From IMG/VR virus record IMGVR_UViG_3300027747_004168: a DNA stretch of 64,000 bases, one strand, 5' to 3'. The notes beneath the pieces were generated by a model. The model did no database searches, was not told the DNA's origin, and was given only the letters and a program-made list of their open reading frames with translations. The stretch is from an uncultured virus (IMG/VR IMGVR_UViG_3300027747_004168). Its lineage: Duplodnaviria > Heunggongvirae > Uroviricota > Caudoviricetes. A program made the translations under genes and the position numbers. Shown here in pieces: positions 1-64,000 of the stretch; within the stretch, counting starts at the first letter, position 1, and every line of letters starts with the position of its first letter.

Positions 1-2
1 TC

Positions 3-125
3 ATCCCAGACCCGTTCTTCGCACTCGACGACAGCCCAGACCCCGGGGGGAACCCAGAGAAGGGAAGGGGCATCCGCGTCCCCAAGGACACCGCCGTGAG
101 GATACTCGCGATCGGAACGCCATGA
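3..125 (+). CDS. 5'-truncated member of paralog family A (C-terminal VPxxxAxxILxxGxP)
   Basis: Frame from base 3 reads ...IRVPKDTAVRILAIGTP*. Confidence 0.7.
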   Translation: MPDPFFALDDSPDPGGNPEKGRGIRVPKDTAVRILAIGTP

Positions 126-186
126 CCGGCCAGCTTTGCGCCCGACAAGAACCGGGCTACAATCATCCCCGAGGAGAACGCGCCCC

Positions 187-570
187 ATGGAACGCGAGGA
201 AGTCGTCACCAAGACCATGGAGGCCCTCGGCCTGCCCATGGCCGCCGCCGTACTCACAGAGGCTCACAGAGGCCCACAGAAGCCCTCGGCTTGTCCGGGA
301 ACACGATCAGCGACTGGGCCGACCTCGAATCTGTTAAGTCTTGACTGGGTTCAACAAATGAACGAAGCACATATATTGATTGAAAAAGTAATAGAGATTA
401 TTGTCTCCGAACGCAAAAGAACCACATTGGAAGTGAAATCTGGTTCTGTTGCGGATGAAACATCGCAAGAAGAAATTCTGAGCATGGCAAAAAATGCAAT
501 TTTTAAAATTGCAAAACTAAAAAGGATCGAATCCATGCTTGGTGATGTTGAAACTCTCCTTGATGATTGA
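187..570 (+). CDS. hypothetical protein with an AT-rich 3' half
   Basis: AGGAG RBS before ATG187; open frame. Confidence 0.55.
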   Translation: MEREEVVTKTMEALGLPMAAAVLTEAHRGPQKPSACPGTRSATGPTSNLLSLDWVQQMNEAHILIEKVIEIIVSERKRTTLEVKSGSVADETSQEEILSMAKNAIFKIAKLKRIESMLGDVETLLDD

Positions 571-934
571 CGGGCGGCACGCTGTATAGACCATATCGCG
601 CTCAAGGAACTGGCCTTCAGGATACTCGCCCCAGGCTCCCTGCCCCCAACGCCCTCCAACCCCTTATTATCGATCCCGTGGGTTCCACGCCCCAAACGCA
701 CCCTCCGGCATGATGCGCCGTGGGTTCCGCGCCCGCCGACATACTGTACGGGCCATCCCCAGCCTCCGCCTCGGACCCCGGACGAGACCGCCTTGCGGAT
801 CCGAAAGGGCAAGGGGCGCATCAAACGGGTGGAAAGTGGGTTTAGCCCGTCTTTATCGCAGCGCATTTTACCGCCCCATACCGCAGTGCCGCACGCGACC
901 CCCCGCATTTCAGGCGATTTCAGGCGATTCCAGC

Positions 935-1665
935 CATTTACATCATGTTACATGGCCTTTTACATCATGTTACATCATGTCGGGGCCTTCTGATCCCATC
1001 CGAGCCGCGTCCCGCGGGCCCTAGGGGATAAAATGGCATGTTACATCATGTGGAACCCCTCCGACATCATGTAGAACGCCTTTGACATTATGTCGGGGGC
1101 TGTTTGACATCATGTAGAACGCCTTTGACATTATGTCGGGGGCCGTTTGGTCCCATCTGAACCGCGGGTCGCGGATTGGAGGGGATAACATGGCACAGAT
1201 GGCGAGGTGCATCATTTAAGTCGTGTTACATTGCCTTTACATCATGTACGGGGTGGTTTCGCACAAATCTGGGCCTTGCATTATGTCGGGCTCGTTTTTT
1301 TCCGAAGTGCGTTCTGTGTGTTTGGGGGTTTTCCTGGTGAAGTGTGGTGCCGTCTGGTCCCTTCTGTGCCGCGTGTCGCGGATCTGGGGGGCTGTGGTGG
1401 CTTCTGGGGGGGTCTTTTGTGTGTTGGGGGTGTCGGTGGCCCTTTTCATGGTTTACGGCCTTCTGTGGCGTTCTGTGGGGCTGTGGTGGGGGGTCGCACA
1501 AATCTGGGGTGTGCATTATGTCGGGGCTTGTTTTTGTTCCCTTGGGTTTTGTGTGTTTGGGGTTTTCCTGGTGAAGTCCTGCACAAATCTGGGGTTGGTT
1601 TTTTTGTGTTGTTTTGGGTTGTTCCCTTGGGTTTTGTGTGTTTGGGGTTTTCCTGGTGAAGTGTG
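935..1665. repeat. iteron-like repeat cluster, putative replication origin
   Basis: Many ACAT(C/T)ATGT units; 38-bp direct repeat 1063-1100/1106-1143; 42-bp direct repeat 1536-1577/1621-1662; several GCACAAATCTGG; skew flips here. Confidence 0.6.
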
Positions 1666-1673
1666 GGTGCATG

Positions 1674-1702
1674 AAAAAACCCCGGTTTGTGGCCGGGGTT
1701 TT
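1674..1702. terminator. intrinsic terminator hairpin
   Basis: AAAACCCCGG-loop-CCGGGGTTTT downstream of the minus-strand gene ending at 1729. Confidence 0.6.
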
Positions 1703-1728
1703 GTGTGGGGTGGGGTTGGGTGTGGTTT

Positions 1729-1890
1729 TCAGTTCTGAGTCTTGTCGTCTTCGGCTTCTTTTCGTCGTTTTTCTTTGAAGTCGTTCCAGCGGCGTTCGGC
1801 GCGGCTGGTTTGTCTTGGGAGTCTGGGGTCGAAGCCTGTGTTCTTTACGGGTTTTGTGGCTCTGTTCTCGAGCCAGGTGCTGAATTTCAT
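1729..1890 (-). CDS. small hypothetical (MKFSTWLE...), late-type
   Basis: Overlaps the stop of 1887..2225; basic 53-aa ORF. Confidence 0.55.
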   Translation of the reverse strand: MKFSTWLENRATKPVKNTGFDPRLPRQTSRAERRWNDFKEKRRKEAEDDKTQN

Positions 1891-2225
1891 ACTTTTACTC
1901 CTGCTTGTGTGAGTAGGTTCGAGAGGAACTCGTCGTAGACCTTGAGGATGGTGTTGTTTTTGTGGTAGCCGGCGAGGATTGATAGTTTGTGCGGGAGTTC
2001 TCCGTGGAATATCTTGTGCAGGTCGTCGACGGCTTTGAGTGCCTGTGGTTCTGTGATGTTGTTGAGTTCGTAGTGGGTGAAGTTTTTTGGTGTGAAGTCT
2101 TCCTGGTTTGTGCGTGTTGGGAACTTGCTCATTTTTGTGTCGACGACGCGCATGCTCGGTTCTTCTAGGTGTCTGGCGGCGTCGCCTTCCTGGATGAGCT
2201 TTTCCATTTGTCGGAAGTTGTGCAT
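1887..2225 (-). CDS. hypothetical protein
   Basis: Protein-like composition; TATATA 5 nt upstream of ATG. Confidence 0.6.
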   Translation of the reverse strand: MHNFRQMEKLIQEGDAARHLEEPSMRVVDTKMSKFPTRTNQEDFTPKNFTHYELNNITEPQALKAVDDLHKIFHGELPHKLSILAGYHKNNTILKVYDEFLSNLLTQAGVKV

Positions 2226-2281
2226 GGTGGTATATAGGTTTTTGCTCGAAGGATTGTGTGTATCTGGGAGGCGTGTGGTTT

Positions 2282-2563
2282 ATGGAAGAGTCGTTCATGC
2301 TCGAGGTGGTTGAGTTCATGGCTGGGTTGGGTTTGTCGGACCTTCCCGGGTCTGGCCTTCGGTTTCCCGCGTCGGGTTGGGATCGGCTTGACTGTTGTCA
2401 TGCTTGTGTCTGGCTTTCCTTTCGGGGTCATGTCCTTCCGGATCATCTTGTTTCGAGGATGTTGTTGGGGCCGCCGGATCCGCTGGTTTCGTTGTGGGTT
2501 CGGTGTGGTCATCATTTGGTGGTGGCTCCTGGGGTTGTGTCGTTGTTTGATTTGGCGGGGTAG
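2282..2563 (+). CDS. hypothetical, weak family B member
   Basis: Motif promoter at ~2245; LPDHLVSRMLLG resembles the family B LPxxxHNxM. Confidence 0.5.
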   Translation: MEESFMLEVVEFMAGLGLSDLPGSGLRFPASGWDRLDCCHACVWLSFRGHVLPDHLVSRMLLGPPDPLVSLWVRCGHHLVVAPGVVSLFDLAG

Positions 2564-2574
2564 CACAAATCTGG

Positions 2575-3111
2575 GTGGTTTGTGTTTTGGGGTTTGTTTC
2601 CTTCTGTCTTGGAATCCTGGCCGTGGTTGTTTCATCGAGGAATGGTTCCGAGCGTTTGTTGTTCGGTGAGTTTTTGGGTTCTTTGGGGAGGTTGTCTTGG
2701 GATCCCTGTGTCTCTAAGGATCCTGGTTGGGAGTTTTCCTCGTTGGTTTCTGCGTTTGGGGTTTCTTCGAGGGAGTCGTGTCGGTGGGTTTCGCACTGGT
2801 ATCGTCTGGTTGGTCACGAGTTTGACTATGAGCCTGTTGTTCGGGCGTATGTGATGCGTTGTCTGGGGCACAGTTTGGACAGGGGGTTGGTGTTTGGTTT
2901 CCCCCGGCTTTTGCCTGTTTGCGCGCTGGTGTTTTTTGGGGGTCGGTGGCGGGACTGTGAGGGGGTGGTGTCTGGGGATCACGGTGCTTGTTATCTGTAC
3001 GCTCGGGTTTTGGGGGGTCGGTTGCCGGTTGTGATGCACAATCGGATGGTGATGGAGAGTTATTTGGGCGAGTCGTATTTCATTCGGCGTTATTTGTCTG
3101 ATTTTTGTTGA
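2575..3111 (+). CDS. paralog family B (YA..V..GRLP..HN.M); start uncertain
   Basis: GGRWRDCE, YLYARVLGGRLPVVMHNRMVMES. Confidence 0.65.
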   Translation: MVCVLGFVSFCLGILAVVVSSRNGSERLLFGEFLGSLGRLSWDPCVSKDPGWEFSSLVSAFGVSSRESCRWVSHWYRLVGHEFDYEPVVRAYVMRCLGHSLDRGLVFGFPRLLPVCALVFFGGRWRDCEGVVSGDHGACYLYARVLGGRLPVVMHNRMVMESYLGESYFIRRYLSDFC

Positions 3112-3255
3112 TGTGGTATGTTCTAAGGAACCCGGTTGGGGTGGACTGTTGGTTGTCGCCCGATGGAGGGTGGCGGGCAGGCTCGAAGAAAGTCTGCCGT
3201 GGTGGAATGGAGTTTGTCGGGCGGTTGTGTCCGACCTAACTAGGAGACCCTTTCG

Positions 3256-4347
3256 ATGGCCGACACTTTGATTGAGAAGGGCAACCCGATTTCTGGCGAC
3301 CTCATTTCGGAGGTTCGGGCGTGCCGTGAGGTGGATCAGCCGATGCTGGTGTTCGGTGCCCCTGGCGTGGGCAAGAGCGACCAGATTCGTTCCAGTGCGG
3401 ACGAGGACGATCTGGTGATCGACCTCCGGCTCAACAGTTTGGAGGCCATTGACATGCGCGGCCTTCCGGTCATCCGTAAGGACGAGAACCGCAATCCTTT
3501 GGATGTGCAGTGGGTTCGTCCCGAGTTCCTTCCTTCGGAGGCGGGGATCGTGGTGGGTGGCAGGTGCTACACGAAGGGGATTGTGTTCCTCGACGAGTTG
3601 AACACGGCCCAGCCGTCTGTCCAGAATCCTGCTTTGCAGTTGGTTCTGGATCGTCGGATTGGCAAGCACGAGCTTCCGCGTTCGTGGTACATCTGTGCCG
3701 CGGCGAACCGTGCGGAGGATCGGGCCCACACCTATCCTTTGTCGGCGGCGTTGCTGGATCGTTTTGCGATCTATGACTACACGCCGTCGCACCAGCACTG
3801 GACTTCGTGGGCGATGCGGACGGGTGTTCACCCCGATGTGATCGGCTACATTTCTTTCAGTCCTTCGGCGTTGCTGTCGCCCCGCAAGGACGAGTATTCG
3901 GCCTCGGCCAATCCTCGTTCGTGGGTGGTGGTGTCTCGTCGGCTCAAGGCTGGTCAGAAGAGTTCGCACCAGATCCGTGCGTGCGTGGGTTCGCAGGCGT
4001 CGGAGTTTTGTGCCTATCTCGAGGTGTGTGCTTCGTTGCCCAACATCGCCAAGTTGGTAGCGGGCAAGGAGACTTTCACCGAGGATCGGCGGAAGATTTC
4101 GGTGGCCTATGCGGTGGCTAACGCGGTGGCGTCCCATCTCATGCAGCATGACGATCCGAAGTCGGTGGTGGAGAACTGCGTGAAGGTGGTGGCGGGCATT
4201 TCGCCCGAGCCGGCCTCCCTGTTCTTCCGCCGTGTGATGTTGTCTGGCAACGAGAAGTTGAAGTCCATGCTGTTCCACAGTCAGGCGGTGACGAAGTGGA
4301 TCAAGGACAACAGCGAGTTGCTGCACGGTGCGATCACCGTGACCTGA
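3256..4347 (+). CDS. MoxR-like AAA+ ATPase
   Basis: Walker A GAPGVGKS, Walker B IVFLDE, AAAN sensor, LLDRF arginine finger. Confidence 0.9.
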   Translation: MADTLIEKGNPISGDLISEVRACREVDQPMLVFGAPGVGKSDQIRSSADEDDLVIDLRLNSLEAIDMRGLPVIRKDENRNPLDVQWVRPEFLPSEAGIVVGGRCYTKGIVFLDELNTAQPSVQNPALQLVLDRRIGKHELPRSWYICAAANRAEDRAHTYPLSAALLDRFAIYDYTPSHQHWTSWAMRTGVHPDVIGYISFSPSALLSPRKDEYSASANPRSWVVVSRRLKAGQKSSHQIRACVGSQASEFCAYLEVCASLPNIAKLVAGKETFTEDRRKISVAYAVANAVASHLMQHDDPKSVVENCVKVVAGISPEPASLFFRRVMLSGNEKLKSMLFHSQAVTKWIKDNSELLHGAITVT

Positions 4348-4456
4348 GCAAAGTGTCGGCCTTGCCCCCTCCCCCCTGGTTTCTTTGGGGGAGGGGGCGG
4401 GGTCTTTGCTCGAAGGAACCTCGGTCTTTTGGAACAGGGTGCAAGGAGACACGACC

Positions 4457-5731
4457 ATGACTGCGACTGCCAATCCCCGTATCGCCAAGTTCGAGAAGGA
4501 CCTCAAGGTCATCATGCTGGCGTTCGCCCGCGAGTTCCCGTTTTGGGGTGTGATTTCGGAGCGTTGTCGTTTCAGCGTGACCGAGAACAAGGGTCTGTGC
4601 GACACGGCCTGCATCACGCCCACGGGTCACATCATCTTCAACATGGACTTCTACGAGGGTCTGACGCAGAGGCAGTTCCTCTTCCTCGTCGCCCACGAGA
4701 TCTGCCATTTCATCTTCGAGCACGCCGGTCGCAAGGGTTCGCGTGACCATTTCCTTTGGAATGTCGCCACGGACTTCGCCATCAACCTCATGCTCAAGTT
4801 CCAGTTTGAGAAGCCCGACTTCTTGCTCAAGGACATCATGCTTGACGAGAAGTACGAGGGCTGGACTGCGGAGCGGATCTACGAGGACGTGGTGAAGAAC
4901 CCGCCGAAGAAGCCCAAGGTGTATGTCCTTGACTTGTCGGATGACGGTGCGGACGGGGAGGACGGCGAGGGCGAGGGCGAGGGCGAGGGCCCTGGCTCTG
5001 GCGACATTGTGGTGATCCGCGACCGTCGCGTTCCCCTGCCGAAGAAGGACAAGGGCAAGAGCGACGAGCAGCACCGGCAGGAGGTGAAGGACTGGATCCG
5101 CAACGCGATCTGCGAGGGCTATGCCACGGCGAAGTCGCAGGGTTCGATGCCGGCGGGCATGGAGCGGGTGATCGTGGGTCACTTGAAGCCGAAGGTGAAC
5201 TGGCTGCAGGCACTTCGCCAGCGGTTGCGGTTCGGTGCCTCCCGCAAGGCTTCCCGCGACATTACATGGACTGTGCCGAATCGGCGGTTCCTCGGTGCGT
5301 CCTACATCTTCCCGTCGAACATCGGCCCCGACCAGCCGAAGATCGCGTTCGCCATCGACACTTCGGGTTCCATGAGCGAGGCCGACTTGAAGCAGGCTAT
5401 CGCGGAGTTGGAGGACATTCGCAAGCAGTTCAACGCGCAGGTCTACTTCCTCGACTGCGATGCGGGGGTGTATGAGTCGCGTTGGATCAGTCCCTACGAA
5501 CCCCTGCCGTGTTTGCAGGGTGGCGGCGGGACCGACTTCGCCCCCGTGTTCTCGCATCTGATTGAGAAGCGAATCCAGCCCGATTACTGTGTGATGTTCA
5601 CCGATGGCTACGGCAACTTCGGTGACGATCCGACGCAGAAGTTCGATGTGCTTTGGGTCATCACGAATCAGGAGGTCAAGCCTCCGTTCGGAGAGGTGAT
5701 CCGCGTGAGCGTGGACAACGACAGCAACTAG
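4457..5731 (+). CDS. DUF2201-type HExxH metallopeptidase-like plus VWA domain protein
   Basis: AHEICH, WNVATDFAIN, MIDAS DTSGSM, GGGGTDF, FTDGYG; typical partner of the upstream AAA. Confidence 0.9.
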   Translation: MTATANPRIAKFEKDLKVIMLAFAREFPFWGVISERCRFSVTENKGLCDTACITPTGHIIFNMDFYEGLTQRQFLFLVAHEICHFIFEHAGRKGSRDHFLWNVATDFAINLMLKFQFEKPDFLLKDIMLDEKYEGWTAERIYEDVVKNPPKKPKVYVLDLSDDGADGEDGEGEGEGEGPGSGDIVVIRDRRVPLPKKDKGKSDEQHRQEVKDWIRNAICEGYATAKSQGSMPAGMERVIVGHLKPKVNWLQALRQRLRFGASRKASRDITWTVPNRRFLGASYIFPSNIGPDQPKIAFAIDTSGSMSEADLKQAIAELEDIRKQFNAQVYFLDCDAGVYESRWISPYEPLPCLQGGGGTDFAPVFSHLIEKRIQPDYCVMFTDGYGNFGDDPTQKFDVLWVITNQEVKPPFGEVIRVSVDNDSN

Positions 5732-5766
5732 GCTCTAAGGAAGTCTCCCTTCTAGGAGTTCGTGGC

Positions 5767-6099
5767 ATGGTCATCGACAAGGTTCTCAACACTGACGGCA
5801 GGGGCTACTGGAGTTCCGAGTCGCGTGCGGTTCGGTTGGTCGGCCTCGACATCCTGCCTTACGAAGACGGCGGGTGCGAGTTGAGGGCGATCTTCGACAC
5901 TTCCACCTGGGATGTGGAGCGGCACGGCCTGATCTACACCGACGAGCGGTTCGAGCTCGAGCTTCGGGAGTTCCTGGGTTCTCTCGGCCTGCCCGCCCGC
6001 ACGGTGCGGTACAGCGAGCAGGGGATGCAGGGGGACGACTATGTGTCGTTCGACGCCGGGGCCGGCTTCGCGGACGCCTGGGGTTCGGCCACGGTCTAA
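5767..6099 (+). CDS. hypothetical phage protein
   Basis: Motif promoter and AGGAG; YSEQGMQGDDYVSFD. Confidence 0.7.
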   Translation: MVIDKVLNTDGRGYWSSESRAVRLVGLDILPYEDGGCELRAIFDTSTWDVERHGLIYTDERFELELREFLGSLGLPARTVRYSEQGMQGDDYVSFDAGAGFADAWGSATV

Positions 6100-6127
6100 G
6101 AAACCCCTTTCCAAGGGAGTGCATGCC

Positions 6128-6400
6128 ATGGAAGTCCGAAGCCTGACGTCGATCTGGAATGTGGTGACCAAGTTCGCCCAGAGGGGCATGGATCCCGCGG
6201 GGCACATCGAGTCCTTCCTGGTGAACGTCGAGCAGTTCCTCGAGGGGTCGGCCGGCGAATCCCACGAACCGTACCATGTTCGGGAGCTCTGCCAGAAGCT
6301 CGACCAGTTCAGCGCCCAGCCTTACGCGGATGTTCCCGAGGAGCTTCTGGAGAGGCTCAACAAGGCCGCGTCCGAGATCCGAAAGCTCATTCAGGAGTGA
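6128..6400 (+). CDS. hypothetical
   Basis: Motif promoter at ~6094. Confidence 0.65.
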   Translation: MEVRSLTSIWNVVTKFAQRGMDPAGHIESFLVNVEQFLEGSAGESHEPYHVRELCQKLDQFSAQPYADVPEELLERLNKAASEIRKLIQE

Positions 6401-6404
6401 ACCG

Positions 6405-6602
6405 ATGACATTCGAACCGTACAGGCTTCAGGACATGGGTGGTGAGCGTGCGATCCGCATCCTCTCGACCCTTCTCGCGGAGTTGAGCGACATCGACCCG
6501 TCCGAGATGACCACATTCGAGCTCAACATCCTTCGGGCCTGCGCGGAGAACCCGCCGCCGCCGATGACGCCGTTACCGATCCGTCTAGGGAGGTTTCGAT
6601 GA
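6405..6602 (+). CDS. hypothetical
   Basis: AGGAG RBS, coupled to the next gene. Confidence 0.55.
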   Translation: MTFEPYRLQDMGGERAIRILSTLLAELSDIDPSEMTTFELNILRACAENPPPPMTPLPIRLGRFR

Positions 6603-6952
6603 GGAAGGTTAGCGATTCTATCACGCAGGGCGAGCGGCTTCTCGAGGACAAGGTCGGCTCATTGAACGACCATCTCGAGTCCTGCCGAAAGAGGCTCAAC
6701 GAGTTTGCGGACTCGAACGGCGTCGAGGGCGCCCTTCAAACCCCGCACGCCCAGAACGTCGCCCAGTACAGCCATGTGGTCCAGGAGCTCTCGGGGATCC
6801 TGGAGAAAGGGGAGGGCCTTGACGCCGCCCTGCGCCAGTGGATCGGGGTTGCGGTGGCCGAGTTGCGCGACCTGGACACGCCCCGCTGGAAGTCCCTTGC
6901 GACCGCCACGATCCTCGAGGCTCTCCGTGATTGCGTGGAGTTCGAGGGTTGA
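6599..6952 (+). CDS. hypothetical
   Basis: GGAGG RBS, ATGA overlap. Confidence 0.65.
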   Translation: MRKVSDSITQGERLLEDKVGSLNDHLESCRKRLNEFADSNGVEGALQTPHAQNVAQYSHVVQELSGILEKGEGLDAALRQWIGVAVAELRDLDTPRWKSLATATILEALRDCVEFEG

Positions 6953-7125
6953 CCCGGCTCGGTCGTTTCGTGTACAAGACTGGCCCCCGTTTGGGCTGCG
7001 GCGTTCGCCCCTGACCGTCGCAGTTTCGGCCGCGTGGCCGGCGGGGTTCTTATTCCCGGTGCGGGGTTTGGTTTAGGACGGCCTTCCGGACGCACCTTCG
7101 GACGGCCAGGACAACGGAGGTTCTG

Positions 7126-7473
7126 ATGAAGCTCGGATTTATCGCCCTGGTTCTGTGCCTGTGTCTGGCCGGCGTGGCCCATGCCCGTCCGCGTCGAGGG
7201 TACACCTACAACACGACGCCCGCCGCGTCCTACACGACCTCCCACGCGGAGTCCGGCTCCGACCAGGACCGGTGTCAGGCCGAGGCCGAGTACATGGCCG
7301 CCAACGGCATCGCTGGGCATGTGTGGGGGACCATCGGTAGGTTCGAGGGCGTCGGCTACGGCGGCTCCCCCGAGTGCAACACCTGCACGCCCGGCTCCGG
7401 CATGACCCTCACGGGCGACGGCAAGGCCCAGGGGCGGAACGGGATGTGGTATAGAGTTCGGAGCTGGCGGTGA
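7126..7473 (+). CDS. secreted Cys/Gly-rich protein
   Basis: Signal peptide MKLGFIALVLCLCLAGVAHA; GGAGG RBS. Confidence 0.75.
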   Translation: MKLGFIALVLCLCLAGVAHARPRRGYTYNTTPAASYTTSHAESGSDQDRCQAEAEYMAANGIAGHVWGTIGRFEGVGYGGSPECNTCTPGSGMTLTGDGKAQGRNGMWYRVRSWR

Positions 7474-7704
7474 CTACAATACTCGTGGCCTCCGGTTGGG
7501 AGGATGCGATGATTGAATGAAGGATGGTGGGCTTCTCGGCCTGCATTGTGGGGCTGGTCGTAATATTTTATTAGAGGTTTCTGAATAACGGCGGGAGTCG
7601 CTTCGGAGGGTTGGGTGAATCCACCACGCCCTTATCCCCTTCGGAGCGTCCCGCCGTTATTGCTTCCATCCTCTAAGGAACCCTTCCGCCCGGGACTGTC
7701 CTCC

Positions 7705-7998
7705 ATGCCAGTCAAACCCGCGAAGAAGCCCGGCCTGCCGAGGGATGTGGAGAGGCGCATCAGGGATCGTCCCTACTACGCCTACCTCTACGCCGCCAAC
7801 GTCCTGCGTTCCAGGCTCCCGGAGCGGCTCGAGCTGGCGCTCAAGGACGACCCGCACAGCGCCCTCCTGTACGCCCAGAACGTCGTGGGCGGTCGGCTCC
7901 CCGATCCCGTCCACAACGCCCTCGTGATGTACTCCCTCGAAAAAAGGGACGCCGGCGGGCATGTGTCGGAGTACCTCAAGTGGCTGGAGGAAGCGTGA
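7705..7998 (+). CDS. paralog family B
   Basis: YLYAANVLRSRLP...LLYAQNVVGGRLPDPVHNALVM. Confidence 0.75.
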   Translation: MPVKPAKKPGLPRDVERRIRDRPYYAYLYAANVLRSRLPERLELALKDDPHSALLYAQNVVGGRLPDPVHNALVMYSLEKRDAGGHVSEYLKWLEEA

Positions 7999-8600
7999 GG
8001 ATCGGCTTCGAAGTCTCGTCTTTCAAGGGCAGGGCCAAGACGCTCATCAGCGTGCTTGCCGGCCTTCGTTCCGCGGGCGAGTGGCCCCTCCAGCACCACA
8101 GGGAGGTTGAGGAGATCGTCTGCGGCACGCCCAGTTCTGCCCTCAACTACTGCAGGCATGTGGTGGGAGGCTTCGGGGTGTCTGGGGCCGCGGAGCGGGT
8201 GTTCCTGAAGAACCCGGGCATTGGCATTCGCTATCTGTATCTGGTTCACAGGGATCGTTTCCTCGTGGAGGACACGCAGCGTAGGTTCTGGGCGAAGGTC
8301 GTGAAGAGTCCCGATCTGGCCCTCCTGTGGTCGAGGACGTTCAACAAGCGTCTTTCCGAGGAAGAGGAGATGGTGTTCGTTGAGGATGTCATCTGCGCGA
8401 AGGAGTACTCGAGGTTCGTGATCGTCGGTCCTTTCCCGGAGAAGGTCCACCACGCCCTCGTCCTGAAGAGTTTCGGGGGTCTGAACGATTGGGAGACCCG
8501 GGCGGTCAAGGACTACATCAACTGGACTGCCCCCATGATGAAGAGCATGTCAGGGAAGAGGCCGTGGCCGCCGGGGCGATCATCTAAGGAACCAGTCTGA
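7995..8600 (+). CDS. paralog family B
   Basis: AKEYSRFVIVGPFPEKVHHALVLKSF. Confidence 0.7.
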   Translation: MRIGFEVSSFKGRAKTLISVLAGLRSAGEWPLQHHREVEEIVCGTPSSALNYCRHVVGGFGVSGAAERVFLKNPGIGIRYLYLVHRDRFLVEDTQRRFWAKVVKSPDLALLWSRTFNKRLSEEEEMVFVEDVICAKEYSRFVIVGPFPEKVHHALVLKSFGGLNDWETRAVKDYINWTAPMMKSMSGKRPWPPGRSSKEPV

Positions 8601-8615
8601 AAGGGAACATCCGCC

Positions 8616-9284
8616 ATGGAAACGATAACCGTACCGAAGTTCCGCTCGTGCAAGAGGCTCGTCCAGTGGATGGAGCGCAACTGGCACAAGTTCATCAACG
8701 CCGGCGTGCAGGCCCGTCTCTCGCCCGAAAGGGAGCGGGTGTTCCTCACGACGAAGAAGGAACAGCCTAACGACGTGGCCGCGTGCGTGGCGAGCTACGC
8801 TCATTATGTCGGCAGGCTCCCCGAGGAGATCGAGAACCTTCTCCGTGGCCACGGGGACAGCCTCTGCAACTACATCCGAATCGTCCGTGGCAAGGACCAG
8901 GAGGTTCCGCAGGACCTGTTCGACTCGCTCGCCGGCGACAGCAGGAACCTGTACCGAATCGCCAAGGACTGTGGCCGCCTTCCGAAGCATCTCGAGGACA
9001 CGATTGCCGACCCGAGGTACGCCTTCATGTACGCGAAGGAGGTGCTCCGTGGCCGGCTCCCCCGCAACATCGAGGACGTGTTCTTCAAGGACGCATACTT
9101 CGCGGCCAAGTACGCCTTCGAGGTTATCCGTGGTTTCGCCCCCGTGAAGCTTCCCGAGGAACTGCACGCCTTCATGATCATGAAGAGCTTCGAGCAGCCG
9201 GACAACGAGTACATCCGCACCTACATGGAGGCGTCGGAGAGCGACCCGGACAGGGTGGGCAACACGGACAACAAGGTTCGGTAG
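8616..9284 (+). CDS. paralog family B (repeat protein)
   Basis: Three GRLPxxxE repeats; YAKEVLRGRLP; LPEELHAFMIMKSF. Confidence 0.75.
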   Translation: METITVPKFRSCKRLVQWMERNWHKFINAGVQARLSPERERVFLTTKKEQPNDVAACVASYAHYVGRLPEEIENLLRGHGDSLCNYIRIVRGKDQEVPQDLFDSLAGDSRNLYRIAKDCGRLPKHLEDTIADPRYAFMYAKEVLRGRLPRNIEDVFFKDAYFAAKYAFEVIRGFAPVKLPEELHAFMIMKSFEQPDNEYIRTYMEASESDPDRVGNTDNKVR

Positions 9285-9320
9285 TCCCCTAAGGTTCCCC
9301 TTCCCCTTGGAGTCCCCCTC

Positions 9321-9467
9321 ATGTACAGCACAAGCGACTTCGGCAACATCTGCGTTTTCGGCTTCCTGGCCTTCCTGCTGATCGCCCTCCTCGGGCATCC
9401 GGAGGCGTGGGGGATGGTGGGCGGCCTCGGCTTCCTCATCTTCGTCGCCGTCATGCTCCACAAGTGA
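9321..9467 (+). CDS. small membrane protein (48 aa)
   Basis: Two hydrophobic stretches; motif promoter variant at ~9286. Confidence 0.6.
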   Translation: MYSTSDFGNICVFGFLAFLLIALLGHPEAWGMVGGLGFLIFVAVMLHK

Positions 9468-9474
9468 GGCCGCC

Positions 9475-9702
9475 GTGAGTAAAGCGAACAAGGGTTCCAA
9501 GAGGGCTCGAGACAAGGTGATCACGAAGATCTGGTCCGACCTCGAGGAGCTCGAGACCCAGATGACCTCTGGGATGGCCGAGGATCTGACGCTCTCGGAG
9601 CTCATGGCGGTGGACGCCGCGGTGGAGAAGATCCTCACGACGACCACGGGCTGGTTCAACAGGCTGGTGGGAGGTTATATTGCGGGGAAGAGGGCCCCAT
9701 AG
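9475..9702 (+). CDS. hypothetical
   Basis: ORF; its stop overlaps the 5' end of the tRNA. Confidence 0.5.
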   Translation: MSKANKGSKRARDKVITKIWSDLEELETQMTSGMAEDLTLSELMAVDAAVEKILTTTTGWFNRLVGGYIAGKRAP

Positions 9703-9963
9703 TTAAATGGATATAACAGATGCCTTCAATAAATGGAGTGCCTAGAGGGAAACCTCTGGAGTAGAACCGCTCAAAGTCGGTGGACGCTTGACTGCCAACA
9801 CCGAGCCAAGCCCAAAAGGGAAGGTGTAGAGACTTGACGGGCGGCACCTAAGGGCCGAAAGGCAGATGGTGAAGGTAAAGTCCAGACCAACAAACCGTGA
9901 GGGTGGCGAAAGCCATAGTGGTAAGCTAAGCATCTATTAGAGGTTCGATTCCTCTTGGGGCTA
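9693..9963 (+). tRNA. tRNA-Arg(UCU) interrupted by a group I intron
   Basis: Exons 9693-9726 and 9926-9963 give acceptor GGCCCCA/TGGGGCT, anticodon arm GATGC-CTTCTAA-GCATC, T arm AGAGG-TTCGATT-CCTCT. Confidence 0.9.
9727..9925 (+). ncRNA. group I intron (199 nt, no ORF)
   Basis: Follows exon U and ends in G; P CAAAGTCGGTGGA, Q AACACCGAGCCAAG, R GTGTAGAGACT, S AAGGTAAAGTCC. Confidence 0.85.
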
Positions 9964-9970
9964 CTTCGAG

Positions 9971-10315
9971 ATGGACTGGAACAAGCAGCGGTTGGCAGAC
10001 CTCAGGAGGCTCTTCCTGAAGAAGCACATGGAGATGAGGGGGAAGCACAAGACCGACCGCAGGAACTTCAGCGCGATCTGGAACCGCTACCTCAAGAACT
10101 ACGGGGTCAAGCTCCTGAACGACGGCTCGCGGGGCGGGAGCAGTTCCATCGCTACTCGGGCCGGCACCCTTCTCAACAACCTGATCGACCTGGTGAACTA
10201 CAGCAACGAGGATGTGTCCGGGGCCCTTCTCCTGGACAACCCGGACAGGCCCGGACAGTACCTCATTGTGCAGAGGGACATCGCCGAGCGTATAATGGTT
10301 CTGGGAATGTTGTGA
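9971..10315 (+). CDS. paralog family A
   Basis: YLIVQRDIAERIMVLGML. Confidence 0.75.
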   Translation: MDWNKQRLADLRRLFLKKHMEMRGKHKTDRRNFSAIWNRYLKNYGVKLLNDGSRGGSSSIATRAGTLLNNLIDLVNYSNEDVSGALLLDNPDRPGQYLIVQRDIAERIMVLGML

Positions 10316-10668
10316 GCAATCGCGTGAAAAAAGAAAAGCTCTCTGGACTCGTCGCAACTAGGACGGACACGGAGAAGGTGTACGAAGCCTTCCTACGGCG
10401 GTACAGGAGGTTCTGGGACGACGCCGGGAGCGGGATGCGCGAGCACGACATCGTGGAGCTCTGGGAGGAATGGCTGAGGGAGACGGACGGGGTTGAACAC
10501 GTCAAGAAGTTCAGCAACCGCGCCAGCCCCGTGGACTACCTGCTTGAGCGGATCAACGAGCCGGGGTTCAACAGGGTTGTGGTGCGCGACCCGAGCAACC
10601 ACGACGAGTTCCTAATCGTGGAGAGGCCGTTCGCGGACAAGGTGCTGGTCTTGGGCGATGTTCCGTGA
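10312..10668 (+). CDS. paralog family A
   Basis: FLIVERPFADKVLVLGDVP. Confidence 0.75.
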   Translation: MSNRVKKEKLSGLVATRTDTEKVYEAFLRRYRRFWDDAGSGMREHDIVELWEEWLRETDGVEHVKKFSNRASPVDYLLERINEPGFNRVVVRDPSNHDEFLIVERPFADKVLVLGDVP

Positions 10669-10722
10669 TCCTCTAAGGAACCCCGTCCCTATGGATCGTG
10701 GTATGCACCCAAGGAGCGAACC

Positions 10723-11427
10723 ATGACCACCGAACCTCTGACCCCCAAGCGGGCCGTCCTGCAGGCCGTCGCGGCCAAGAAGAGGCTGCCCGAACTGGAG
10801 TCCGTCGTGCTCCAGAACCCCATCGCCACCTGCTACTACGCCAAGAATGTTGTGAAGGGCAGGTGGGAGGCGGCAGAGCCCGTGATCGCCACGAACCTCA
10901 GCCTTCGCCTGGTGGACTTCAACATCCTCGACGAGGATACGAGGATTTCGGCGGGCGGGTACCGAGTCGGCCCCCGTCCCGTGGGAACAGGCCATGTGAA
11001 GAGCGGGAACGACCTCCGGCTCATGACCGTTTACACCCGCATGGTCAAGTGCAGGGTCCCGGCCTTTGAGGCCGCGTTGGCGGGCCACCGTTGGAAGGGC
11101 GACGCCTACAAGTACTGCCAGATGATCTACCGCCACACGGGCGAGTTGATCGACCTCGACTGCCCCGAGGTTTGTTCGTGGATGATCCGCGACCTCGTAT
11201 TCGGACGCACCTTCAAGAAGATGCCCCGTGCCGAACGAATCCGCGTGTGCGACGAACTCCACAAGCGTATGATCCTCCACAGTTTCGCCCACGGCGACAA
11301 CAGGGATGTACGCGACTACTTCGCCGAACAGAAGAAGGCAGAGAACCACATGCTCCTTATGATGAGCCAGTACGACCCCGATATGAAGGTCGGCGACCTA
11401 ATCCAGAAGGTCGTGGAGGGGCTGTAG
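10723..11427 (+). CDS. paralog family B
   Basis: YYAKNVVKGRWEAAEPVI; ELHKRMILHSF. Confidence 0.75.
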   Translation: MTTEPLTPKRAVLQAVAAKKRLPELESVVLQNPIATCYYAKNVVKGRWEAAEPVIATNLSLRLVDFNILDEDTRISAGGYRVGPRPVGTGHVKSGNDLRLMTVYTRMVKCRVPAFEAALAGHRWKGDAYKYCQMIYRHTGELIDLDCPEVCSWMIRDLVFGRTFKKMPRAERIRVCDELHKRMILHSFAHGDNRDVRDYFAEQKKAENHMLLMMSQYDPDMKVGDLIQKVVEGL

Positions 11428-11467
11428 GGGTTCCCCTAAGAAACCGTCCGCGCGGGGACACCGAGCC

Positions 11468-11719
11468 ATGAAATACCCCCAGCGTGCAGAGGCGCTCAAG
11501 GACCTGTTCTTCCGGGTCAACCGTGCCGAGAGCAAGTGGAAGGACAAGGACGATCTCCACGCCTACCTCGAAAGGTTCGGGGGCAGGCTGAAGGGAAACC
11601 GCAGGCGCAGGAGCGGCTATGTCGTCTGCTACCTGTGCGAGTCCGAGGGCGAGACGCTGGTGGCCGAGGTCCCCGTACATTTCGCCATTACCGCCCTGGC
11701 CATGGGGGGATTCCCGTGA
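11468..11719 (+). CDS. paralog family A
   Basis: AEVPVHFAITALAMGGFP. Confidence 0.65.
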   Translation: MKYPQRAEALKDLFFRVNRAESKWKDKDDLHAYLERFGGRLKGNRRRRSGYVVCYLCESEGETLVAEVPVHFAITALAMGGFP

Positions 11720-12042
11720 GATACCCGCACAGCAAGGTCAACGAGCTCCAGCGTTTCTTCGAGGAACGGTACCGGTGGGTCCAGACGGGCAACATACCCT
11801 CCTGCGTCGACCGCCAAGAGGACATTTCCAGGGGTGCCGAATGGATGTGGACTCTGTTCATGAACCAGTTCGACTGCGTGATCGTGGAGGAAGAGGACCT
11901 TGTCGAGTCGTTCGCCGACATGGTGAACTTCGGCGAGGCGGTTAGGACTCATGTGTGCCTGCACAACCCGGCCGGAGACGGCTTCCTTCTCGTCCCTCCC
12001 GAGTTGGCGGAAAGGGTGTTGGTCATGGGGGCCCTGGTTTGA
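11716..12042 (+). CDS. paralog family A
   Basis: FLLVPPELAERVLVMGALV. Confidence 0.75.
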   Translation: MRYPHSKVNELQRFFEERYRWVQTGNIPSCVDRQEDISRGAEWMWTLFMNQFDCVIVEEEDLVESFADMVNFGEAVRTHVCLHNPAGDGFLLVPPELAERVLVMGALV

Positions 12043-12163
12043 TGCCCTTGTGGTACGATCCTCGAAGGATGCCCGAGTCCATGGAATGTGTGCTGTCGAG
12101 GGCGTTCCTCTAAGGAATCCCGCCCGCTCGGAACGAGACCCAATCCAAGAAAGGGAAGAAACG

Positions 12164-12724
12164 ATGAACGACATCCAGACGACGGTCCTCAGCAAGATGG
12201 TGGGCGAGAAGGAAGGCAAGGCGGCCCGTGCGGCCGTGGGTCCCGGCCAGTACCCGGTGGACTTCACCGTCCGCTTCCACGGCTCGATGAAGGTTGGCGA
12301 GGACTACGAGCGTCCGGCGACCACTTCGATCCCGTGGCTCGAGGTCACGACCCTCTACCGCGAGGTGTTCCGCAAGGCCATCGACTCGCTCGTCGCCCAG
12401 ATCGACGCTGGCGGGTCGGTTTCCCGCGACGACCTGACGAGCATGGCTACGGCCGGCGTCCTCACGACCGACGTGCTGGTGGACTGCATCCGCACGGCCC
12501 TCTCCAACGGCTCCAGCGCGGTCGGCACCGTGCAGGATCGGGTTCGGGAGGTGGAGGCGGGCATCGAGGCTCTCAAGAAGGACATCGTAGCAAAGGCTCC
12601 GCCGCAGAAGGTCCCGGGCCGCGTGAATCTGTCCGTGGAGGCCGAACTCGTGGGCGTCCCGCAGGGCGTCACGGCGGACCAGATCGCCGAGGCTCTCGTC
12701 CCCCGCATCGTCCAGCCCGCCTGA
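12164..12724 (+). CDS. hypothetical
   Basis: Motif promoter at 12105; GC3-rich codons. Confidence 0.75.
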   Translation: MNDIQTTVLSKMVGEKEGKAARAAVGPGQYPVDFTVRFHGSMKVGEDYERPATTSIPWLEVTTLYREVFRKAIDSLVAQIDAGGSVSRDDLTSMATAGVLTTDVLVDCIRTALSNGSSAVGTVQDRVREVEAGIEALKKDIVAKAPPQKVPGRVNLSVEAELVGVPQGVTADQIAEALVPRIVQPA

Positions 12725-12760
12725 TCCTCTAAGCAACCCGTTCCCAAAGGAGTCCGCAGC

Positions 12761-13207
12761 ATGGCTACCAAGATCAAAGCGACTGACCACATCAAGGACA
12801 CGCTGGACATCGTGTTCGACCTCCTCGGCGGGGCCGGCGTGGATTCCTTCGTCGTCTCATTCGACGGCGGGGGCGACGACGGCCAGGTGGAAAGTCCCTG
12901 CGAGTTCAAGCCCGCCAAGAGCGCCAAGCAGGCCGAGAAGCTGCTCGGCGAGGTGGTGAAGGGTGGTAGGGTGAGCGACGGCATGCGGCACGGCCCCTCC
13001 GGCCCCGAGCAGATATGGAAGAACGACCCCAAACTCGAGGACATGATCGTTGGTCTCTGCTACGACACGCTCGAGCATGTGGCGGGCGGGTGGGAGATCA
13101 ACGAGGGGTCGCACGGCACCTTCCACTTCGACTGCAAGAAGAGGAAGATGGGCCTCGACTTCAACGAGAGGATCATCGAGGACAGGAACATCGAGTTCGT
13201 CCTGTGA
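12761..13207 (+). CDS. DUF6878-like protein
   Basis: SFDGGGDDGQVE and GWEINEGSHGTFHFD motifs, from recall. Confidence 0.65.
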   Translation: MATKIKATDHIKDTLDIVFDLLGGAGVDSFVVSFDGGGDDGQVESPCEFKPAKSAKQAEKLLGEVVKGGRVSDGMRHGPSGPEQIWKNDPKLEDMIVGLCYDTLEHVAGGWEINEGSHGTFHFDCKKRKMGLDFNERIIEDRNIEFVL

Positions 13208-13482
13208 ACCTGCCCGACCTGGAGCCGTGGCTGGACAACCCTTCCGACCTCTGGGACGAGCTTCCCGCGGATCCGGACCAGCCATACGACGAATAGGAGG
13301 CTTGAATGGATTCCGCGCATAACGCTTTGGTGGAGGCTTGGGTGAAGGCCGAGGACGACAAGGAGAAGCCCGTGTTCGTCCCCCAGGTGACCTGGCCCGA
13401 GGGGACGGAGTACGTCAGCAAGGGCCCGTTCTTCGACGAGGAATGATCCTCTAAGGAACCCTCACCTTCTGGAGCAAGGGTC

Positions 13483-13836
13483 ATGGCTAACCCATACCAC
13501 CACGCGGTCAGTTCGTCGAAGAAGTGGGGAGGCGTCCCCGAGGACTACATCAAGATCCATGATTTCTTCGACGCCAGCAAGGAGTCCTGGGCAGATCCAC
13601 GGCACCGAGCCCTGCGTCACCACACGCAGGGGATATTCGAGTGCGAGAGGGTGTTCGGCCACGCGATCCAGAACAGCAACGGGAGGATGATCCCCGTCCG
13701 CTGGATCGGCGAACAGCATGTGAAGGAGGACTGCGGCTTCATCCCCACGATGCAGGACTGGTTCTGCAACATCAGGATGCAGAGGTGGATGGGGGAGCCG
13801 CCCGCCAAGTTGGAGGAACTGAATGACCACGCTTGA
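13483..13836 (+). CDS. DUF6915-like protein
   Basis: NPYHHAVSSSKKWGG..IHDFFD..HRALRHH..EQHVKEDCG, from recall. Confidence 0.7.
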   Translation: MANPYHHAVSSSKKWGGVPEDYIKIHDFFDASKESWADPRHRALRHHTQGIFECERVFGHAIQNSNGRMIPVRWIGEQHVKEDCGFIPTMQDWFCNIRMQRWMGEPPAKLEELNDHA

Positions 13837-14371
13837 AAAGGCCAAGGCCCGCACGCTCAAGGAGATCTCCGTCGTTCTCCGTTCCTGCTATTCATGGAAC
13901 GCCCGCGGCGTGAGCCTCGCACACACCCAGTGGATACAGGAGCGGCACGTCAAGAACTACTCCCAGGGAGACCCCCAGAAGGCCGAGGAGTGCAAGGCCC
14001 TAATCCAGTGGGCTTTCGGCAACCCCGAGGAACTCGAGCTGTACATGGCCGGCAGGAGCCCCAGCAGCGTCTCCCAGTGGGCGGTGAGTCACAACCGCAG
14101 GCTCTGCCGCGAAGCGGAGGCCCTGGTCAAGCAGAAGGCCAAGGACAGGAGCACCCTGCTCGACTACTGCTCACACTTCGGGATCGTCCTGGACGACCTC
14201 ACGAAGGTGACCATGAAGGCGGCCTTCGAGCAGGGGTCTCTACGCGAGACCGCCTACGTCAAGAAGATCGAACTCACAAAGAAGAGGACCAAGGAGTTCC
14301 TCGAACAACTTGTGGCTATAGGCCATCTGGACTCGGGCATCACGGTCAGGCAGCTGATCGAAACACTCTGA
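13823..14371 (+). CDS. hypothetical, distant family B
   Basis: Coupled ORF; C-terminus resembles that of 10723..11427. Confidence 0.65.
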   Translation: MTTLEKAKARTLKEISVVLRSCYSWNARGVSLAHTQWIQERHVKNYSQGDPQKAEECKALIQWAFGNPEELELYMAGRSPSSVSQWAVSHNRRLCREAEALVKQKAKDRSTLLDYCSHFGIVLDDLTKVTMKAAFEQGSLRETAYVKKIELTKKRTKEFLEQLVAIGHLDSGITVRQLIETL

Positions 14372-14382
14372 AGGAGCGGAAT

Positions 14383-14577
14383 ATGAACTTCATTTTCTTC
14401 GTTCTGTGCTGGCTGGTGGGCATCGTGGGCTCGGACGACGGCCATGCGGACCGGATCCGCGCCCGTGGCAAGTGCAGGGACATCAAGGTCCGGTGCCACG
14501 AGGTCGTGGTCAGGTTCACCTGCGACGAGGACGCCAAGCTCTTCGCCGATGACCTCAAGAACTTCATAAGGGAATAG
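14383..14577 (+). CDS. small hypothetical with hydrophobic N-terminus
   Basis: AAGGAG RBS. Confidence 0.55.
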   Translation: MNFIFFVLCWLVGIVGSDDGHADRIRARGKCRDIKVRCHEVVVRFTCDEDAKLFADDLKNFIRE

Positions 14578-14579
14578 GC

Positions 14580-14768
14580 ATGGACATCATCAAGATCGTC
14601 TCCGACATGGTGGAAGTCCGGCAGGACATCCAGCAGCTCTCCCGGGACATCGACTACAAGACCCGGCGGATGGACGTCCTCATCGACGAGCTCCTGGACT
14701 ACATGAAGCACAAGAGGATCGTGGAGACCTGCACGGTGTCCTCGAAGAAACCATCCCCCCACGGATAG
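14580..14768 (+). CDS. small coiled-coil hypothetical
   Basis: ORF running into the next motif. Confidence 0.55.
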   Translation: MDIIKIVSDMVEVRQDIQQLSRDIDYKTRRMDVLIDELLDYMKHKRIVETCTVSSKKPSPHG

Positions 14769-14791
14769 AGCGTCGAAAGGAACCCCCTCAA

Positions 14792-15496
14792 ATGAACAGC
14801 GTCGGCCAATACACGATGGTTTCCCTCGACAAGACCCTGAAGTTCGGGCGTCGCAGCTTCCGTGTCGTTGTCTACGGGGCGTACAACGCGCTCGGCCTGA
14901 TCGGCCCGGAGAACAACGGAATCGCGGTGCTCGACGAGGACAGGATGCAGGTTATCCTCGACGGGCACTGCCCCCAGGACAACGGCTACTACGGCCCCAG
15001 CGAGGCCCAGGCGTCCGAGTGGCGTCGGATCTGCGGGATGGACGCCTGCGAGTTCGTGGGGTTCTGCAACTCCCATTCCATGAGCAGGGAGCCCGTGAGC
15101 CTCGAGAGCAAGGTCAACCGCAAGCCCCCGTTCAACGTGGGCAGGTACATCAACATCGCCACTACGCCCGTGGCGTACAACGAGTCGGCCAAGCGCGAGT
15201 TCCTCCGCACGGGCGAGCAGATGGCCATCCTCATGGCCTCCAAGATGGGCCTCAACGAGGACCAGTACGAGGTGCGGGTCAACAAGGGAGGGATCGCCGT
15301 CTCGGGCGATGTGGTGCTCCACACGGACGCACACTACGTGAGACTTTCCCAGAGCACGGGCATCCTGGAGAGCGGGTTCCTCGTGCGTTCATGCGAGGGA
15401 CGAGGGGACTTCACGGGAGGCAGGAACCACTTCGTGAAGTGGGAGGACCTGCGCGACCTGGACAAGGTTTGCGAGTTCATCCTGGGACTTCGATGA
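14792..15496 (+). CDS. hypothetical phage protein
   Basis: Motif promoter; NKGGIAVSGDVVLH. Confidence 0.75.
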   Translation: MNSVGQYTMVSLDKTLKFGRRSFRVVVYGAYNALGLIGPENNGIAVLDEDRMQVILDGHCPQDNGYYGPSEAQASEWRRICGMDACEFVGFCNSHSMSREPVSLESKVNRKPPFNVGRYINIATTPVAYNESAKREFLRTGEQMAILMASKMGLNEDQYEVRVNKGGIAVSGDVVLHTDAHYVRLSQSTGILESGFLVRSCEGRGDFTGGRNHFVKWEDLRDLDKVCEFILGLR

Positions 15497-15852
15497 TGCA
15501 GGTCACAAGCGAACAGGAGAGGAGGCTCTACAACCTCTTCGAGGAGAGGCTCATCGACATATCCCAGCGGGTCGGCTACGGCGGGGAGGAGATCGGCTCG
15601 CAGAAGTATCTCGTGTTCGAGGCCGCCTGGGACGAGTATCTGGGTGGTCTGGGTGTTCTGCGTACTTTGGAGGTCTTCACCGCTCATGACGAATGGTCGC
15701 CGCATAGACTCTATGTCAAGGACACCAGCTCCTGGCCCAGCGCGAAGGAGGACTTCGTGGTTTTGTTCGACCCCCTGTACACTACGGGCAAGTGGCTCGA
15801 GGTGCCAAACGCCCTGGCCCTGAAGATCCTGGCCCTGGACTCGCTACCCTAG
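15493..15852 (+). CDS. paralog family A
   Basis: WLEVPNALALKILALDSLP. Confidence 0.75.
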   Translation: MMQVTSEQERRLYNLFEERLIDISQRVGYGGEEIGSQKYLVFEAAWDEYLGGLGVLRTLEVFTAHDEWSPHRLYVKDTSSWPSAKEDFVVLFDPLYTTGKWLEVPNALALKILALDSLP

Positions 15853-15855
15853 AGC

Positions 15856-16050
15856 ATGTACCACACCCCAAAGATAGTCCACAACTGCGTTCACCCCAGG
15901 AAATACTCGGAGAGGTACGACGCATACTACTGCCCGGAGTGCGACCTCTGGTCGGAGGGCAGGTGCGGGGATCCGGACTGCGATTTCTGCAACCGGAGGC
16001 CCGAGAGGCCCTCGCTCGAAGAAAAGGAAGACCCGGGGAACAAGAAGTAG
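15856..16050 (+). CDS. small Cys-rich zinc-binding protein
   Basis: CPEC...CGDPDCDFC. Confidence 0.6.
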   Translation: MYHTPKIVHNCVHPRKYSERYDAYYCPECDLWSEGRCGDPDCDFCNRRPERPSLEEKEDPGNKK

Positions 16051-16423
16051 CCCAAGGAGGTGGCTTATGGACGAGGAGACACAGAAGGAACTGATGCGTC
16101 TCGTCAAGCAGTCGCTCGTGGTCGTAGCGGGCGGCCTGCGGGACGAGGAACTTCTTTACGCGCTGCGAGACATCATCCGGAAGATAGAGGGCAAAGGTGG
16201 AGAGGCTGTTTAGCGCGTACATCTGCGCCCTTATGACGTACATCGAGCTCGAGTACGACAACATCCCAGAGCACGTGACCCCGGAGATGGAGGCTTTCTT
16301 CGAGGAATGTTTCTCGCCGGGATCGCCGACCTGCCTCCCGAACGCGGCCGGCCTCTTCTACGAACGCTTCCTGAAGACGCCCGAGATCCTCTAAGGAACC
16401 CCGCCATGAAGGCGACCAAGAAC

Positions 16424-16945
16424 ATGAAGGTCACCAAGAAGTACTGCGCGGGGCTCCTCGAGCGTCACGATCTGGTAGGGGAGATCGCGGACAACTCCGA
16501 GCAGCTGGTAGCCGAGCACCTGGTCGAGATCCTCAAAAGCGCCGACAACAACAGCAGGTTCAGGGTCTCCTACGACCCCATGAGCTACGGGACAGACGAC
16601 GAAGACACGTGGGACCTCGTGGGGCCGGGCGTGCCGTACGGCAGGTTCTACTACTTGAACCGCGAGGACGCCGAGGCGGACAGGGACGCCCTCAACAGCA
16701 TCCTGCGCGAGCACTTCGGCCCCGTGACGAGGCAGGCCGAGTACACGAGCGACGCCCACGCCGCCAGGTGCGTCATCGACAACCGCAACCACTGCTGCCC
16801 GGCCTGCGGCTCCAACGAGATCGAACTCGACGAGAGCGCCTTCCTGGGGCCCGTCTGCACGCTCCGCCGGGGGTGCAGCAAGTGCAACGCCGAGTGGGTC
16901 GAGAACTACGTCCTCCAGGGCTACCACGACCTGCGCATGGACTGA
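16424..16945 (+). CDS. hypothetical with C-terminal zinc ribbon
   Basis: CPACGS...CSKCNAEW. Confidence 0.7.
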   Translation: MKVTKKYCAGLLERHDLVGEIADNSEQLVAEHLVEILKSADNNSRFRVSYDPMSYGTDDEDTWDLVGPGVPYGRFYYLNREDAEADRDALNSILREHFGPVTRQAEYTSDAHAARCVIDNRNHCCPACGSNEIELDESAFLGPVCTLRRGCSKCNAEWVENYVLQGYHDLRMD

Positions 16946-16975
16946 TCCTCTAAGGAAGCAGTCCCCAACGGAGCA

Positions 16976-17431
16976 ATGCACATGAAGACAAAGACCAAGA
17001 CGGAAGAGTTCCAGGTCGACAGCGGGCGGCTGGTTATCGGCGACCCGTGCTACGACACCAATAAGACGGTTCCCGCCCTCGAGGGCATGTGGACCGCCCA
17101 TGTCGAGACCTGCGACGAGGGCGACTGGGGCGTCCGCGTGAAGAGCGTGGTCGTCCACCATGTGGACTTCAACCCCGCGGATCGACGCATCAAGTCCAGG
17201 TCCTTCACCTTCGGCGTCGACTCCGGGCAGGCCGGCGTGTTCGACTCGTCCTTCTACGGATCGGACGGCTTCTACGACCTGTGCTGCAAGGCCACGCTTT
17301 CCAAGAAGGGCCGCGGCTATGTCGACGGCGGCTTCGTGTCCACCTCGGGCTTCGGCGACGGTTGCTACGAGGCGGAAGTGCAGAGCGTCGGCGACAAGGC
17401 GGTGTGCGTGGAAATCGTGTTCATCTGCTAG
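16976..17431 (+). CDS. DUF4241-like protein
   Basis: SGRLVIGDPCY, VDSGQAGVFD, SGFGDGCY. Confidence 0.7.
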   Translation: MHMKTKTKTEEFQVDSGRLVIGDPCYDTNKTVPALEGMWTAHVETCDEGDWGVRVKSVVVHHVDFNPADRRIKSRSFTFGVDSGQAGVFDSSFYGSDGFYDLCCKATLSKKGRGYVDGGFVSTSGFGDGCYEAEVQSVGDKAVCVEIVFIC

Positions 17432-17510
17432 AAAAAAGCCACTTCAAAAAGTTCTTCTTGTTTGATATGATCTGTTTGTTCCGTCCGTGGTTCAGAAGAA
17501 AGGAAATGAC

Positions 17511-17783
17511 ATGAGCCGAAGAAGTTCCAAGGAAAAGATCGCACGCCCTCCAATCAACGAGAGCGACCTCATCAAGGCCTGGGCCCGAGTCCACAGGGAG
17601 GGAGGCAATGTCCAAGACGTCGCCGACATCCTGGGGTGTAGCTACGCCGGGGCTAGGAACAAGGCCAACAAGCTCCTCGAGGCCGGGGTGCCGCTCCCGG
17701 AGCTCAAGAAGTACCGACAGCGCAAGGAGATCGACGTCCCCACCCTCAAGGCGGAACTCAAGGCCGAACTGGCCAAAAAGTGA
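17511..17783 (+). CDS. HTH DNA-binding protein
   Basis: NVQDVADILGCSYAGARNKANKL. Confidence 0.65.
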   Translation: MSRRSSKEKIARPPINESDLIKAWARVHREGGNVQDVADILGCSYAGARNKANKLLEAGVPLPELKKYRQRKEIDVPTLKAELKAELAKK

Positions 17784-17845
17784 TGCTCGAAGGAACCGAC
17801 CACCGTTGGATTCCCCAGTGTTTCACATGTTCAAGAGAGGCAAAG

Positions 17846-18175
17846 ATGGCTAGGTACACGATTCGCGAGTTCACGGAGGCAGTCGGTCTAGGGAAGGACA
17901 GAGATAGCGTCACCAGATCCGGCATCATCCTTAAGGCTCTCTGTGGCCTAGGAATCGCCAAAGAGGTGGGGAGGAAGAACATCGGCAACGGTCGCCCTGC
18001 GACCCTGTACGAAGTCCAAGACCCCATCGTGATCCCTCTGGGAGTCCAGAGTGCGGCAGCTGTCGAGCCGCCCGAGGCCGAACCGATCCCAGAACCCGTC
18101 GCCGTGGCACAGCCCACGCCCGTCGCGGTCGCGGCCCCGCAGGGCTACTACTACGACGACGACGAGGACGAATAA
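17846..18175 (+). CDS. putative winged-helix protein; paralog of 28388..28627
   Basis: TIREF...IAKEVGR...GRPATLYEV. Confidence 0.65.
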   Translation: MARYTIREFTEAVGLGKDRDSVTRSGIILKALCGLGIAKEVGRKNIGNGRPATLYEVQDPIVIPLGVQSAAAVEPPEAEPIPEPVAVAQPTPVAVAAPQGYYYDDDEDE

Positions 18176-18494
18176 CCCTAGGGTCCCCCGCCCCGGCACG
18201 CTGCACCAAGAGGCGAGCCAGGGGCGGGATCCAAAGGTGGAGACATCATGGACAGAAGCACCGTGCAGGCTATGAGCCGGGTCTCCGGGATCCTCGCCAA
18301 GGTGAAGGGCCTCGTGGCGGCCCACCTGATGCCCGACAACCGCGAGGCGTACACCCAGATCAGGGAGCTGCTCGGGGACTGCCAGGAGATCATGGCGACT
18401 CACTGCGGCTGCGCCCCGATCCGGCTCATCGCGGGGCAGGTGGACCAGATCGTCGACAACCTCGAAGAAACCCGAGTCTGAAGGAGAGAATCAC

Positions 18495-18719
18495 ATGGTC
18501 GTCAAATGCGTGGTCGCGTGCCGCAACGCCGAGGGAGCCTCCGACTTCTACTTCTGCAAGGTCGAGTGCTCCCAGGATCAGTACGACAACGGCGAGCACT
18601 ACGAAATCGCCGAGTACCAGGCGAGAAGCGAGGGCTACGAGGGCCCTATGGTGGCCTTCGACGAAAACGACGGCCCGAACTTCCTGTTCGAGCTCTTCGA
18701 GCGGGCGGGCCGCGACTAA
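18495..18719 (+). CDS. hypothetical phage protein
   Basis: Motif promoter and AAGGAG. Confidence 0.65.
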   Translation: MVVKCVVACRNAEGASDFYFCKVECSQDQYDNGEHYEIAEYQARSEGYEGPMVAFDENDGPNFLFELFERAGRD

Positions 18720-18754
18720 AGTTTCCTGACGGAACAGCCGATAAGGAGTGGCAG

Positions 18755-19105
18755 ATGGATTTGCCAGACGCTTCCACAAGGAGGGGAGTCTTGTTCTACC
18801 TACAGATCGCAGCCGTCGTGGTCAGCCTGCTCGTCGGCCTGGCCACGATCACGAAGGAGTCCGCGCCCATCGTCGAGAGGGTGAAGGAGAGCCAGAGGCA
18901 GGCCGAACTCCAGCGCCAGAGGGAAGATGCCCTCCGAAAGGCCACCCAGATAGCCCAGATGGACATACAGTGGCAGTATAGGGGCAACGACGGCACCTGG
19001 CGGTACTACAGCGACCATACTGGTCGGTACTGGTTCCGCACCAACATCGAGGGAGCGCAGGAATACTGCGAGAGCCCCGCCTACGCCCAGACGAGGGCCA
19101 TGTAA
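18755..19105 (+). CDS. membrane-anchored protein
   Basis: One TM segment followed by a coiled coil. Confidence 0.65.
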   Translation: MDLPDASTRRGVLFYLQIAAVVVSLLVGLATITKESAPIVERVKESQRQAELQRQREDALRKATQIAQMDIQWQYRGNDGTWRYYSDHTGRYWFRTNIEGAQEYCESPAYAQTRAM

Positions 19106-19522
19106 CACGCAGGATAAGCGGCGGCTCCGCCGTCCGCTTCATCCGTCGGTTCTGCGTCAAACGAGGTGAGACATGAGAACGCTTGAAGACGAAGAAGACC
19201 CCTTCATTCCGACTCCGTCAGAGGCTCGTCGCTTCGGGCGGCTGGACAAGATGCCGGAACATAAACGACTGAAGGCGACAGTGCGGATGTTTTTGGATGC
19301 GATCAGGTTTGTGCCGATGCGGGCGATTGACTGCGATCAACTTCTGGTAAGTGAACTGTTGAACCGCCTGTACGATGAAACAAAACCAAGCCGCAAGAAG
19401 AAGCGTCACGCAAAGTGACGCAGAACCATGTACATCACGAACTACCAGTACCTCTCCGCCCTGCTCAGCGTGACCCTAATGGGCGTCGCGCTCGGCGCGA
19501 CAATGGCGTCGCTGAGGATCAG

Positions 19523-19798
19523 GTGAAGACCGACAAGAATAAGCTGTTCTGGGTCTTCCACGAAAAGGCTCACTACCTGGCCGGATTGCGCGAGACGGTC
19601 GAGGAGAACAGGGCGGACTGGGAGGCCTACCTGAAGGGCGTGGGGTGCCGGATCGTAATGACCCCCGGCGGACTCCTGCCCATACGCAGCCCCCACCTCG
19701 TACATGTGGTCGACCCCTGGGAGAGCCCGGGCAGGGAATGGCACATCCAGGTTCCCAAGGATGTCGCCCTGCGGATACTGGCAATCGGGCTCCCATGA
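19523..19798 (+). CDS. paralog family A (start uncertain)
   Basis: HIQVPKDVALRILAIGLP. Confidence 0.7.
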   Translation: MKTDKNKLFWVFHEKAHYLAGLRETVEENRADWEAYLKGVGCRIVMTPGGLLPIRSPHLVHVVDPWESPGREWHIQVPKDVALRILAIGLP

Positions 19799-19812
19799 GG
19801 TAAAATCGAAGA

Positions 19813-20454
19813 ATGATCAAGGTATTCAAGCAACTACTCCCAAAGGACAGGCACTACCACCTCGCCGTCAGCATGGGATCCGACAGCGTCGCGGCCCTGT
19901 TCTGGATGCGCTGGAAGGGGTACAGCTTCACCCCCCTCCACTTCAACCACAACCTACGGGCCCAGAACGGCGTCATGCACGAGAGGTTCCTCGCGCTGTG
20001 CGACAAGCTCAACCTGGAGGGCAGGAGCGACGTCTGGGACAGGTACAAGGGGACGGAGGCCGAGTGTCGCGAGGCCAGGCTCGGGTTCTACTCGAGGGTC
20101 GCCAAGGGCGGCACAATCGTCACGGCCCACCACCTCAACGACTGGGTCGAGAGCTACCTGCTCAACTGCCTGCGCGGCCACCCCGGAAGACGACCGTTCG
20201 AGCTCGAGAGCAAGTTCCCCGACTTCACCGTCGTACACCCCTTCCTCCTCTCAAGAAAACAGGACTTCAGGGAGTTCCTCGAGAGGAACGGGTGGACGGA
20301 GTGGGTCGTGGAGGACGAGTCCAACAGAGTCACACAGGGTTCAAGGCGCAACTGGATCCGTAGATCCATAATCCCTGAGATGGATCGGCAGAGGCTCTCC
20401 CTCGAGAAGTTCGCCGCGAGGAGGATCAGGAAGATGGCGGAGAGCGTGGTTTAG
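19813..20454 (+). CDS. tilS: tRNA(Ile)-lysidine synthase, catalytic domain only
   Basis: PP-loop AVSMGSDS, HFNHNLR, REAR..FY, TAHHLND..E..LLN..RG, EDESN, RRNWIRR. Confidence 0.85.
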   Translation: MIKVFKQLLPKDRHYHLAVSMGSDSVAALFWMRWKGYSFTPLHFNHNLRAQNGVMHERFLALCDKLNLEGRSDVWDRYKGTEAECREARLGFYSRVAKGGTIVTAHHLNDWVESYLLNCLRGHPGRRPFELESKFPDFTVVHPFLLSRKQDFREFLERNGWTEWVVEDESNRVTQGSRRNWIRRSIIPEMDRQRLSLEKFAARRIRKMAESVV

Positions 20455-20455
20455 A

Positions 20456-20484
20456 TTGACGTGGCGTCGCGGACGGGTTAGTAT
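20456..20484 (+). promoter_or_regulatory. sigma70-like promoter
   Basis: TTGACG-N17-TAGTAT upstream of a small gene and the tRNA cluster. Confidence 0.55.
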
Positions 20485-20526
20485 CGGGTTCCAGTTCAAG
20501 ATAAACCACAACCCGGAAAGAGAAAG

Positions 20527-20703
20527 ATGAACGAGAAGACCCTCGGAACCGTCTGCTTCTACGCAGGCTTCGTCAGCATCGCGGCCAGCATCGCCATCTG
20601 GTTCCAGTTCAAGGAGCACGACGCGGCACACGGCGAGCGGTTCGGCATCTTCGTGGGGCTGTGGGCGCCTACCTTCTTCGCGCTGGCGAACCGGTGGAGG
20701 TGA
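20527..20703 (+). CDS. small 2-TM membrane protein
   Basis: SIAASIAIW...GIFVGLWAPTFFAL. Confidence 0.7.
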   Translation: MNEKTLGTVCFYAGFVSIAASIAIWFQFKEHDAAHGERFGIFVGLWAPTFFALANRWR

Positions 20704-20726
20704 GAAAAGAAGAGCAACTGAAAAAT

Positions 20727-21032
20727 GCGACATTAGCACAGCGGTGAGTGCAAGGAACTGAGCTACTGTCAAAAGACAGTGAATTGGGTCGGCCATCTGG
20801 AAACGGGTGGTTAGTCAGGTGTAAATTCGGTGAACGGCCTGCCCGCAAGGGCGACCCAACGCCGAGCGAAGCCCGCAAGGGAACGTGTAGAGGCCATAAT
20901 CACCTACCTAAAGTTGGAGACAACCAAGGTAAAGGCATGGTCCGGATCACGAACAGAAGGCAACTTCTGGCGGCGAAAGCCGAAGTGATGAGCATAATTC
21001 CGAGGTCCCAGGTTCGAATCCTGGATGTCGCA
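20727..21032 (+). tRNA. tRNA(CAU), Ile2 or elongator Met, with a group I intron
   Basis: Exons 20727-20759 and 20993-21032; acceptor GCGACAT/ATGTCGC; loop CT^CATAA; T arm CCAGG-TTCGAAT-CCTGG. Confidence 0.85.
20760..20992 (+). ncRNA. group I intron (233 nt)
   Basis: After U33, ends in G; P AAATTCGGTGAA, Q AACGCCGAGCGAAG, R GTGTAGAGGCC, S AAGGCATGGTCC. Confidence 0.85.
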
Positions 21033-21141
21033 TTTTTCAGTTGCTCTTCCTACAATATCTCTGCGGCACCAGTGGGATCGCGGGTAATCCCTTCACCGCT
21101 TCCGTAGACTTGTGGTTTGTGTAAGACTGAAACCACATCTT

Positions 21142-21216
21142 GGCCCCATCGTCTAGCCCGGCCCAGGACGCCACCCTCTCACGGTGGAGACTCCGGTTTA
21201 AATCCGGATGGGGTCA
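21142..21216 (+). tRNA. tRNA-Glu(CUC)
   Basis: CCACC-CTCTCAC-GGTGG anticodon arm; atypical T loop TTTAAAT. Confidence 0.85.
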
Positions 21217-21288
21217 TTTCTTTCCCGCTCGGGAAAGTTCGGGAACAGACTCCTCTAAACCGTGTCTTTCTTAAACAAAGGGGTTCCG

Positions 21289-21459
21289 ATGTACATTTCC
21301 CAGGATGATTTGAGCGAGCTGAAGCGTCTGGCCGCCAACACGTACGAGCAGGAGAAGAGCGAGCAGATCCACAGGATCATCAGGGGCATCAACAGGCTTG
21401 AGAGCGCGGTTGCCTCTCTCACCGCCGAGAACGCCAAGCTCAAGAAGGCGGCTGGGTGA
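21289..21459 (+). CDS. small coiled-coil protein
   Basis: ORF coupled to the next gene. Confidence 0.55.
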   Translation: MYISQDDLSELKRLAANTYEQEKSEQIHRIIRGINRLESAVASLTAENAKLKKAAG

Positions 21460-21695
21460 TGGACGACGATCTCGGCCTCGAGAGCGTCTCCTTCCCCTAC
21501 GACAGCTACCTGACCGTGCTGGGCCTCCTGAAGACGCACTACGGGGCGGAGCACGGCGAGGAGATCTACGAGCTCCTGAGGATGTCCGCACAAAATGCCG
21601 CCGACGAGACGGGCTTGCCCTGCTCTCCCGGCATAATCTTCGACGACGACGGCGGTGAGTTCGTGGGTCTCGAGCGACCCGACCCCATCCTCTAA
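21456..21695 (+). CDS. acidic hypothetical
   Basis: Stop supplied by the TAA of the motif. Confidence 0.6.
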   Translation: MMDDDLGLESVSFPYDSYLTVLGLLKTHYGAEHGEEIYELLRMSAQNAADETGLPCSPGIIFDDDGGEFVGLERPDPIL

Positions 21696-21738
21696 GAAAC
21701 CCGCCCTCCCTGGAACATAGTCCAGAAGGAGGTGCGAG

Positions 21739-22008
21739 ATGCAGAGATCAGCCTACTACAGCGAGGGCTCCAAGTCCTGGGTTCGCATGGAACGCCAGGA
21801 GGACGGCGAGTGGTGCCACACCAGCGGCTACGGCTCCGAGCGGGCCGCGCTCGCATGTGAGTTCGAGGGCTTCACGGACAGGTCGGCCGCGAAGAAGCCC
21901 CTGTTCGGCGAGTCCGGTCTTCCGAGCTTCTTGGAGTACGCAGATCAGGAGGGTCACGGCGAGTTCCCCGAGACTTCCTCGAAGAAACCCCGCCGGAAGG
22001 GAAAGTAG
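21739..22008 (+). CDS. hypothetical
   Basis: Motif promoter and AGGAGG. Confidence 0.65.
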   Translation: MQRSAYYSEGSKSWVRMERQEDGEWCHTSGYGSERAALACEFEGFTDRSAAKKPLFGESGLPSFLEYADQEGHGEFPETSSKKPRRKGK

Positions 22009-22011
22009 GTC

Positions 22012-22356
22012 ATGGAAGACTTGGTTGCCAGGAACGTGTTCGGAGAGCTGACCCTGGGCGACGTGTGGGACGCGATCGACTGCGTGTGCGAGATCGAGGT
22101 TCACATCCCGCACTTGACGACCACGCTTTTCCGTTACTGGGACGATTCAGACTCGCGGCTGCGGCTCTACCACTATCCCGAAGACGAGGGAACGGACCAG
22201 AGCCCGCACCACGTCTTCAGGATGGGATCGAAGGTGAAGGTGTCCGGCGACCAGGTGATTTTCGACTGTGCGGAAGAGAAGGTTTACCTGACCTTCCGCA
22301 AGTCCGTCCCGGTCGACCTCTCCCGCTTCCTGCCTTCCTCGAAGAAACCCGGGTAG
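22012..22356 (+). CDS. hypothetical; paralog of 38525..38878
   Basis: VFGELTLGD vs VLGGLTLRD; KVKVSG vs PVKVRD. Confidence 0.65.
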   Translation: MEDLVARNVFGELTLGDVWDAIDCVCEIEVHIPHLTTTLFRYWDDSDSRLRLYHYPEDEGTDQSPHHVFRMGSKVKVSGDQVIFDCAEEKVYLTFRKSVPVDLSRFLPSSKKPG

Positions 22357-22371
22357 ACTGGATCGGCAACC

Positions 22372-22884
22372 ATGGAACTCTTCGTGAAGGACATGGATAT
22401 GGGCAGGTTCGTCCGCAAGTTCCCCGAGTGGGGGCGTGTGGTGGAGTCCATGCGTGCCATGCTCCCGGACGGACACACGAACTACATGGTCGATCTCGTG
22501 GTGATGGACTGCGAGCCGGGCATGAAGACCTGCCGTGACACGCGCTGGCACTTCGACGGCGACTACAACGGGGACAACAGGTACGCCCTCTGGGTGGACG
22601 GCCCCAATCGGACGCAGTTCCTCGCCGAACCCGTGGAGATCCCCGAGCCTCCCGAGGGCAGGGAGGAGCAGAACCGTTTTCTCGAGGAACTGCTCGCGGG
22701 CAGGCTTGCTCGAACAATCCCCGAGCGGGAGGCACTGGCCTACGACTCGAGGACTCCCCACCGTGGGGTCGTGTGCGACGCCCCAGGCCGGAGGCGCTTC
22801 CTCCGACTGATGGCTACCAACTACATTGTCCCGAAGAACATCCTGAGGAGAGGCAAAGATGTCCCGTTTCGACCTGCTGTATGA
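22372..22884 (+). CDS. 2OG-Fe(II) oxygenase-like protein
   Basis: WHFDG (HxD), DSRTPHRG, RRFLRL. Confidence 0.6.
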   Translation: MELFVKDMDMGRFVRKFPEWGRVVESMRAMLPDGHTNYMVDLVVMDCEPGMKTCRDTRWHFDGDYNGDNRYALWVDGPNRTQFLAEPVEIPEPPEGREEQNRFLEELLAGRLARTIPEREALAYDSRTPHRGVVCDAPGRRRFLRLMATNYIVPKNILRRGKDVPFRPAV

Positions 22885-23539
22885 CACGAAGCACGCCCTC
22901 AATCGTGCCGTTGACCTCGACGACCTCGTGGCGGCCCTGTTCGCCGACCACCCCGACCTGCAATCGTTCAGCGTCGAGGTGACGAACGAGTACGACGACA
23001 ACAACTACTCGGACTACAGCCGGGTCACTCGGGTCAACGGGTACAGCGTGGACTACGACGGCGAGTACGAAGACGAGCTCGCCGAACCCGACGAGAGCGA
23101 GCATCCCAAGGCCAGCGCGGCCGCCATCAACAACATCATGTCGATCACGGGGTACGTGCAGGAGAAGCACAGCTACGGGGAACACAACTTCGAGCGTTCC
23201 GTCTACGGGGGCCGTGGCCGTAAGTCCGTGGGTCAACCCGACGCGATCTGCGCCCTGGCCCTTCTCAACGGCGATAGGGTGTCCGTGGACGTTCTCATCG
23301 AGGCCGGCGACCGGTGGGCCCTGCATCACGCGGACGCCCACGGCAGGTACGACGAGGCGGACGAGTTCGCCCTGTTCGCCCGCGAGGACGCGATGGGTCT
23401 GGCCCTGGAGTACGCCAAGAAGTTCGGCCCCCTCTCGGACAAGACGCTAAACTACTTCGTCCTGTCCCTCGGGGCCGACGACTACGGGTACGAGCATCTC
23501 CAGGAGTACCTGGAGTGGGCGAAGGAGAAGGCGGCGTGA
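22859..23539 (+). CDS. hypothetical; C-terminus resembles family B
   Basis: ALEYAKKFGPL...EYLEW. Confidence 0.7.
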   Translation: MSRFDLLYDTKHALNRAVDLDDLVAALFADHPDLQSFSVEVTNEYDDNNYSDYSRVTRVNGYSVDYDGEYEDELAEPDESEHPKASAAAINNIMSITGYVQEKHSYGEHNFERSVYGGRGRKSVGQPDAICALALLNGDRVSVDVLIEAGDRWALHHADAHGRYDEADEFALFAREDAMGLALEYAKKFGPLSDKTLNYFVLSLGADDYGYEHLQEYLEWAKEKAA

Positions 23540-23847
23540 GGAACCTCGACTTCTACGCGGAGATAATGGGGGCCCTCGCCCAGCCGTACTACTTCAGCAT
23601 GGCTCTCTTCTCGGACATGCACGACTTGAAGGCGTGGATCATCCAGGGAGTAAACCCGGAGGAGACATACCGCCTGCTCTGCCACTGCGCCGTCAGGATC
23701 GCCAAGTTCACCAGGTCGAGGCTCCCGGACGCCCTGCACAACAGGATGGTCGTCGGCGAGCAGAACCACTACACCAAGGAATACGCCAGGCTGTTGAAGG
23801 GCTGGGATACTCGAAAAAAGTCCGAAGCCGTGGAGGTGGCGACATGA
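23536..23847 (+). CDS. paralog family B
   Basis: RSRLPDALHNRMVVG. Confidence 0.65.
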   Translation: MRNLDFYAEIMGALAQPYYFSMALFSDMHDLKAWIIQGVNPEETYRLLCHCAVRIAKFTRSRLPDALHNRMVVGEQNHYTKEYARLLKGWDTRKKSEAVEVAT

Positions 23848-24034
23848 AGTACACAGTCGAGGTCGTCCGAAGGGACGGAGCCGACGCCCCAGTTGAGTGC
23901 AGGTCGCTGTCCTCCGCGGGGACGAAGGCCCTGAACCTGCTGAACACGAACAGGGGCAGGGAGGGTTTCGTGTGCGTCCGCGTCGTCGGCGAGGGCGGCT
24001 CCGAGGTCGCTCGCCTGGTGTGCGAGGAGGCGAA

Positions 24035-24460
24035 ATGAGCGTCGAGTTCGATCGTCCGACCATCACGAGGCGTCAGTTCCGGCTGTCGTCCGACATCCCG
24101 AACCCCAAGCACGACCGCAGGTGCAAGCGCGGCGTCCGCTCGCACCAGGTGTTCAAGAAGGGCTCCGTCGTCGACGTCGAGGACTGGACGCAGAACGTCG
24201 TGAAGGACGGGGTCTCGACGGCGCACATCCACCATGTCTACCAGATCAGGTACGAGTCCGTACCGGCGGAGATCGAGGGGCTGTTCAGGGAGCAGGATCC
24301 CGGCACCGACATCGTCCCGGAGACGCTCGATGAGGCGGTCAGGACGCGCAGCTGCAGCGTCGAGACATTCTGCGAGTACGTGGTCCGAGAGATGATCAAG
24401 GACGGCAGCCTCTCCGTCCCCAGGGCCATCGAGCTGTACGACAGGGCCGAGTACCCCTAA
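24035..24460 (+). CDS. hypothetical
   Basis: GGAGG RBS. Confidence 0.65.
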   Translation: MSVEFDRPTITRRQFRLSSDIPNPKHDRRCKRGVRSHQVFKKGSVVDVEDWTQNVVKDGVSTAHIHHVYQIRYESVPAEIEGLFREQDPGTDIVPETLDEAVRTRSCSVETFCEYVVREMIKDGSLSVPRAIELYDRAEYP

Positions 24461-24489
24461 GAAATCCCCCTCCACGAGGATTCGAATCC

Positions 24490-24792
24490 ATGAGCGACCA
24501 CATCCGGGAATTCGCGGAGTCCCTCCGCGGGCAGATCGAGAACACGGAGGAGACCTCCTCCACCACGGACCTCCACCTCACGAGGCAGGAGTTCATGGAC
24601 AGGATGCTCCTCGAGAAGGACGGGCAGGCGCTGCTCGACCTGATGGAGGACGGTGAGTGGCGGGTCTGCGAGCGGCTCGGCCTCACAAGGGCCTACTACG
24701 ACGGCGTCGCCTACATCGATGTCCCCCGCTGGAACAACCTGCTCGCACATCTCAGGATCGTCCATTCCGTCTTCTCCGGGGAGGGAGAATGA
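24490..24792 (+). CDS. hypothetical
   Basis: Motif promoter at 24453. Confidence 0.65.
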   Translation: MSDHIREFAESLRGQIENTEETSSTTDLHLTRQEFMDRMLLEKDGQALLDLMEDGEWRVCERLGLTRAYYDGVAYIDVPRWNNLLAHLRIVHSVFSGEGE

Positions 24793-25008
24793 ACCCCATC
24801 GACGCACTGGAACACCCCGACACTGTCTGCGAGAGCGAGTACAGGGCGATCTACGAGTGCCTCGGCGACGCACTCGCCGACACCCCCGAACCCGAGAGGA
24901 AGACCATGGCCATGGGCATGCTCCGCGAGTTCGAGGAGTGGGCAAAGGCCCTGCGCAGGCGGATCAGGCAGATCCCCTAAGAAACCCTCCGGGCGAGGAA
25001 CATCAGCC

Positions 25009-25494
25009 ATGAAGAAGGAAGACTGCCAGGTAGGGATGGTCGTGAAGTTCGGAGCCGACAGGTTCGGCCTCGAGAGCATGCCCAGGGGCGTGGTAATCAA
25101 GGTCAACCCCAAGCGGGCGCAGGTGAAGTCCCTCGACCAGGCCGGGAAATGGCCCGCCGGTGCCGTGTGGCGGTGTCCCTACGGCGGACTCGTCCCCGTC
25201 GTTGGAGGCCACGAGGTTTCCAACGAAATGACCATGAGGAGCTTCGAGAAGCCCGACGATCCAGCGGTGAAGGCGTGGTCGGCACGACAGAAGGCCATGG
25301 AGGCGAAGCCGAAGAGCCTCCAGCCCGAGGACAAGCACATCATGCACGCCATCCACGAGATCTACCAGAGGCTCGACGAGGTCTCGACCAAGGAGAGGAA
25401 CGCCCTCTCCAACAAGATCAACCTGCTCTTCCGGTTCATCGGCAGGGAGGTCTCGGAGGCCGAGGTCGAGTCCTGGATCCTCGAAAGAACCTAG
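25009..25494 (+). CDS. SH3-like beta-barrel protein; paralog of 26438..26965
   Basis: CQVGMVVKFG..GVVIKVNPKRAQVK. Confidence 0.7.
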   Translation: MKKEDCQVGMVVKFGADRFGLESMPRGVVIKVNPKRAQVKSLDQAGKWPAGAVWRCPYGGLVPVVGGHEVSNEMTMRSFEKPDDPAVKAWSARQKAMEAKPKSLQPEDKHIMHAIHEIYQRLDEVSTKERNALSNKINLLFRFIGREVSEAEVESWILERT

Positions 25495-25513
25495 GCCAGG
25501 AGGAGCGCTTGCC

Positions 25514-25804
25514 ATGGACATCGAGAAGCTCGAGGCCCTGTTCTCGCAGAAGTACGCCCTCCTCAAGGTGGACGGCAACCCCGACGCCACCTACGAGAAC
25601 TGGGTTTCGTACTGCGACAAGCACAAGATCTTCCTGCTCCACCCCGACTGGCTCGTAGAGTCGATCAACGAGGGCCGTACGAAGGGCATGGTCTGCGTCT
25701 ACACGCCCGAGAACGAGGGCGATATGCCGGGACACCCCTCCCCATGGCTCCTCGTACCCCGAAAACTTGCGGAGAGGGCCCTGATCCTGGGATACCTGCC
25801 ATGA
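25514..25804 (+). CDS. paralog family A
   Basis: WLLVPRKLAERALILGYLP. Confidence 0.75.
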   Translation: MDIEKLEALFSQKYALLKVDGNPDATYENWVSYCDKHKIFLLHPDWLVESINEGRTKGMVCVYTPENEGDMPGHPSPWLLVPRKLAERALILGYLP

Positions 25805-26370
25805 AGACCAAGAAGGCCGTCAAACATACGCTCATCAAGGAAATCCTCCTCGGCAGGACCGTGGAGGAGGTCTGCAACGAACTGCGCGAGAAGTACGATT
25901 TCAGGGGTCCGGCGGCCGATAAACTCGAGGAAATAGTCCGGGCACTCGTCAAGGCGAACAAGCCTAACGTGGTCTTCTACGCAGAAGAGAGGGACTGGAG
26001 TTCTGTCTATCCGATCAACCTGGAAGATTGGGAAATCGACCTCGACTACTGGGACCACGAAGACGGGTACTGGCTCGAGGACGAGGCCATTCACGACTGC
26101 GAAGCGCTCAACGAGATAGTCGCTGATCTTTTCGGAGAGAGAGATCCCTACAAGGTCACGAAGGACCAAGAGTTCCTCCTCACCAAGAAGGGATTCGCCT
26201 GCCCCTGCTGCGGCGGACAGGGAATCCACCTGTCGCAGGTCACCCACTGGCAACCGATGCCCGGCTCCAAGAACCGCGACCGAGGGTCGATCATCCACGA
26301 AATTGGCTGCAAGAAATGCGGGTACACATGGCAAAACATCTACAAGGTGACGCTGGACGAGGTCGATTGA
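25801..26370 (+). CDS. hypothetical with zinc ribbon
   Basis: CPCCGG...CKKCGYTW. Confidence 0.7.
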   Translation: MKTKKAVKHTLIKEILLGRTVEEVCNELREKYDFRGPAADKLEEIVRALVKANKPNVVFYAEERDWSSVYPINLEDWEIDLDYWDHEDGYWLEDEAIHDCEALNEIVADLFGERDPYKVTKDQEFLLTKKGFACPCCGGQGIHLSQVTHWQPMPGSKNRDRGSIIHEIGCKKCGYTWQNIYKVTLDEVD

Positions 26371-26437
26371 CGATCCTCGAAGAAACCCCGACCGCCGGGA
26401 AAGCAGGTCGTCACCCAACCCCCCAAGGAACCATCAA

Positions 26438-26965
26438 ATGCTCCGCGAACACTGCAAGGTCGGCATGAAGGTCATGTTCGGTCGTCAGAACGGCGAGAAG
26501 ACCCTCGGCGAGGTCGTCAAGGTCAACCCCAGCAAGGCCAAGGTTAAGACCCTGGCATCCCGCGGGAACGGCCGAGGCTCCGAAGTCGGCGCGGTCTGGA
26601 CCGTCCCCTACAGCCTCATGGAGCCCGCAGGCGTGGCGTTCATCGACGCCGTCAACGCCCTCCCGCCTCCCTCCTTGGCTGGCCTGATGGTCAAGGGGTC
26701 CGAAGACCTGCCCATGCCCTACAACGAGTTCATGCCCCACGGCGACCGCTGCATCATGGAGGCCATCGTGGACACCTACAACAGGCTCAGCCCCGAATGG
26801 CTGACCTGCGACGGTGAGCTCCCCCGCGGCCAGGTCATGGCAAAGAAGGGCCAACTTGAGCGTCGGCTCAAGGCCCTCTTCCAGGCCCTCGGCCGGCCCG
26901 TGAGCGAGTCAGTCGCCTACCAGTGGGACGACGAGCGTAGCAAGGCCGTGAAGGACGCCGTCTAG
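26438..26965 (+). CDS. SH3-like protein; paralog of 25009..25494
   Basis: CKVGMKVMFG..GEVVKVNPSKAKVK; LSPEWLTCDGE. Confidence 0.75.
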   Translation: MLREHCKVGMKVMFGRQNGEKTLGEVVKVNPSKAKVKTLASRGNGRGSEVGAVWTVPYSLMEPAGVAFIDAVNALPPPSLAGLMVKGSEDLPMPYNEFMPHGDRCIMEAIVDTYNRLSPEWLTCDGELPRGQVMAKKGQLERRLKALFQALGRPVSESVAYQWDDERSKAVKDAV

Positions 26966-27674
26966 GTAAAAGGTCTTCATCTACCCTACAATAGGGAATG
27001 AAGACCACCCTGGACTTCGCATCCTACATCCAGCTGGCTTGCCAGTACGCGTACATGGAGTACGACTTCGGCGTGGACTCCGAGTACGCCCTCTTCCAGC
27101 TCGACGAATGGACGCTTGAAATGCTCGGTTTGTGCTGGGTCAGCAGGGTGAGCGTCCCCGACGCGGCCAACCTGGTAGCTCACAGGGTGAAGGGCGGCGA
27201 ATGATGTACGCGTTATACCTGGCGGCCGTGTTCGTATTGGCCGCATACATCGTCCACTTCATACCCAGCCGTTACGACCGCTGATCCTCGAAGGAACTTT
27301 TTCCAAAAGGAACATGGCGTGCAGCCTACATAAAGGAATCATTTGGGAGGGGTGCATGAGCCTCCTGGGCATTCTCAATTCGTTTCTGTTGCCGTCCAAG
27401 CCCGAAACCAAGAGTTCGGCAAGGCCGAAACCCAACCTCACCACACAAGAGGCCGCGGACGCCGCCCTCAAAGCCCTGTTCTCCAAGCACAGAAGAAGAA
27501 GACGATGATCGACAGACACCTCGAGTACCTGCTCCTCCGCCAGCGTGGAAACAACCGCAGTCTGGCCAAGGAGGTCCTTGAGAAGCTATCCTCGGAGGGC
27601 AAGGAGAGGCTCTTCCGCATCCTCCAGGACAACGAGAACGAGAAGTCCCACCTGGAGAGGAAGGCACGGACGCC

Positions 27675-27983
27675 ATGGATGAATTTGCGCTGATGCAGAA
27701 GTTCAGGGAGATCTTCCACAGGGACTCCGACTGGAGCAGGTCTCACAAACTGGCCCGCCGCGCTGGGATAATGGTCTTCCTCCACCCCAAGAAGGAATAC
27801 GACTGGGTCACCGGCGTGCGGTGGGATCCCGAGCTGTTCGTCCGGCAGCCCGGGGCGGAAATCTCTTTCGAGAGCAACAACCCCATGGCGTGGCGCAGGG
27901 ACTTCGTGGAGAAGGTCGTAGCACTGGGCTTCGTTCCCGACCTCGAGAGCCTCCCGGCCGCCAGCCATTCGGACATCCCCTAA
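27675..27983 (+). CDS. paralog family A
   Basis: WRRDFVEKVVALGFVP. Confidence 0.65.
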   Translation: MDEFALMQKFREIFHRDSDWSRSHKLARRAGIMVFLHPKKEYDWVTGVRWDPELFVRQPGAEISFESNNPMAWRRDFVEKVVALGFVPDLESLPAASHSDIP

Positions 27984-28011
27984 GGAACCCGCCCGCGAGG
28001 GAGCGGTATCC

Positions 28012-28335
28012 ATGAGCACCAGGTGGCTAGTCGTGTTCGGTTCCGAGGGCTGGGAGATGCTCGTCCCCTGCGACGAGATCATGAACCGCGACCTCCTCCA
28101 GTTCGGCGAGGGGAGGAAGTTCGAGATGGACCGCCACTTGACCATAGCCCTGCACAAGGCCCGCAACAACGCCGGGCGGCGGCCGGAGGTGTGGGTTTAC
28201 GACACGGAGCGGGACTTCTCCGAGGCGGAGATGCGTTCCATGTGGGACGAAGGCCCCCAGGGCATGGCCGACCTCGTCCGCGATAAGGGCACGCTGGTGT
28301 TCCGCGAACCCCGCGGAAGATCAGTGATCAACTGA
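28012..28335 (+). CDS. hypothetical phage protein
   Basis: Motif promoter; PQGMADLVRDKG. Confidence 0.7.
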   Translation: MSTRWLVVFGSEGWEMLVPCDEIMNRDLLQFGEGRKFEMDRHLTIALHKARNNAGRRPEVWVYDTERDFSEAEMRSMWDEGPQGMADLVRDKGTLVFREPRGRSVIN

Positions 28336-28387
28336 CCCTCTAAGAAACCCCGTTCCCCTGGAACACACATCGAAAGGAGGACTTCCC

Positions 28388-28627
28388 TTGAAGAAGCCCA
28401 AGACGGTTACGATGACGGTTCGCGAGTTCGCCTCCAGCCTCGGCCTCAAGAGGACGGGCCTGGACTACCTCGGCAGCACGGTGCTGATGCGCCTGCTGTG
28501 CAAGAAGAAGATCGCACGCAAGGTGGGCCGCATGGCCGTTACGAGGATGGGCCGCCCGAGCGACCTGTTCGAGGTCCCGGTCGAGTTCACCCTCAAGAAC
28601 CGCCGCCGCAAGAGCACGGCGGCCTGA
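28388..28627 (+). CDS. putative winged-helix protein
   Basis: TVREFA...GRPSDLFEVP; AAGGAGG RBS. Confidence 0.65.
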   Translation: MKKPKTVTMTVREFASSLGLKRTGLDYLGSTVLMRLLCKKKIARKVGRMAVTRMGRPSDLFEVPVEFTLKNRRRKSTAA

Positions 28628-28699
28628 CGAAACGGTGGTTGGTAGGCCGGGCGGGAGAAAGTTCCACTCCCGCCCGGCACCCTTCCCAGGAGAACCCCC

Positions 28700-28981
28700 A
28701 TGGACGCCGAGAAAAGGTTCAAGATCAAGCAGTTCCTCAAGGGCAACCTCGATGTCCTGCAGGGCGAAGCACTCGCCGAGTTCATGGAGAAGTACGACAT
28801 CGCGGAGGTCAACAGCGTCCAGATGATGCTCCTCGACCACAGCGGAGTCGGAGACTTCATTGCCATGGGAAACCCGCACAAGCCCGGCCACTACTTCTTC
28901 GCGACCGAGGACACCCTCGAGAAGATACTCCTCCTCGCCCCGCTCGACCCCGAGACCGAGAACATCCTCGAAGGAAACTGA
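28700..28981 (+). CDS. paralog family A (divergent)
   Basis: FATEDTLEKILLLAPL. Confidence 0.6.
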   Translation: MDAEKRFKIKQFLKGNLDVLQGEALAEFMEKYDIAEVNSVQMMLLDHSGVGDFIAMGNPHKPGHYFFATEDTLEKILLLAPLDPETENILEGN

Positions 28982-29000
28982 ACCGCAGGGAACGGAGTCC

Positions 29001-29855
29001 ATGGAAACGACCGAAACAAGGCCGAAGCGCGTCTGCAGCCCCAAGTACGCCGTCCAGAAGGCGAGGAAGGGCAAGAAGCTCAACCGCTGGGAGATCGAGG
29101 ACCTGTCGAGGGATCCCGAACAGTCCTTCCTCTACGCGACCAAGGCCATCAGGGGCAGGTTCCCCGAGGGCGAGCCGGCCATCGCCGCCTCCAAGTTCGC
29201 CCTAGAATACGCCAGGGATGTCGTGCAGGGACGGTGGGAGGAGTGCGAACCCCACCTCATCGAGAACATCACCAACGGGTACAACACCCGCAGGATGACG
29301 CTGGACTACTTCATCAATGTCGCCTGCGTGCGGAACGCCGATTTGGAAAGGTTCTTGCTCAGAAATGACATCGGGCGGGCCGCCGAATACGCCGAGAACT
29401 GCGTGAAGGGCCGGTGGAAGGAGGCCGAGTCCAGGATCCTCAAACAGGATCGCCTCGCCCACGACTACCACAGGAGGGTCATCAAGGGCAGTTGGCCCGA
29501 ACTTGAGCGCAAGATCCTGTTCCAGAAGAAGATGCAGTGGCACGAAGACCGCAAGGACATGCTCCAGGACTACCTAGAGGTCACGCCCGAGCCGGGAGTT
29601 GGGTTTGAGAAAAAACTACAGAAGTCCAACAGGGCAAGCCTCCTCCTCGTCTACGCGACCCGAGGCATCAGGGGCAGGCTTCCGCCGGCCCTCCACCAGA
29701 AGATGATGATGTTCAGCTTCGACCCCAAGAAGCAGGGGTCGGTCAAGAAATACATCAAGTTCCTCGAACACCGCGAACGCGGGATCCTCCGGTACCTGGC
29801 GGGCCTCACCGAGGAGGAACGCATGGAGGTAATGGAGAAGGTCCGCACGAAATGA
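29001..29855 (+). CDS. paralog family B (multi-repeat)
   Basis: About five YA..V..GRW/F/LP.E repeats; LPPALHQKMMMFSF. Confidence 0.8.
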   Translation: METTETRPKRVCSPKYAVQKARKGKKLNRWEIEDLSRDPEQSFLYATKAIRGRFPEGEPAIAASKFALEYARDVVQGRWEECEPHLIENITNGYNTRRMTLDYFINVACVRNADLERFLLRNDIGRAAEYAENCVKGRWKEAESRILKQDRLAHDYHRRVIKGSWPELERKILFQKKMQWHEDRKDMLQDYLEVTPEPGVGFEKKLQKSNRASLLLVYATRGIRGRLPPALHQKMMMFSFDPKKQGSVKKYIKFLEHRERGILRYLAGLTEEERMEVMEKVRTK

Positions 29856-29905
29856 TCCCCCTAAGAAACCCCGTCCGTCTGGACTCGCACGACAAAGGAA
29901 CATTC

Positions 29906-30184
29906 ATGGAAATCCCGAACGACTGGATGGCGAGCGAGAAGAGCAACACATGGCTCTGCGACGACGACGGGAACCATGTCGCTTGGTTCCATGTCGACGG
30001 CAGGTACATGGAGGTCAGCGTCACCCCCGACAACAGCCCGGGCTTCTACATCCGAGCCCTCCCCGACGAGGAGAACAGCCAGGAGAAGATCGCCAGGCAC
30101 ATCAACAGGAACCTCTCCGGGTGGTATGTCCGAAGGTGCAACATCAAGGGCGTGAACATCGAACCCAACGGCCAGGTGGCATAG
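29906..30184 (+). CDS. hypothetical
   Basis: Motif promoter and AAGGA. Confidence 0.6.
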   Translation: MEIPNDWMASEKSNTWLCDDDGNHVAWFHVDGRYMEVSVTPDNSPGFYIRALPDEENSQEKIARHINRNLSGWYVRRCNIKGVNIEPNGQVA

Positions 30185-30444
30185 TGTCGCTACGACTCAA
30201 CATCGAAGGCGGATACACCAGCCTGTCCGTACACACCTCCGACACCAAGCTCGAGGTCAGCTACCACCCAGCCAAGGAACAGAACCCCGAGTTCCTCGTG
30301 GTGGGGTACTGGGACAGCGATAGGTACGAGCGGGTGAACGTGTTCTTCAGGGACGAGCAGCTCGACCTCCTCATAGAGAAGGTCGGCGTCCTGGCCGCAC
30401 TGCGGTTTTCCTCTAAGAAAGAAGCCCAGTAGGGAAGGCACAAC

Positions 30445-31449
30445 ATGAAACTCTCAATCGAAAGCCTCGAGACGCGGTCCATGATGGCCGCGAACTGCAT
30501 CGACCCCGAGATCCGGTCCCTCTACACGAGCGGATACGCGGACGGCCAGCTCGGCCGGGCCGAGGTCGTCAACATCTTCAGGAGCGCCACTGACGGAGGC
30601 CAGGTGTCGGCAAACGAGGCCCTGGACCTCAGGAACATCGTGGTCGGCAGCAACATGCCCGCCTCAGTGAAGTGCCTGGCCACCGACGTCCTCGACGCCA
30701 AGCCCACGGCGGCCACCATGAACCAGCTCATCGACAAATGGTTCTACGGCAAGGACCGGCCGTCGCTCGGGGGCTTCACGGGGATCTCCTACCAGACGGT
30801 GAGCGGAACCCTGTTCGTGGGCGGCGCTTCAAGCTCCGACATCCAGCAGGGGGGCGTGGGCGACTGCTACCTCCTGACCTCCCTCGGGGCGGTGGCCGAC
30901 AAGCTCGGCGGTACGGTCAACACCATGTTCGCGGACAATATGGACGGCACATGGGCCGTGAGGTTCTACAAGCTCGACGGCACCAGGTACATCGAGGACT
31001 GGGTGACCGTGGACAACCAGCTCCCCGTGAACTCAGCGGGCTTCTCCGTGTTCGAGAACTTCGGGTCTAACCGCACGAGCCCGACGAACGAGCTCTGGCC
31101 CGCCCTCGCCGAGAAGGCCTACGCGCAACTCGTCAGGGGCAACTCCTACGCGGGACTTTCCGGGGGCTGGTCCAATGTCGTGTTCGGCCAGGTGACCGGA
31201 CGGACGGCCATCAGCAGCCTCGACGCCACGGCCACAACGGCCCTCGCCTCATACGTCTCGCAGGGGGCCGCGGTCGTGATATACAGGTACATGGACGACG
31301 CCCACACGCGGGGGCACGCCTACTACGTCAAGTCATACAGCAACGGGGTCTTCCAGCTCCAGAACCCGTGGGGGTACGCCCACCTGTCCCTCGACGCCAG
31401 CCAGATCCGGAGCCAGTGCTACGGGTTCGCCGTCGCCACCAGGGTATGA
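30445..31449 (+). CDS. calpain-like (C2) cysteine peptidase with planctomycete-type N-terminal motif
   Basis: QGGVGDCYLL, WPALAEKAYA, GHAY, QNPWG; N-terminal LSIESLETRSMMA. Confidence 0.85.
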   Translation: MKLSIESLETRSMMAANCIDPEIRSLYTSGYADGQLGRAEVVNIFRSATDGGQVSANEALDLRNIVVGSNMPASVKCLATDVLDAKPTAATMNQLIDKWFYGKDRPSLGGFTGISYQTVSGTLFVGGASSSDIQQGGVGDCYLLTSLGAVADKLGGTVNTMFADNMDGTWAVRFYKLDGTRYIEDWVTVDNQLPVNSAGFSVFENFGSNRTSPTNELWPALAEKAYAQLVRGNSYAGLSGGWSNVVFGQVTGRTAISSLDATATTALASYVSQGAAVVIYRYMDDAHTRGHAYYVKSYSNGVFQLQNPWGYAHLSLDASQIRSQCYGFAVATRV

Positions 31450-31500
31450 TCCTCTAAGGAACCCCGGCCACGGGGAACCCCCGACACAAGGAGAAAAGCC

Positions 31501-32010
31501 GTGGGATACACGCACTACTGGTACCGCAGCAAGGACTTCACCCGCGAGCAGTGGGAGAAGATCTGCCTCGAGACCCTCGACATCGTCGTGAAGCACTGCG
31601 ACAGGAAGCGGATCACCCTCGCTTGGGAGTACGACTCCCCCGCCGAGCAACAGCCCACACTGTTCGGAGGCCCCAAGTGGGGTCCCAAGCCCCCGCAGGT
31701 GGACGGCGACACCATCCGTTTCAACGGCTGGAAGGACGAGGGCCACGAGACCTTTATGGTCACCCGCGAGATGCAGGCCCCGCAGGACTTCGTGCAGAGC
31801 GGGGAGCACTTCGACTTCTGCAAGACCGCGCACAAGCCCTACGATATGGCGGTCATGCTCGTCATGCTGTCCATGAAGCGTCACGCCCCCGACAGCGTCA
31901 GGCTGGGTTCGGACGGGGATTGGGACCACGAGTGGGTCTCCGCGAGGGAGGTCTACAAGAAGTTGTTCGGCGTCGAGGCGGACTGCCCCTTCGAGGCAGA
32001 GACGGCCTGA
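31501..32010 (+). CDS. conserved phage hypothetical
   Basis: MGYTHYW...FCKTAHKPYD...SDGD. Confidence 0.75.
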   Translation: MGYTHYWYRSKDFTREQWEKICLETLDIVVKHCDRKRITLAWEYDSPAEQQPTLFGGPKWGPKPPQVDGDTIRFNGWKDEGHETFMVTREMQAPQDFVQSGEHFDFCKTAHKPYDMAVMLVMLSMKRHAPDSVRLGSDGDWDHEWVSAREVYKKLFGVEADCPFEAETA

Positions 32011-32276
32011 CACAAATCCGGGAGTGGAGGTGCGTGCATGGAGGCCCGCGTGTCCGTAAAATCCGTACGCCGGTTCCCGGACCTGCAGAGGCTCGCCAGG
32101 GAACGGGGCTACACGGTCGAGAGGGACGTCCATTGGATATTCTGGTGGCGCAACGAGGATCCCGTACGCAGGTACGAGAGCCACGGGATAGCCTCGGCCG
32201 CGGAGGACATCATCCTCGACCATTCCTCTAAGAAACACCTCGGGGCGGGAACGAGGCAGACCCCAGGAGAAAGAAC

Positions 32277-32576
32277 ATGAACGCCAAAGAAAAGAAGATC
32301 GTCGATCGCCTCGTCGAAAAGTGCGGGATCAAGGATCTCAAGGTCTCCCGCCGGTCCGACAGGGAGTACGACCTGTCCTTGGAGGGCAGGTACATGAGGG
32401 AGATGAACTTCTCCGCGTGGCTCCCTCTCTTCGCCATCAGGGAACTGACCCTGTGGCCCAGCGAGGAGATCGCACAATGCACCGACTACCCCGAGATGGT
32501 CGTCGAGGGGGACTGGAGCGGCGTGCGGGACAGCGACCCCGAGAAGATCTGGGCGATCTTCCACAGGTTCGTCTAA
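32277..32576 (+). CDS. hypothetical
   Basis: Motif promoter and AGGAG. Confidence 0.65.
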   Translation: MNAKEKKIVDRLVEKCGIKDLKVSRRSDREYDLSLEGRYMREMNFSAWLPLFAIRELTLWPSEEIAQCTDYPEMVVEGDWSGVRDSDPEKIWAIFHRFV

Positions 32577-32624
32577 GAAACCCTCCCGACTCGGAACCAC
32601 CACCACACCCCCAAGGAACCAACC

Positions 32625-34391
32625 ATGGACACCCTCAAGCTTCACGAGATCCTCGAGCAGGAGTACTGCAGCACCGCGAGCCGCCTCCTCGGCAGGGAAT
32701 GCACCCTCGAGGACATCGGCGGAGAGGACCGCGAGCGGGCCCGCGCCGCATGGCGTCACCGCCTGTCCCGCCACGGCGTCACCTGGGAGTACGACCCCAA
32801 CGGCTACGGGGTCGACGACCGACACGACCACACCTCGGTCAGCGACTTCATGGTGGACAAGGGGGAGACGACCCTGTTCATCCCCGACGCCCTGGCGGAG
32901 AAGATCGTCGAACTGGGCCGCCTGCCCGACCCGGAGGCCAAGCCCCGGGCATCCTCGAAGAAACTCAACGCGGACGGAACCCCCTGCACCACCACAGGAG
33001 AACCGATCATGCGAGCCGCACGCAACACCACCCAGTATGTCAACCTGTCCGTCGTCGAGCCGAGCGAGGACGGACGGCGCATCGTCTTCCGCTTCGACAA
33101 CGGCACCCGCTTCGAATGGAGCGTCGTAGACCACAAGTTCTACCACGGCGACACGGGACTGGAGTTCGGTGCCGTCCACTTCGGCAACATCGTGTGGGGT
33201 GCCAACGAGAAGGGCGAAATGATCCGCCCGGGCCACCCGACATTCTTCAGCACGATCCAGACCCGCACCAAGCAGGGCTGGGCCCACAACTTCTTCCGCA
33301 TCCTGTCCCTGTACATCAAGAAGCGGGTGGAGGACCACCGCCGCGACGGGGCCTACCGCCTCGCGGAGAAGCGTCTCAACAAACTCGACACGATGGTCAA
33401 CCGCGACCTGATCTGGCCGATCGAGAGCCTCGCCAAGAACAACTTCGTCGCCCAGATGAACCTCGACAACCTGTGCCAGCAGGTCTTCAGGGGCGGGCGG
33501 GTGCTGTCCTTCAAGGACATGCAGGAGAGCGGGCTGGACAAGTGGTTCTTCACCCATGTAGGCGAGAGCGTCGCCCCCCGATACCTCCGCAACGACCACA
33601 ACCACTACAACATGAACGAGGATGTCTACGCGGGCGACGAGAACCGCCAGTTCATCCTCGGCAACTACATGGAATCCTACCGCACGGCGGTCAAGGCGGG
33701 CATGGGCGATGTCTTCCGCTATGTCTGGGAGAAGTACCAGTTCCCCCTCGCCGCCCAGACCTACTACTTCAGCGGGTTCAAAGACTGCTACGACTACCTG
33801 ATCGGCCTCGGCTACGACAGCAAGCGTCTGATGGACTACCTGTTCGAAGACATCGACCATCAGGGACTCTGCCAGCACATCAACAGGAACATGGAGGACA
33901 TGACCCTGATCCGCGACTACGCCCGCATGGCTACCGCTGTGGTGGGGCGTGACTTCGACCGCTACCCCCGCTACATCAAGACCGCCCACGACATCGTGAT
34001 GCGGAACTACCGCGTCAACCAGAGCAAGATCCTCGCCAAGAAGTACGAGGAAGTGTGCGAGGGCCTGAAGAAGATGGAGTTCAAGGGCGAGCAGTACAGC
34101 ATCGTCGCCCCCGCGAGCCTCGACCTTGTGGTGAAGGAGGGGCAGAGCCTCAACCACTGCGTGGCAAACTACATCGAAGGGCTGGTGGCGGGCAAGTACG
34201 CCATCGTCTTCCTCCGCAAGAGCGACGAACTTGACCGCCCCCTCGTCACCGTGCAGGTGCAGGACGGCAGGGTGACGCAGGCGAGGGGAGTCAACAACCG
34301 CCCCGCCACACGCGAGGAGCAGGAGTTCCTCGACAAGTACTCCGAGCAACTCGCCAAGCAGAAGAAACTGAAACTCGAGGACGCGGCCTGA
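32625..34391 (+). CDS. family A domain fused in frame to a PcfJ-like protein (internal start 33009)
   Basis: FIPDALAEKIVELGRLP; C-terminal KEGQSLNHCVANY..FLRK..PLVTV..QARGVNNR. Confidence 0.8.
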   Translation: MDTLKLHEILEQEYCSTASRLLGRECTLEDIGGEDRERARAAWRHRLSRHGVTWEYDPNGYGVDDRHDHTSVSDFMVDKGETTLFIPDALAEKIVELGRLPDPEAKPRASSKKLNADGTPCTTTGEPIMRAARNTTQYVNLSVVEPSEDGRRIVFRFDNGTRFEWSVVDHKFYHGDTGLEFGAVHFGNIVWGANEKGEMIRPGHPTFFSTIQTRTKQGWAHNFFRILSLYIKKRVEDHRRDGAYRLAEKRLNKLDTMVNRDLIWPIESLAKNNFVAQMNLDNLCQQVFRGGRVLSFKDMQESGLDKWFFTHVGESVAPRYLRNDHNHYNMNEDVYAGDENRQFILGNYMESYRTAVKAGMGDVFRYVWEKYQFPLAAQTYYFSGFKDCYDYLIGLGYDSKRLMDYLFEDIDHQGLCQHINRNMEDMTLIRDYARMATAVVGRDFDRYPRYIKTAHDIVMRNYRVNQSKILAKKYEEVCEGLKKMEFKGEQYSIVAPASLDLVVKEGQSLNHCVANYIEGLVAGKYAIVFLRKSDELDRPLVTVQVQDGRVTQARGVNNRPATREEQEFLDKYSEQLAKQKKLKLEDAA

Positions 34392-34872
34392 TCCTCGAAG
34401 GAAGAGGGAGTGCAAGGAACCCAGGGCATGAAGATCAAGAAGATTTCCCCCCTGACCTCCCCGGGCGTCGCCAAGTCCGCGACTGTACGGACCTGCTCCG
34501 CCTGCGGAACCCCCATCAAGACCACCATCCTGCGCCAGTGCCCCAGGTGCATCAGGGAAAGGCGTGGCGTCTGATGCACTTCAGCAATCGTGACATCGAC
34601 CGCATCGTCCAGACCGGCTCCGAGGCGAGGATTCAGTACTGGGCCTACGACATCGTGGCCGAGAGGCTCGAGCAGACTGGGTTCAAGAGGAGGAGCGGGA
34701 TCGCCTGCGAGGGGCCCATCACCATGGAAGGCTCCGTCTACTGCAACAAAAAGGGCGACAGGGTGGTTCTGAGCACACACAGGTTCATCGGGCCCATCAC
34801 CGTCATCAAGTCCATCCCGGCATCCTCGAAGGAAGCCGAAAACTAAGGATGGAAGCCCAGAAAGGAACCGCC

Positions 34873-35232
34873 ATGCACGCCTACCTAGAACCCACCGACG
34901 CCGACGCCTTCGTGGACCACCCCGTCCAGGACATGGACGACGCCGCCAAGTGCGGCATGAACATCCTCTGCCCCCAGTGCAAGGGACACGGGGGCTGGAA
35001 CCTACGGCTCAACGCCTACCCGCTGCACGAGCACGCCGACACCCCAGAGAACCGCCACAGGTACTCCCACTTCCGTGCCCACTGCACCCAGTGCCAGGGG
35101 TACGGGTATGTCACAGAGGACAACGCCGACCACATCCACGAGTGGGTGCGGGTCAAGAACATCGGCAACTGCCTCAACCTGTACGAGTGCAAGGTGTGCA
35201 AGCGTCAGCGCGAAGTGGACTCCTCCGACTGA
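34873..35232 (+). CDS. zinc-finger protein
   Basis: CPQCKGHGG, CTQCQGYG, CKVC. Confidence 0.7.
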   Translation: MHAYLEPTDADAFVDHPVQDMDDAAKCGMNILCPQCKGHGGWNLRLNAYPLHEHADTPENRHRYSHFRAHCTQCQGYGYVTEDNADHIHEWVRVKNIGNCLNLYECKVCKRQREVDSSD

Positions 35233-35437
35233 TCCCCTAAGGAACCCGAACCCCCAGGAACAGACACCAGAAAGGGACCCCAAATGACCGCCATCTACTG
35301 CATCCTCTCCTTCCTCGCCGGCATGATCGTCATGGACGCCTTGTGGGGCTGGAAGACCGGCACCATCACCCGCGTCATCGACCGCATCCGGGGACGGTAG
35401 TTCCTCGAAGAAACCCCACCCCGAGGGAACATGGGTC

Positions 35438-35683
35438 ATGGAAGAAGCGGTAAAGAACAAAATCCGCTCCTGGTTCCGCTCCGGCCACCTTGAAGGCACG
35501 GCGAGAAAGCTGAAGGGGAGGATCGTCTACGGCTACGGGGCCAGGAGGGGCTTCGTAAACATCGAGATCCGCCCGCCCGGGTCGAGTCCCTTCTCCCCGG
35601 TCCCGGTCTGCGTCGAGGTTCCAGCCAAACTCGAGAAGGAAATCTTGCTGGGCTGGACGCCATTCATGGAGCCGAACAAGTGA
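35438..35683 (+). CDS. paralog family A (divergent)
   Basis: VEVPAKLEKEILLGWTP. Confidence 0.55.
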   Translation: MEEAVKNKIRSWFRSGHLEGTARKLKGRIVYGYGARRGFVNIEIRPPGSSPFSPVPVCVEVPAKLEKEILLGWTPFMEPNK

Positions 35684-36123
35684 AGGTCAAAACCAACAAG
35701 CCCGACGCCTCCTGGCTCCGGCACGCGAGGCGGAGCGGGTTCACCACGAGGACGGGCAACACGGACTGCCCCCTCAAGAAGACCCTCCTCGACATCGGCG
35801 GGTGGGGGGCCTGCATCCCGCACATCGAGCCCGACCTCCTCAAGATCCTCGAGAGGGGACGTAGGTTCCCCGGACGCTCGAAGATGATGAGGGGCGAGCC
35901 CTGCCGCTGCCACTCGAACTCGGCCGCCTGCTGGGACGAGAACAGGGAACTCTGCAGGATCTGCACGGGCTACGCACTCAGCAGGGACGGCATGTGGCGC
36001 CAGCACTCATGGGTCTACACAAACGACGGGGCAGTCGTCGAAACCACGGAGAAGCGCGTCGCATACTTCGGATTCGTCATGGACGAGGACGAGTGCGAGG
36101 AGTTCCTGGCACAAAACTGGTGA
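35680..36123 (+). CDS. transglutaminase/papain-like fold hypothetical
   Basis: CHSNS...TGYAL...WRQHSW. Confidence 0.55.
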   Translation: MKVKTNKPDASWLRHARRSGFTTRTGNTDCPLKKTLLDIGGWGACIPHIEPDLLKILERGRRFPGRSKMMRGEPCRCHSNSAACWDENRELCRICTGYALSRDGMWRQHSWVYTNDGAVVETTEKRVAYFGFVMDEDECEEFLAQNW

Positions 36124-36273
36124 CTTTCAGAAGCGCGTTCCGTCCACGGATTTAGGGCATTTTAGCGTTCCGAAGAACTCCCCCCTGACCAAATCCGTCA
36201 GGGGGCCGGGCGGAGTTCCTCGAAGAAACCCCCGACGCCGGGAACCGAGTCCACCACCCCGGAGAACGGAACA

Positions 36274-36639
36274 ATGCCCTGGTTCACAGTCAAAAGCGTA
36301 GATCTCGTCTGGGCCCCGATCGGAACGTACACCAACAAGCGGGGCGAGGAAAAGACCCGCTTCCTCAAGATCGGCGTGAAGATCACGATGCAGGACGGAT
36401 CCCACTGGTTCCACTCCCTCAAGCACGGCAGTTGGACCAAGCACCACCTGCCCGTCCAGAAACTCGACCGTCTCGGACGCCCCGAACGGGATCCGCAGGG
36501 CAATCCCGTCTTCCTGCCCGAACGCAAGGAACGGTACAACACAAGGGAACTCCACAGGGAATGGGGTGTGCGCAAGCCCGAACTCGTAGCGTCCCTCGAG
36601 CGTGCCGTCGCCGAATCCGAGGAACAGGGGCTCGACTAG
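36274..36639 (+). CDS. hypothetical
   Basis: Motif promoter at 36216. Confidence 0.7.
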   Translation: MPWFTVKSVDLVWAPIGTYTNKRGEEKTRFLKIGVKITMQDGSHWFHSLKHGSWTKHHLPVQKLDRLGRPERDPQGNPVFLPERKERYNTRELHREWGVRKPELVASLERAVAESEEQGLD

Positions 36640-36642
36640 AGC

Positions 36643-36840
36643 ATGAAAAACCCGACCCTATCCGTACTGCTGTTCGCCGTCGCATTCCTGGCCATAGTCT
36701 GGTGGCCCGTGGCGATAATCTGGAGCGTGAACACGCTGTTCAACACGGAGATAACCGTCAACTTCAGGACGTGGATCGCCGTGGTCCTGCTCGTGAGCAT
36801 CCTCAAGATCTCGATCTCGGGATACTCGAAGAAAGACTGA
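36643..36840 (+). CDS. small membrane protein
   Basis: Hydrophobic; WPVAIIWSVNTLF. Confidence 0.65.
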   Translation: MKNPTLSVLLFAVAFLAIVWWPVAIIWSVNTLFNTEITVNFRTWIAVVLLVSILKISISGYSKKD

Positions 36841-37414
36841 CCCCCGGGAACCGACATTCCACAAGGAGGTGGAGAATGGATCCGAACTACGGAGAGTGGT
36901 GCGACTTCCACGGGATCGACCCCGACCGCATCGAGCTCGTGCGCGAATACCTCAAGGCGGAGTGGATCGTCGATCTCGACGAATACCCCGCACAAATCAG
37001 GGACAAGGCCCTGGCCCTCGCCGCCTGCATGTGCGGCACCTCGAGCGTTCCGGCCATAGCGGGGGCAATCGCCATGGAAGTCCTGCCGATCTGATCCTCG
37101 AAGGAAACCCGACCCGCGGGAACCCAATCCACCCAAGGAGAACCACATGTACACCCTCGAGATCACCTTCCAAGACGGCATCGTCGGCCGCCTCGACTTC
37201 AAGACCGAGGAGCAGGTCAAGCGTTGGCTCCCAGTGCTCGCCGCCACCGATGTCATGGAGAGGCACCGAGCCGTCTCCTATGTCGTCATCCCGCCCAAGA
37301 AGGAAGTATCGGCCGAGGCGGCGTGATCCTCTAAGGAACCCCCTTGACACGGATCGTACCATGTCCTGAACGCGGTTCAGGACAAACCACCCCTTCCCAA
37401 GAAAGCAGAGAACC

Positions 37415-38134
37415 ATGAAGACCCTCTCCCCCACCATGCAGTCCGTCCTCGACGCCCTCGACTTCGGCGGGCGTCGGATCGTCACCATCCAGACCGTCAC
37501 CATGCCCAGCCTCAAGGCCAAGCACCCGTTCGCCAGCACGACGGGGCGGGCGACCACGACCGACCACGGCCTGCAGAAGTTCAGCGAGTGGGACATGCAG
37601 GTGGGCGACGAGGGCCTCTACGGCTTCCTCGTCAACTGCCTGTGGGCGGTGATCGGCAAGACCGACGAGAACGGCCAGCCCCGCCAGTTCACGGCACAGG
37701 GTGCGTTCTACGAGCGTCGGAAGCGTGCGGACGGCACGGCCTACCCGTGGGCGGTCGCCACCCCCAAGGACGCGACCGAACCCGTCCTCTACCTGCCCGG
37801 TGCCGTCATCAAGACGCACGCCCACCGCTACGAACACAACGGCGTGATCGTGCCGAACGATCAGGTGGACGGCGTGTGGACGCGACCCGACTACGCCCCC
37901 AAGACGCAGGAAGTCGATCCCGCCGACCGCTTCATCCGCTGGCGTGCCCCCAAGGTCGCCAACATCGCCAGCGTCAAGGTCAACGGCGAGGTCACGGAGG
38001 GCGAGTGCATCGACTCCTTCCGTCAGGCGGTCGAGCGGTTCCGCGTCGCGGAGGGTCTCACGCAGGAGCAGATGAGCAAGGTGTTCACGATCTCCAAGGA
38101 AACCGTCGAACAGACGGCCTCCCAGACGGTCTGA
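37415..38134 (+). CDS. hypothetical
   Basis: Motif promoter; strong codon bias. Confidence 0.75.
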   Translation: MKTLSPTMQSVLDALDFGGRRIVTIQTVTMPSLKAKHPFASTTGRATTTDHGLQKFSEWDMQVGDEGLYGFLVNCLWAVIGKTDENGQPRQFTAQGAFYERRKRADGTAYPWAVATPKDATEPVLYLPGAVIKTHAHRYEHNGVIVPNDQVDGVWTRPDYAPKTQEVDPADRFIRWRAPKVANIASVKVNGEVTEGECIDSFRQAVERFRVAEGLTQEQMSKVFTISKETVEQTASQTV

Positions 38135-38232
38135 TACAGTGGGAACCCCTCCCAGCCCAACGGCTGGGAGGGGTCTTCCCCTAAGAAACCCAAGGCTGAA
38201 GGAACAGGGTTTACCGCCCCAAGGAGCCGACC

Positions 38233-38496
38233 ATGTACCGCCTCACCGTCACGATCCACGGCAACCCCGACCGCAACCAAGGCGAATGGGAGGAGACGCA
38301 CACGCTCTCCGCCAGCGACATGAAAACCCTCCGCAAGGTCGTCAACGACTTCCAGCGGGACAACGATGTCGGAGGGGGCAACTGGGGCAACGCCGAACTC
38401 CGCGAGGACGGCCGCATGATCGGCCACATGTCCTACAACGGACGGGTCTGGAAGGGGAAGTACTGGGAGGAGAACCGCGAGGAAGTCATCCTCTAA
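38233..38496 (+). CDS. conserved phage hypothetical
   Basis: GNPDRNQ...GGGNWG...SYNGRVW. Confidence 0.75.
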   Translation: MYRLTVTIHGNPDRNQGEWEETHTLSASDMKTLRKVVNDFQRDNDVGGGNWGNAELREDGRMIGHMSYNGRVWKGKYWEENREEVIL

Positions 38497-38524
38497 GAAA
38501 CCCAAGGCGAGGGGAAGACCATCC

Positions 38525-38878
38525 ATGAGCGACACCATCAAGAACAAGCATGTGCTGGGCGGCCTCACCCTGCGCGACCTCACGGGGAAGATCAATGACC
38601 TCCAAGTCTGGAGCGTCGAGCTCGACGGCCAACTCTGCGAGCGTTTCGTCCTTTCCGCGAACCGCATGGATCTCTGGGACGCCGACCGCCGATACCACGC
38701 CGAGGAATCCGCCGACCGGATTATCGACCTCGACACCCCCGTCAAGGTCAGGGACGGCAAGGTCGTCCTCATCGACCCCGTCACGGGCTTCGAGGAGACG
38801 ATGGTCTTCGGCCGTACGGAGTTCGTGCCGAGCAACATCAGTATCCTCGAAGAAACCAGACCAACAGGGAACAGGTAG
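38525..38878 (+). CDS. hypothetical
   Basis: Motif promoter at 38488. Confidence 0.7.
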   Translation: MSDTIKNKHVLGGLTLRDLTGKINDLQVWSVELDGQLCERFVLSANRMDLWDADRRYHAEESADRIIDLDTPVKVRDGKVVLIDPVTGFEETMVFGRTEFVPSNISILEETRPTGNR

Positions 38879-38974
38879 AGTCGAGAGGGAGCGAACTCGC
38901 CAAGAGGCCAAGAGGCCACACTGGAAAAGTTGCAGTAAGGAGCCTCCTCCCGACTCCACCAAAGGAACGGAACC

Positions 38975-39148
38975 ATGAAGAAGTACACGATCCACATCAC
39001 CTTCGAGACCGACCGCGAACTCACCGTGGACGAGCAGAACCTGCTCGTCGGGGCCTGCCAAGTGCAGGTCGAGGAGCCGGTCGACGCCGAGGGCGAGGAC
39101 ATGGAAGTCAGCGTCGAAGTCACCAGGGCCAACATCACCTGGGCCTGA
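38975..39148 (+). CDS. small acidic hypothetical
   Basis: AAAGGA RBS; followed by the stem-loop element. Confidence 0.6.
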   Translation: MKKYTIHITFETDRELTVDEQNLLVGACQVQVEEPVDAEGEDMEVSVEVTRANITWA

Positions 39149-39154
39149 TACAAA

Positions 39155-39225
39155 GGTGGTTCCCGCTCGAGCGGGTCAGGGCCTCGTTCCCCCTGACCCG
39201 CTCGCGGGGCTGCCTCTAAGAAATC
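39155..39225 (+). repeat. stem-loop plus motif element (related copies at ~49694, 51527, 54030)
   Basis: GTGG(T/C)..CCCG-CT-CGAGC...GCTCG-CGGG..CT.CCTC.AA with a covarying inner stem. Confidence 0.8.
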
Positions 39226-39261
39226 CCGCCCCAACGGAACACCACCAGAAAGGAACCCAAG

Positions 39262-39570
39262 ATGGACGACTTCGAGATCATCCACGCCTACACCGCCGAA
39301 CAGGCCATCGAGGACGGCGTGCTGGTCCACCCCTACCCCAAGCGGTGGCCCAACCTGCTCGTCACCCAGAGCATCCACACGGACTGCAAGGCGCAGGAGG
39401 GACGCACCTACGACCAGACCCTAGTCCCCCTCCTCATGGACTGCATCATGGCCGTCCAGGCCACCAAGAAGGAACCTCCCGTCGTACTCGAGCACACCGC
39501 CGTCGGAACCGTCTGGATCATGCCCAACGAACTCGGCGGGATGACCGTCATGAAGCCCGAGGACTACTGA
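39262..39570 (+). CDS. hypothetical (IHAYTAEQAIEDGVLV)
   Basis: N-terminal motif common in MGE proteins; C-terminal TVMKPEDY. Confidence 0.7.
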   Translation: MDDFEIIHAYTAEQAIEDGVLVHPYPKRWPNLLVTQSIHTDCKAQEGRTYDQTLVPLLMDCIMAVQATKKEPPVVLEHTAVGTVWIMPNELGGMTVMKPEDY

Positions 39571-39606
39571 TCCTCGAAGCAACCCCGCCACCAAGGAAAG
39601 AACGAC

Positions 39607-39864
39607 ATGAACACATTCGAAGGCAAGTACGAGGCGATTCCCGAAGGCATCAAGGTCGGCATCCTTCGGTATGTCGAGTACCGCATTCCGCCCGGCAGTT
39701 TCCTCACCGCCGTTCTTAACAACGACCTCCAGAACGCGATCTTCCGTGCCGACGCCGAAAGCCTCAAAACTCTCCCTTTGGTCGTGCAGTGGTTCCACGA
39801 CCACAAACCCGACCTCTACGGGGCAGACAACTTCAAGAGGCACACCGACACCGTCAAGTTCTAG
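39607..39864 (+). CDS. conserved phage hypothetical
   Basis: PPGSFLTAVLNNDL..A..RAD. Confidence 0.7.
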   Translation: MNTFEGKYEAIPEGIKVGILRYVEYRIPPGSFLTAVLNNDLQNAIFRADAESLKTLPLVVQWFHDHKPDLYGADNFKRHTDTVKF

Positions 39865-39923
39865 AAGGGAATCCTCGAAACAACCCCTCCCCGACGGAAC
39901 CACCATCAGAAAGGGAACGAACC

Positions 39924-40172
39924 ATGCAGATCACGGAAGACCAGTTCGACGAGCTCCGCCCCATCCAGAACCCCCACGGGGACCACGGCTGGAACGGATG
40001 CCTGTTCGACACCAACGGCGTCGAGTTCAACTTCGTCAAGAACCAGCCCGAGAACACCGTCTGGACCCTGCTGTCCGAGAACGCTCTCGTCAGCGGCCTG
40101 CGCCTAGTCGACCGGGTCGGATATCTCGTCACCGAAGTCCCGTGGACCGAGGACACCGAGGTCATCCTCTAA
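39924..40172 (+). CDS. conserved phage hypothetical
   Basis: VWTL...SGLRLVDRVGYLVTEVPW. Confidence 0.7.
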   Translation: MQITEDQFDELRPIQNPHGDHGWNGCLFDTNGVEFNFVKNQPENTVWTLLSENALVSGLRLVDRVGYLVTEVPWTEDTEVIL

Positions 40173-40200
40173 GAAACCCCGCCGGCAGGGAGTAGAGGGC

Positions 40201-40572
40201 ATGGAAGTCACCTACCACGAAGCCGACGCATCCGACGTCACCAGCACGAGGGTCGTCGTCGCCGTCAAGGGCGAACTGCTCGTGGGATTCGCCACCTGGG
40301 ACGACAAGAGCAAGACCCTGGAGATAGTCAGGGTCGGACAGCCCTTCCGCCGAAAGGGATACGCCACACGACTCATCCAAGAGGCCGACAAAAGGGCGGG
40401 GACGACCCTGATCGACACCGGCGAGAGAAGCCCCGAGGGCACCGCCCTCCTCCAGAGCATGGAAAGAAGGATGACCAGGATCACCAAGAGGATCGACCCG
40501 AAGTCGTGCGGGACAACAATGATGTTCCTCCTCCAAGGCAGGCACTCGGAGGGCGAACTCAAGTTCCTCTGA
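40201..40572 (+). CDS. GNAT acetyltransferase
   Basis: VGQPFRRKGYATRLI motif A; SPEGTAL. Confidence 0.75.
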   Translation: MEVTYHEADASDVTSTRVVVAVKGELLVGFATWDDKSKTLEIVRVGQPFRRKGYATRLIQEADKRAGTTLIDTGERSPEGTALLQSMERRMTRITKRIDPKSCGTTMMFLLQGRHSEGELKFL

Positions 40573-40576
40573 CGCC

Positions 40577-40912
40577 ATGAGATACCACCCCGCCCAGTCC
40601 GACCCGGAGGCCATAAGGAAGATAGCCACGGCTTTCGAGATGTCCATGGAGAAGAGGAAGATCCTCCCCAGGAACCCCTGGAGGGCCAAGCGCACCGAGG
40701 CCTGGCTCGCCAGGATGGGGGCGAGGATGGAACCCGGCGACATGAGCATGAGCCCCTGGGGGAAACTGGAGAACGACAAGTTCTTCAACTTCAGGGTCGC
40801 ATGCCCGCCCAGCAAGAAGAGGATCAAGGGACACAGGGGATACAGATACATGCGCATCGAGATCCCCCACGACCTGGCAGACAAGATCCTGACCCTGGGA
40901 TACTTGCCCTAA
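40577..40912 (+). CDS. paralog family A
   Basis: IEIPHDLADKILTLGYLP. Confidence 0.8.
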   Translation: MRYHPAQSDPEAIRKIATAFEMSMEKRKILPRNPWRAKRTEAWLARMGARMEPGDMSMSPWGKLENDKFFNFRVACPPSKKRIKGHRGYRYMRIEIPHDLADKILTLGYLP

Positions 40913-40925
40913 GAAAGCCACCAAT

Positions 40926-41279
40926 ATGAGATTCCACCCGGTTCAGCACAATGTCGCCGCCCTCGAAAAGATAGCCGATATCTTCGAGGTGAAGATGAGG
41001 GAGAAGGGCATTCTTCCCAAGAACCCCCGGAAGGCCAAGCGCGTCCACGAATGGCTTTCCAAGATGGGAGCGAGGATGAAGCCCGGGAGCCGTCACTACG
41101 ACGTTTTCAGGGGGCAGGTTGATTGCTCCAACTTCGTCAACTTCAAGGTTCATTGCGATCCGCCCAAGCCCAGGAATCCCAGATCAAGACGCCTTTTGAG
41201 AGGCGAGGTGGCCTTCATGCGCGTCGAGATCCCCCACGACCTGGCAGACAAGATACTGACCCTGGGATACTTGCCCTAA
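40926..41279 (+). CDS. paralog family A; tandem duplicate of the previous gene
   Basis: VEIPHDLADKILTLGYLP. Confidence 0.8.
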   Translation: MRFHPVQHNVAALEKIADIFEVKMREKGILPKNPRKAKRVHEWLSKMGARMKPGSRHYDVFRGQVDCSNFVNFKVHCDPPKPRNPRSRRLLRGEVAFMRVEIPHDLADKILTLGYLP

Positions 41280-41307
41280 GAAACCCCCAGGGACGGGAAC
41301 CACGGTC

Positions 41308-41709
41308 ATGAAGACCCACCTCGAAGTCCGATTCCACCTCGCCTCCGGCCGCAACTTCCGCAAGTGGCAGGTCAAGGTCATGCGGGGACGTACCAAGGTC
41401 AGCGTCCACTACTACGACCCCAACGAGGTCCAGCTCGAGATGAGGGGCTGCCGACTCGCCAACGACGTCAGGAAGGCCGCCAAGGTAAACAAGGCCCAGA
41501 AGAAGGACGTCAGCGGCTGGGTTCACTGCGACGAGGTGTTGCCGACCTCCCTGCCCACAGACGGACTCGAGCGGATCTTCTACAATCCGATCAAAGACGT
41601 CCATTGGCGGCGTGAGGGGGACGCAGGCGAGTTCGCCTGGGATGAAACCGAGTACCAGACCCTCGTCACCGGCGGCCGCCAAGTCTACATCCTCGAGGAA
41701 CGGGACTGA
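41308..41709 (+). CDS. hypothetical phage protein
   Basis: VRFHLASGRNFRKWQV; YNPIKD. Confidence 0.7.
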   Translation: MKTHLEVRFHLASGRNFRKWQVKVMRGRTKVSVHYYDPNEVQLEMRGCRLANDVRKAAKVNKAQKKDVSGWVHCDEVLPTSLPTDGLERIFYNPIKDVHWRREGDAGEFAWDETEYQTLVTGGRQVYILEERD

Positions 41710-41764
41710 TCCTCGAAGAAACCCCGAACAACAGGAACCAAATCCACCCCAAGGAGAACGACCC

Positions 41765-42091
41765 ATGAAGACCATGCAGGAACTCGTCCTCGAGCAGATC
41801 GCCAAGACGATCGAGGACCACAAGCTCACCCCCGTCCAAAACGCCGTCTACGGCAACCAAGGCTCCGTCTACGCCATGGACGGACTCCAGAGCGTCTGCA
41901 AGGTCACCTACGACTTCCAGGCGGGGCACTGCTCCATGAGAGTCTCCCCCGTTCGCAACGTCAAGGAATGCCAGCACTACAGGGTCGAGGGCGACAGGAT
42001 CGTCTGGCAAGGCCTGAAGTACGAGGACGGCGACAGGATCAAGACCGTCCTCCACGAACTCGGCCACGCCATCGTCGGCGCGAAGGCCTAG
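41765..42091 (+). CDS. hypothetical
   Basis: Motif promoter and AAGGAG. Confidence 0.7.
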   Translation: MKTMQELVLEQIAKTIEDHKLTPVQNAVYGNQGSVYAMDGLQSVCKVTYDFQAGHCSMRVSPVRNVKECQHYRVEGDRIVWQGLKYEDGDRIKTVLHELGHAIVGAKA

Positions 42092-42095
42092 TGAT

Positions 42096-42389
42096 ATGGA
42101 TCACCGGAACCTCGGGAAACTGGCCCGGCTTCTAGAAGAGAAGTACTGGGAACTCATCGAAGGCAACACCTTCCGATCCAGAACCGCCAGAAACAGATGG
42201 TCTCGGAAGTGCAAATCCCTCGGGATCAGAAAGTCCGACTGCACCATGGAAGAGCCCGAAACCATAGACCAGCCACACGGCCAGGTCTTCGAGGAATTCG
42301 TCGTGGTGTTGGATCCATGCCCCGACGGGAGATGGCTCGAGATGACCAGGGAAACCGCCGAGAGGATCCTAGCCATAGGGATTCCCTGA
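42096..42389 (+). CDS. paralog family A
   Basis: WLEMTRETAERILAIGIP. Confidence 0.75.
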   Translation: MDHRNLGKLARLLEEKYWELIEGNTFRSRTARNRWSRKCKSLGIRKSDCTMEEPETIDQPHGQVFEEFVVVLDPCPDGRWLEMTRETAERILAIGIP

Positions 42390-42417
42390 GAAACCCCATC
42401 CGAAAGGACGGAAGGGC

Positions 42418-42804
42418 ATGAGGCTCGTCAACGCGGAGAAGTTCGGCAGGACCAGACGCTTCGACGTCTTCCGGGTCAGGGTCAAAAGAAACCCCAGACT
42501 CGGACGGCCACGCGACGTCTACATGGCCTGGCACCACACAGAAGACCTCCCTAGGCCCGTCTGCGTCGTCACCCTGTTCGAATGGACGGCACAGAGCGAG
42601 GACAAAAAGCCCCACGTCTTCGTCGAATGGATACACGTCGAGGACGAGGAGAGAAGGAAGGGCATCGCCACGGAGGTCATGTCGCTCCTCATCTCCAAGA
42701 TCAAGGGGATGTCCTACAACGGAGCCACAGACTGCGGCGAGGCTCTCTGCAAGAAACTCGACAGGATCAAGAGATCACTTAAGAAACCCGCCACCAAGGG
42801 ATAA
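42418..42804 (+). CDS. GNAT acetyltransferase
   Basis: IHVEDEERRKGIATEVM. Confidence 0.7.
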   Translation: MRLVNAEKFGRTRRFDVFRVRVKRNPRLGRPRDVYMAWHHTEDLPRPVCVVTLFEWTAQSEDKKPHVFVEWIHVEDEERRKGIATEVMSLLISKIKGMSYNGATDCGEALCKKLDRIKRSLKKPATKG

Positions 42805-42830
42805 AGGGACATCACCGACGAAGGAATCCT

Positions 42831-43121
42831 ATGGACACTAAAAAACTCCAAGACATCTTCACTGCAAAGGGACGGGAATTCGGCTCCCGCCCATGCAAGA
42901 CGGACGATCAGAACGGCGAAGACTGGCACGACTATGTGGCCAGTCTCGGCGTGAAAATCCTCGTCAAGGACGAGGTCTGTTCAATTCGGCGACCCGCGGA
43001 ACTGAAGTCCCTAATCAACGGGAAGGCCAACGGGAAATGGGTCTACGTCGATGACTGCGACAACTTCCTCCTTGTAGACCGAGGATTCGCGGAAAAAGTT
43101 GTTGTTCTGGGTCTGCCTTGA
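42831..43121 (+). CDS. paralog family A
   Basis: FLLVDRGFAEKVVVLGLP. Confidence 0.75.
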   Translation: MDTKKLQDIFTAKGREFGSRPCKTDDQNGEDWHDYVASLGVKILVKDEVCSIRRPAELKSLINGKANGKWVYVDDCDNFLLVDRGFAEKVVVLGLP

Positions 43122-43154
43122 CCTAAGAAACCCGCCAGGAAGGGATAGAGGGAC

Positions 43155-43463
43155 ATGACCAAGAAAGAGTCCGACCGACTGAAGGAACTCTTCCAGCAGA
43201 GGAGCAAGGACTTCTGGAGGGACGACACCGGGGAGTTCGACCCCAAGGCCTGGAGGAGATACCTCAAGAAGATCGAGGTTCGGATGGTCGAGCACGAAAT
43301 GCTGTGCGAGTTCTTCAACAACCGCACCGATGACAGCGTCCTGTGCGAGAACCCGCACATGGGCCTCGTCTGGATGGTTACTCCCCGAGACCTCGCCCTC
43401 AAGAGCCTCGTCCTAGGCGAACTGCCACCCAGATACTCGAAGAAACCCGCCAGGAAGGGATAG
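43155..43463 (+). CDS. paralog family A
   Basis: VTPRDLALKSLVLGELP. Confidence 0.75.
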   Translation: MTKKESDRLKELFQQRSKDFWRDDTGEFDPKAWRRYLKKIEVRMVEHEMLCEFFNNRTDDSVLCENPHMGLVWMVTPRDLALKSLVLGELPPRYSKKPARKG

Positions 43464-43466
43464 GAC

Positions 43467-43772
43467 ATGGACAAGAGCTACGGCAACTACGTCGTCAGGA
43501 AGACTTCCTGCGGTACATACTCCGTCACGAGGCAGGGTCAGCTCGTGGACGAGTTCAAGAGCTATGGCGAAGCACGCAAGAAGGCCAAGGCTCTATCGGA
43601 GGCCGAACACCCCGCCCAATCAAAGATCGACCTGAACAACAGACTTGTGTCTCTATGGAGGAAGGCCGGCCTCCCAGTCGTAGACGACTACTTCATGCCC
43701 ATTCCCGTCAGCTCCATACGAAAGGAGATCGCCAGAATGGAGAAGGCACTCGCTCGAGAGGGTAAACTCTAA
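43467..43772 (+). CDS. hypothetical
   Basis: Motif promoter at 43433. Confidence 0.65.
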   Translation: MDKSYGNYVVRKTSCGTYSVTRQGQLVDEFKSYGEARKKAKALSEAEHPAQSKIDLNNRLVSLWRKAGLPVVDDYFMPIPVSSIRKEIARMEKALAREGKL

Positions 43773-43800
43773 GAAACCCCAGCCACAGGGAACCAAGACC

Positions 43801-44043
43801 ATGACAGGCAAACTCGTCAGCATCGAGACCACCCAGGGATCACCCTTCGGACACCAGTGGTGGACCATCGAGGTCGAAGGCAAGGCCCAAAGGTTCGCCA
43901 TGTGGGAGGACTACACCCGGTGGCCCGCCCGAGGGACCACGGTCACCGTCGAGGAGACAGGACAGCAGGAGTGCCACACGGGGTACAACTCCAAGATCAT
44001 CCTCAAGCCCTGCGCTAGATTGGTGGGTTGCGAGAAGGGATAG
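43801..44043 (+). CDS. small OB-fold-like hypothetical
   Basis: Motif promoter at 43765. Confidence 0.6.
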   Translation: MTGKLVSIETTQGSPFGHQWWTIEVEGKAQRFAMWEDYTRWPARGTTVTVEETGQQECHTGYNSKIILKPCARLVGCEKG

Positions 44044-44068
44044 AAGGGAATAGAATAGAAACACACGC

Positions 44069-44144
44069 TCCCCGGTAGCTGAATTGGATACAGCACCGCT
44101 TTCCTAAAGCGGAGTTTTTGCGAGTTCGAGTCTCGCCCGGGGAA
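44069..44144 (+). tRNA. tRNA-Arg(CCU)
   Basis: TCCCCGG/CCGGGGA acceptor; CCGCT-TTCCTAA-AGCGG; GCGAG-TTCGAGT-CTCGC. Confidence 0.9.
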
Positions 44145-44191
44145 TTCCGCCACTTTCCTCTAAGAAACCCCATACCGCTGGACTCCAGGTC

Positions 44192-44449
44192 ATGGAATGG
44201 AACTGCCGGCACATGGAGGAGCTCTACTACATCATCGAGGGCAAGTGGGCCGGCAACGACATCGAGTCGTTCGAGCGGTGCCTGGCCGACCTCGGGATCA
44301 AGTGGGCCGAACTGGACGATGTCCACGACGCCCCGGAAGGCACCGTTGCGATCCACGAGGGCCTGGGAATCGAGGATCCAGACAAGAGGATGTGCTGGGT
44401 CATCCCCGACGATGTGGCCCTGAAACTGCTCGCAATCGGGATTCCCTAA
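44192..44449 (+). CDS. paralog family A
   Basis: WVIPDDVALKLLAIGIP. Confidence 0.75.
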   Translation: MEWNCRHMEELYYIIEGKWAGNDIESFERCLADLGIKWAELDDVHDAPEGTVAIHEGLGIEDPDKRMCWVIPDDVALKLLAIGIP

Positions 44450-44495
44450 GAAACCCCCCGCGCCTGGAAACAAAGCCACCCCAGGAGAACGAAAC

Positions 44496-44765
44496 ATGCG
44501 AGTCGCAAACGGATCCGCCCGAACACAGGTCCAGGCCAGGATCTCATTCGAGGGCAACAACACCTTCGGGGAGTGGGCCGGCCCGAACTACGTGGTCTAC
44601 AGCTACGGCCACCACTGGCCCCTGTTCGCCTACGTCGACGGCACCTGGTACGAGAACGTCGACAAGTTCTCCCGCACGACCAGCAAGCACAGCGGCCAAC
44701 TCCGCCCCATCGCCGACACCGAGAAGGTGACGAAGGACGAACTCCTCGACCTGCTGGGGCTGTGA
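44496..44765 (+). CDS. conserved phage hypothetical
   Basis: YVVYSYGHHWPL...FSRTTSKH. Confidence 0.75.
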   Translation: MRVANGSARTQVQARISFEGNNTFGEWAGPNYVVYSYGHHWPLFAYVDGTWYENVDKFSRTTSKHSGQLRPIADTEKVTKDELLDLLGL

Positions 44766-44766
44766 C

Positions 44767-45120
44767 ATGAGAATCAGCAAGAAGAGGCTCAGGGAAATAC
44801 TCGTCGAGCACTGCGTCGAACACGAGATCCCCAACAACCACCTGGTCAAGGAGAGGCCCTACACCCTGGAATACCTCAGGGGCATCCTGCGCAAGGGCAG
44901 GAGGGACAGGACAACCCCGGAATACTGGGCCACACAGGTTGTCCGCTGCGTGGAGCACGGCTTCAGGAAAATGAGGTACGATGTCCAGAACGAACCCGAG
45001 CCGGGACATGTCTGCGTGAGGATGTTCACCCGGGGCGAAGACAGCACCTGGGTCTGCATCCCCAAGGAAGTAGCAGAGAAGATCCTCGTGTTCGGCACGG
45101 TGCCCGACCCGAGGTTCTGA
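44767..45120 (+). CDS. paralog family A
   Basis: WVCIPKEVAEKILVFGTVP. Confidence 0.75.
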   Translation: MRISKKRLREILVEHCVEHEIPNNHLVKERPYTLEYLRGILRKGRRDRTTPEYWATQVVRCVEHGFRKMRYDVQNEPEPGHVCVRMFTRGEDSTWVCIPKEVAEKILVFGTVPDPRF

Positions 45121-45663
45121 TCCTCTAAGAAACCCCCCGAGACGGGAACCCAAGACATGAACACCGAAACCCCCAAGATGCCCCGCTGGCAGTACTTCAG
45201 CGACATGGGCAACAACTGCCGAGTCAACGGCATGAACCTCAAAGAGGCCGAGATCGCCGTCGAGTCGGCTCTGCCCAACCGCGAGGACTACGAATACTTT
45301 TGGACGGGCTACCAATACGGCAAGTCCGACGAAGTCCAGGCCCTGCCCTCCCGCTCCGAGATCGTCTAAGAAACCCCCCCACGCCAGGAACGCAAGTCAG
45401 AAAGGAACCCCACATGACCACCACCGAAAAGATCGCCGGCCTCGAGCGCAGAATCGAGCAGGTCCGCCTCCAGATGAACCGTCTGCTCCAAGTCGCCATC
45501 GACGAGTCGCAGAAGAGGGCCGTCACCCTGGGCCACCAGATGACCATCGAAGAGTTCCAGTCCCGCATCGACGCCCTCAAGGCCGGCCAGCCCGACCCGT
45601 TCGAGTGATCCTCGAACAAACCCTTCCGCCCAGGAACAACGAAAGTAACCAGGAGAGAATGAA

Positions 45664-46455
45664 ATGGGAATGTTTTCATGGCGCTGCAAGGGATGCGGCC
45701 ACGAGCTGAAGGCGGACGAGCTGGTCCGCATGAACGGGTGCAAGGGCACCTACGACGGGTACGGCGGCAACAGCGGAGGCTTCGACTCTGACGGAGGCGA
45801 GGTGGAGCCCGCCTGCTGGCACGAGGCGTGCTACCGCAAGGCCACCCAGGAGGAGCGGGACGACGAGACCCCGAGCAAGCACGCGGGCAACCAGGGCTTC
45901 GGATACCCCGCCCTGGCCTTCAGGAAGGGGTACAAGGAGGACGCGAAGACCGAGTACAGCGTGATCGTCCACACATTCGGAGAGCCGCGGAGGGAACTGC
46001 ACGCCGTCCCCTCCGCCAACGGCTACGAACTGCGCGACCGCCTGGCCTACAGGGCGGCCTACGACAACTGCGAGGGCCCCGAACTCCCAGACAACTTCCA
46101 GGAGATGACCGACGACGAGCGCGACGACTTCCTTCGTTTCTACCGCGAGGAGGTCGAGAAGAAGCTGGGGATGAAGAACCCCGAAGACAACCACGCACGC
46201 TTCCCCTCCCTGGAGAAGGCCAGGAAGGTCGCGGACGCCCTCGTATCCGACATCCCCGAGTACGACCTTGTGATCCTCGGCCGCCAGGGTAAGGTCGAGG
46301 GCCTGTGCTACGAGCGCACCCGGAACAGGAAGTACCTCCGGACCGCCGAAGGCATCGAGCCCACGGGCGAGTTCAGGGAGGAAGTCGAGTACGAGCACGG
46401 GATCCCGGCGGAGAAGAGCCGAAAAGGCGTCCTGGAACGGCTCTGCTCCGACTGA
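45664..46455 (+). CDS. hypothetical
   Basis: MGMFSWRCKGCGH..GTYDGYG..CWHEACY. Confidence 0.75.
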   Translation: MGMFSWRCKGCGHELKADELVRMNGCKGTYDGYGGNSGGFDSDGGEVEPACWHEACYRKATQEERDDETPSKHAGNQGFGYPALAFRKGYKEDAKTEYSVIVHTFGEPRRELHAVPSANGYELRDRLAYRAAYDNCEGPELPDNFQEMTDDERDDFLRFYREEVEKKLGMKNPEDNHARFPSLEKARKVADALVSDIPEYDLVILGRQGKVEGLCYERTRNRKYLRTAEGIEPTGEFREEVEYEHGIPAEKSRKGVLERLCSD

Positions 46456-47001
46456 TCCTCGAACAAACCGCCCCGCCCAGGAAACCAAGGCAGAAAGGAA
46501 CCCAGCCGTGATCAACATCGAACTCACCGAACAGGATCTGGCCGTCGTCGTCAGGGCCCTCAAGTCCCACAGGAAGGAGTGCTGCGTCGCCATCGACTCG
46601 GTCAAGTCACTCCTGGGGAAGGAAGACCCCGCCTACCCCCAGATGACCGGCGAGTACTACTCGGACATCCAGGCCGCCAGCGACCTCATCGACAGGCTCA
46701 CATGAAACCCCTCCCCAAGTGCGGCCCCTGCTCCATGAGGGTCGGGGACAGGCTCGTGGACGCCCCATTGCGCGTCGTGGGACTTACCCCATGCCGCCAG
46801 GGAGGCGGAGTCCTCCACTGGGCCTGGGACATGGACGAGGCCAGCCAGGCGGCCGACGCCTACCGCGATCACGGATACCACGATGTGAAGGTGATGAACG
46901 CCCTCACCGACCGCACCAGGCAGAAAGTCCACGAGGTCGTATTCGGACTCATGGGCGACGCCTGAGCTAACTTCCGCCGCCCCCGTGGTATACTCGGGGC
47001 C

Positions 47002-47655
47002 ATGAAGCGCACCCACAAGAGGATAGGGACGCCGGCCGCCGTCGCCATAGCCCAGCCCAGGCGCGAGCCCAAGACCGTCGTAGTCGTGGGCAGCGGCCGG
47101 GGAGGCACGAGCGCGATAGCCGGATCCATCCACCTCCTCGGCATAAGGATGATGGAGGACGAGGGATCCCTCAACTCCGAGGACTCCGAGATCGTCAGGG
47201 CATACCAGCGCAAGCGGCCGGGAGGGCACCAGGCGGCCGCCAGGGAGGTCGCCAGGATAATCGAGGAAAGGAACGCCGCGCACGACTTCTGGGGCTGGAA
47301 AGACCCGTCCGCGGACCTGTACCTCGAGTCAGTTATAAACCACGTCAGGAACCCGCACTTCGTTTTCGTGCTGAGGAACCTCCTGGACGTGGCGCTCTCC
47401 CACGTCGCGACCAGGACCGGCACCCTGGAGGCGGGCTTCGACTCCGCGCTGAAGAGGTACGCCAGGTACTGGGACATCCTACAGAAGCTCCATTGCCCGA
47501 CCCTCATGGTCAGCTACGAAAGGGCCGTCCTGGACCGAAACGCATTCGTCAAGGAGGTCTCGAACTTCCTCGGCATGAAGCCCTCCAGGTCCCAGGCGAA
47601 GTCCGCCCGAGACTTCCTCGACCCGGCCGGCGGGTACAGGCCCACAAGGAGCTAG
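47002..47655 (+). CDS. sulfotransferase-family protein
   Basis: VVGSGRGGTS (PAPS loop), WGWKDP, LRNLLDVALS, VSYE. Confidence 0.8.
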   Translation: MKRTHKRIGTPAAVAIAQPRREPKTVVVVGSGRGGTSAIAGSIHLLGIRMMEDEGSLNSEDSEIVRAYQRKRPGGHQAAAREVARIIEERNAAHDFWGWKDPSADLYLESVINHVRNPHFVFVLRNLLDVALSHVATRTGTLEAGFDSALKRYARYWDILQKLHCPTLMVSYERAVLDRNAFVKEVSNFLGMKPSRSQAKSARDFLDPAGGYRPTRS

Positions 47656-48383
47656 CGCCTCAGCCAGGAAAGCAGCGGCCCAGGATCCGAAAGCCCCTTG
47701 TAGGCCCGCTGTTCCTGGTTCATTCCCTCGATCGCGGCCGCCAGCGCCATCCGGTCGTAGTCCTCCACCAGGTACTGCCTGAGGATGAACAGGCAGCAGC
47801 CCAGCCGGGGGAACCCCACCGTCACCTGGCGCTCCACCTTCACAAGGACCAGCGGCCTCTCGATGGAGAAGATCGAACTGGGAACCGAGGGGTGGAAGTC
47901 GTAGCGACGGTCGTGCACCACGCTCCAGACGAACCTCTCGAAGCAGCCCTCGGCGCACATCGCCTGGACTATCTTGCCCGAGTTCGCCAGGTTCATCGGC
48001 ACCGGCCGGTGAATCTCCTCCCAGGAACGACCCAGCTTGTCCCTGGGCTCCCAGTGGCTCGGGAAACAGACGTGTGCGGCCGCGAGCCAGTCCCTTCCGT
48101 CCGCAACCCGGTGCACCATCAGGTCCTCAGGTATCCTCGAGGCCACCTCAAAGAGGCTCCCCAAGGGCCTCCAGGGGTGCCAGGAGCCGACCCAGGCCCC
48201 GAGGGTGTCCAGGATGCCCCTGGGGCAGTCGGCCTCCAGGACGGCCTCCCTGGCCCCCAGGATGGCCCTCTTCTCCTTCATGATCCGGCCGCTCTCGTCC
48301 TGGCGCGGCTCGAACACCTCGGCCGGCTCGATGCGCCTCAGGTTGGGCAGCGTGCTGTAGCCGTCTTTGTATGGGTGGTACAT
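47652..48383 (-). CDS. DUF3445 / heme-dependent oxidative N-demethylase alpha-like protein
   Basis: PEDL..AAHVCFPSHWEPRDKLGR..IHRPVP, ERFVWSV, VKVERQ, YKGL. Confidence 0.75.
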   Translation of the reverse strand: MYHPYKDGYSTLPNLRRIEPAEVFEPRQDESGRIMKEKRAILGAREAVLEADCPRGILDTLGAWVGSWHPWRPLGSLFEVASRIPEDLMVHRVADGRDWLAAAHVCFPSHWEPRDKLGRSWEEIHRPVPMNLANSGKIVQAMCAEGCFERFVWSVVHDRRYDFHPSVPSSIFSIERPLVLVKVERQVTVGFPRLGCCLFILRQYLVEDYDRMALAAAIEGMNQEQRAYKGLSDPGPLLSWLRR

Positions 48384-49009
48384 TAGGGTAAACTAGGGTC
48401 CGGCCGGCAAGAAGAACACAAAGCGGAGGAAAAAGGAAGTGGAACAGATCAGCGCGACCACGAGGAACATAATCAGCATCCTGGAGAGCATGCCCGTGGT
48501 GGTGCTCAAGCACGACCCGTCCGGAAGACGCACCCGAGAGAAGGTGTTCGAGGAGCTCAAGAAACTATCGGGCAACGGCTTCTCCACGTTCGAGGGACCC
48601 GAAGGCCTGGCCATCATCGCCGACGGGAGCGCCAGGAAGTTCCTCCTCTGACTCGAAGAAACCCCAGCCGAAGGGGACGAGAGTCGAAAGGAGACCCGCC
48701 ATGAACAAGGTCATCTGCTCGTTCGTCGCCGGATGCGCCCTCTGCTGGTTCGTCGGATGAGAAACCACAGGATGAGGGGCTACGGGGCCTGGTGCCAGGG
48801 CTGGCGAGACGCCGAGAGACTCCCGCCCGGACCCCCGCACAAACCGGGGATCCTGTTCTGGGGGTTCATCGGCGTCCTCGCGTTCACCTTCCTCAAGGTG
48901 ACCCTCGAGACCGGAAACCCCATGGGGATCCTCCTGGGACTCGCAGTCCTCGCGGGAGTCGTCAAGGGGCTGAATCCCTAAGGAAACCGCACGACCCGGA
49001 CCCGAAGAC

Positions 49010-49333
49010 ATGGAATGGCCACAGTCGCAGCGCAGGAAGCTCGCCCGGATCGTCAAGACCAGGTCCCTGACCATCCAGGACGAGGAGTTCCGAAAGGCCA
49101 GGGGAACGCTCCTGACCTACGGGGATATCCTCGAGGAAGTCGACCGCAGGATCCTTGAGGAGCTCGCACCGCTCGGCTTCACCAGGGCGAACAAGGACTG
49201 GGAACTCGAGACCCACAGCGACCTGATGATATTCAAGGACTCGCCCACCCACCTCTGGTTCGAGACCGCCCAGGCCAGGATAGTGAAGATAAGCAAGGAG
49301 CAGGCGGAGAAGTTGCTCGTCCTGGGCATGTAA
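49010..49333 (+). CDS. paralog family A
   Basis: VKISKEQAEKLLVLGM. Confidence 0.7.
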   Translation: MEWPQSQRRKLARIVKTRSLTIQDEEFRKARGTLLTYGDILEEVDRRILEELAPLGFTRANKDWELETHSDLMIFKDSPTHLWFETAQARIVKISKEQAEKLLVLGM

Positions 49334-49430
49334 AAGCAACGCGCCCAACAGGGGAAAAGCAATCCCCTAAGAAACCCCGGGGACAGGGAGCGGAAAGAGT
49401 CCACCCAACACCCCCGAGGAGAACGAGAAC

Positions 49431-49691
49431 ATGGCGCGCTGCGAAGACTTCCCCTGCTGCGGACACGAGAACGGATGCTGCCCCCGCTACGAGGGCGGTC
49501 GCCAGGTCGACATGGTCTGCGTCTGCGGAACCCGCCTGCCGATCGACAACCCCGTGAGCATCTGCAACACCTGCCTCAAGGAGGCCGAACACGAGGACGG
49601 CCACTACGCCGACATGGACGCCTACGACGCCGACATGGACGGGGACTGCGACGATACCCCCCTGTGCGAAGACCACTTCTGTTGGGAATGA
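49431..49691 (+). CDS. small Cys-rich protein
   Basis: CEDFPCCGH..CC, CVCG, CNTC; GAGGAG RBS. Confidence 0.7.
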   Translation: MARCEDFPCCGHENGCCPRYEGGRQVDMVCVCGTRLPIDNPVSICNTCLKEAEHEDGHYADMDAYDADMDGDCDDTPLCEDHFCWE

Positions 49692-49816
49692 ATGTGGCTC
49701 CCGCCCGGGCGGGTCAGGAAAACGCCCCCCCTGACCCGCCCGCGGGACTTCCCCTAAGGAACCCCAACCGCAGGGAACGCACAGAGTCCACCACCAACAC
49801 CCCAAAGGAACGAACG

Positions 49817-50323
49817 ATGCTCGCCATCACCCTGAAGCGATTCCAGCACTACCCCCGCATGAGCGAGGAGACCGTCGCGTTCAACGCCGACCTCTCCTAC
49901 GAAGGCGTCACCGTCGGAACGGCGGAGAACGACGGCCACGGCGGATGCACCTTCATCCACCTCAACGACAAGGGTCGTGCCATCCCCGCCATCCTGAACG
50001 CCAGCAGAACCCCCGAATTCGGCGACGGCAAGATCAACGAGGACTCGCTCGCCAACATCGTGGACGACCTCGTGGAGAAGACGATCCATTCCAAGTGGGT
50101 GGAGAAGCAACGCAAGAAGGTGGAGAAGCAACTCGCCACGACCGTCCTCTTCAGCCGAAAGGGCGACAAGGACGGCTCCTTCCGCACCTACAACCTGAAG
50201 GGCAAGACCCCCGCCGAAGTCCTCGCCTTCGCCAATCAGGTCGCGGGACAGCCCGATGTGACCCGCGTCCTCAACCTCATGCCCTTCGAAGACGCCTTCC
50301 GACTGCTCGTCAAGGTCGATTGA
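49817..50323 (+). CDS. conserved phage hypothetical
   Basis: SEETVAFNADL...ENDGHGGCT. Confidence 0.75.
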   Translation: MLAITLKRFQHYPRMSEETVAFNADLSYEGVTVGTAENDGHGGCTFIHLNDKGRAIPAILNASRTPEFGDGKINEDSLANIVDDLVEKTIHSKWVEKQRKKVEKQLATTVLFSRKGDKDGSFRTYNLKGKTPAEVLAFANQVAGQPDVTRVLNLMPFEDAFRLLVKVD

Positions 50324-50417
50324 GGAGAAACCCCGCGGGAGGACGCCCAAGACTCCCGCGGGGACTCCCTCGAAAAAACCCAGACATAACGGAACACAAC
50401 CCGAAAGGAACGAAGCC

Positions 50418-50666
50418 ATGCACATCAACGAGATCAAGGGGTTCGCCAAGAAGGTCGGACTCGACGAGCGGTTCTCTGGACGCGACGCCAAGGTCGTCGT
50501 CATACTCCCCAAGGACGGCAAGAAGTTCTATGTCGCCCGAAACGGCGGAACAACCGAAAACCGCGACGAGGCCTTCGTCTACGACTACGACCGCCACGGA
50601 GTCGCACAGCAGGTCGAGCAGGTCATGAGCGTCATGGGAGTCACCCCAGAGGTCGTCGAGGTCTGA
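50418..50666 (+). CDS. hypothetical
   Basis: Motif promoter and AAAGGA. Confidence 0.65.
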   Translation: MHINEIKGFAKKVGLDERFSGRDAKVVVILPKDGKKFYVARNGGTTENRDEAFVYDYDRHGVAQQVEQVMSVMGVTPEVVEV

Positions 50667-50702
50667 TCCTCGAAACAACACCCGCCCAAGGGAACACCAG
50701 AC

Positions 50703-51068
50703 ATGAACGCCACCAACACACAACTCGACAGCCTGGTCGCCTTCCTTGAGAAGGCCCTCCCCAAGCTCCTCCCCGGCGAGAAGATCCGCGTCGAGAACGG
50801 GATCGTCTACGGCGCCGGCGACGCAGTCACCATCCAAGAGACGGAGATCGAACGGCCGAGCATCGCCGGCCCCAAGAAGTTCCCCGGCTGGACGGTCAGC
50901 GTCATGCACTACATCCCCAGCACCCAGTGGGAACCCGCCGACTGCGACGAACACGAAGTCGGCCAGTACCCCAGCTGGATCCAGGCCGCCGAAGCCTTCC
51001 TCGTCGAGATCTTCAGGGACAAGATCAACGGGGAGTTCGAACGACTGAGCCGACCCGACTTCTCCTGA
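50703..51068 (+). CDS. hypothetical
   Basis: Motif promoter at 50666. Confidence 0.65.
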   Translation: MNATNTQLDSLVAFLEKALPKLLPGEKIRVENGIVYGAGDAVTIQETEIERPSIAGPKKFPGWTVSVMHYIPSTQWEPADCDEHEVGQYPSWIQAAEAFLVEIFRDKINGEFERLSRPDFS

Positions 51069-51351
51069 AAAAAACCCAGGGAAAGGAATACCAGACATGA
51101 ACGCCACATCCGCCAACGCCCAGCTTGCCATCATCCAGAACCAAATGGACCGACTCGGAGACTGCACCACCGACGCCCCCATGGTCTTCGTCAACGGCTT
51201 CGGCCGCGTGTGTGCCAAAATACAAAGCAAGAAGCACGGCACAATCGCCGGATGGGGCGACGAGATCGAGGAAGCCCTCGCCTGGCTCTCCATCGAAATC
51301 ACCAAGACCGGCTGATCCTCTAAGAAACACCGCGAGCCAGGAACCCAAACC

Positions 51352-51522
51352 ATGATCCACATCCAATTCAAAACCGACAACGCCGCCTTCCAGGATAACC
51401 CGAGCGAAATCCAGGTCGTCCTCGACGAGCTGGCATTCAAGATCCAGAACAGCAAGCCAGGCGACAGCGGAACCGTGAAGGACTCCAACGGCAACAGCAT
51501 CGGTACCTGGACAAGGTCCTAG
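51352..51522 (+). CDS. 56-aa hypothetical; paralog of 53855..54025
   Basis: TDNAAF...KPGDSG..DSNGNSIGTW. Confidence 0.75.
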   Translation: MIHIQFKTDNAAFQDNPSEIQVVLDELAFKIQNSKPGDSGTVKDSNGNSIGTWTRS

Positions 51523-51620
51523 CGAAGGTGGTGCCCGCTCGAGCCTCCAGGGAAATCGTTCCCCCCTGGAGGCTCGCGGGACTTCCTCGAACGAACCCCA
51601 GAACACAGGAGAGAAGACCG

Positions 51621-51899
51621 ATGAGACCGATGAGAATCAGGGTTGAAGTTTCCGATCTGGACAGCATCAAGGCCGGGTCCGAACTCCATCAGAGAACCGC
51701 GGCACAGATCGCCCAGGACACCCTCGAGCCACACCAGATCAAGTACCTCAAATACGCCATGGAGCACCTGCACGAGGACGGCGACCTTGAGTTCGACGAC
51801 GACGCGGCCGTCAGCCTCGGCGACGACGACGGAGCCTATGTGATGTGTTGGAAGTGGGTTTCGTCCGAGGCTGCGGGAATCCCATCCAGAAACGAATAG
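51621..51899 (+). CDS. hypothetical
   Basis: GDLEFDDDAAVS..GAYVMCWKWV. Confidence 0.65.
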   Translation: MRPMRIRVEVSDLDSIKAGSELHQRTAAQIAQDTLEPHQIKYLKYAMEHLHEDGDLEFDDDAAVSLGDDDGAYVMCWKWVSSEAAGIPSRNE

Positions 51900-51960
51900 G
51901 CTCGCGGGACTTCCTCGAACAAACCCGAGAGCCACGGAACCACCAGAAAGGAACAGAACC

Positions 51961-52335
51961 ATGAGCCGCCTCAAGCTCGAGATGAGCATCAACGACGCCC
52001 TCTTCGCCATGAGCGACGGAAACCCGGGGGCAATCAGCGTCCTCATGGAGAGCATCGGGAGGAACCAGCAGATCGACCCCGACAGCGGCCTGGGCGAACT
52101 CGGACTCGTCCTCAACCTGGACCACCTGGAAGTCTACGGCCCGCGCATCTGGATGCTCTACAAGGACCTCTGCGGCGAGGACCTGCCCCGCACAACCGCC
52201 GTGGTCCGCGCCGTCCAACTCGGCATCCTGCCACGCGAAACCCTGGACGAGGCAATCGACGGCAAGACCACCATCGACATCGAAGACATCGTCAAGAGAG
52301 TCCAAACGGAACTGCCCGACTTCAACTTCTCCTAA
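51961..52335 (+). CDS. conserved phage hypothetical
   Basis: MSDGNPGAISVL...YGPRIWMLYKDLCG. Confidence 0.75.
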   Translation: MSRLKLEMSINDALFAMSDGNPGAISVLMESIGRNQQIDPDSGLGELGLVLNLDHLEVYGPRIWMLYKDLCGEDLPRTTAVVRAVQLGILPRETLDEAIDGKTTIDIEDIVKRVQTELPDFNFS

Positions 52336-52525
52336 GGAACCACGCCCAAGGGGAACACATACAGTTCGACCCCAAACCCCAGAGGAACCAAACCCATGCA
52401 CGCCATCCCCTTCGCCATCGTCTACATCGCCCTGTGGCTCATCGTGGCCACCGTGCAGGACTGAACCAGAGGGAGCAAACGCGGGGGAGGGAGACGCCCA
52501 AGCACCTCCCCCGCTCCAGTCCCGA

Positions 52526-52909
52526 CTACAGCCTCTTCAGCTGGTTCTGGAACTTCTCCCAATCGGCGTCGGACGTGTCCTCCGGCCTTTCGACATCCTT
52601 GCCGACCCTCTTGACATAAGTGTCCACGGTCTCGCCCGGCAAGGACGATGTGCTAGTCTTCGGAGCGGTATCGCCACCGACAACCGGCGGGAACTTCTTG
52701 AGTCCCGGCGGCATCTTGCGCTGGTTGATCTTCTTGCTCTTCATGCGCTTGGCGGTCTTGGAGCTGGTCTCGTGGGTCTTGGGGGTGTCGTTCCAGCGAA
52801 CCTTGCGGTAGCCGACGATCCTCTTCTTCCCGCCCACGGTCTTCCTCAAGGGTACGGTTCTCACCTTCTTGGCCTCGTTCATTATCTCTTCGAATTCGTA
52901 AAAGTTCAT
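52526..52909 (-). CDS. basic hypothetical, late-type
   Basis: TAGATA 5 nt before ATG; MNFYEF start. Confidence 0.65.
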   Translation of the reverse strand: MNFYEFEEIMNEAKKVRTVPLRKTVGGKKRIVGYRKVRWNDTPKTHETSSKTAKRMKSKKINQRKMPPGLKKFPPVVGGDTAPKTSTSSLPGETVDTYVKRVGKDVERPEDTSDADWEKFQNQLKRL

Positions 52910-52971
52910 GCCACTATCTATCCCCAGATCAGATTTTCCCTAAGGAACCTGGGCCCAGGGGAACCAGGACC

Positions 52972-53412
52972 ATGAACTCGGCACAGAAGAAGAAGCTCGC
53001 GGCCCTGGTCCTGGAACGCCTCCGCGCGGCCGGGCTCCAGACCAGCTCGCACATCCTGCGCTGGACGGAGACCATTTCCATCGGCCAACTCGGCCCGACC
53101 CTGGACCTGCTCGCCAGGAACGGATTCGAAGCCGTAACCCGGCACAGGTCCAGGCAGGGCGAGCGACACTACAACAAACGCCGGCCGCGGCACCAGAGAG
53201 CCGGCCTCGCCAGGTTCAAGTACGACCCGGCCCCCAGGGACAACAAGGGCAGGATCCACCTGAACCTCCTGACCTGCTGCAGCTACCACGACGCGAACGG
53301 CGGGGAGAAATGGGAACAGGTCTGGGTCGCCCTCGACAAGGACACCGCCATGAAGATGCTCGTCCTGGGAACTTTCCCGAGCGGGACAATAGCCGTCAAT
53401 TCCCCCCAATGA
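52972..53412 (+). CDS. paralog family A
   Basis: WVALDKDTAMKMLVLGTFP. Confidence 0.7.
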   Translation: MNSAQKKKLAALVLERLRAAGLQTSSHILRWTETISIGQLGPTLDLLARNGFEAVTRHRSRQGERHYNKRRPRHQRAGLARFKYDPAPRDNKGRIHLNLLTCCSYHDANGGEKWEQVWVALDKDTAMKMLVLGTFPSGTIAVNSPQ

Positions 53413-53509
53413 CTTGGCGAACTTTCTCGAGCGGTAAAGTTCCCCTAAGAAACCCCCGCCGACAGGCACACCACCCAGTCCGATACCAACCACCCCAAAG
53501 GAACGACCC

Positions 53510-53758
53510 ATGACCGTCCTCCGCACCCACCTCTGGTTCTACGCCGGCTCATCCGACAAGGTGTACATCGTCACCCTCGCCCGCAACGACGAAGGCAACT
53601 ATGTGCTGACCGCACATTGGGGCCGCAGGGGCAAGACGCTCCAGTCCCAGACCAAGGGCGTCTACGAAAACCAGTGGAGGGCAACCCGCGACTTCCGCTA
53701 CCTCGTCGCCAGCAAGACCCAGAAGGGCTACCAAGTCACCGAAGCCGTCGGCGCCTGA
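53510..53758 (+). CDS. WGR domain protein
   Basis: SDKVYIV...HWGRRGKTLQ...KTQKGY. Confidence 0.85.
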   Translation: MTVLRTHLWFYAGSSDKVYIVTLARNDEGNYVLTAHWGRRGKTLQSQTKGVYENQWRATRDFRYLVASKTQKGYQVTEAVGA

Positions 53759-53854
53759 ACAAGAGGGAGCGGGGAGGGAGGACATCGAACCCCCTCCCCG
53801 CAACTCCCCCCCTAAGGAACACCCGCACAACGGAACCAACACCACGAGGAACCC

Positions 53855-54025
53855 ATGATCACAATCAAGATCGAAACCGAAAACGCCGCCTTCCAGGAGA
53901 ACCCCAACGAGATCCGGGCCATCCTCGAGGACCTCGGCTACAAGCTGCAGGCCAGCAAGCCCGGCGACTCCGGCCCCATCAGGGACTCCAACGGCAACAC
54001 CGTCGGATCCTGGGCCATCAAGTAG
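53855..54025 (+). CDS. 56-aa hypothetical; paralog of 51352..51522
   Basis: TENAAF...KPGDSG..DSNGNTVGSW. Confidence 0.75.
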   Translation: MITIKIETENAAFQENPNEIRAILEDLGYKLQASKPGDSGPIRDSNGNTVGSWAIK

Positions 54026-55066
54026 TGGTGGTGGCTCCCGCTCGAGCCTCCCGGATTCGTTCCCCGGGAGGCTCGCGGGACTTCCTCGAAGAAACCCCCG
54101 GCCAACGGAATACATGGCACAAGGAGAAATGCCATGACCCTCGAGACCGCCATCCAGCTCGCCACCGAAGAGGCCCAGGCCTTCAAGGTCAAGGTCCTCG
54201 TCGTCGAAAGCCCGAACCACGACGGCATGCGGTTCTTCCCCTGCCGCCAGGACTGGCTCGAGGGATTCGGCCAGGGACACAAGGTAATGGCCGAAGCCCA
54301 CCCCAACGGAAAGATCCACACAAACCCCAAGGGAACAACCCCATGACCTGGCTCTACGTCACCGCCGCTATAGCGTTCCTCCCCCTCGCCGCCCTCATGC
54401 TCGAGGGGCCCTTCTGGTGCTTCTGCTGGTGCTTCTGCAAGGTCGACAACCTGCTGCAGGAACGGTACTGGCGGAACAGGCAGGGCCAGATCACCGCAGA
54501 GGACATCGAACGACTCCGCAGGGCATTCGACGAGTCGGCCTGATCCTCGAAGGAACCCCGCACGGACGGAACAACCGTCAGAGGGACGCGACGAGCATCC
54601 CCGAAAACCACCCGTTCGGAAAGGAACGAACGATGAAGAAGAACGAGAACCCCGCCGTCAAGGCCACCATCCGCGACTTCGCAGACCGCATCCGCGACGA
54701 GGGACTGTCGCCCTCCATGCAGGAAATCCAGATCGCCATCGCCGTCGAACGCCTCCGCGACGAACACGGCATCAGCATCGCCGAAGAACGCCTCGCCTCA
54801 ATGGTCGGCTGAACCGACCGCGAACCCGAACGCCAGCCCACCGTAAGAAAATGCGGTGGGCTGGCTGGTTCGCACCCCCCGCACAAATCCAGACCCGCCC
54901 ACGCGGGACAAGCCCGACGCGGGACGGGCAGGTGGCGACGAGGGGAAATCGTCAGGGACGACGAACCCGACCCGACCCATTCCTCGAACAAACCCGCCAG
55001 ACGGGGAAACGAAAGTGTGGCGGTCGTCGATGCGACCGCGAGACTTCGGAACGAAAGGAACGAGCG

Positions 55067-55516
55067 ATGGACATTCAGCGTTTCATGGAGTGCAAGGGTC
55101 AGTTCCTCACGGTGGAATACACCAGCACCTCCACCAAGCCCCGTGCGGAGTTCAAGGGCGTCGTGCTGACGAAGCGGGTTCGCATGGTCTGCCGTGCGGG
55201 CATCGACTTCGCCAACCTCGCCACCGTGCGGGAAGGAATCGCCACGGGCGAGCGTGGGGAAGTCCAGCCCCTCGCGTGGGGCGAATGGTTCGCGTTCCCC
55301 TATGTCATCAGCCACAAGGGCGGATACTACTTCCGCCTCTACCCCGTCGCGGGGAGCCGTCCGACCGTCATCTACACCGTGGACGGGGAGGAAGTGTCCC
55401 GCGAGGCTTGGATGGACTACCTCACCCCGTCCGACCGTGCGAAGATGGAGTCGGCCGACCGCCCCGACTGCATCACGGTCAAGGCGGAAAACTGCGAGTT
55501 CCCCCTCGCGGGCTGA
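55067..55516 (+). CDS. hypothetical phage protein
   Basis: AAAGGA RBS; LAWGEW..PYVISHKG.YYFRLY. Confidence 0.75.
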   Translation: MDIQRFMECKGQFLTVEYTSTSTKPRAEFKGVVLTKRVRMVCRAGIDFANLATVREGIATGERGEVQPLAWGEWFAFPYVISHKGGYYFRLYPVAGSRPTVIYTVDGEEVSREAWMDYLTPSDRAKMESADRPDCITVKAENCEFPLAG

Positions 55517-55699
55517 CGGGCAACGCCCCCTCCCCCCACACAACGGGGGGAGGGGGAACCCCGTCGGGATCGAAGGGGCGCCCCCTCCGTTTCGCCGAGG
55601 ATGTTTCGAGATCAAAAACCGAAAAATTTCGCTCGAAAAACCTGGGAGCTGGGGGCCTATAGGGGGGGTACCTCCGGGCCCGCACCCCCTTTTTTCTGA

Positions 55700-55885
55700 G
55701 GAGCCCCTTTGCGGCATTTCCCGGGACTCCGAAACCCTCCGCGCTGGCGCGGAAACCAGGTACCATCTCCCCCTTTGCGGCATTTCCGGGAACCCAGAAA
55801 TAATGGGGTTTTCCGCTGGGAATCGGCGCCGAGTCGGCCCCTGCGGCATTTCTGGGAACCCAGAAATAATGGGGTTTTCCGCATG
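55700..55885. repeat. direct repeats, second putative origin
   Basis: 41-bp TGCGGCATTTC(C/T)GGGAACCCAGAAATAATGGGGTTTTCCGC at 55776-55816 and 55842-55882; partial copy at ~55704. Confidence 0.65.
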
Positions 55886-55949
55886 GGCTGGGGGTTCCTG
55901 GGAGCGGCCCCGGGGGAATCTGGGTGACTCCCCCGGGGCCCCATGGTTC

Positions 55950-56894
55950 TCAATGGATGTCCGAGGACCCGACCGGCTCGATCCTGTCGGCCTTCCTGGC
56001 GGCCTTGTTGTAGGCGTTCACCACGAAGTTGGCGATGTTCACGGTCCTGCCGCGTCCGTCGGGGGTGCCGCAGCGGGTGCGGAGCCCGGCGGGGGTGAAC
56101 TTGGACAGGGTCTGGACGAGGGTCCTGCGGTTGACCTGCCCGCGGTTCTTGACGAGGACGGCGGCGACGGGGTGGAACACGGTCACCTGGAACGCCTCTT
56201 CGATGAGGCCCCAGGTCGACTTGATGACGTCGATGGTGTCCTCCAGGACGCCCCTCTCGTGGGCCCAGCAGACGGGGACGATGCAGGTGACGGGCACGTT
56301 GCCGGCCCTCTTCATGCCCTTGACGCACAGGCCCTTCCCGTTGAGGATGTTGGCCACGCGGATGCAGGTCTGGTCCCCGGCGGTGTGCTTGGCCTTGAAG
56401 ATGTCGGTGGGGGAGACCCTGGAGCTGTCGTTGCGGCCGGTGAACATGTCCGCCTCCTCCTTGCGGCCCGAGTCGGGGACGACCTCGCACCAGACGCTCT
56501 TGATGTAGCCGGGCCGGGACGCGTTGATCATCTCGATCGCGGCGATCCTGTGCTGGCAGTCGACCCCGAAGAACTTGCCGTCCCGGTCGGCCACCATGGG
56601 GATGCCGAGCTTCTTGATGTCGAAGTTCGCGGCGATCTTTCGGGCGTGGCCGGGCTTGAACTTCCGCTGGTAGGAGTGATCGAAGTTGATCGCGTCCACG
56701 CGGATCAGGCGGATGTCGGGCTTGGGCGGGTTCTCGCCGTAGGTCTTATGGGAGTCCCTCCCGAGGTTGGCGAGGATGGCCATCTCAAGCCTTGTGAGCT
56801 TCTTGGCCTTGGGGGCTTCTTTCTTGTCGGCCTTGTGGGCCTTCCCCCTTGTGGGCATGGGGATGGCGAGGGTGGCGGCATTCCTGCGTGTCAT
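55950..56894 (-). CDS. ParB/Srx-fold (DUF6551-like) protein
   Basis: DHSYQR, GIPMVADR, VDCQHRIAA (DGQHR-like), EEADMF. Confidence 0.7.
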   Translation of the reverse strand: MTRRNAATLAIPMPTRGKAHKADKKEAPKAKKLTRLEMAILANLGRDSHKTYGENPPKPDIRLIRVDAINFDHSYQRKFKPGHARKIAANFDIKKLGIPMVADRDGKFFGVDCQHRIAAIEMINASRPGYIKSVWCEVVPDSGRKEEADMFTGRNDSSRVSPTDIFKAKHTAGDQTCIRVANILNGKGLCVKGMKRAGNVPVTCIVPVCWAHERGVLEDTIDVIKSTWGLIEEAFQVTVFHPVAAVLVKNRGQVNRRTLVQTLSKFTPAGLRTRCGTPDGRGRTVNIANFVVNAYNKAARKADRIEPVGSSDIH

Positions 56895-57194
56895 GTTCTT
56901 TTCCTTTCGTGGATGTGTGGGCGTGATCCGTTCACGCCTTCGCTAGGTTTATACGGAGCGGCGGGGTCCCCGTCAACTGGAAAAACGCTTCGGGGGATTT
57001 TTTTGGTTCGCGGGCACCGTCCTCTGGGTTCGGTTCGTGTCGGGCTCCGTTCCCTTCGGAGGGCACTGCGGACGATCGCGGGGTTCTACGCCCGTCGCCA
57101 CGCCTCGTTCCCCTTCGGGGCTGTTCCGTCGGGGTTCTGGGGCTTGGGTTCCGTTGCGGGCCCGTCTGCGGGGTCGGGTGCGGCTGTGGGGCTT

Positions 57195-57857
57195 TCAGGA
57201 GCCGCCGAGGGAGTCGAGCCACTCGTAGGCCGCGTCGTTCTGGGGTTCGATCCCCGTTATGAACTCGACGGGGAGGTTCCTGGTTTCCAGGTTCACGTCG
57301 TTGCCGTCGCCCCCCACGCTGATCCCGAACCTTTCGGCGGCCCTGTCGGAGATGGCCAGGACGACCCCGCCGTGGACGGCGTCTGGCCGTGGGGTGCCCG
57401 TCCTGATGCCCCTGGTGGCCTTCTCGGGCGGGACGAGGCTGTGTATCTCGTCGGCGGCCCTGTGGTGCGACGGCTTGGACATGTCCAGTCCGTGCGAACT
57501 CATGATGTGGTGTCTCTCCCCGATGTGCTTGGCCCAGCCCAGTGCGTCCTCCATGGGGCTTTTGAACCCCCTGTGGAGAGGCCCCCTGAAGTCCAGTTCC
57601 ATTGCCCTGCGGTTCCCCGGGTTGGGGACGAGGTGGATTCCGTAGGCCCTGCCCTTGTAGTGGTCGCCGCCCGAGACGCCGGCCATCCCCCTGGTGACCG
57701 TCAGGGAGCCGGTGGCGAGGGCGTGCTCCAGTGCCTGTACGCTTGTACCGTGGTATCCGAGTACGGACGCGTCGCCGGGGTCTATGCCCCTCTGGAACGC
57801 CCTTGCGAGGTGCGATCTGGCGGGTTCGGGTCCCTTCAGGAACGACTTGAAGTTCAT
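57195..57857 (-). CDS. hypothetical, possible ADP-ribosyltransferase fold
   Basis: LGYHGTS, YGIHL; MNFKSFL start. Confidence 0.5.
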   Translation of the reverse strand: MNFKSFLKGPEPARSHLARAFQRGIDPGDASVLGYHGTSVQALEHALATGSLTVTRGMAGVSGGDHYKGRAYGIHLVPNPGNRRAMELDFRGPLHRGFKSPMEDALGWAKHIGERHHIMSSHGLDMSKPSHHRAADEIHSLVPPEKATRGIRTGTPRPDAVHGGVVLAISDRAAERFGISVGGDGNDVNLETRNLPVEFITGIEPQNDAAYEWLDSLGGS

Positions 57858-58023
57858 TTGGGCCTCCTGGTCTGTCCGTCGTCGGACGCTGTGTGGCTGT
57901 CCGCGGGGCCCTCCGCCTCTTCTAATGTCCCCGCCCACAGCCCGAAGTCCATGCCGTATGTAGGCATTTAGGAAGAATTCGCGCCGGGGGCCGATTCCGC
58001 AGACTGGCGTTCGCTCTGTCCTG

Positions 58024-59643
58024 CTAGAAGGTCCGGAAGGCGGAGAGGTCGGCCGCCGCCGCCTCGTACCCCGTGGCGCCGAAGCCCTGTATGATTTCGT
58101 TGATCGAGGGGCCGTCCTGGGACGGGGACGGGTTCAGGGACGGCAGTGACCCGGTGTCCAGCCCCGCGAGGACCATCTGGTTCGGCGCGATGGGGACGAA
58201 CACGGGCGACCCGGAGTCTCCCGGCACTCCGCCGTGGCCGTACTTGTACTCGATGCCGAGTGCGGTCTCCTCGAGGAAGTCGGGTGGGATGGGTATCATG
58301 ACCGGCCCCTGGCCCGACGGGTTCCAGCCGAGCGGGGCCTCGACTGCCGCGGGCGTCTGGTCGGCTGGGAAGAGGGCGGAGTCCCAGGTCTGGTTCGTGA
58401 GGTTCTCCAGCAGGTGGGGCTGCGCGTTCTTCTCCTGGTCGCAGAGGATGGAGAAGCATCCCGTGAAGGGCGCGGACGCGTCCGCGCTCCGGTAGTGGCC
58501 GTCGTTCCTGTAGTACACTTTTTGGCCGGCGGCGGGGAAGTGGTCGCCGAGGTCGGAGCCGAACGCCGGGTAGACCGCTATGTCGTCGGGGACGTCCTCG
58601 TCGAGCATGGTCATGCCGAAGTCGCCGGGGGCCGTGTACCTGGCCTGGATGGTCCGCTCCACGACGAGCCCCTGCCTGGAGACGAACCTCACGGTGGCCC
58701 CCACGGCCGGCGTGTAGTTGGCGTGCTTGGCGTGGACCATGTGCCTCTTGGTGACGAGGGTGCCCGTCTTGGTCCTCCTTGTCCAGGAGTCGCTGTCGGA
58801 GTTGTACACGCTCACCCCGCTGAAGTCGAAGTCGTAGAAGAACGGGTTCGCCCTGTACTTCGGCGGGCCGAACTCGATACCGTCGTTCGTCTGCGGCGAG
58901 CCGACCCACCTGCCGTCGTTCTGTATGATGTAGACTTCGTTCCTGCGGAGGGCCTCGAAGCCCCCGAACCCGGAGCCGTTGTGCTTGAACGGGTTCCACT
59001 TGAGCATCCGGTTCGGCGAGGAGGACTTGTCGATGTACACCTTGTTGGCCGCTTCGGGGTGGGACAGGTTGTAGTCCGCGAGCGACGCGTACTGCTGCGG
59101 GCCGTCTATCACCACGACGTCCTCGGTCGGGTCCAGTCCCCACGACGGGTCGTAGTTGATGTCCCCGGAGGGGAACGCGAGCCTGCCCTGGGTGGCCGAA
59201 AGGAAGCATCCGAGCGAGCTGGCCCCGAGCGTGCCGGGCAGGTAGCCCTTCATGATGTGGATGGCCGGCCTCGTGGCCGAGCCGAGGGAAAGTTCGCGGG
59301 TGAGGTAGGTTCCGCCCCTAGCCTTCATGGCGGCCCTGCAGGAGCCGCCGGACTGCCTGGTCACCAGCCCTTCTTGGTCGACGGACGCGACCTGCTCGTC
59401 CGTGGCGGAGTACTCGGCCGGCGGTGCGGCTCCGCCCTCCCACACGGGGCTGACCTGGTAGGCGTCCTCGAAAGTGGTCTCGGAGAGCAGGTCGCACAGC
59501 TTGTCGTGGAACTCTACGTCGGCGGTCAGCGAACCCCCGCCGACCTCCACCCTGGAGGCCTCCACTTCGAATCCCGACAGCCTCTCCGTGTCCTTGGGAA
59601 CTATCTTCTTGTTCGGGTCTTCTGAGGGCAGTATCGAGGTCAT
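58024..59643 (-). CDS. Ig-like plus trypsin-like serine protease domain protein, probably virion-associated
   Basis: YSATDEQVASVDQEGLVT (BIG2); GTLVTKRHMVHAKH, DFGM, GDSGSPVF. Confidence 0.75.
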   Translation of the reverse strand: MTSILPSEDPNKKIVPKDTERLSGFEVEASRVEVGGGSLTADVEFHDKLCDLLSETTFEDAYQVSPVWEGGAAPPAEYSATDEQVASVDQEGLVTRQSGGSCRAAMKARGGTYLTRELSLGSATRPAIHIMKGYLPGTLGASSLGCFLSATQGRLAFPSGDINYDPSWGLDPTEDVVVIDGPQQYASLADYNLSHPEAANKVYIDKSSSPNRMLKWNPFKHNGSGFGGFEALRRNEVYIIQNDGRWVGSPQTNDGIEFGPPKYRANPFFYDFDFSGVSVYNSDSDSWTRRTKTGTLVTKRHMVHAKHANYTPAVGATVRFVSRQGLVVERTIQARYTAPGDFGMTMLDEDVPDDIAVYPAFGSDLGDHFPAAGQKVYYRNDGHYRSADASAPFTGCFSILCDQEKNAQPHLLENLTNQTWDSALFPADQTPAAVEAPLGWNPSGQGPVMIPIPPDFLEETALGIEYKYGHGGVPGDSGSPVFVPIAPNQMVLAGLDTGSLPSLNPSPSQDGPSINEIIQGFGATGYEAAAADLSAFRTF

Positions 59644-60425
59644 TTTGTCCTCTGGACTTCGATCAGGCTACCCTCGCAGATGAAAATGCCGCCGCCGTCG
59701 TTTGATCCCCATCCGCACCCGACGGTGATGGAGTCGCCTTGGTTCAGGCTGAAGAAGAACTCCGACTCGAACACGAATACGTGTTGTTCGCCGGGGGCGT
59801 CGATCCACACGACGGGCGAGCCGCAGATAAACTCGAAACCTGGGAACCAAGCCGACTCCATCCGCTTGTCGTAGGATTTCTTGGGGGCGTTGTTGGGTCC
59901 GTATTGTTCGATCTGGTACATTCCCATCGAAATGACGGGCGAGAGCATCGAGTCCCAGCCGTAGACGTACGCTATGGGGGAGGAGGCTTGCGATAAGAAT
60001 AAGGCCCTGCATGATCCCCTGTATTGGCAGCCGCCCTCGTCGGAGCAACCGATTGTCAGGGCGAGTGTCTCGTCGAGGTCGGCCTCGTCGTAGCTCAGCC
60101 CGGCCGTCCTCGTTGTTCTCGTCAGCCTCTGCTGCATGCGGGTCTTGCTTTGGACTTGCACCCCCCCGAGGTTGATTCCGTCGCCGACCCTGAGCGTCCT
60201 TTCGTCGGTGACGTACGCCAGCTGCCCGAGCGGCAGCACGTATGAGTCTATGACCTGTTGGGCGTCTGATCTTATGGCTACGTTGGCCTCGATGGCGTCC
60301 GGCAGCGAGCTCTCGACGAGCTGGGCCATCGTGATCTTCTTGGTGGAGCCTTCGTTGACGACGGGGACGAAGTCCTGTCTGTCTGGGTTGGTCACCGCCG
60401 ACAGTTCCGAAATTCTTTGTTCCAT
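59640..60425 (-). CDS. putative tail/fibre structural protein
   Basis: RISEL..D.VPVV..TKKIT; LGQLAYVTDERTLRVGDG; TAAATA upstream. Confidence 0.65.
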   Translation of the reverse strand: MEQRISELSAVTNPDRQDFVPVVNEGSTKKITMAQLVESSLPDAIEANVAIRSDAQQVIDSYVLPLGQLAYVTDERTLRVGDGINLGGVQVQSKTRMQQRLTRTTRTAGLSYDEADLDETLALTIGCSDEGGCQYRGSCRALFLSQASSPIAYVYGWDSMLSPVISMGMYQIEQYGPNNAPKKSYDKRMESAWFPGFEFICGSPVVWIDAPGEQHVFVFESEFFFSLNQGDSITVGCGWGSNDGGGIFICEGSLIEVQRTK

Positions 60426-60430
60426 GGTGT

Positions 60431-60436
60431 TATTTA
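60431..60436 (-). promoter_or_regulatory. T4-like late promoter core TAAATA
   Basis: 5 nt upstream of ATG60425; TAGATA/TATATA variants before ATG 60694, 52909 and 2225. Confidence 0.55.
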
Positions 60437-60487
60437 CACCTTTCGCTCGCTCAAGCGGCGGTATCCGAAGAATTTTTTGTCCGACCG

Positions 60488-60694
60488 CTACCAGTGGCGG
60501 ATTATGTTGGCGATCACGAACCCGCAGGTGACCAGGTTGGCGAGGACGAGGAACAGCCTGATCCAGAAGGAAGCCATGGCCTCGTCGACGGTGAGCCTCG
60601 GCAGCTCTGGCGGGTCCTCGTCCCTTGCCCCTATCCTGTGGTCCAGGGCCCTCGCCAGCACCATGACCCACTTGCTCCTTATGCTTTTCCCCAT
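60488..60694 (-). CDS. small membrane protein
   Basis: ARALDHRIG...IRLFLVLANLVTCGFVIANIIRHW; AGGAGG RBS. Confidence 0.7.
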   Translation of the reverse strand: MGKSIRSKWVMVLARALDHRIGARDEDPPELPRLTVDEAMASFWIRLFLVLANLVTCGFVIANIIRHW

Positions 60695-60831
60695 GGCTTC
60701 GTTCCCTCCTATGTTATCTAGCGCCTCGGCCGCGGCGGCCGAGCGTCGTCGGAAGAAATCGCGCCGGGTGTGGCGCCGACGGGGGGTGGCCGCCGCGATA
60801 CGGCCGGGTGCCCGGTTTTAGTACTCCGCAA

Positions 60832-61095
60832 TCATGCGCAGGCTGGCAGGCTTGGGGAGCAGACGTCGTTCGGGGTGGTGGTGGTGCAGGTGTCGTTGTT
60901 GGGGCCGCCAACGCCGCAGCAGTAGGCCCCCGTGCCTCCGGTGCCGATCGCCACGGGTAGCGTGGCCCGAATGTCGGACATGTACTTGTCGAGCTCCTCG
61001 TCGGAGACCTCGACGGATTCGATCTCGTAGAGTATCTGCTCGTCCGTGATCCCCAGCACCCTTTCGGTCTCTTCGGCAGTGTTCAGATGAGGCAT
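60832..61095 (-). CDS. putative RiPP precursor (87 aa; acidic leader, Cys/Thr/Gly-rich core)
   Basis: GGAG RBS; EVSDEELD leader; core GTGGTGAYCCGVGGPNNDTCTTTTPNDVCSPSLPACA. Confidence 0.65.
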   Translation of the reverse strand: MPHLNTAEETERVLGITDEQILYEIESVEVSDEELDKYMSDIRATLPVAIGTGGTGAYCCGVGGPNNDTCTTTTPNDVCSPSLPACA

Positions 61096-61736
61096 GGTCT
61101 TGATGGCTCCAGAATGTATGTTGCGAACTGCGTTTGGTGTTCCGGCCCGATTTTCGGCTGTCGGGGGGCGCCCTCGGGAGGGGCCGAGAAGAACTCTTCC
61201 ACGTATTCCGTATATAAGCGTTCCTCGAGCGTTTTGAGCCTGGAATCTCGGAAGCAGCGCCTGTAGAACCCCACCGGGTCGTCGAGGTGGAGGGCGTGGA
61301 TGCCCCCGAGGTCGTAGAAGAGGTGGCAATACGCCTTGTTCACGCCGAAGAGGTGCGTGCCGATCCTCGATATCCGGGGGTGGCACAGGGCGAACATCCT
61401 CCCCAGCGGGTAGATCCTCCTCCTGCACTCTGCGAGGAGCCTTTTCGCGTCGTCCTCCGTGGGCATGTGGTCGATGACGTCGTACAGCACGACGAGGTCG
61501 TAGGCCTTCGAGATTCGGCCGACTTCGCTGGCGTGTGCGTCGTCGCACCCCTCAAGCCACTTCGAGAGGCCGTTGGGCTCCAGGTGGACGTTGAGGATGG
61601 ACTTGTATTCCTTGAGCTTCAGGCTCGAGCTCAGCATCCTCCACTTCCCTATGGACGCGAGCTCGGGGTCGTCTCCGAGGTATCGCTCGTGGATGGCCTT
61701 TGGCCAGTCCTTGTGGAGTTCAGGATTTTCCGCCAC
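61083..61736 (-). CDS. class I SAM methyltransferase-like protein (degenerate motif I)
   Basis: YDLVVLYDVIDHM; LAECRRRIYPLGRMF. Confidence 0.7.
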   Translation of the reverse strand: MAENPELHKDWPKAIHERYLGDDPELASIGKWRMLSSSLKLKEYKSILNVHLEPNGLSKWLEGCDDAHASEVGRISKAYDLVVLYDVIDHMPTEDDAKRLLAECRRRIYPLGRMFALCHPRISRIGTHLFGVNKAYCHLFYDLGGIHALHLDDPVGFYRRCFRDSRLKTLEERLYTEYVEEFFSAPPEGAPRQPKIGPEHQTQFATYILEPSRPCLI

Positions 61737-62922
61737 AAGCGCTCGCCTTGACGTTCGAGGTCAGGATGTCCCTGGACGCCAGCTCGTCCACCATTTCCTT
61801 CAGCCCCGTCATGTTGCAGTACTTGCTCGGCTCTTTCGCGGTGAACTCGCTGTTCTGGCATCCTCCCCAGCAGTACGCCACCACGGGGCACTTGTCGGTG
61901 CAGGTCTTGTCCTTGAGTATGTTCAGCCTTCCCCGGATCTTCGCCTCGTAGTGTCGCTCTAGCGACTCCATGTCGTACGAGGTTCCGAACTCCGCCAGCT
62001 TCAGCGGCTCGGCGTCCGACAGGCCGAAGTAGTCCCCGACGATCTCGTTCTTGGAGTTCACGGTGAACAGGCCCATGTACCTGTAGTCGCAGCACATCCT
62101 CTTGAACATTTTGGGCGTCTTGAGGCAGTCGAGGTATATCTGGTCCGGCTCGGGGTTCTGCCTCGTCGGGTAGCAGGTGCCGTATATGATTTTCTTCACG
62201 CCGATCTTGAGCAGGCTTTTGAAGAACTCCCTCTGCTTCTCCGGGTCGTACACTTCCTGCTGTATTGCCGCCTGGACGGTCATCCTCTCGCCCATCCCCA
62301 GCTTGACCAGCCTCGCCAGGTTGCAGAATGTCCTTCTGTGCGGGTTGACCGACTTGTCGGCGGACTTCCGCTGCCAGTTGTGCTGGTCTTCGAGTCCGTC
62401 GAGGCTCACGTCGACGTAGGACATTGACAGCAGTCTTACGGAGTCTGCGTCGAGGGGCAGGGCGAGGTTCGTGGTCAGCGAGCAGTTCACGTTCTCCTGG
62501 CCGAACTCGCCGATTAGGCCTTCGAGGATTTCTAGGCACTCGCGGGCCTTGATGAGGCACTCCCCGCCCAGGAATGAGACGTTGAACTTCCTCGTCCCGT
62601 ATCTCTCCTTGTGGGCTCGGCAAAGCCTGACGAGGTCTGCTGGGTCTATCTTGCACTCGTCTCTGGCCTTGAGGAGTCCCAGCACGCAACAGTGGTTGCA
62701 CCTCAGGTTGCATTCCCACGTCGGCAGTATCCTGAGCGACAGTTCTTCTTTCGGCGGGCTGAACAGCCTCCTCTCGAGCGATTCCCCCTCCTGCCCCGCG
62801 AGGAAGAGTCCGTCCTCGAGCTCGTCGAGCGGCGCGTCCTCTGGCAGGCTCTGCTGCGTCATGGTGTTGTAGAGGACGCCCTCCGTCCTGACAACGTACC
62901 TAGATGTCAAATTATGCAGCAT
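61720..62922 (-). CDS. radical SAM/SPASM protein
   Basis: CNLRCNHC, FLGGE, TTN, VSLDG..HNWQR; C-terminal CTDKCPVVAYCWGGC..C. Confidence 0.92.
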   Translation of the reverse strand: MLHNLTSRYVVRTEGVLYNTMTQQSLPEDAPLDELEDGLFLAGQEGESLERRLFSPPKEELSLRILPTWECNLRCNHCCVLGLLKARDECKIDPADLVRLCRAHKERYGTRKFNVSFLGGECLIKARECLEILEGLIGEFGQENVNCSLTTNLALPLDADSVRLLSMSYVDVSLDGLEDQHNWQRKSADKSVNPHRRTFCNLARLVKLGMGERMTVQAAIQQEVYDPEKQREFFKSLLKIGVKKIIYGTCYPTRQNPEPDQIYLDCLKTPKMFKRMCCDYRYMGLFTVNSKNEIVGDYFGLSDAEPLKLAEFGTSYDMESLERHYEAKIRGRLNILKDKTCTDKCPVVAYCWGGCQNSEFTAKEPSKYCNMTGLKEMVDELASRDILTSNVKASACGGKS

Positions 62923-63995
62923 ATGTTGTCCACCACCCTGCTTTTGTCGAAGCCCTTCCAGAACGTCGGATACTTGTATCTCCCAACAAGATAAGAGCGA
63001 TAGGGCATGTATTTCGCCTCGCGGCCTTTGAGGAATGAATTTATCTCGGCCCTGTCGTCCTCGGGCAGTCTGTTCTTCTCCCCGTGGTCGAACATGTCGT
63101 GGTATATGTGGAACACCCCGGGTTCCGCCTCTATGAACTGCATGTTCAGCATTCGGGATTTGATTTTGGTTATGAGCTCATGCCCCGAGAGGTATTCGCC
63201 GTCGATCATGGGCCTTTGCTTGTAGTGGGGTACGAACCTGTATTCGCATCTGGTCCTCCCGCACCCGCACGGCTCGAATCCTCGGACCTCCATGATGTCC
63301 GACTTCTTGAACGATGCCTTGGTCAGGTTCAGCAGGTTTGTGACTCTCCCGCCCCTCTCGGACCATATCGGCACTATGTGTCGTCCGCCGTGCTCGCACT
63401 CGTGGAAGTTGACGCCGGTCTTCCAGTCCACCATGCGGTCCAGAGCGTTGATCCTGCGCTTGTCGTAGAAGGCGTCCCAGCAGGACGAGAATATGCGGGC
63501 TTTGCCGGCCGCGAAGTACTCGGCCAGCGTGTCGTGGCATCCCATCATCATGACGACGTTGGGGAACGCCTCCAGCACCGCATCCCCCCTTTTCTCGAGC
63601 CTTCCGAGTAGGTACTCGGCGCCCTTTTCGCACGTGAGGTCCGCGAAGATCGAGTCGCCCAGTTCGGCGAACCGTTCGACCTGGTAGAAGTCGAATCTGC
63701 AGTTCAGCATGACGCGTCTCTTGCGGGACCGCCTCTGTCTCTCCTCGAATCCCCTCACCACATGGGTGCAGTTGGGGCCGAACGCGTATTCGGACTCCTC
63801 TTGGCCGGACCCGTTTGATTTCATCTGGCGCGCCTCCACGGGCTTGCGGAAGCCGCGGTGGACCTCCTCCATTTCGGCCATGTCTGACTCGTAGTTCGAG
63901 AAGTCGTATTCGAATGCGTTGTCCAGGAACTCCTCTGCGGACTCCCTGTCCAGCCTGTCTAGGTATCGGCGGTAGGACTCTGTCATCGCCGACAT
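62907..63995 (-). CDS. phenylacetate-CoA ligase/CapK-like adenylating protein (divergent)
   Basis: KSNGSG (TSGSTG-like), FHECEHGGRH, VTNLLN, PCGCGRT. Confidence 0.55.
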   Translation of the reverse strand: MSAMTESYRRYLDRLDRESAEEFLDNAFEYDFSNYESDMAEMEEVHRGFRKPVEARQMKSNGSGQEESEYAFGPNCTHVVRGFEERQRRSRKRRVMLNCRFDFYQVERFAELGDSIFADLTCEKGAEYLLGRLEKRGDAVLEAFPNVVMMMGCHDTLAEYFAAGKARIFSSCWDAFYDKRRINALDRMVDWKTGVNFHECEHGGRHIVPIWSERGGRVTNLLNLTKASFKKSDIMEVRGFEPCGCGRTRCEYRFVPHYKQRPMIDGEYLSGHELITKIKSRMLNMQFIEAEPGVFHIYHDMFDHGEKNRLPEDDRAEINSFLKGREAKYMPYRSYLVGRYKYPTFWKGFDKSRVVDNICCII

Positions 63996-64000
63996 AGCTT

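Follow-up and report, generated by a model that had tools for sequence, protein, structure and literature searches.

A four-gene cassette on the minus strand

Here, we analysed a 64-kb stretch of DNA (64,000 nt, in the following 'the window') from a contig of 146,977 bp. At one of its ends, four consecutive minus-strand genes and their downstream flank comprise the following features:

62907..63995, minus strand: ligX (362 aa, ATG start), a compact member of the adenylate-forming ligases, PaaK-type in its fold; the first operon gene seen in the window
61720..62922, minus strand: radical-SAM enzyme (400 aa, ATG start) with an N-terminal extension of about 60 aa and a SPASM-like C-terminal domain with seven invariant Cys
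61083..61736, minus strand: methyltransferase-like (MT-like) protein (217 aa, GTG start), resembling class I methyltransferases, with a degenerate SAM-binding motif I
60832..61095, minus strand: putative precursor peptide (87 aa) with an acidic leader (..VSDEELDKYM..) and a 5-Cys core (..GTGGTGAYCCGVGGPNNDTCTTTTPNDVCSPSLPACA)
60762..60781, minus strand: hairpin of the terminator type with a T-rich tail, some 50 nt past the peptide stop
60488..60694, minus strand: 68-aa ORF, the next one downstream, with a hydrophobic C-terminal segment, an AGGAGG site and a GC3 of 0.90

The coordinates give overlaps of 16, 17 and 13 nt between the four genes, as stated in the original prediction, which had put them at 13-17 nt. 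The start of ligX is located 5 nt from the end of the window; the gene is complete, as the alignments with its homologues (361 and 367 aa) begin at residue 1. On the other side, the hairpin is a possible end of the operon; five terminator-like sites were observed in the region compared to 3.9 ± 2.0 in shuffled sequences, which is a weak signal. The 68-aa ORF matches PHROG 1679 (unknown function, E 2e-5) and its membership in the cassette is uncertain.

The last gene encodes a conserved Cys-rich peptide

The 87-codon frame makes up the last 87 codons of a longer ORF (60832-61548), which had been proposed to be a mere shadow ORF. Codon usage bears this out. GC3 amounts to 0.83 within 60832-61095 and to 0.42 in the same frame upstream (61096-61548), a stretch across which the frame of the MT-like gene shows a GC3 of 0.83. 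Because GC3 switches at ATG61095, the long ORF is the shadow and the 87-aa reading is the right one. A GGAG motif is found 15 to 12 nt ahead of this ATG. A record identical to the 87-aa product exists in a cluster that comprises 2 sequences from 7 contigs. Two homologues of 84 aa (69% identical) and 89 aa (62% identical), P0230 and P0231, retain all five Cys in a mostly or nearly invariant core. Across these three close homologues, sequence conservation is much higher in the core than in the leader. Shadow ORFs are abundant in high G+C DNA, which would favour a chance open frame; given the position of the codon-bias switch and the invariant core of the homologues, we consider this explanation very improbable. 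As an identical record and homologues of similar length exist, the ORF is also not a fragment of a larger protein. A larger repeat protein, whose presence would have spoken against the original prediction, is not indicated either, and no tandem repeats were found in 60600-61300.

The gene shows the generic features of a RiPP precursor: a 13-nt overlap with the preceding gene, a coding signal, conserved homologues and apparent co-occurrence with the three enzymes. In searches against Pfam and NCBIfam, no family matched the peptide at E ≤ 0.1. It shares the acidic ..SDEEL.. leader and the Gly-Gly before the core with Nif11/NHLP peptides, but lacks a profile match at this threshold, and no C39-peptidase transporter was seen. 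The Nif11/NHLP-type leader suggested earlier is thus not supported.

The radical-SAM enzyme is related to peptide maturases

The second gene had been called a radical-SAM enzyme with a CxxxCxxC motif and a C-terminal Cys cluster, and this assignment holds: Pfam Radical_SAM (PF04055) matches with 31.9 bits (cut-off 29.5) and is found in 29 of 30 family members, while both motifs are present, as CNLRCNHC and as the C-terminal CTDKCPVVAYCWGGC...C cluster. Residues C71, C75, C78, C277, C278, C341, C345, C351, C355 and C369 are invariant in the 30 family members. Seven of them lie outside the radical-SAM triad with the spacing CC...Cx3Cx5Cx3C...x13C. The SPASM seven-Cys motif reads Cx9-15Gx4C ... 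Cx2Cx5Cx3C ... C. Hence, the previous SPASM label is based on the number of extra Cys; their spacing is unusual, and Pfam SPASM (PF13186), searched at E ≤ 0.05, recognises only one of the 30 members and misses the enzyme of the window.

The enzyme matches PHROG 1802 (E 2.7e-18). Its best NCBIfam matches are peptide maturases, all of them far below the respective cut-offs: PapB (NF047865; 42.2 bits vs 340), HxsB (41.2 vs 370), CefB (32.7 vs 600) and CcpM (32.6 vs 500). With these equivalog cut-offs unreached, the enzyme is a member of none of the named families. In a search of the PDB with the family profile, the best match was 5wgg (E 3.2e-18; PDB title 'Radical SAM domain protein'), which we take to be CteB, the thioether enzyme of the SCIFF system. 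SkfB and YydG also match, and PqqE (6c8v, E 3.7e-4) is among the weak matches. The conserved N-terminal extension comprises only about 60 aa, compared to about 85 aa for a winged-helix RRE, and no PqqD-family (RRE) Pfam match was obtained among the 30 members at E ≤ 0.05. A defence-related function was considered and rejected, as the viperin-type match of the radical-SAM core is weak (E 1.9e-5) and reflects general radical-SAM similarity.

LigX represents a sequence-orphan branch of the PaaK-type fold

LigX has a two-domain ANL fold of the PaaK type. By sequence, it matches nothing in Pfam, NCBIfam, PHROG and PADLOC, the AMP-binding Pfam families match none of 50 aligned members, and the best hit of the ligX profile against PDB sequences reached only E 0.39. 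The ESM Atlas yielded nothing usable (pLDDT of its own model 0.30; best feature score 0.77). Within the family, which comprises at least 161 cluster representatives, a P-loop-like consensus SNGSTG (SNGSGQ in the window) is located in a loop between two strands, and the C-terminal Lys K341 is invariant; both are presumably equivalent to the P-loop (S/T-S/G-G-S/T-T-G) and the catalytic Lys of ANL enzymes. Furthermore, the residues C200, H206, C243 and C245 are invariant, a pattern that suggests a metal site. We know of no metal site of this type in PaaK enzymes.

Compared to PaaK1 (2y27), BT_0428 (4r1l/4rvn), NatL2 (6tm4), AjiA1 (6wuq) and ClxA (9s45), ligX is only about 10-13% identical. It also differs from PaaK-family ligases in being about 60-70 residues shorter, in escaping the AMP-binding Pfam models, in carrying the invariant Cys/His set and in always being encoded beside a radical-SAM gene. 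We therefore regard it as a sequence-orphan branch of a well-studied fold with a fixed radical-SAM partner. Once known, its reaction is likely to extend the biosynthesis of peptide natural products by a new step.

The methyltransferase-like protein

The third gene product matches Methyltransf_11 with E 0.0053 (17.8 bits, below the cut-off of 21.2). BLASTP relates it to proteins encoded beside ligX in two related cassettes, L047 and L045 (E 1e-13 and 6e-9), and these relatives match Methyltransf_23 above the cut-off. In the ESM Atlas, it obtained a feature score of 0.92 to class I methyltransferase clusters with 164 shared features; the AF2 model (pLDDT 41) was too poor for a structure search. 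Class I methyltransferases bind SAM via a Gly-rich motif I, GxGxG. This motif is absent from the protein and its three homologues, in which the candidate positions read SIGKW or LNVHLEPNG, while the relative in L045 has IGCGTG. The earlier methyltransferase call has this homology on its side but is weakened by the sub-cut-off Pfam match and the missing GxGxG.

Recurrence of the cassette in related loci

Radical-SAM enzyme and ligX are adjacent in 13 of 30 related loci examined, mostly on huge-phage contigs. Since L042 and L043 did not differ in coordinates or scores, these 13 correspond to 12 distinct loci. The related IMG/VR loci were found exclusively by an alignment-based scan; single-sequence scans with both proteins gave nothing. 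In 10 of the 13 loci (all except L045, L062 and L066), a short ORF containing CxC and three or more Cys occupies the gap or flank, with the CxC criterion having been set after the peptides were seen. In L044 and L056, this ORF is duplicated in tandem. ORFs of this type are not confined to the cassette: there are 53 in 386 kb elsewhere, compared to 15 in 23.7 kb near it. The L061 peptide, excluded from a model built on seven peptides, was recovered by that model at E 2e-8. The unit of radical-SAM enzyme, ligase and small Cys peptide recurs in huge-phage contigs. The conservation of a small Cys-rich ORF, proposed initially as a check, is borne out by the close homologues of the window peptide and by analogous peptides adjoining related radical-SAM enzymes.

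A closer relative of the window, only 50-69% identical to its proteins, apparently carries the entire set: for each of ligX (P0076), radical-SAM enzyme (P0003), MT-like protein (P0228) and peptide (P0230), the records name a single contig, and since its length is 8531 bp in all four cases, we infer the genes to be co-located. On contigs of 8922 and 14850 bp, ligX is accompanied by the radical-SAM and MT-like genes.

How does the window peptide relate to those of the distant cassettes? Its core contains CC instead of CxC, and all that the distant cassettes have in common is a short aromatic-CxC...C motif. The window peptide was missed by a profile built on 11 distant-cassette peptides (E > 10 among 1420 window segments), with 316 of 2000 shuffles scoring as high, and pairwise Smith-Waterman comparisons gave a z of at most 1.9. 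A former E of 4.6e-19 was circular, as the window peptide was part of the model, and homology is therefore unproven. Without detectable homology, the tie consists of position and architecture.

This lack of similarity would fit a situation in which the enzymes act on another target, be it a metabolite, a nucleotide or a protein of phage or host, with an unrelated role of the small gene. Five Acidobacteriota loci, in which the radical-SAM gene occurs without ligX and without a small Cys ORF nearby, point in the same direction, as does the usual activation of small aromatic acids by PaaK-family enzymes, judged from the titles of the structure matches. However, the small Cys-rich ORF accompanies 10 of the 13 gene pairs, twice as a tandem duplicate, the four genes apparently travel together in the diverged relative, and the 13-nt overlap indicates translational coupling. 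We thus consider action on another substrate quite unlikely and favour the 87-aa product as substrate.

Phage setting

Eight related loci are located on six IMG/VR viral contigs. The five of these records that were examined have a size of 67-354 kb, with one being 98% complete according to CheckV (354 kb) and the others 19-67%. The viral relatives are huge phages with 2-3 ligX copies per record; one related contig has a terminase match. Over about 50 kb, the window itself consists of short ORFs on the same strand that match nothing in the databases; it also contains two tRNAs and a MoxR-type ATPase, which matched 845 phage records (N4-like phages best) and is accompanied by a DUF2201/VWA partner.

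In the 64-kb window, genes for capsid, terminase or tail proteins were not found. The idea that the cassette sits beside late virion genes, and that its product may be a virion-surface peptide, is not supported: the neighbours yielded only Mtd_N (E 0.07) and a tail PHROG (E 0.27), and no match to phage records or the PDB. Could the 147-kb contig instead be plasmid DNA or part of a bacterial genome? Besides the missing structural genes, a comparison of the cassette and its 539-aa and 261-aa neighbours with 50,697 records of cultured phages gave no match at the DNA or protein level, and cellular homologues of the radical-SAM enzyme exist, one of them in a 4.1-Mb Acidobacteriota chromosome. Against a non-phage origin stand the orphan same-strand ORFs with the two tRNAs, the ATPase with its phage matches and its partner, and the related loci on viral contigs including the nearly complete one. 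Weighing both sides, we regard such an origin as unlikely; the window probably represents part of a large-phage genome.

Proposed pathway

Taken together, we read the four genes, with a probability of about 0.7, as a RiPP-like operon on a probable large-phage fragment with the 87-aa product of the last gene as substrate. It would represent a new RiPP-like family, probably phage-borne, for which cross-linking, methylation, acylation and the biological role are predictions. The substrate would be the peptide with its acidic leader and strongly conserved five-Cys core, a pairing of enzymes and peptide deduced from gene context. In a first step, the CxxxCxxC cluster of the radical-SAM enzyme and auxiliary clusters formed by the seven further Cys would abstract hydrogen from core residues, most likely yielding bonds between Cys sulfur and carbon, i.e. 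thioether cross-links of the sacti- or ranthipeptide type. In a second step, ligX may use ATP to adenylate a carboxylate, either of the peptide itself (at the C-terminus or on the side chain of an Asp or Glu) or of a small acid, and couple it to one of the peptide's amines or thiols, resulting in ring closure or acylation. The MT-like protein may finally methylate the product; alternatively, with its SAM motif degenerate, it may only aid binding.

An alternative fate of the peptide is that of a sacrificial scaffold as in PQQ or mycofactocin biosynthesis, in which both enzymes make a cofactor or metal-binding compound out of a few conserved residues of the core while the rest is discarded. The superior conservation of the core over the leader, the short motif shared by distant cassettes and the PqqE match are compatible with such a role. 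However, no peptidase, oxidase or other partner of the PQQ/mycofactocin type was seen in the operon using Pfam and NCBIfam, the mycofactocin maturase model reaches only 18.8 bits (cut-off 265), and the best solved relative of the radical-SAM enzyme (5wgg) is presumably a peptide cross-linking enzyme. A scaffold therefore appears improbable to us, and we retain the modified peptide as the product.

Relation to known systems

With SCIFF/CteB, PapB ranthipeptides and sactipeptides (SkfB), the cassette shares a radical-SAM enzyme with extra auxiliary-cluster Cys and an adjoining gene for a small Cys-rich peptide with a leader. It differs from them in three respects: (i) all scores lie far below the family cut-offs (42 bits against 340 for PapB), and the likeness spans only the radical-SAM core (residues ~61-227); (ii) the C-terminal CC...Cx3Cx5Cx3C...C spacing deviates from SPASM systems; (iii) a PaaK-fold ligase is the fixed partner, and the setting is that of huge phages. 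An adenylating enzyme of the acyl-CoA-ligase type combined with radical-SAM chemistry occurs in the RiPP pathway of nosiheptide (NosI/NosJ), where the substrate of the ligase is reportedly an indolic acid, itself the product of another radical-SAM enzyme, and a carrier protein is employed (PMC5585349). In contrast, no carrier protein, YcaO or thiopeptide gene was detected in the cassette with Pfam and NCBIfam.

A literature search at the level of listings and abstracts, with subscription journals outside its scope, revealed no combination of radical-SAM enzyme, PaaK-type ligase and precursor peptide, nor a description of such a cassette in phages, in agreement with the original view of an undescribed peptide-modification system. 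To our knowledge, reports of phage-borne pathways for modified peptides are rare.

A more far-reaching proposal, which we put forward tentatively and at less than even odds, is that huge phages carry a nearly phage-specific class of modified peptides, in which a radical-SAM enzyme and the new PaaK-type branch act on one small Cys peptide. Its product would be thioether cross-linked and, in an ATP-dependent manner, ring-closed or acylated, and it would be made during infection. The window would then represent a high-G+C branch, in which an MT-like partner was added and the core changed from CxC to CC. If true, thioether cross-linking and ATP-dependent ring closure or acylation would form a combination undescribed for any RiPP class, and the product might, for example, exclude competing phages or bacteria or act on the host. 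A conserved multi-copy cassette in genomes of at least 350 kb would mean that large phages invest in a peptide chemistry of their own, based on a small system of three enzymes and an 87-aa substrate.

Among population SNPs from freshwater, 7 of 10 are synonymous third-position changes, which we count as a sign of selection, and in the MT-like gene, all four are synonymous.

A four-gene cassette and its peptide

The original prediction was a phage RiPP-like operon of four overlapping minus-strand genes. The coordinates confirm this layout, with successive overlaps of 16, 17 and 13 nt and the gene order ligX-rSAM-MT-peptide.

Genes of the cassette, from the ORF listing
62907-63995, minus strand: ligX, ligase with a PaaK-type fold, 362 aa
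61720-62922, minus strand: rSAM, radical-SAM enzyme, 400 aa
61083-61736, minus strand: MT-like, methyltransferase-like protein, 217 aa, GTG start
60832-61548, minus strand: long ORF containing the peptide, a presumed RiPP precursor with five Cys, in its last 87 codons from ATG61095

The proposed 87-codon reading proved right, as G+C at third codon positions (GC3) switches at its start and a GGAG lies 15 to 12 nt 5' of ATG61095. In the peptide frame GC3 is 0.83 within 60832-61095 versus 0.42 further upstream, where the frame of the MT-like gene has 0.83. A repeat search found no tandem repeat in the peptide region. The ligX gene is complete in the window, since its closest homologues align starting at residue 1.

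A protein search with the peptide returned three entries, namely an identical one of 87 aa (its cluster comprises 2 sequences from 7 contigs), one of 84 aa (69% identical) and one of 89 aa (62%). When these sequences are aligned, every one of the five Cys is shared, the segment IRA.LPVA.GTGGTGAYCCG.GGPNN..CTT..PN..C.P..P..C is conserved almost throughout and the N-terminal leader is variable. Exact look-up gave one 8531-bp contig for each of the database homologues of ligX (P0076), rSAM (P0003), MT-like (P0228) and the peptide (P0230), as well as 8922- and 14850-bp contigs with the ligX, rSAM and MT-like proteins, from which we infer that the four-gene set is kept in relatives 50-69% identical. 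Near-identical cassette DNA occurs in freshwater metagenomes from three further studies; none of the listed runs containing it was an RNA run.

The enzymes

The motifs cited for the radical-SAM enzyme are present in the window, and the protein passes the Pfam Radical_SAM cut-off (31.9 bits versus 29.5) and matches PHROG 1802 (E 2.7e-18). Its 33 NCBIfam matches are weak, far under the curated cut-offs and restricted to the core; the top ones are mostly peptide maturases (PapB, HxsB, CefB, CcpM), with MoaA cyclase models interspersed. With a threshold of E<=0.001, a large protein search found 74 proteins, one of them the window's enzyme itself on a 146,977-bp contig. An alignment of 30 of these, selected to span the range of identities, has ten Cys shared by every member: the three of the CxxxCxxC motif and, beyond them, C277, C278, C341, C345, C351, C355 and C369. 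SPASM domains have seven Cys, in a canonical spacing that differs from that of this family. The number of additional Cys agrees with the claim of a SPASM domain, their spacing does not, and the Pfam SPASM model matched just 1 of the 30 members; for these reasons we term the C-terminal domain, judged by sequence, SPASM-like. Against solved structures, the family profile matched 5wgg best (E 3.2e-18), which we take to be the thioether-forming CteB, followed by further peptide-modifying radical-SAM enzymes, e.g. SkfB and YydG.

The ligX sequence had no match in Pfam, NCBIfam, PHROG, PADLOC or PDB. An exhaustive HMMER search yielded 161 cluster representatives at E<=0.001, mostly of similar length. 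Fifty sequences picked from the best 150 of these share the consensus SNGSTG..Y.FGP and invariant W191, C200, H206, N223, D233, C243, C245 and K341, and AlphaFold, given these aligned sequences, produced a high-confidence model (pLDDT 93.1, pTM 0.90).

The methyltransferase assignment stood only in part. Homology speaks for it: BLASTP connects MT-like to proteins encoded beside ligX in two related loci (L047, E 1e-13; L045, E 6e-9) that match Methyltransf_23 above cut-off, and an Atlas feature search returned class I methyltransferases (score 0.92). However, its own Pfam matches are under cut-off, and enzymatic activity is doubtful because MT-like and its three database homologues lack the GxGxG motif. 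Structure prediction from four sequences was poor (pLDDT 41). The gene has four population SNPs, each of them synonymous.

By analogy with the nearest profiles and structures, the radical-SAM enzyme would most likely link core Cys sulfur to carbon atoms. The putative ligase most likely would adenylate a carboxylate and couple it to a peptide amine or thiol, while MT-like might methylate or merely assist. The system was proposed to be undescribed, and the literature listings and abstracts indeed contained no cassette of radical-SAM enzyme, PaaK-type ligase and precursor, in phages or otherwise; the closest precedent found in this material was the nosiheptide NosI/NosJ system (PMC5585349).

Distant cassettes

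Alignment-based scans yielded 5 rSAM-family loci in Acidobacteriota assemblies, 8 loci on 6 contigs in IMG/VR and about 17 in metagenome contigs. The rSAM and ligX genes are adjacent in 13 of 30 related loci (12 distinct loci, as L042 and L043 are apparently the same sequence); the five Acidobacteriota loci have rSAM only. An ORF of 57-92 aa with CxC and at least 3 Cys near its end, a criterion chosen after peptides had been seen, lies in the gap or flank of 10 of the 13, tandemly duplicated in L044 and L056. Such ORFs number 15 in 23.7 kb near the cassette versus 53 in 386 kb elsewhere. A small Cys-rich ORF does recur near rSAM homologues as anticipated, but a profile of 11 distant-cassette peptides did not find the window peptide, which thus has in common with them only position, size, acidic leader and Cys-rich end, and which carries CC in its core in place of their CxC. 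Gene order differs among related cassettes, rSAM-peptide-ligX being commonest, and the window cassette is a high-G+C branch with a different gene order, an operon-embedded methyltransferase-like gene and a CC core.

Accessory enzymes vary from locus to locus: two additional radical-SAM genes and, besides its ligX, another weakly ligX-like gene in L047 (2665-5061, 14390-15460), two family-2 glycosyltransferases immediately upstream of rSAM in L042/L044 (6290-7995), a sulfotransferase 3' of the peptide in L058 (1814-2362) and methyltransferases in L040 and L045. A NucS-like endonuclease gene adjoins the cassette in two distinct huge-phage contigs (L041, 10443-11069, minus strand; L046, 9469-10092, plus strand). 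The Acidobacteriota rSAM homologues (L001-L005) are 34-40% identical and solitary, with ordinary cellular genes around them, and one is in a 4.1-Mb chromosome; that of L004 is broken into two frames (6646-7569 and 7566-7856).

Probable phage setting

Five of six viral records with related cassettes were examined. Completeness is rated at 98% for a 354-kb record and at 19-67% for the other four (67-340 kb); one of the five has a terminase match and three carry 2-3 ligX copies each. In the window, short ORFs on one strand, mostly without matches, extend over about 50 kb, and two tRNAs are present. The window's MoxR-type ATPase, which has a DUF2201/VWA partner, matches 845 phage records, N4-like phages best. 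Capsid, terminase or tail genes were not identified in the window, and the suggestion of a virion-surface peptide found no support, as the downstream neighbours yielded only matches to Mtd_N (E 0.07) and a tail PHROG (E 0.27).

Immediately past the peptide gene and a hairpin lies a 68-aa ORF (60488-60694, minus strand) with a strong AGGAGG site, GC3 0.90, a hydrophobic C-terminal segment and a match to PHROG 1679 (unknown function, E 2e-5); it might assist immunity or export, or have nothing to do with the cassette. For the next ORF, ending at 59640 (minus strand), a 343-aa reading is too long: judged by codon bias and the position of an ATG, the start is at 60425 (261 aa). This protein's sole match is to Mtd_N (E 0.07), phage and PDB searches having given none; its N-terminus resembles those of tail fibres. 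The following 539-aa protein (58024-59643, minus strand) has no family match; its C-terminal PGDSGSPVF and a His-rich stretch upstream look, by eye, like a trypsin-type serine protease signature which, if real, could mark a leader peptidase or tail enzyme.

Three 41-nt direct repeats (55710-55882, 66 nt spacing) lie in the gap between convergent gene blocks, the last two containing the near-palindrome ATTTC(C/T)GGGAACCCAGAAAT; they are possible binding sites of the ParB/DGQHR-like protein encoded alongside (55950-56894; DUF6551, E 1e-12). A calpain-family cysteine protease (30445-31449, plus strand; E 1.3e-18) weakly matches a 'Planctomycete extracellular' motif at its N-terminus (E 0.0018), possibly hinting at the host group. 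Apart from further enzyme genes, the early-looking region is anonymous; these are a sulfotransferase-like gene (E 1.7e-5, slightly under cut-off) abutting an opposite-strand HODM-like protein (E 6e-20) at 47002-48383, and a PP-loop ATPase at 19813-20454.
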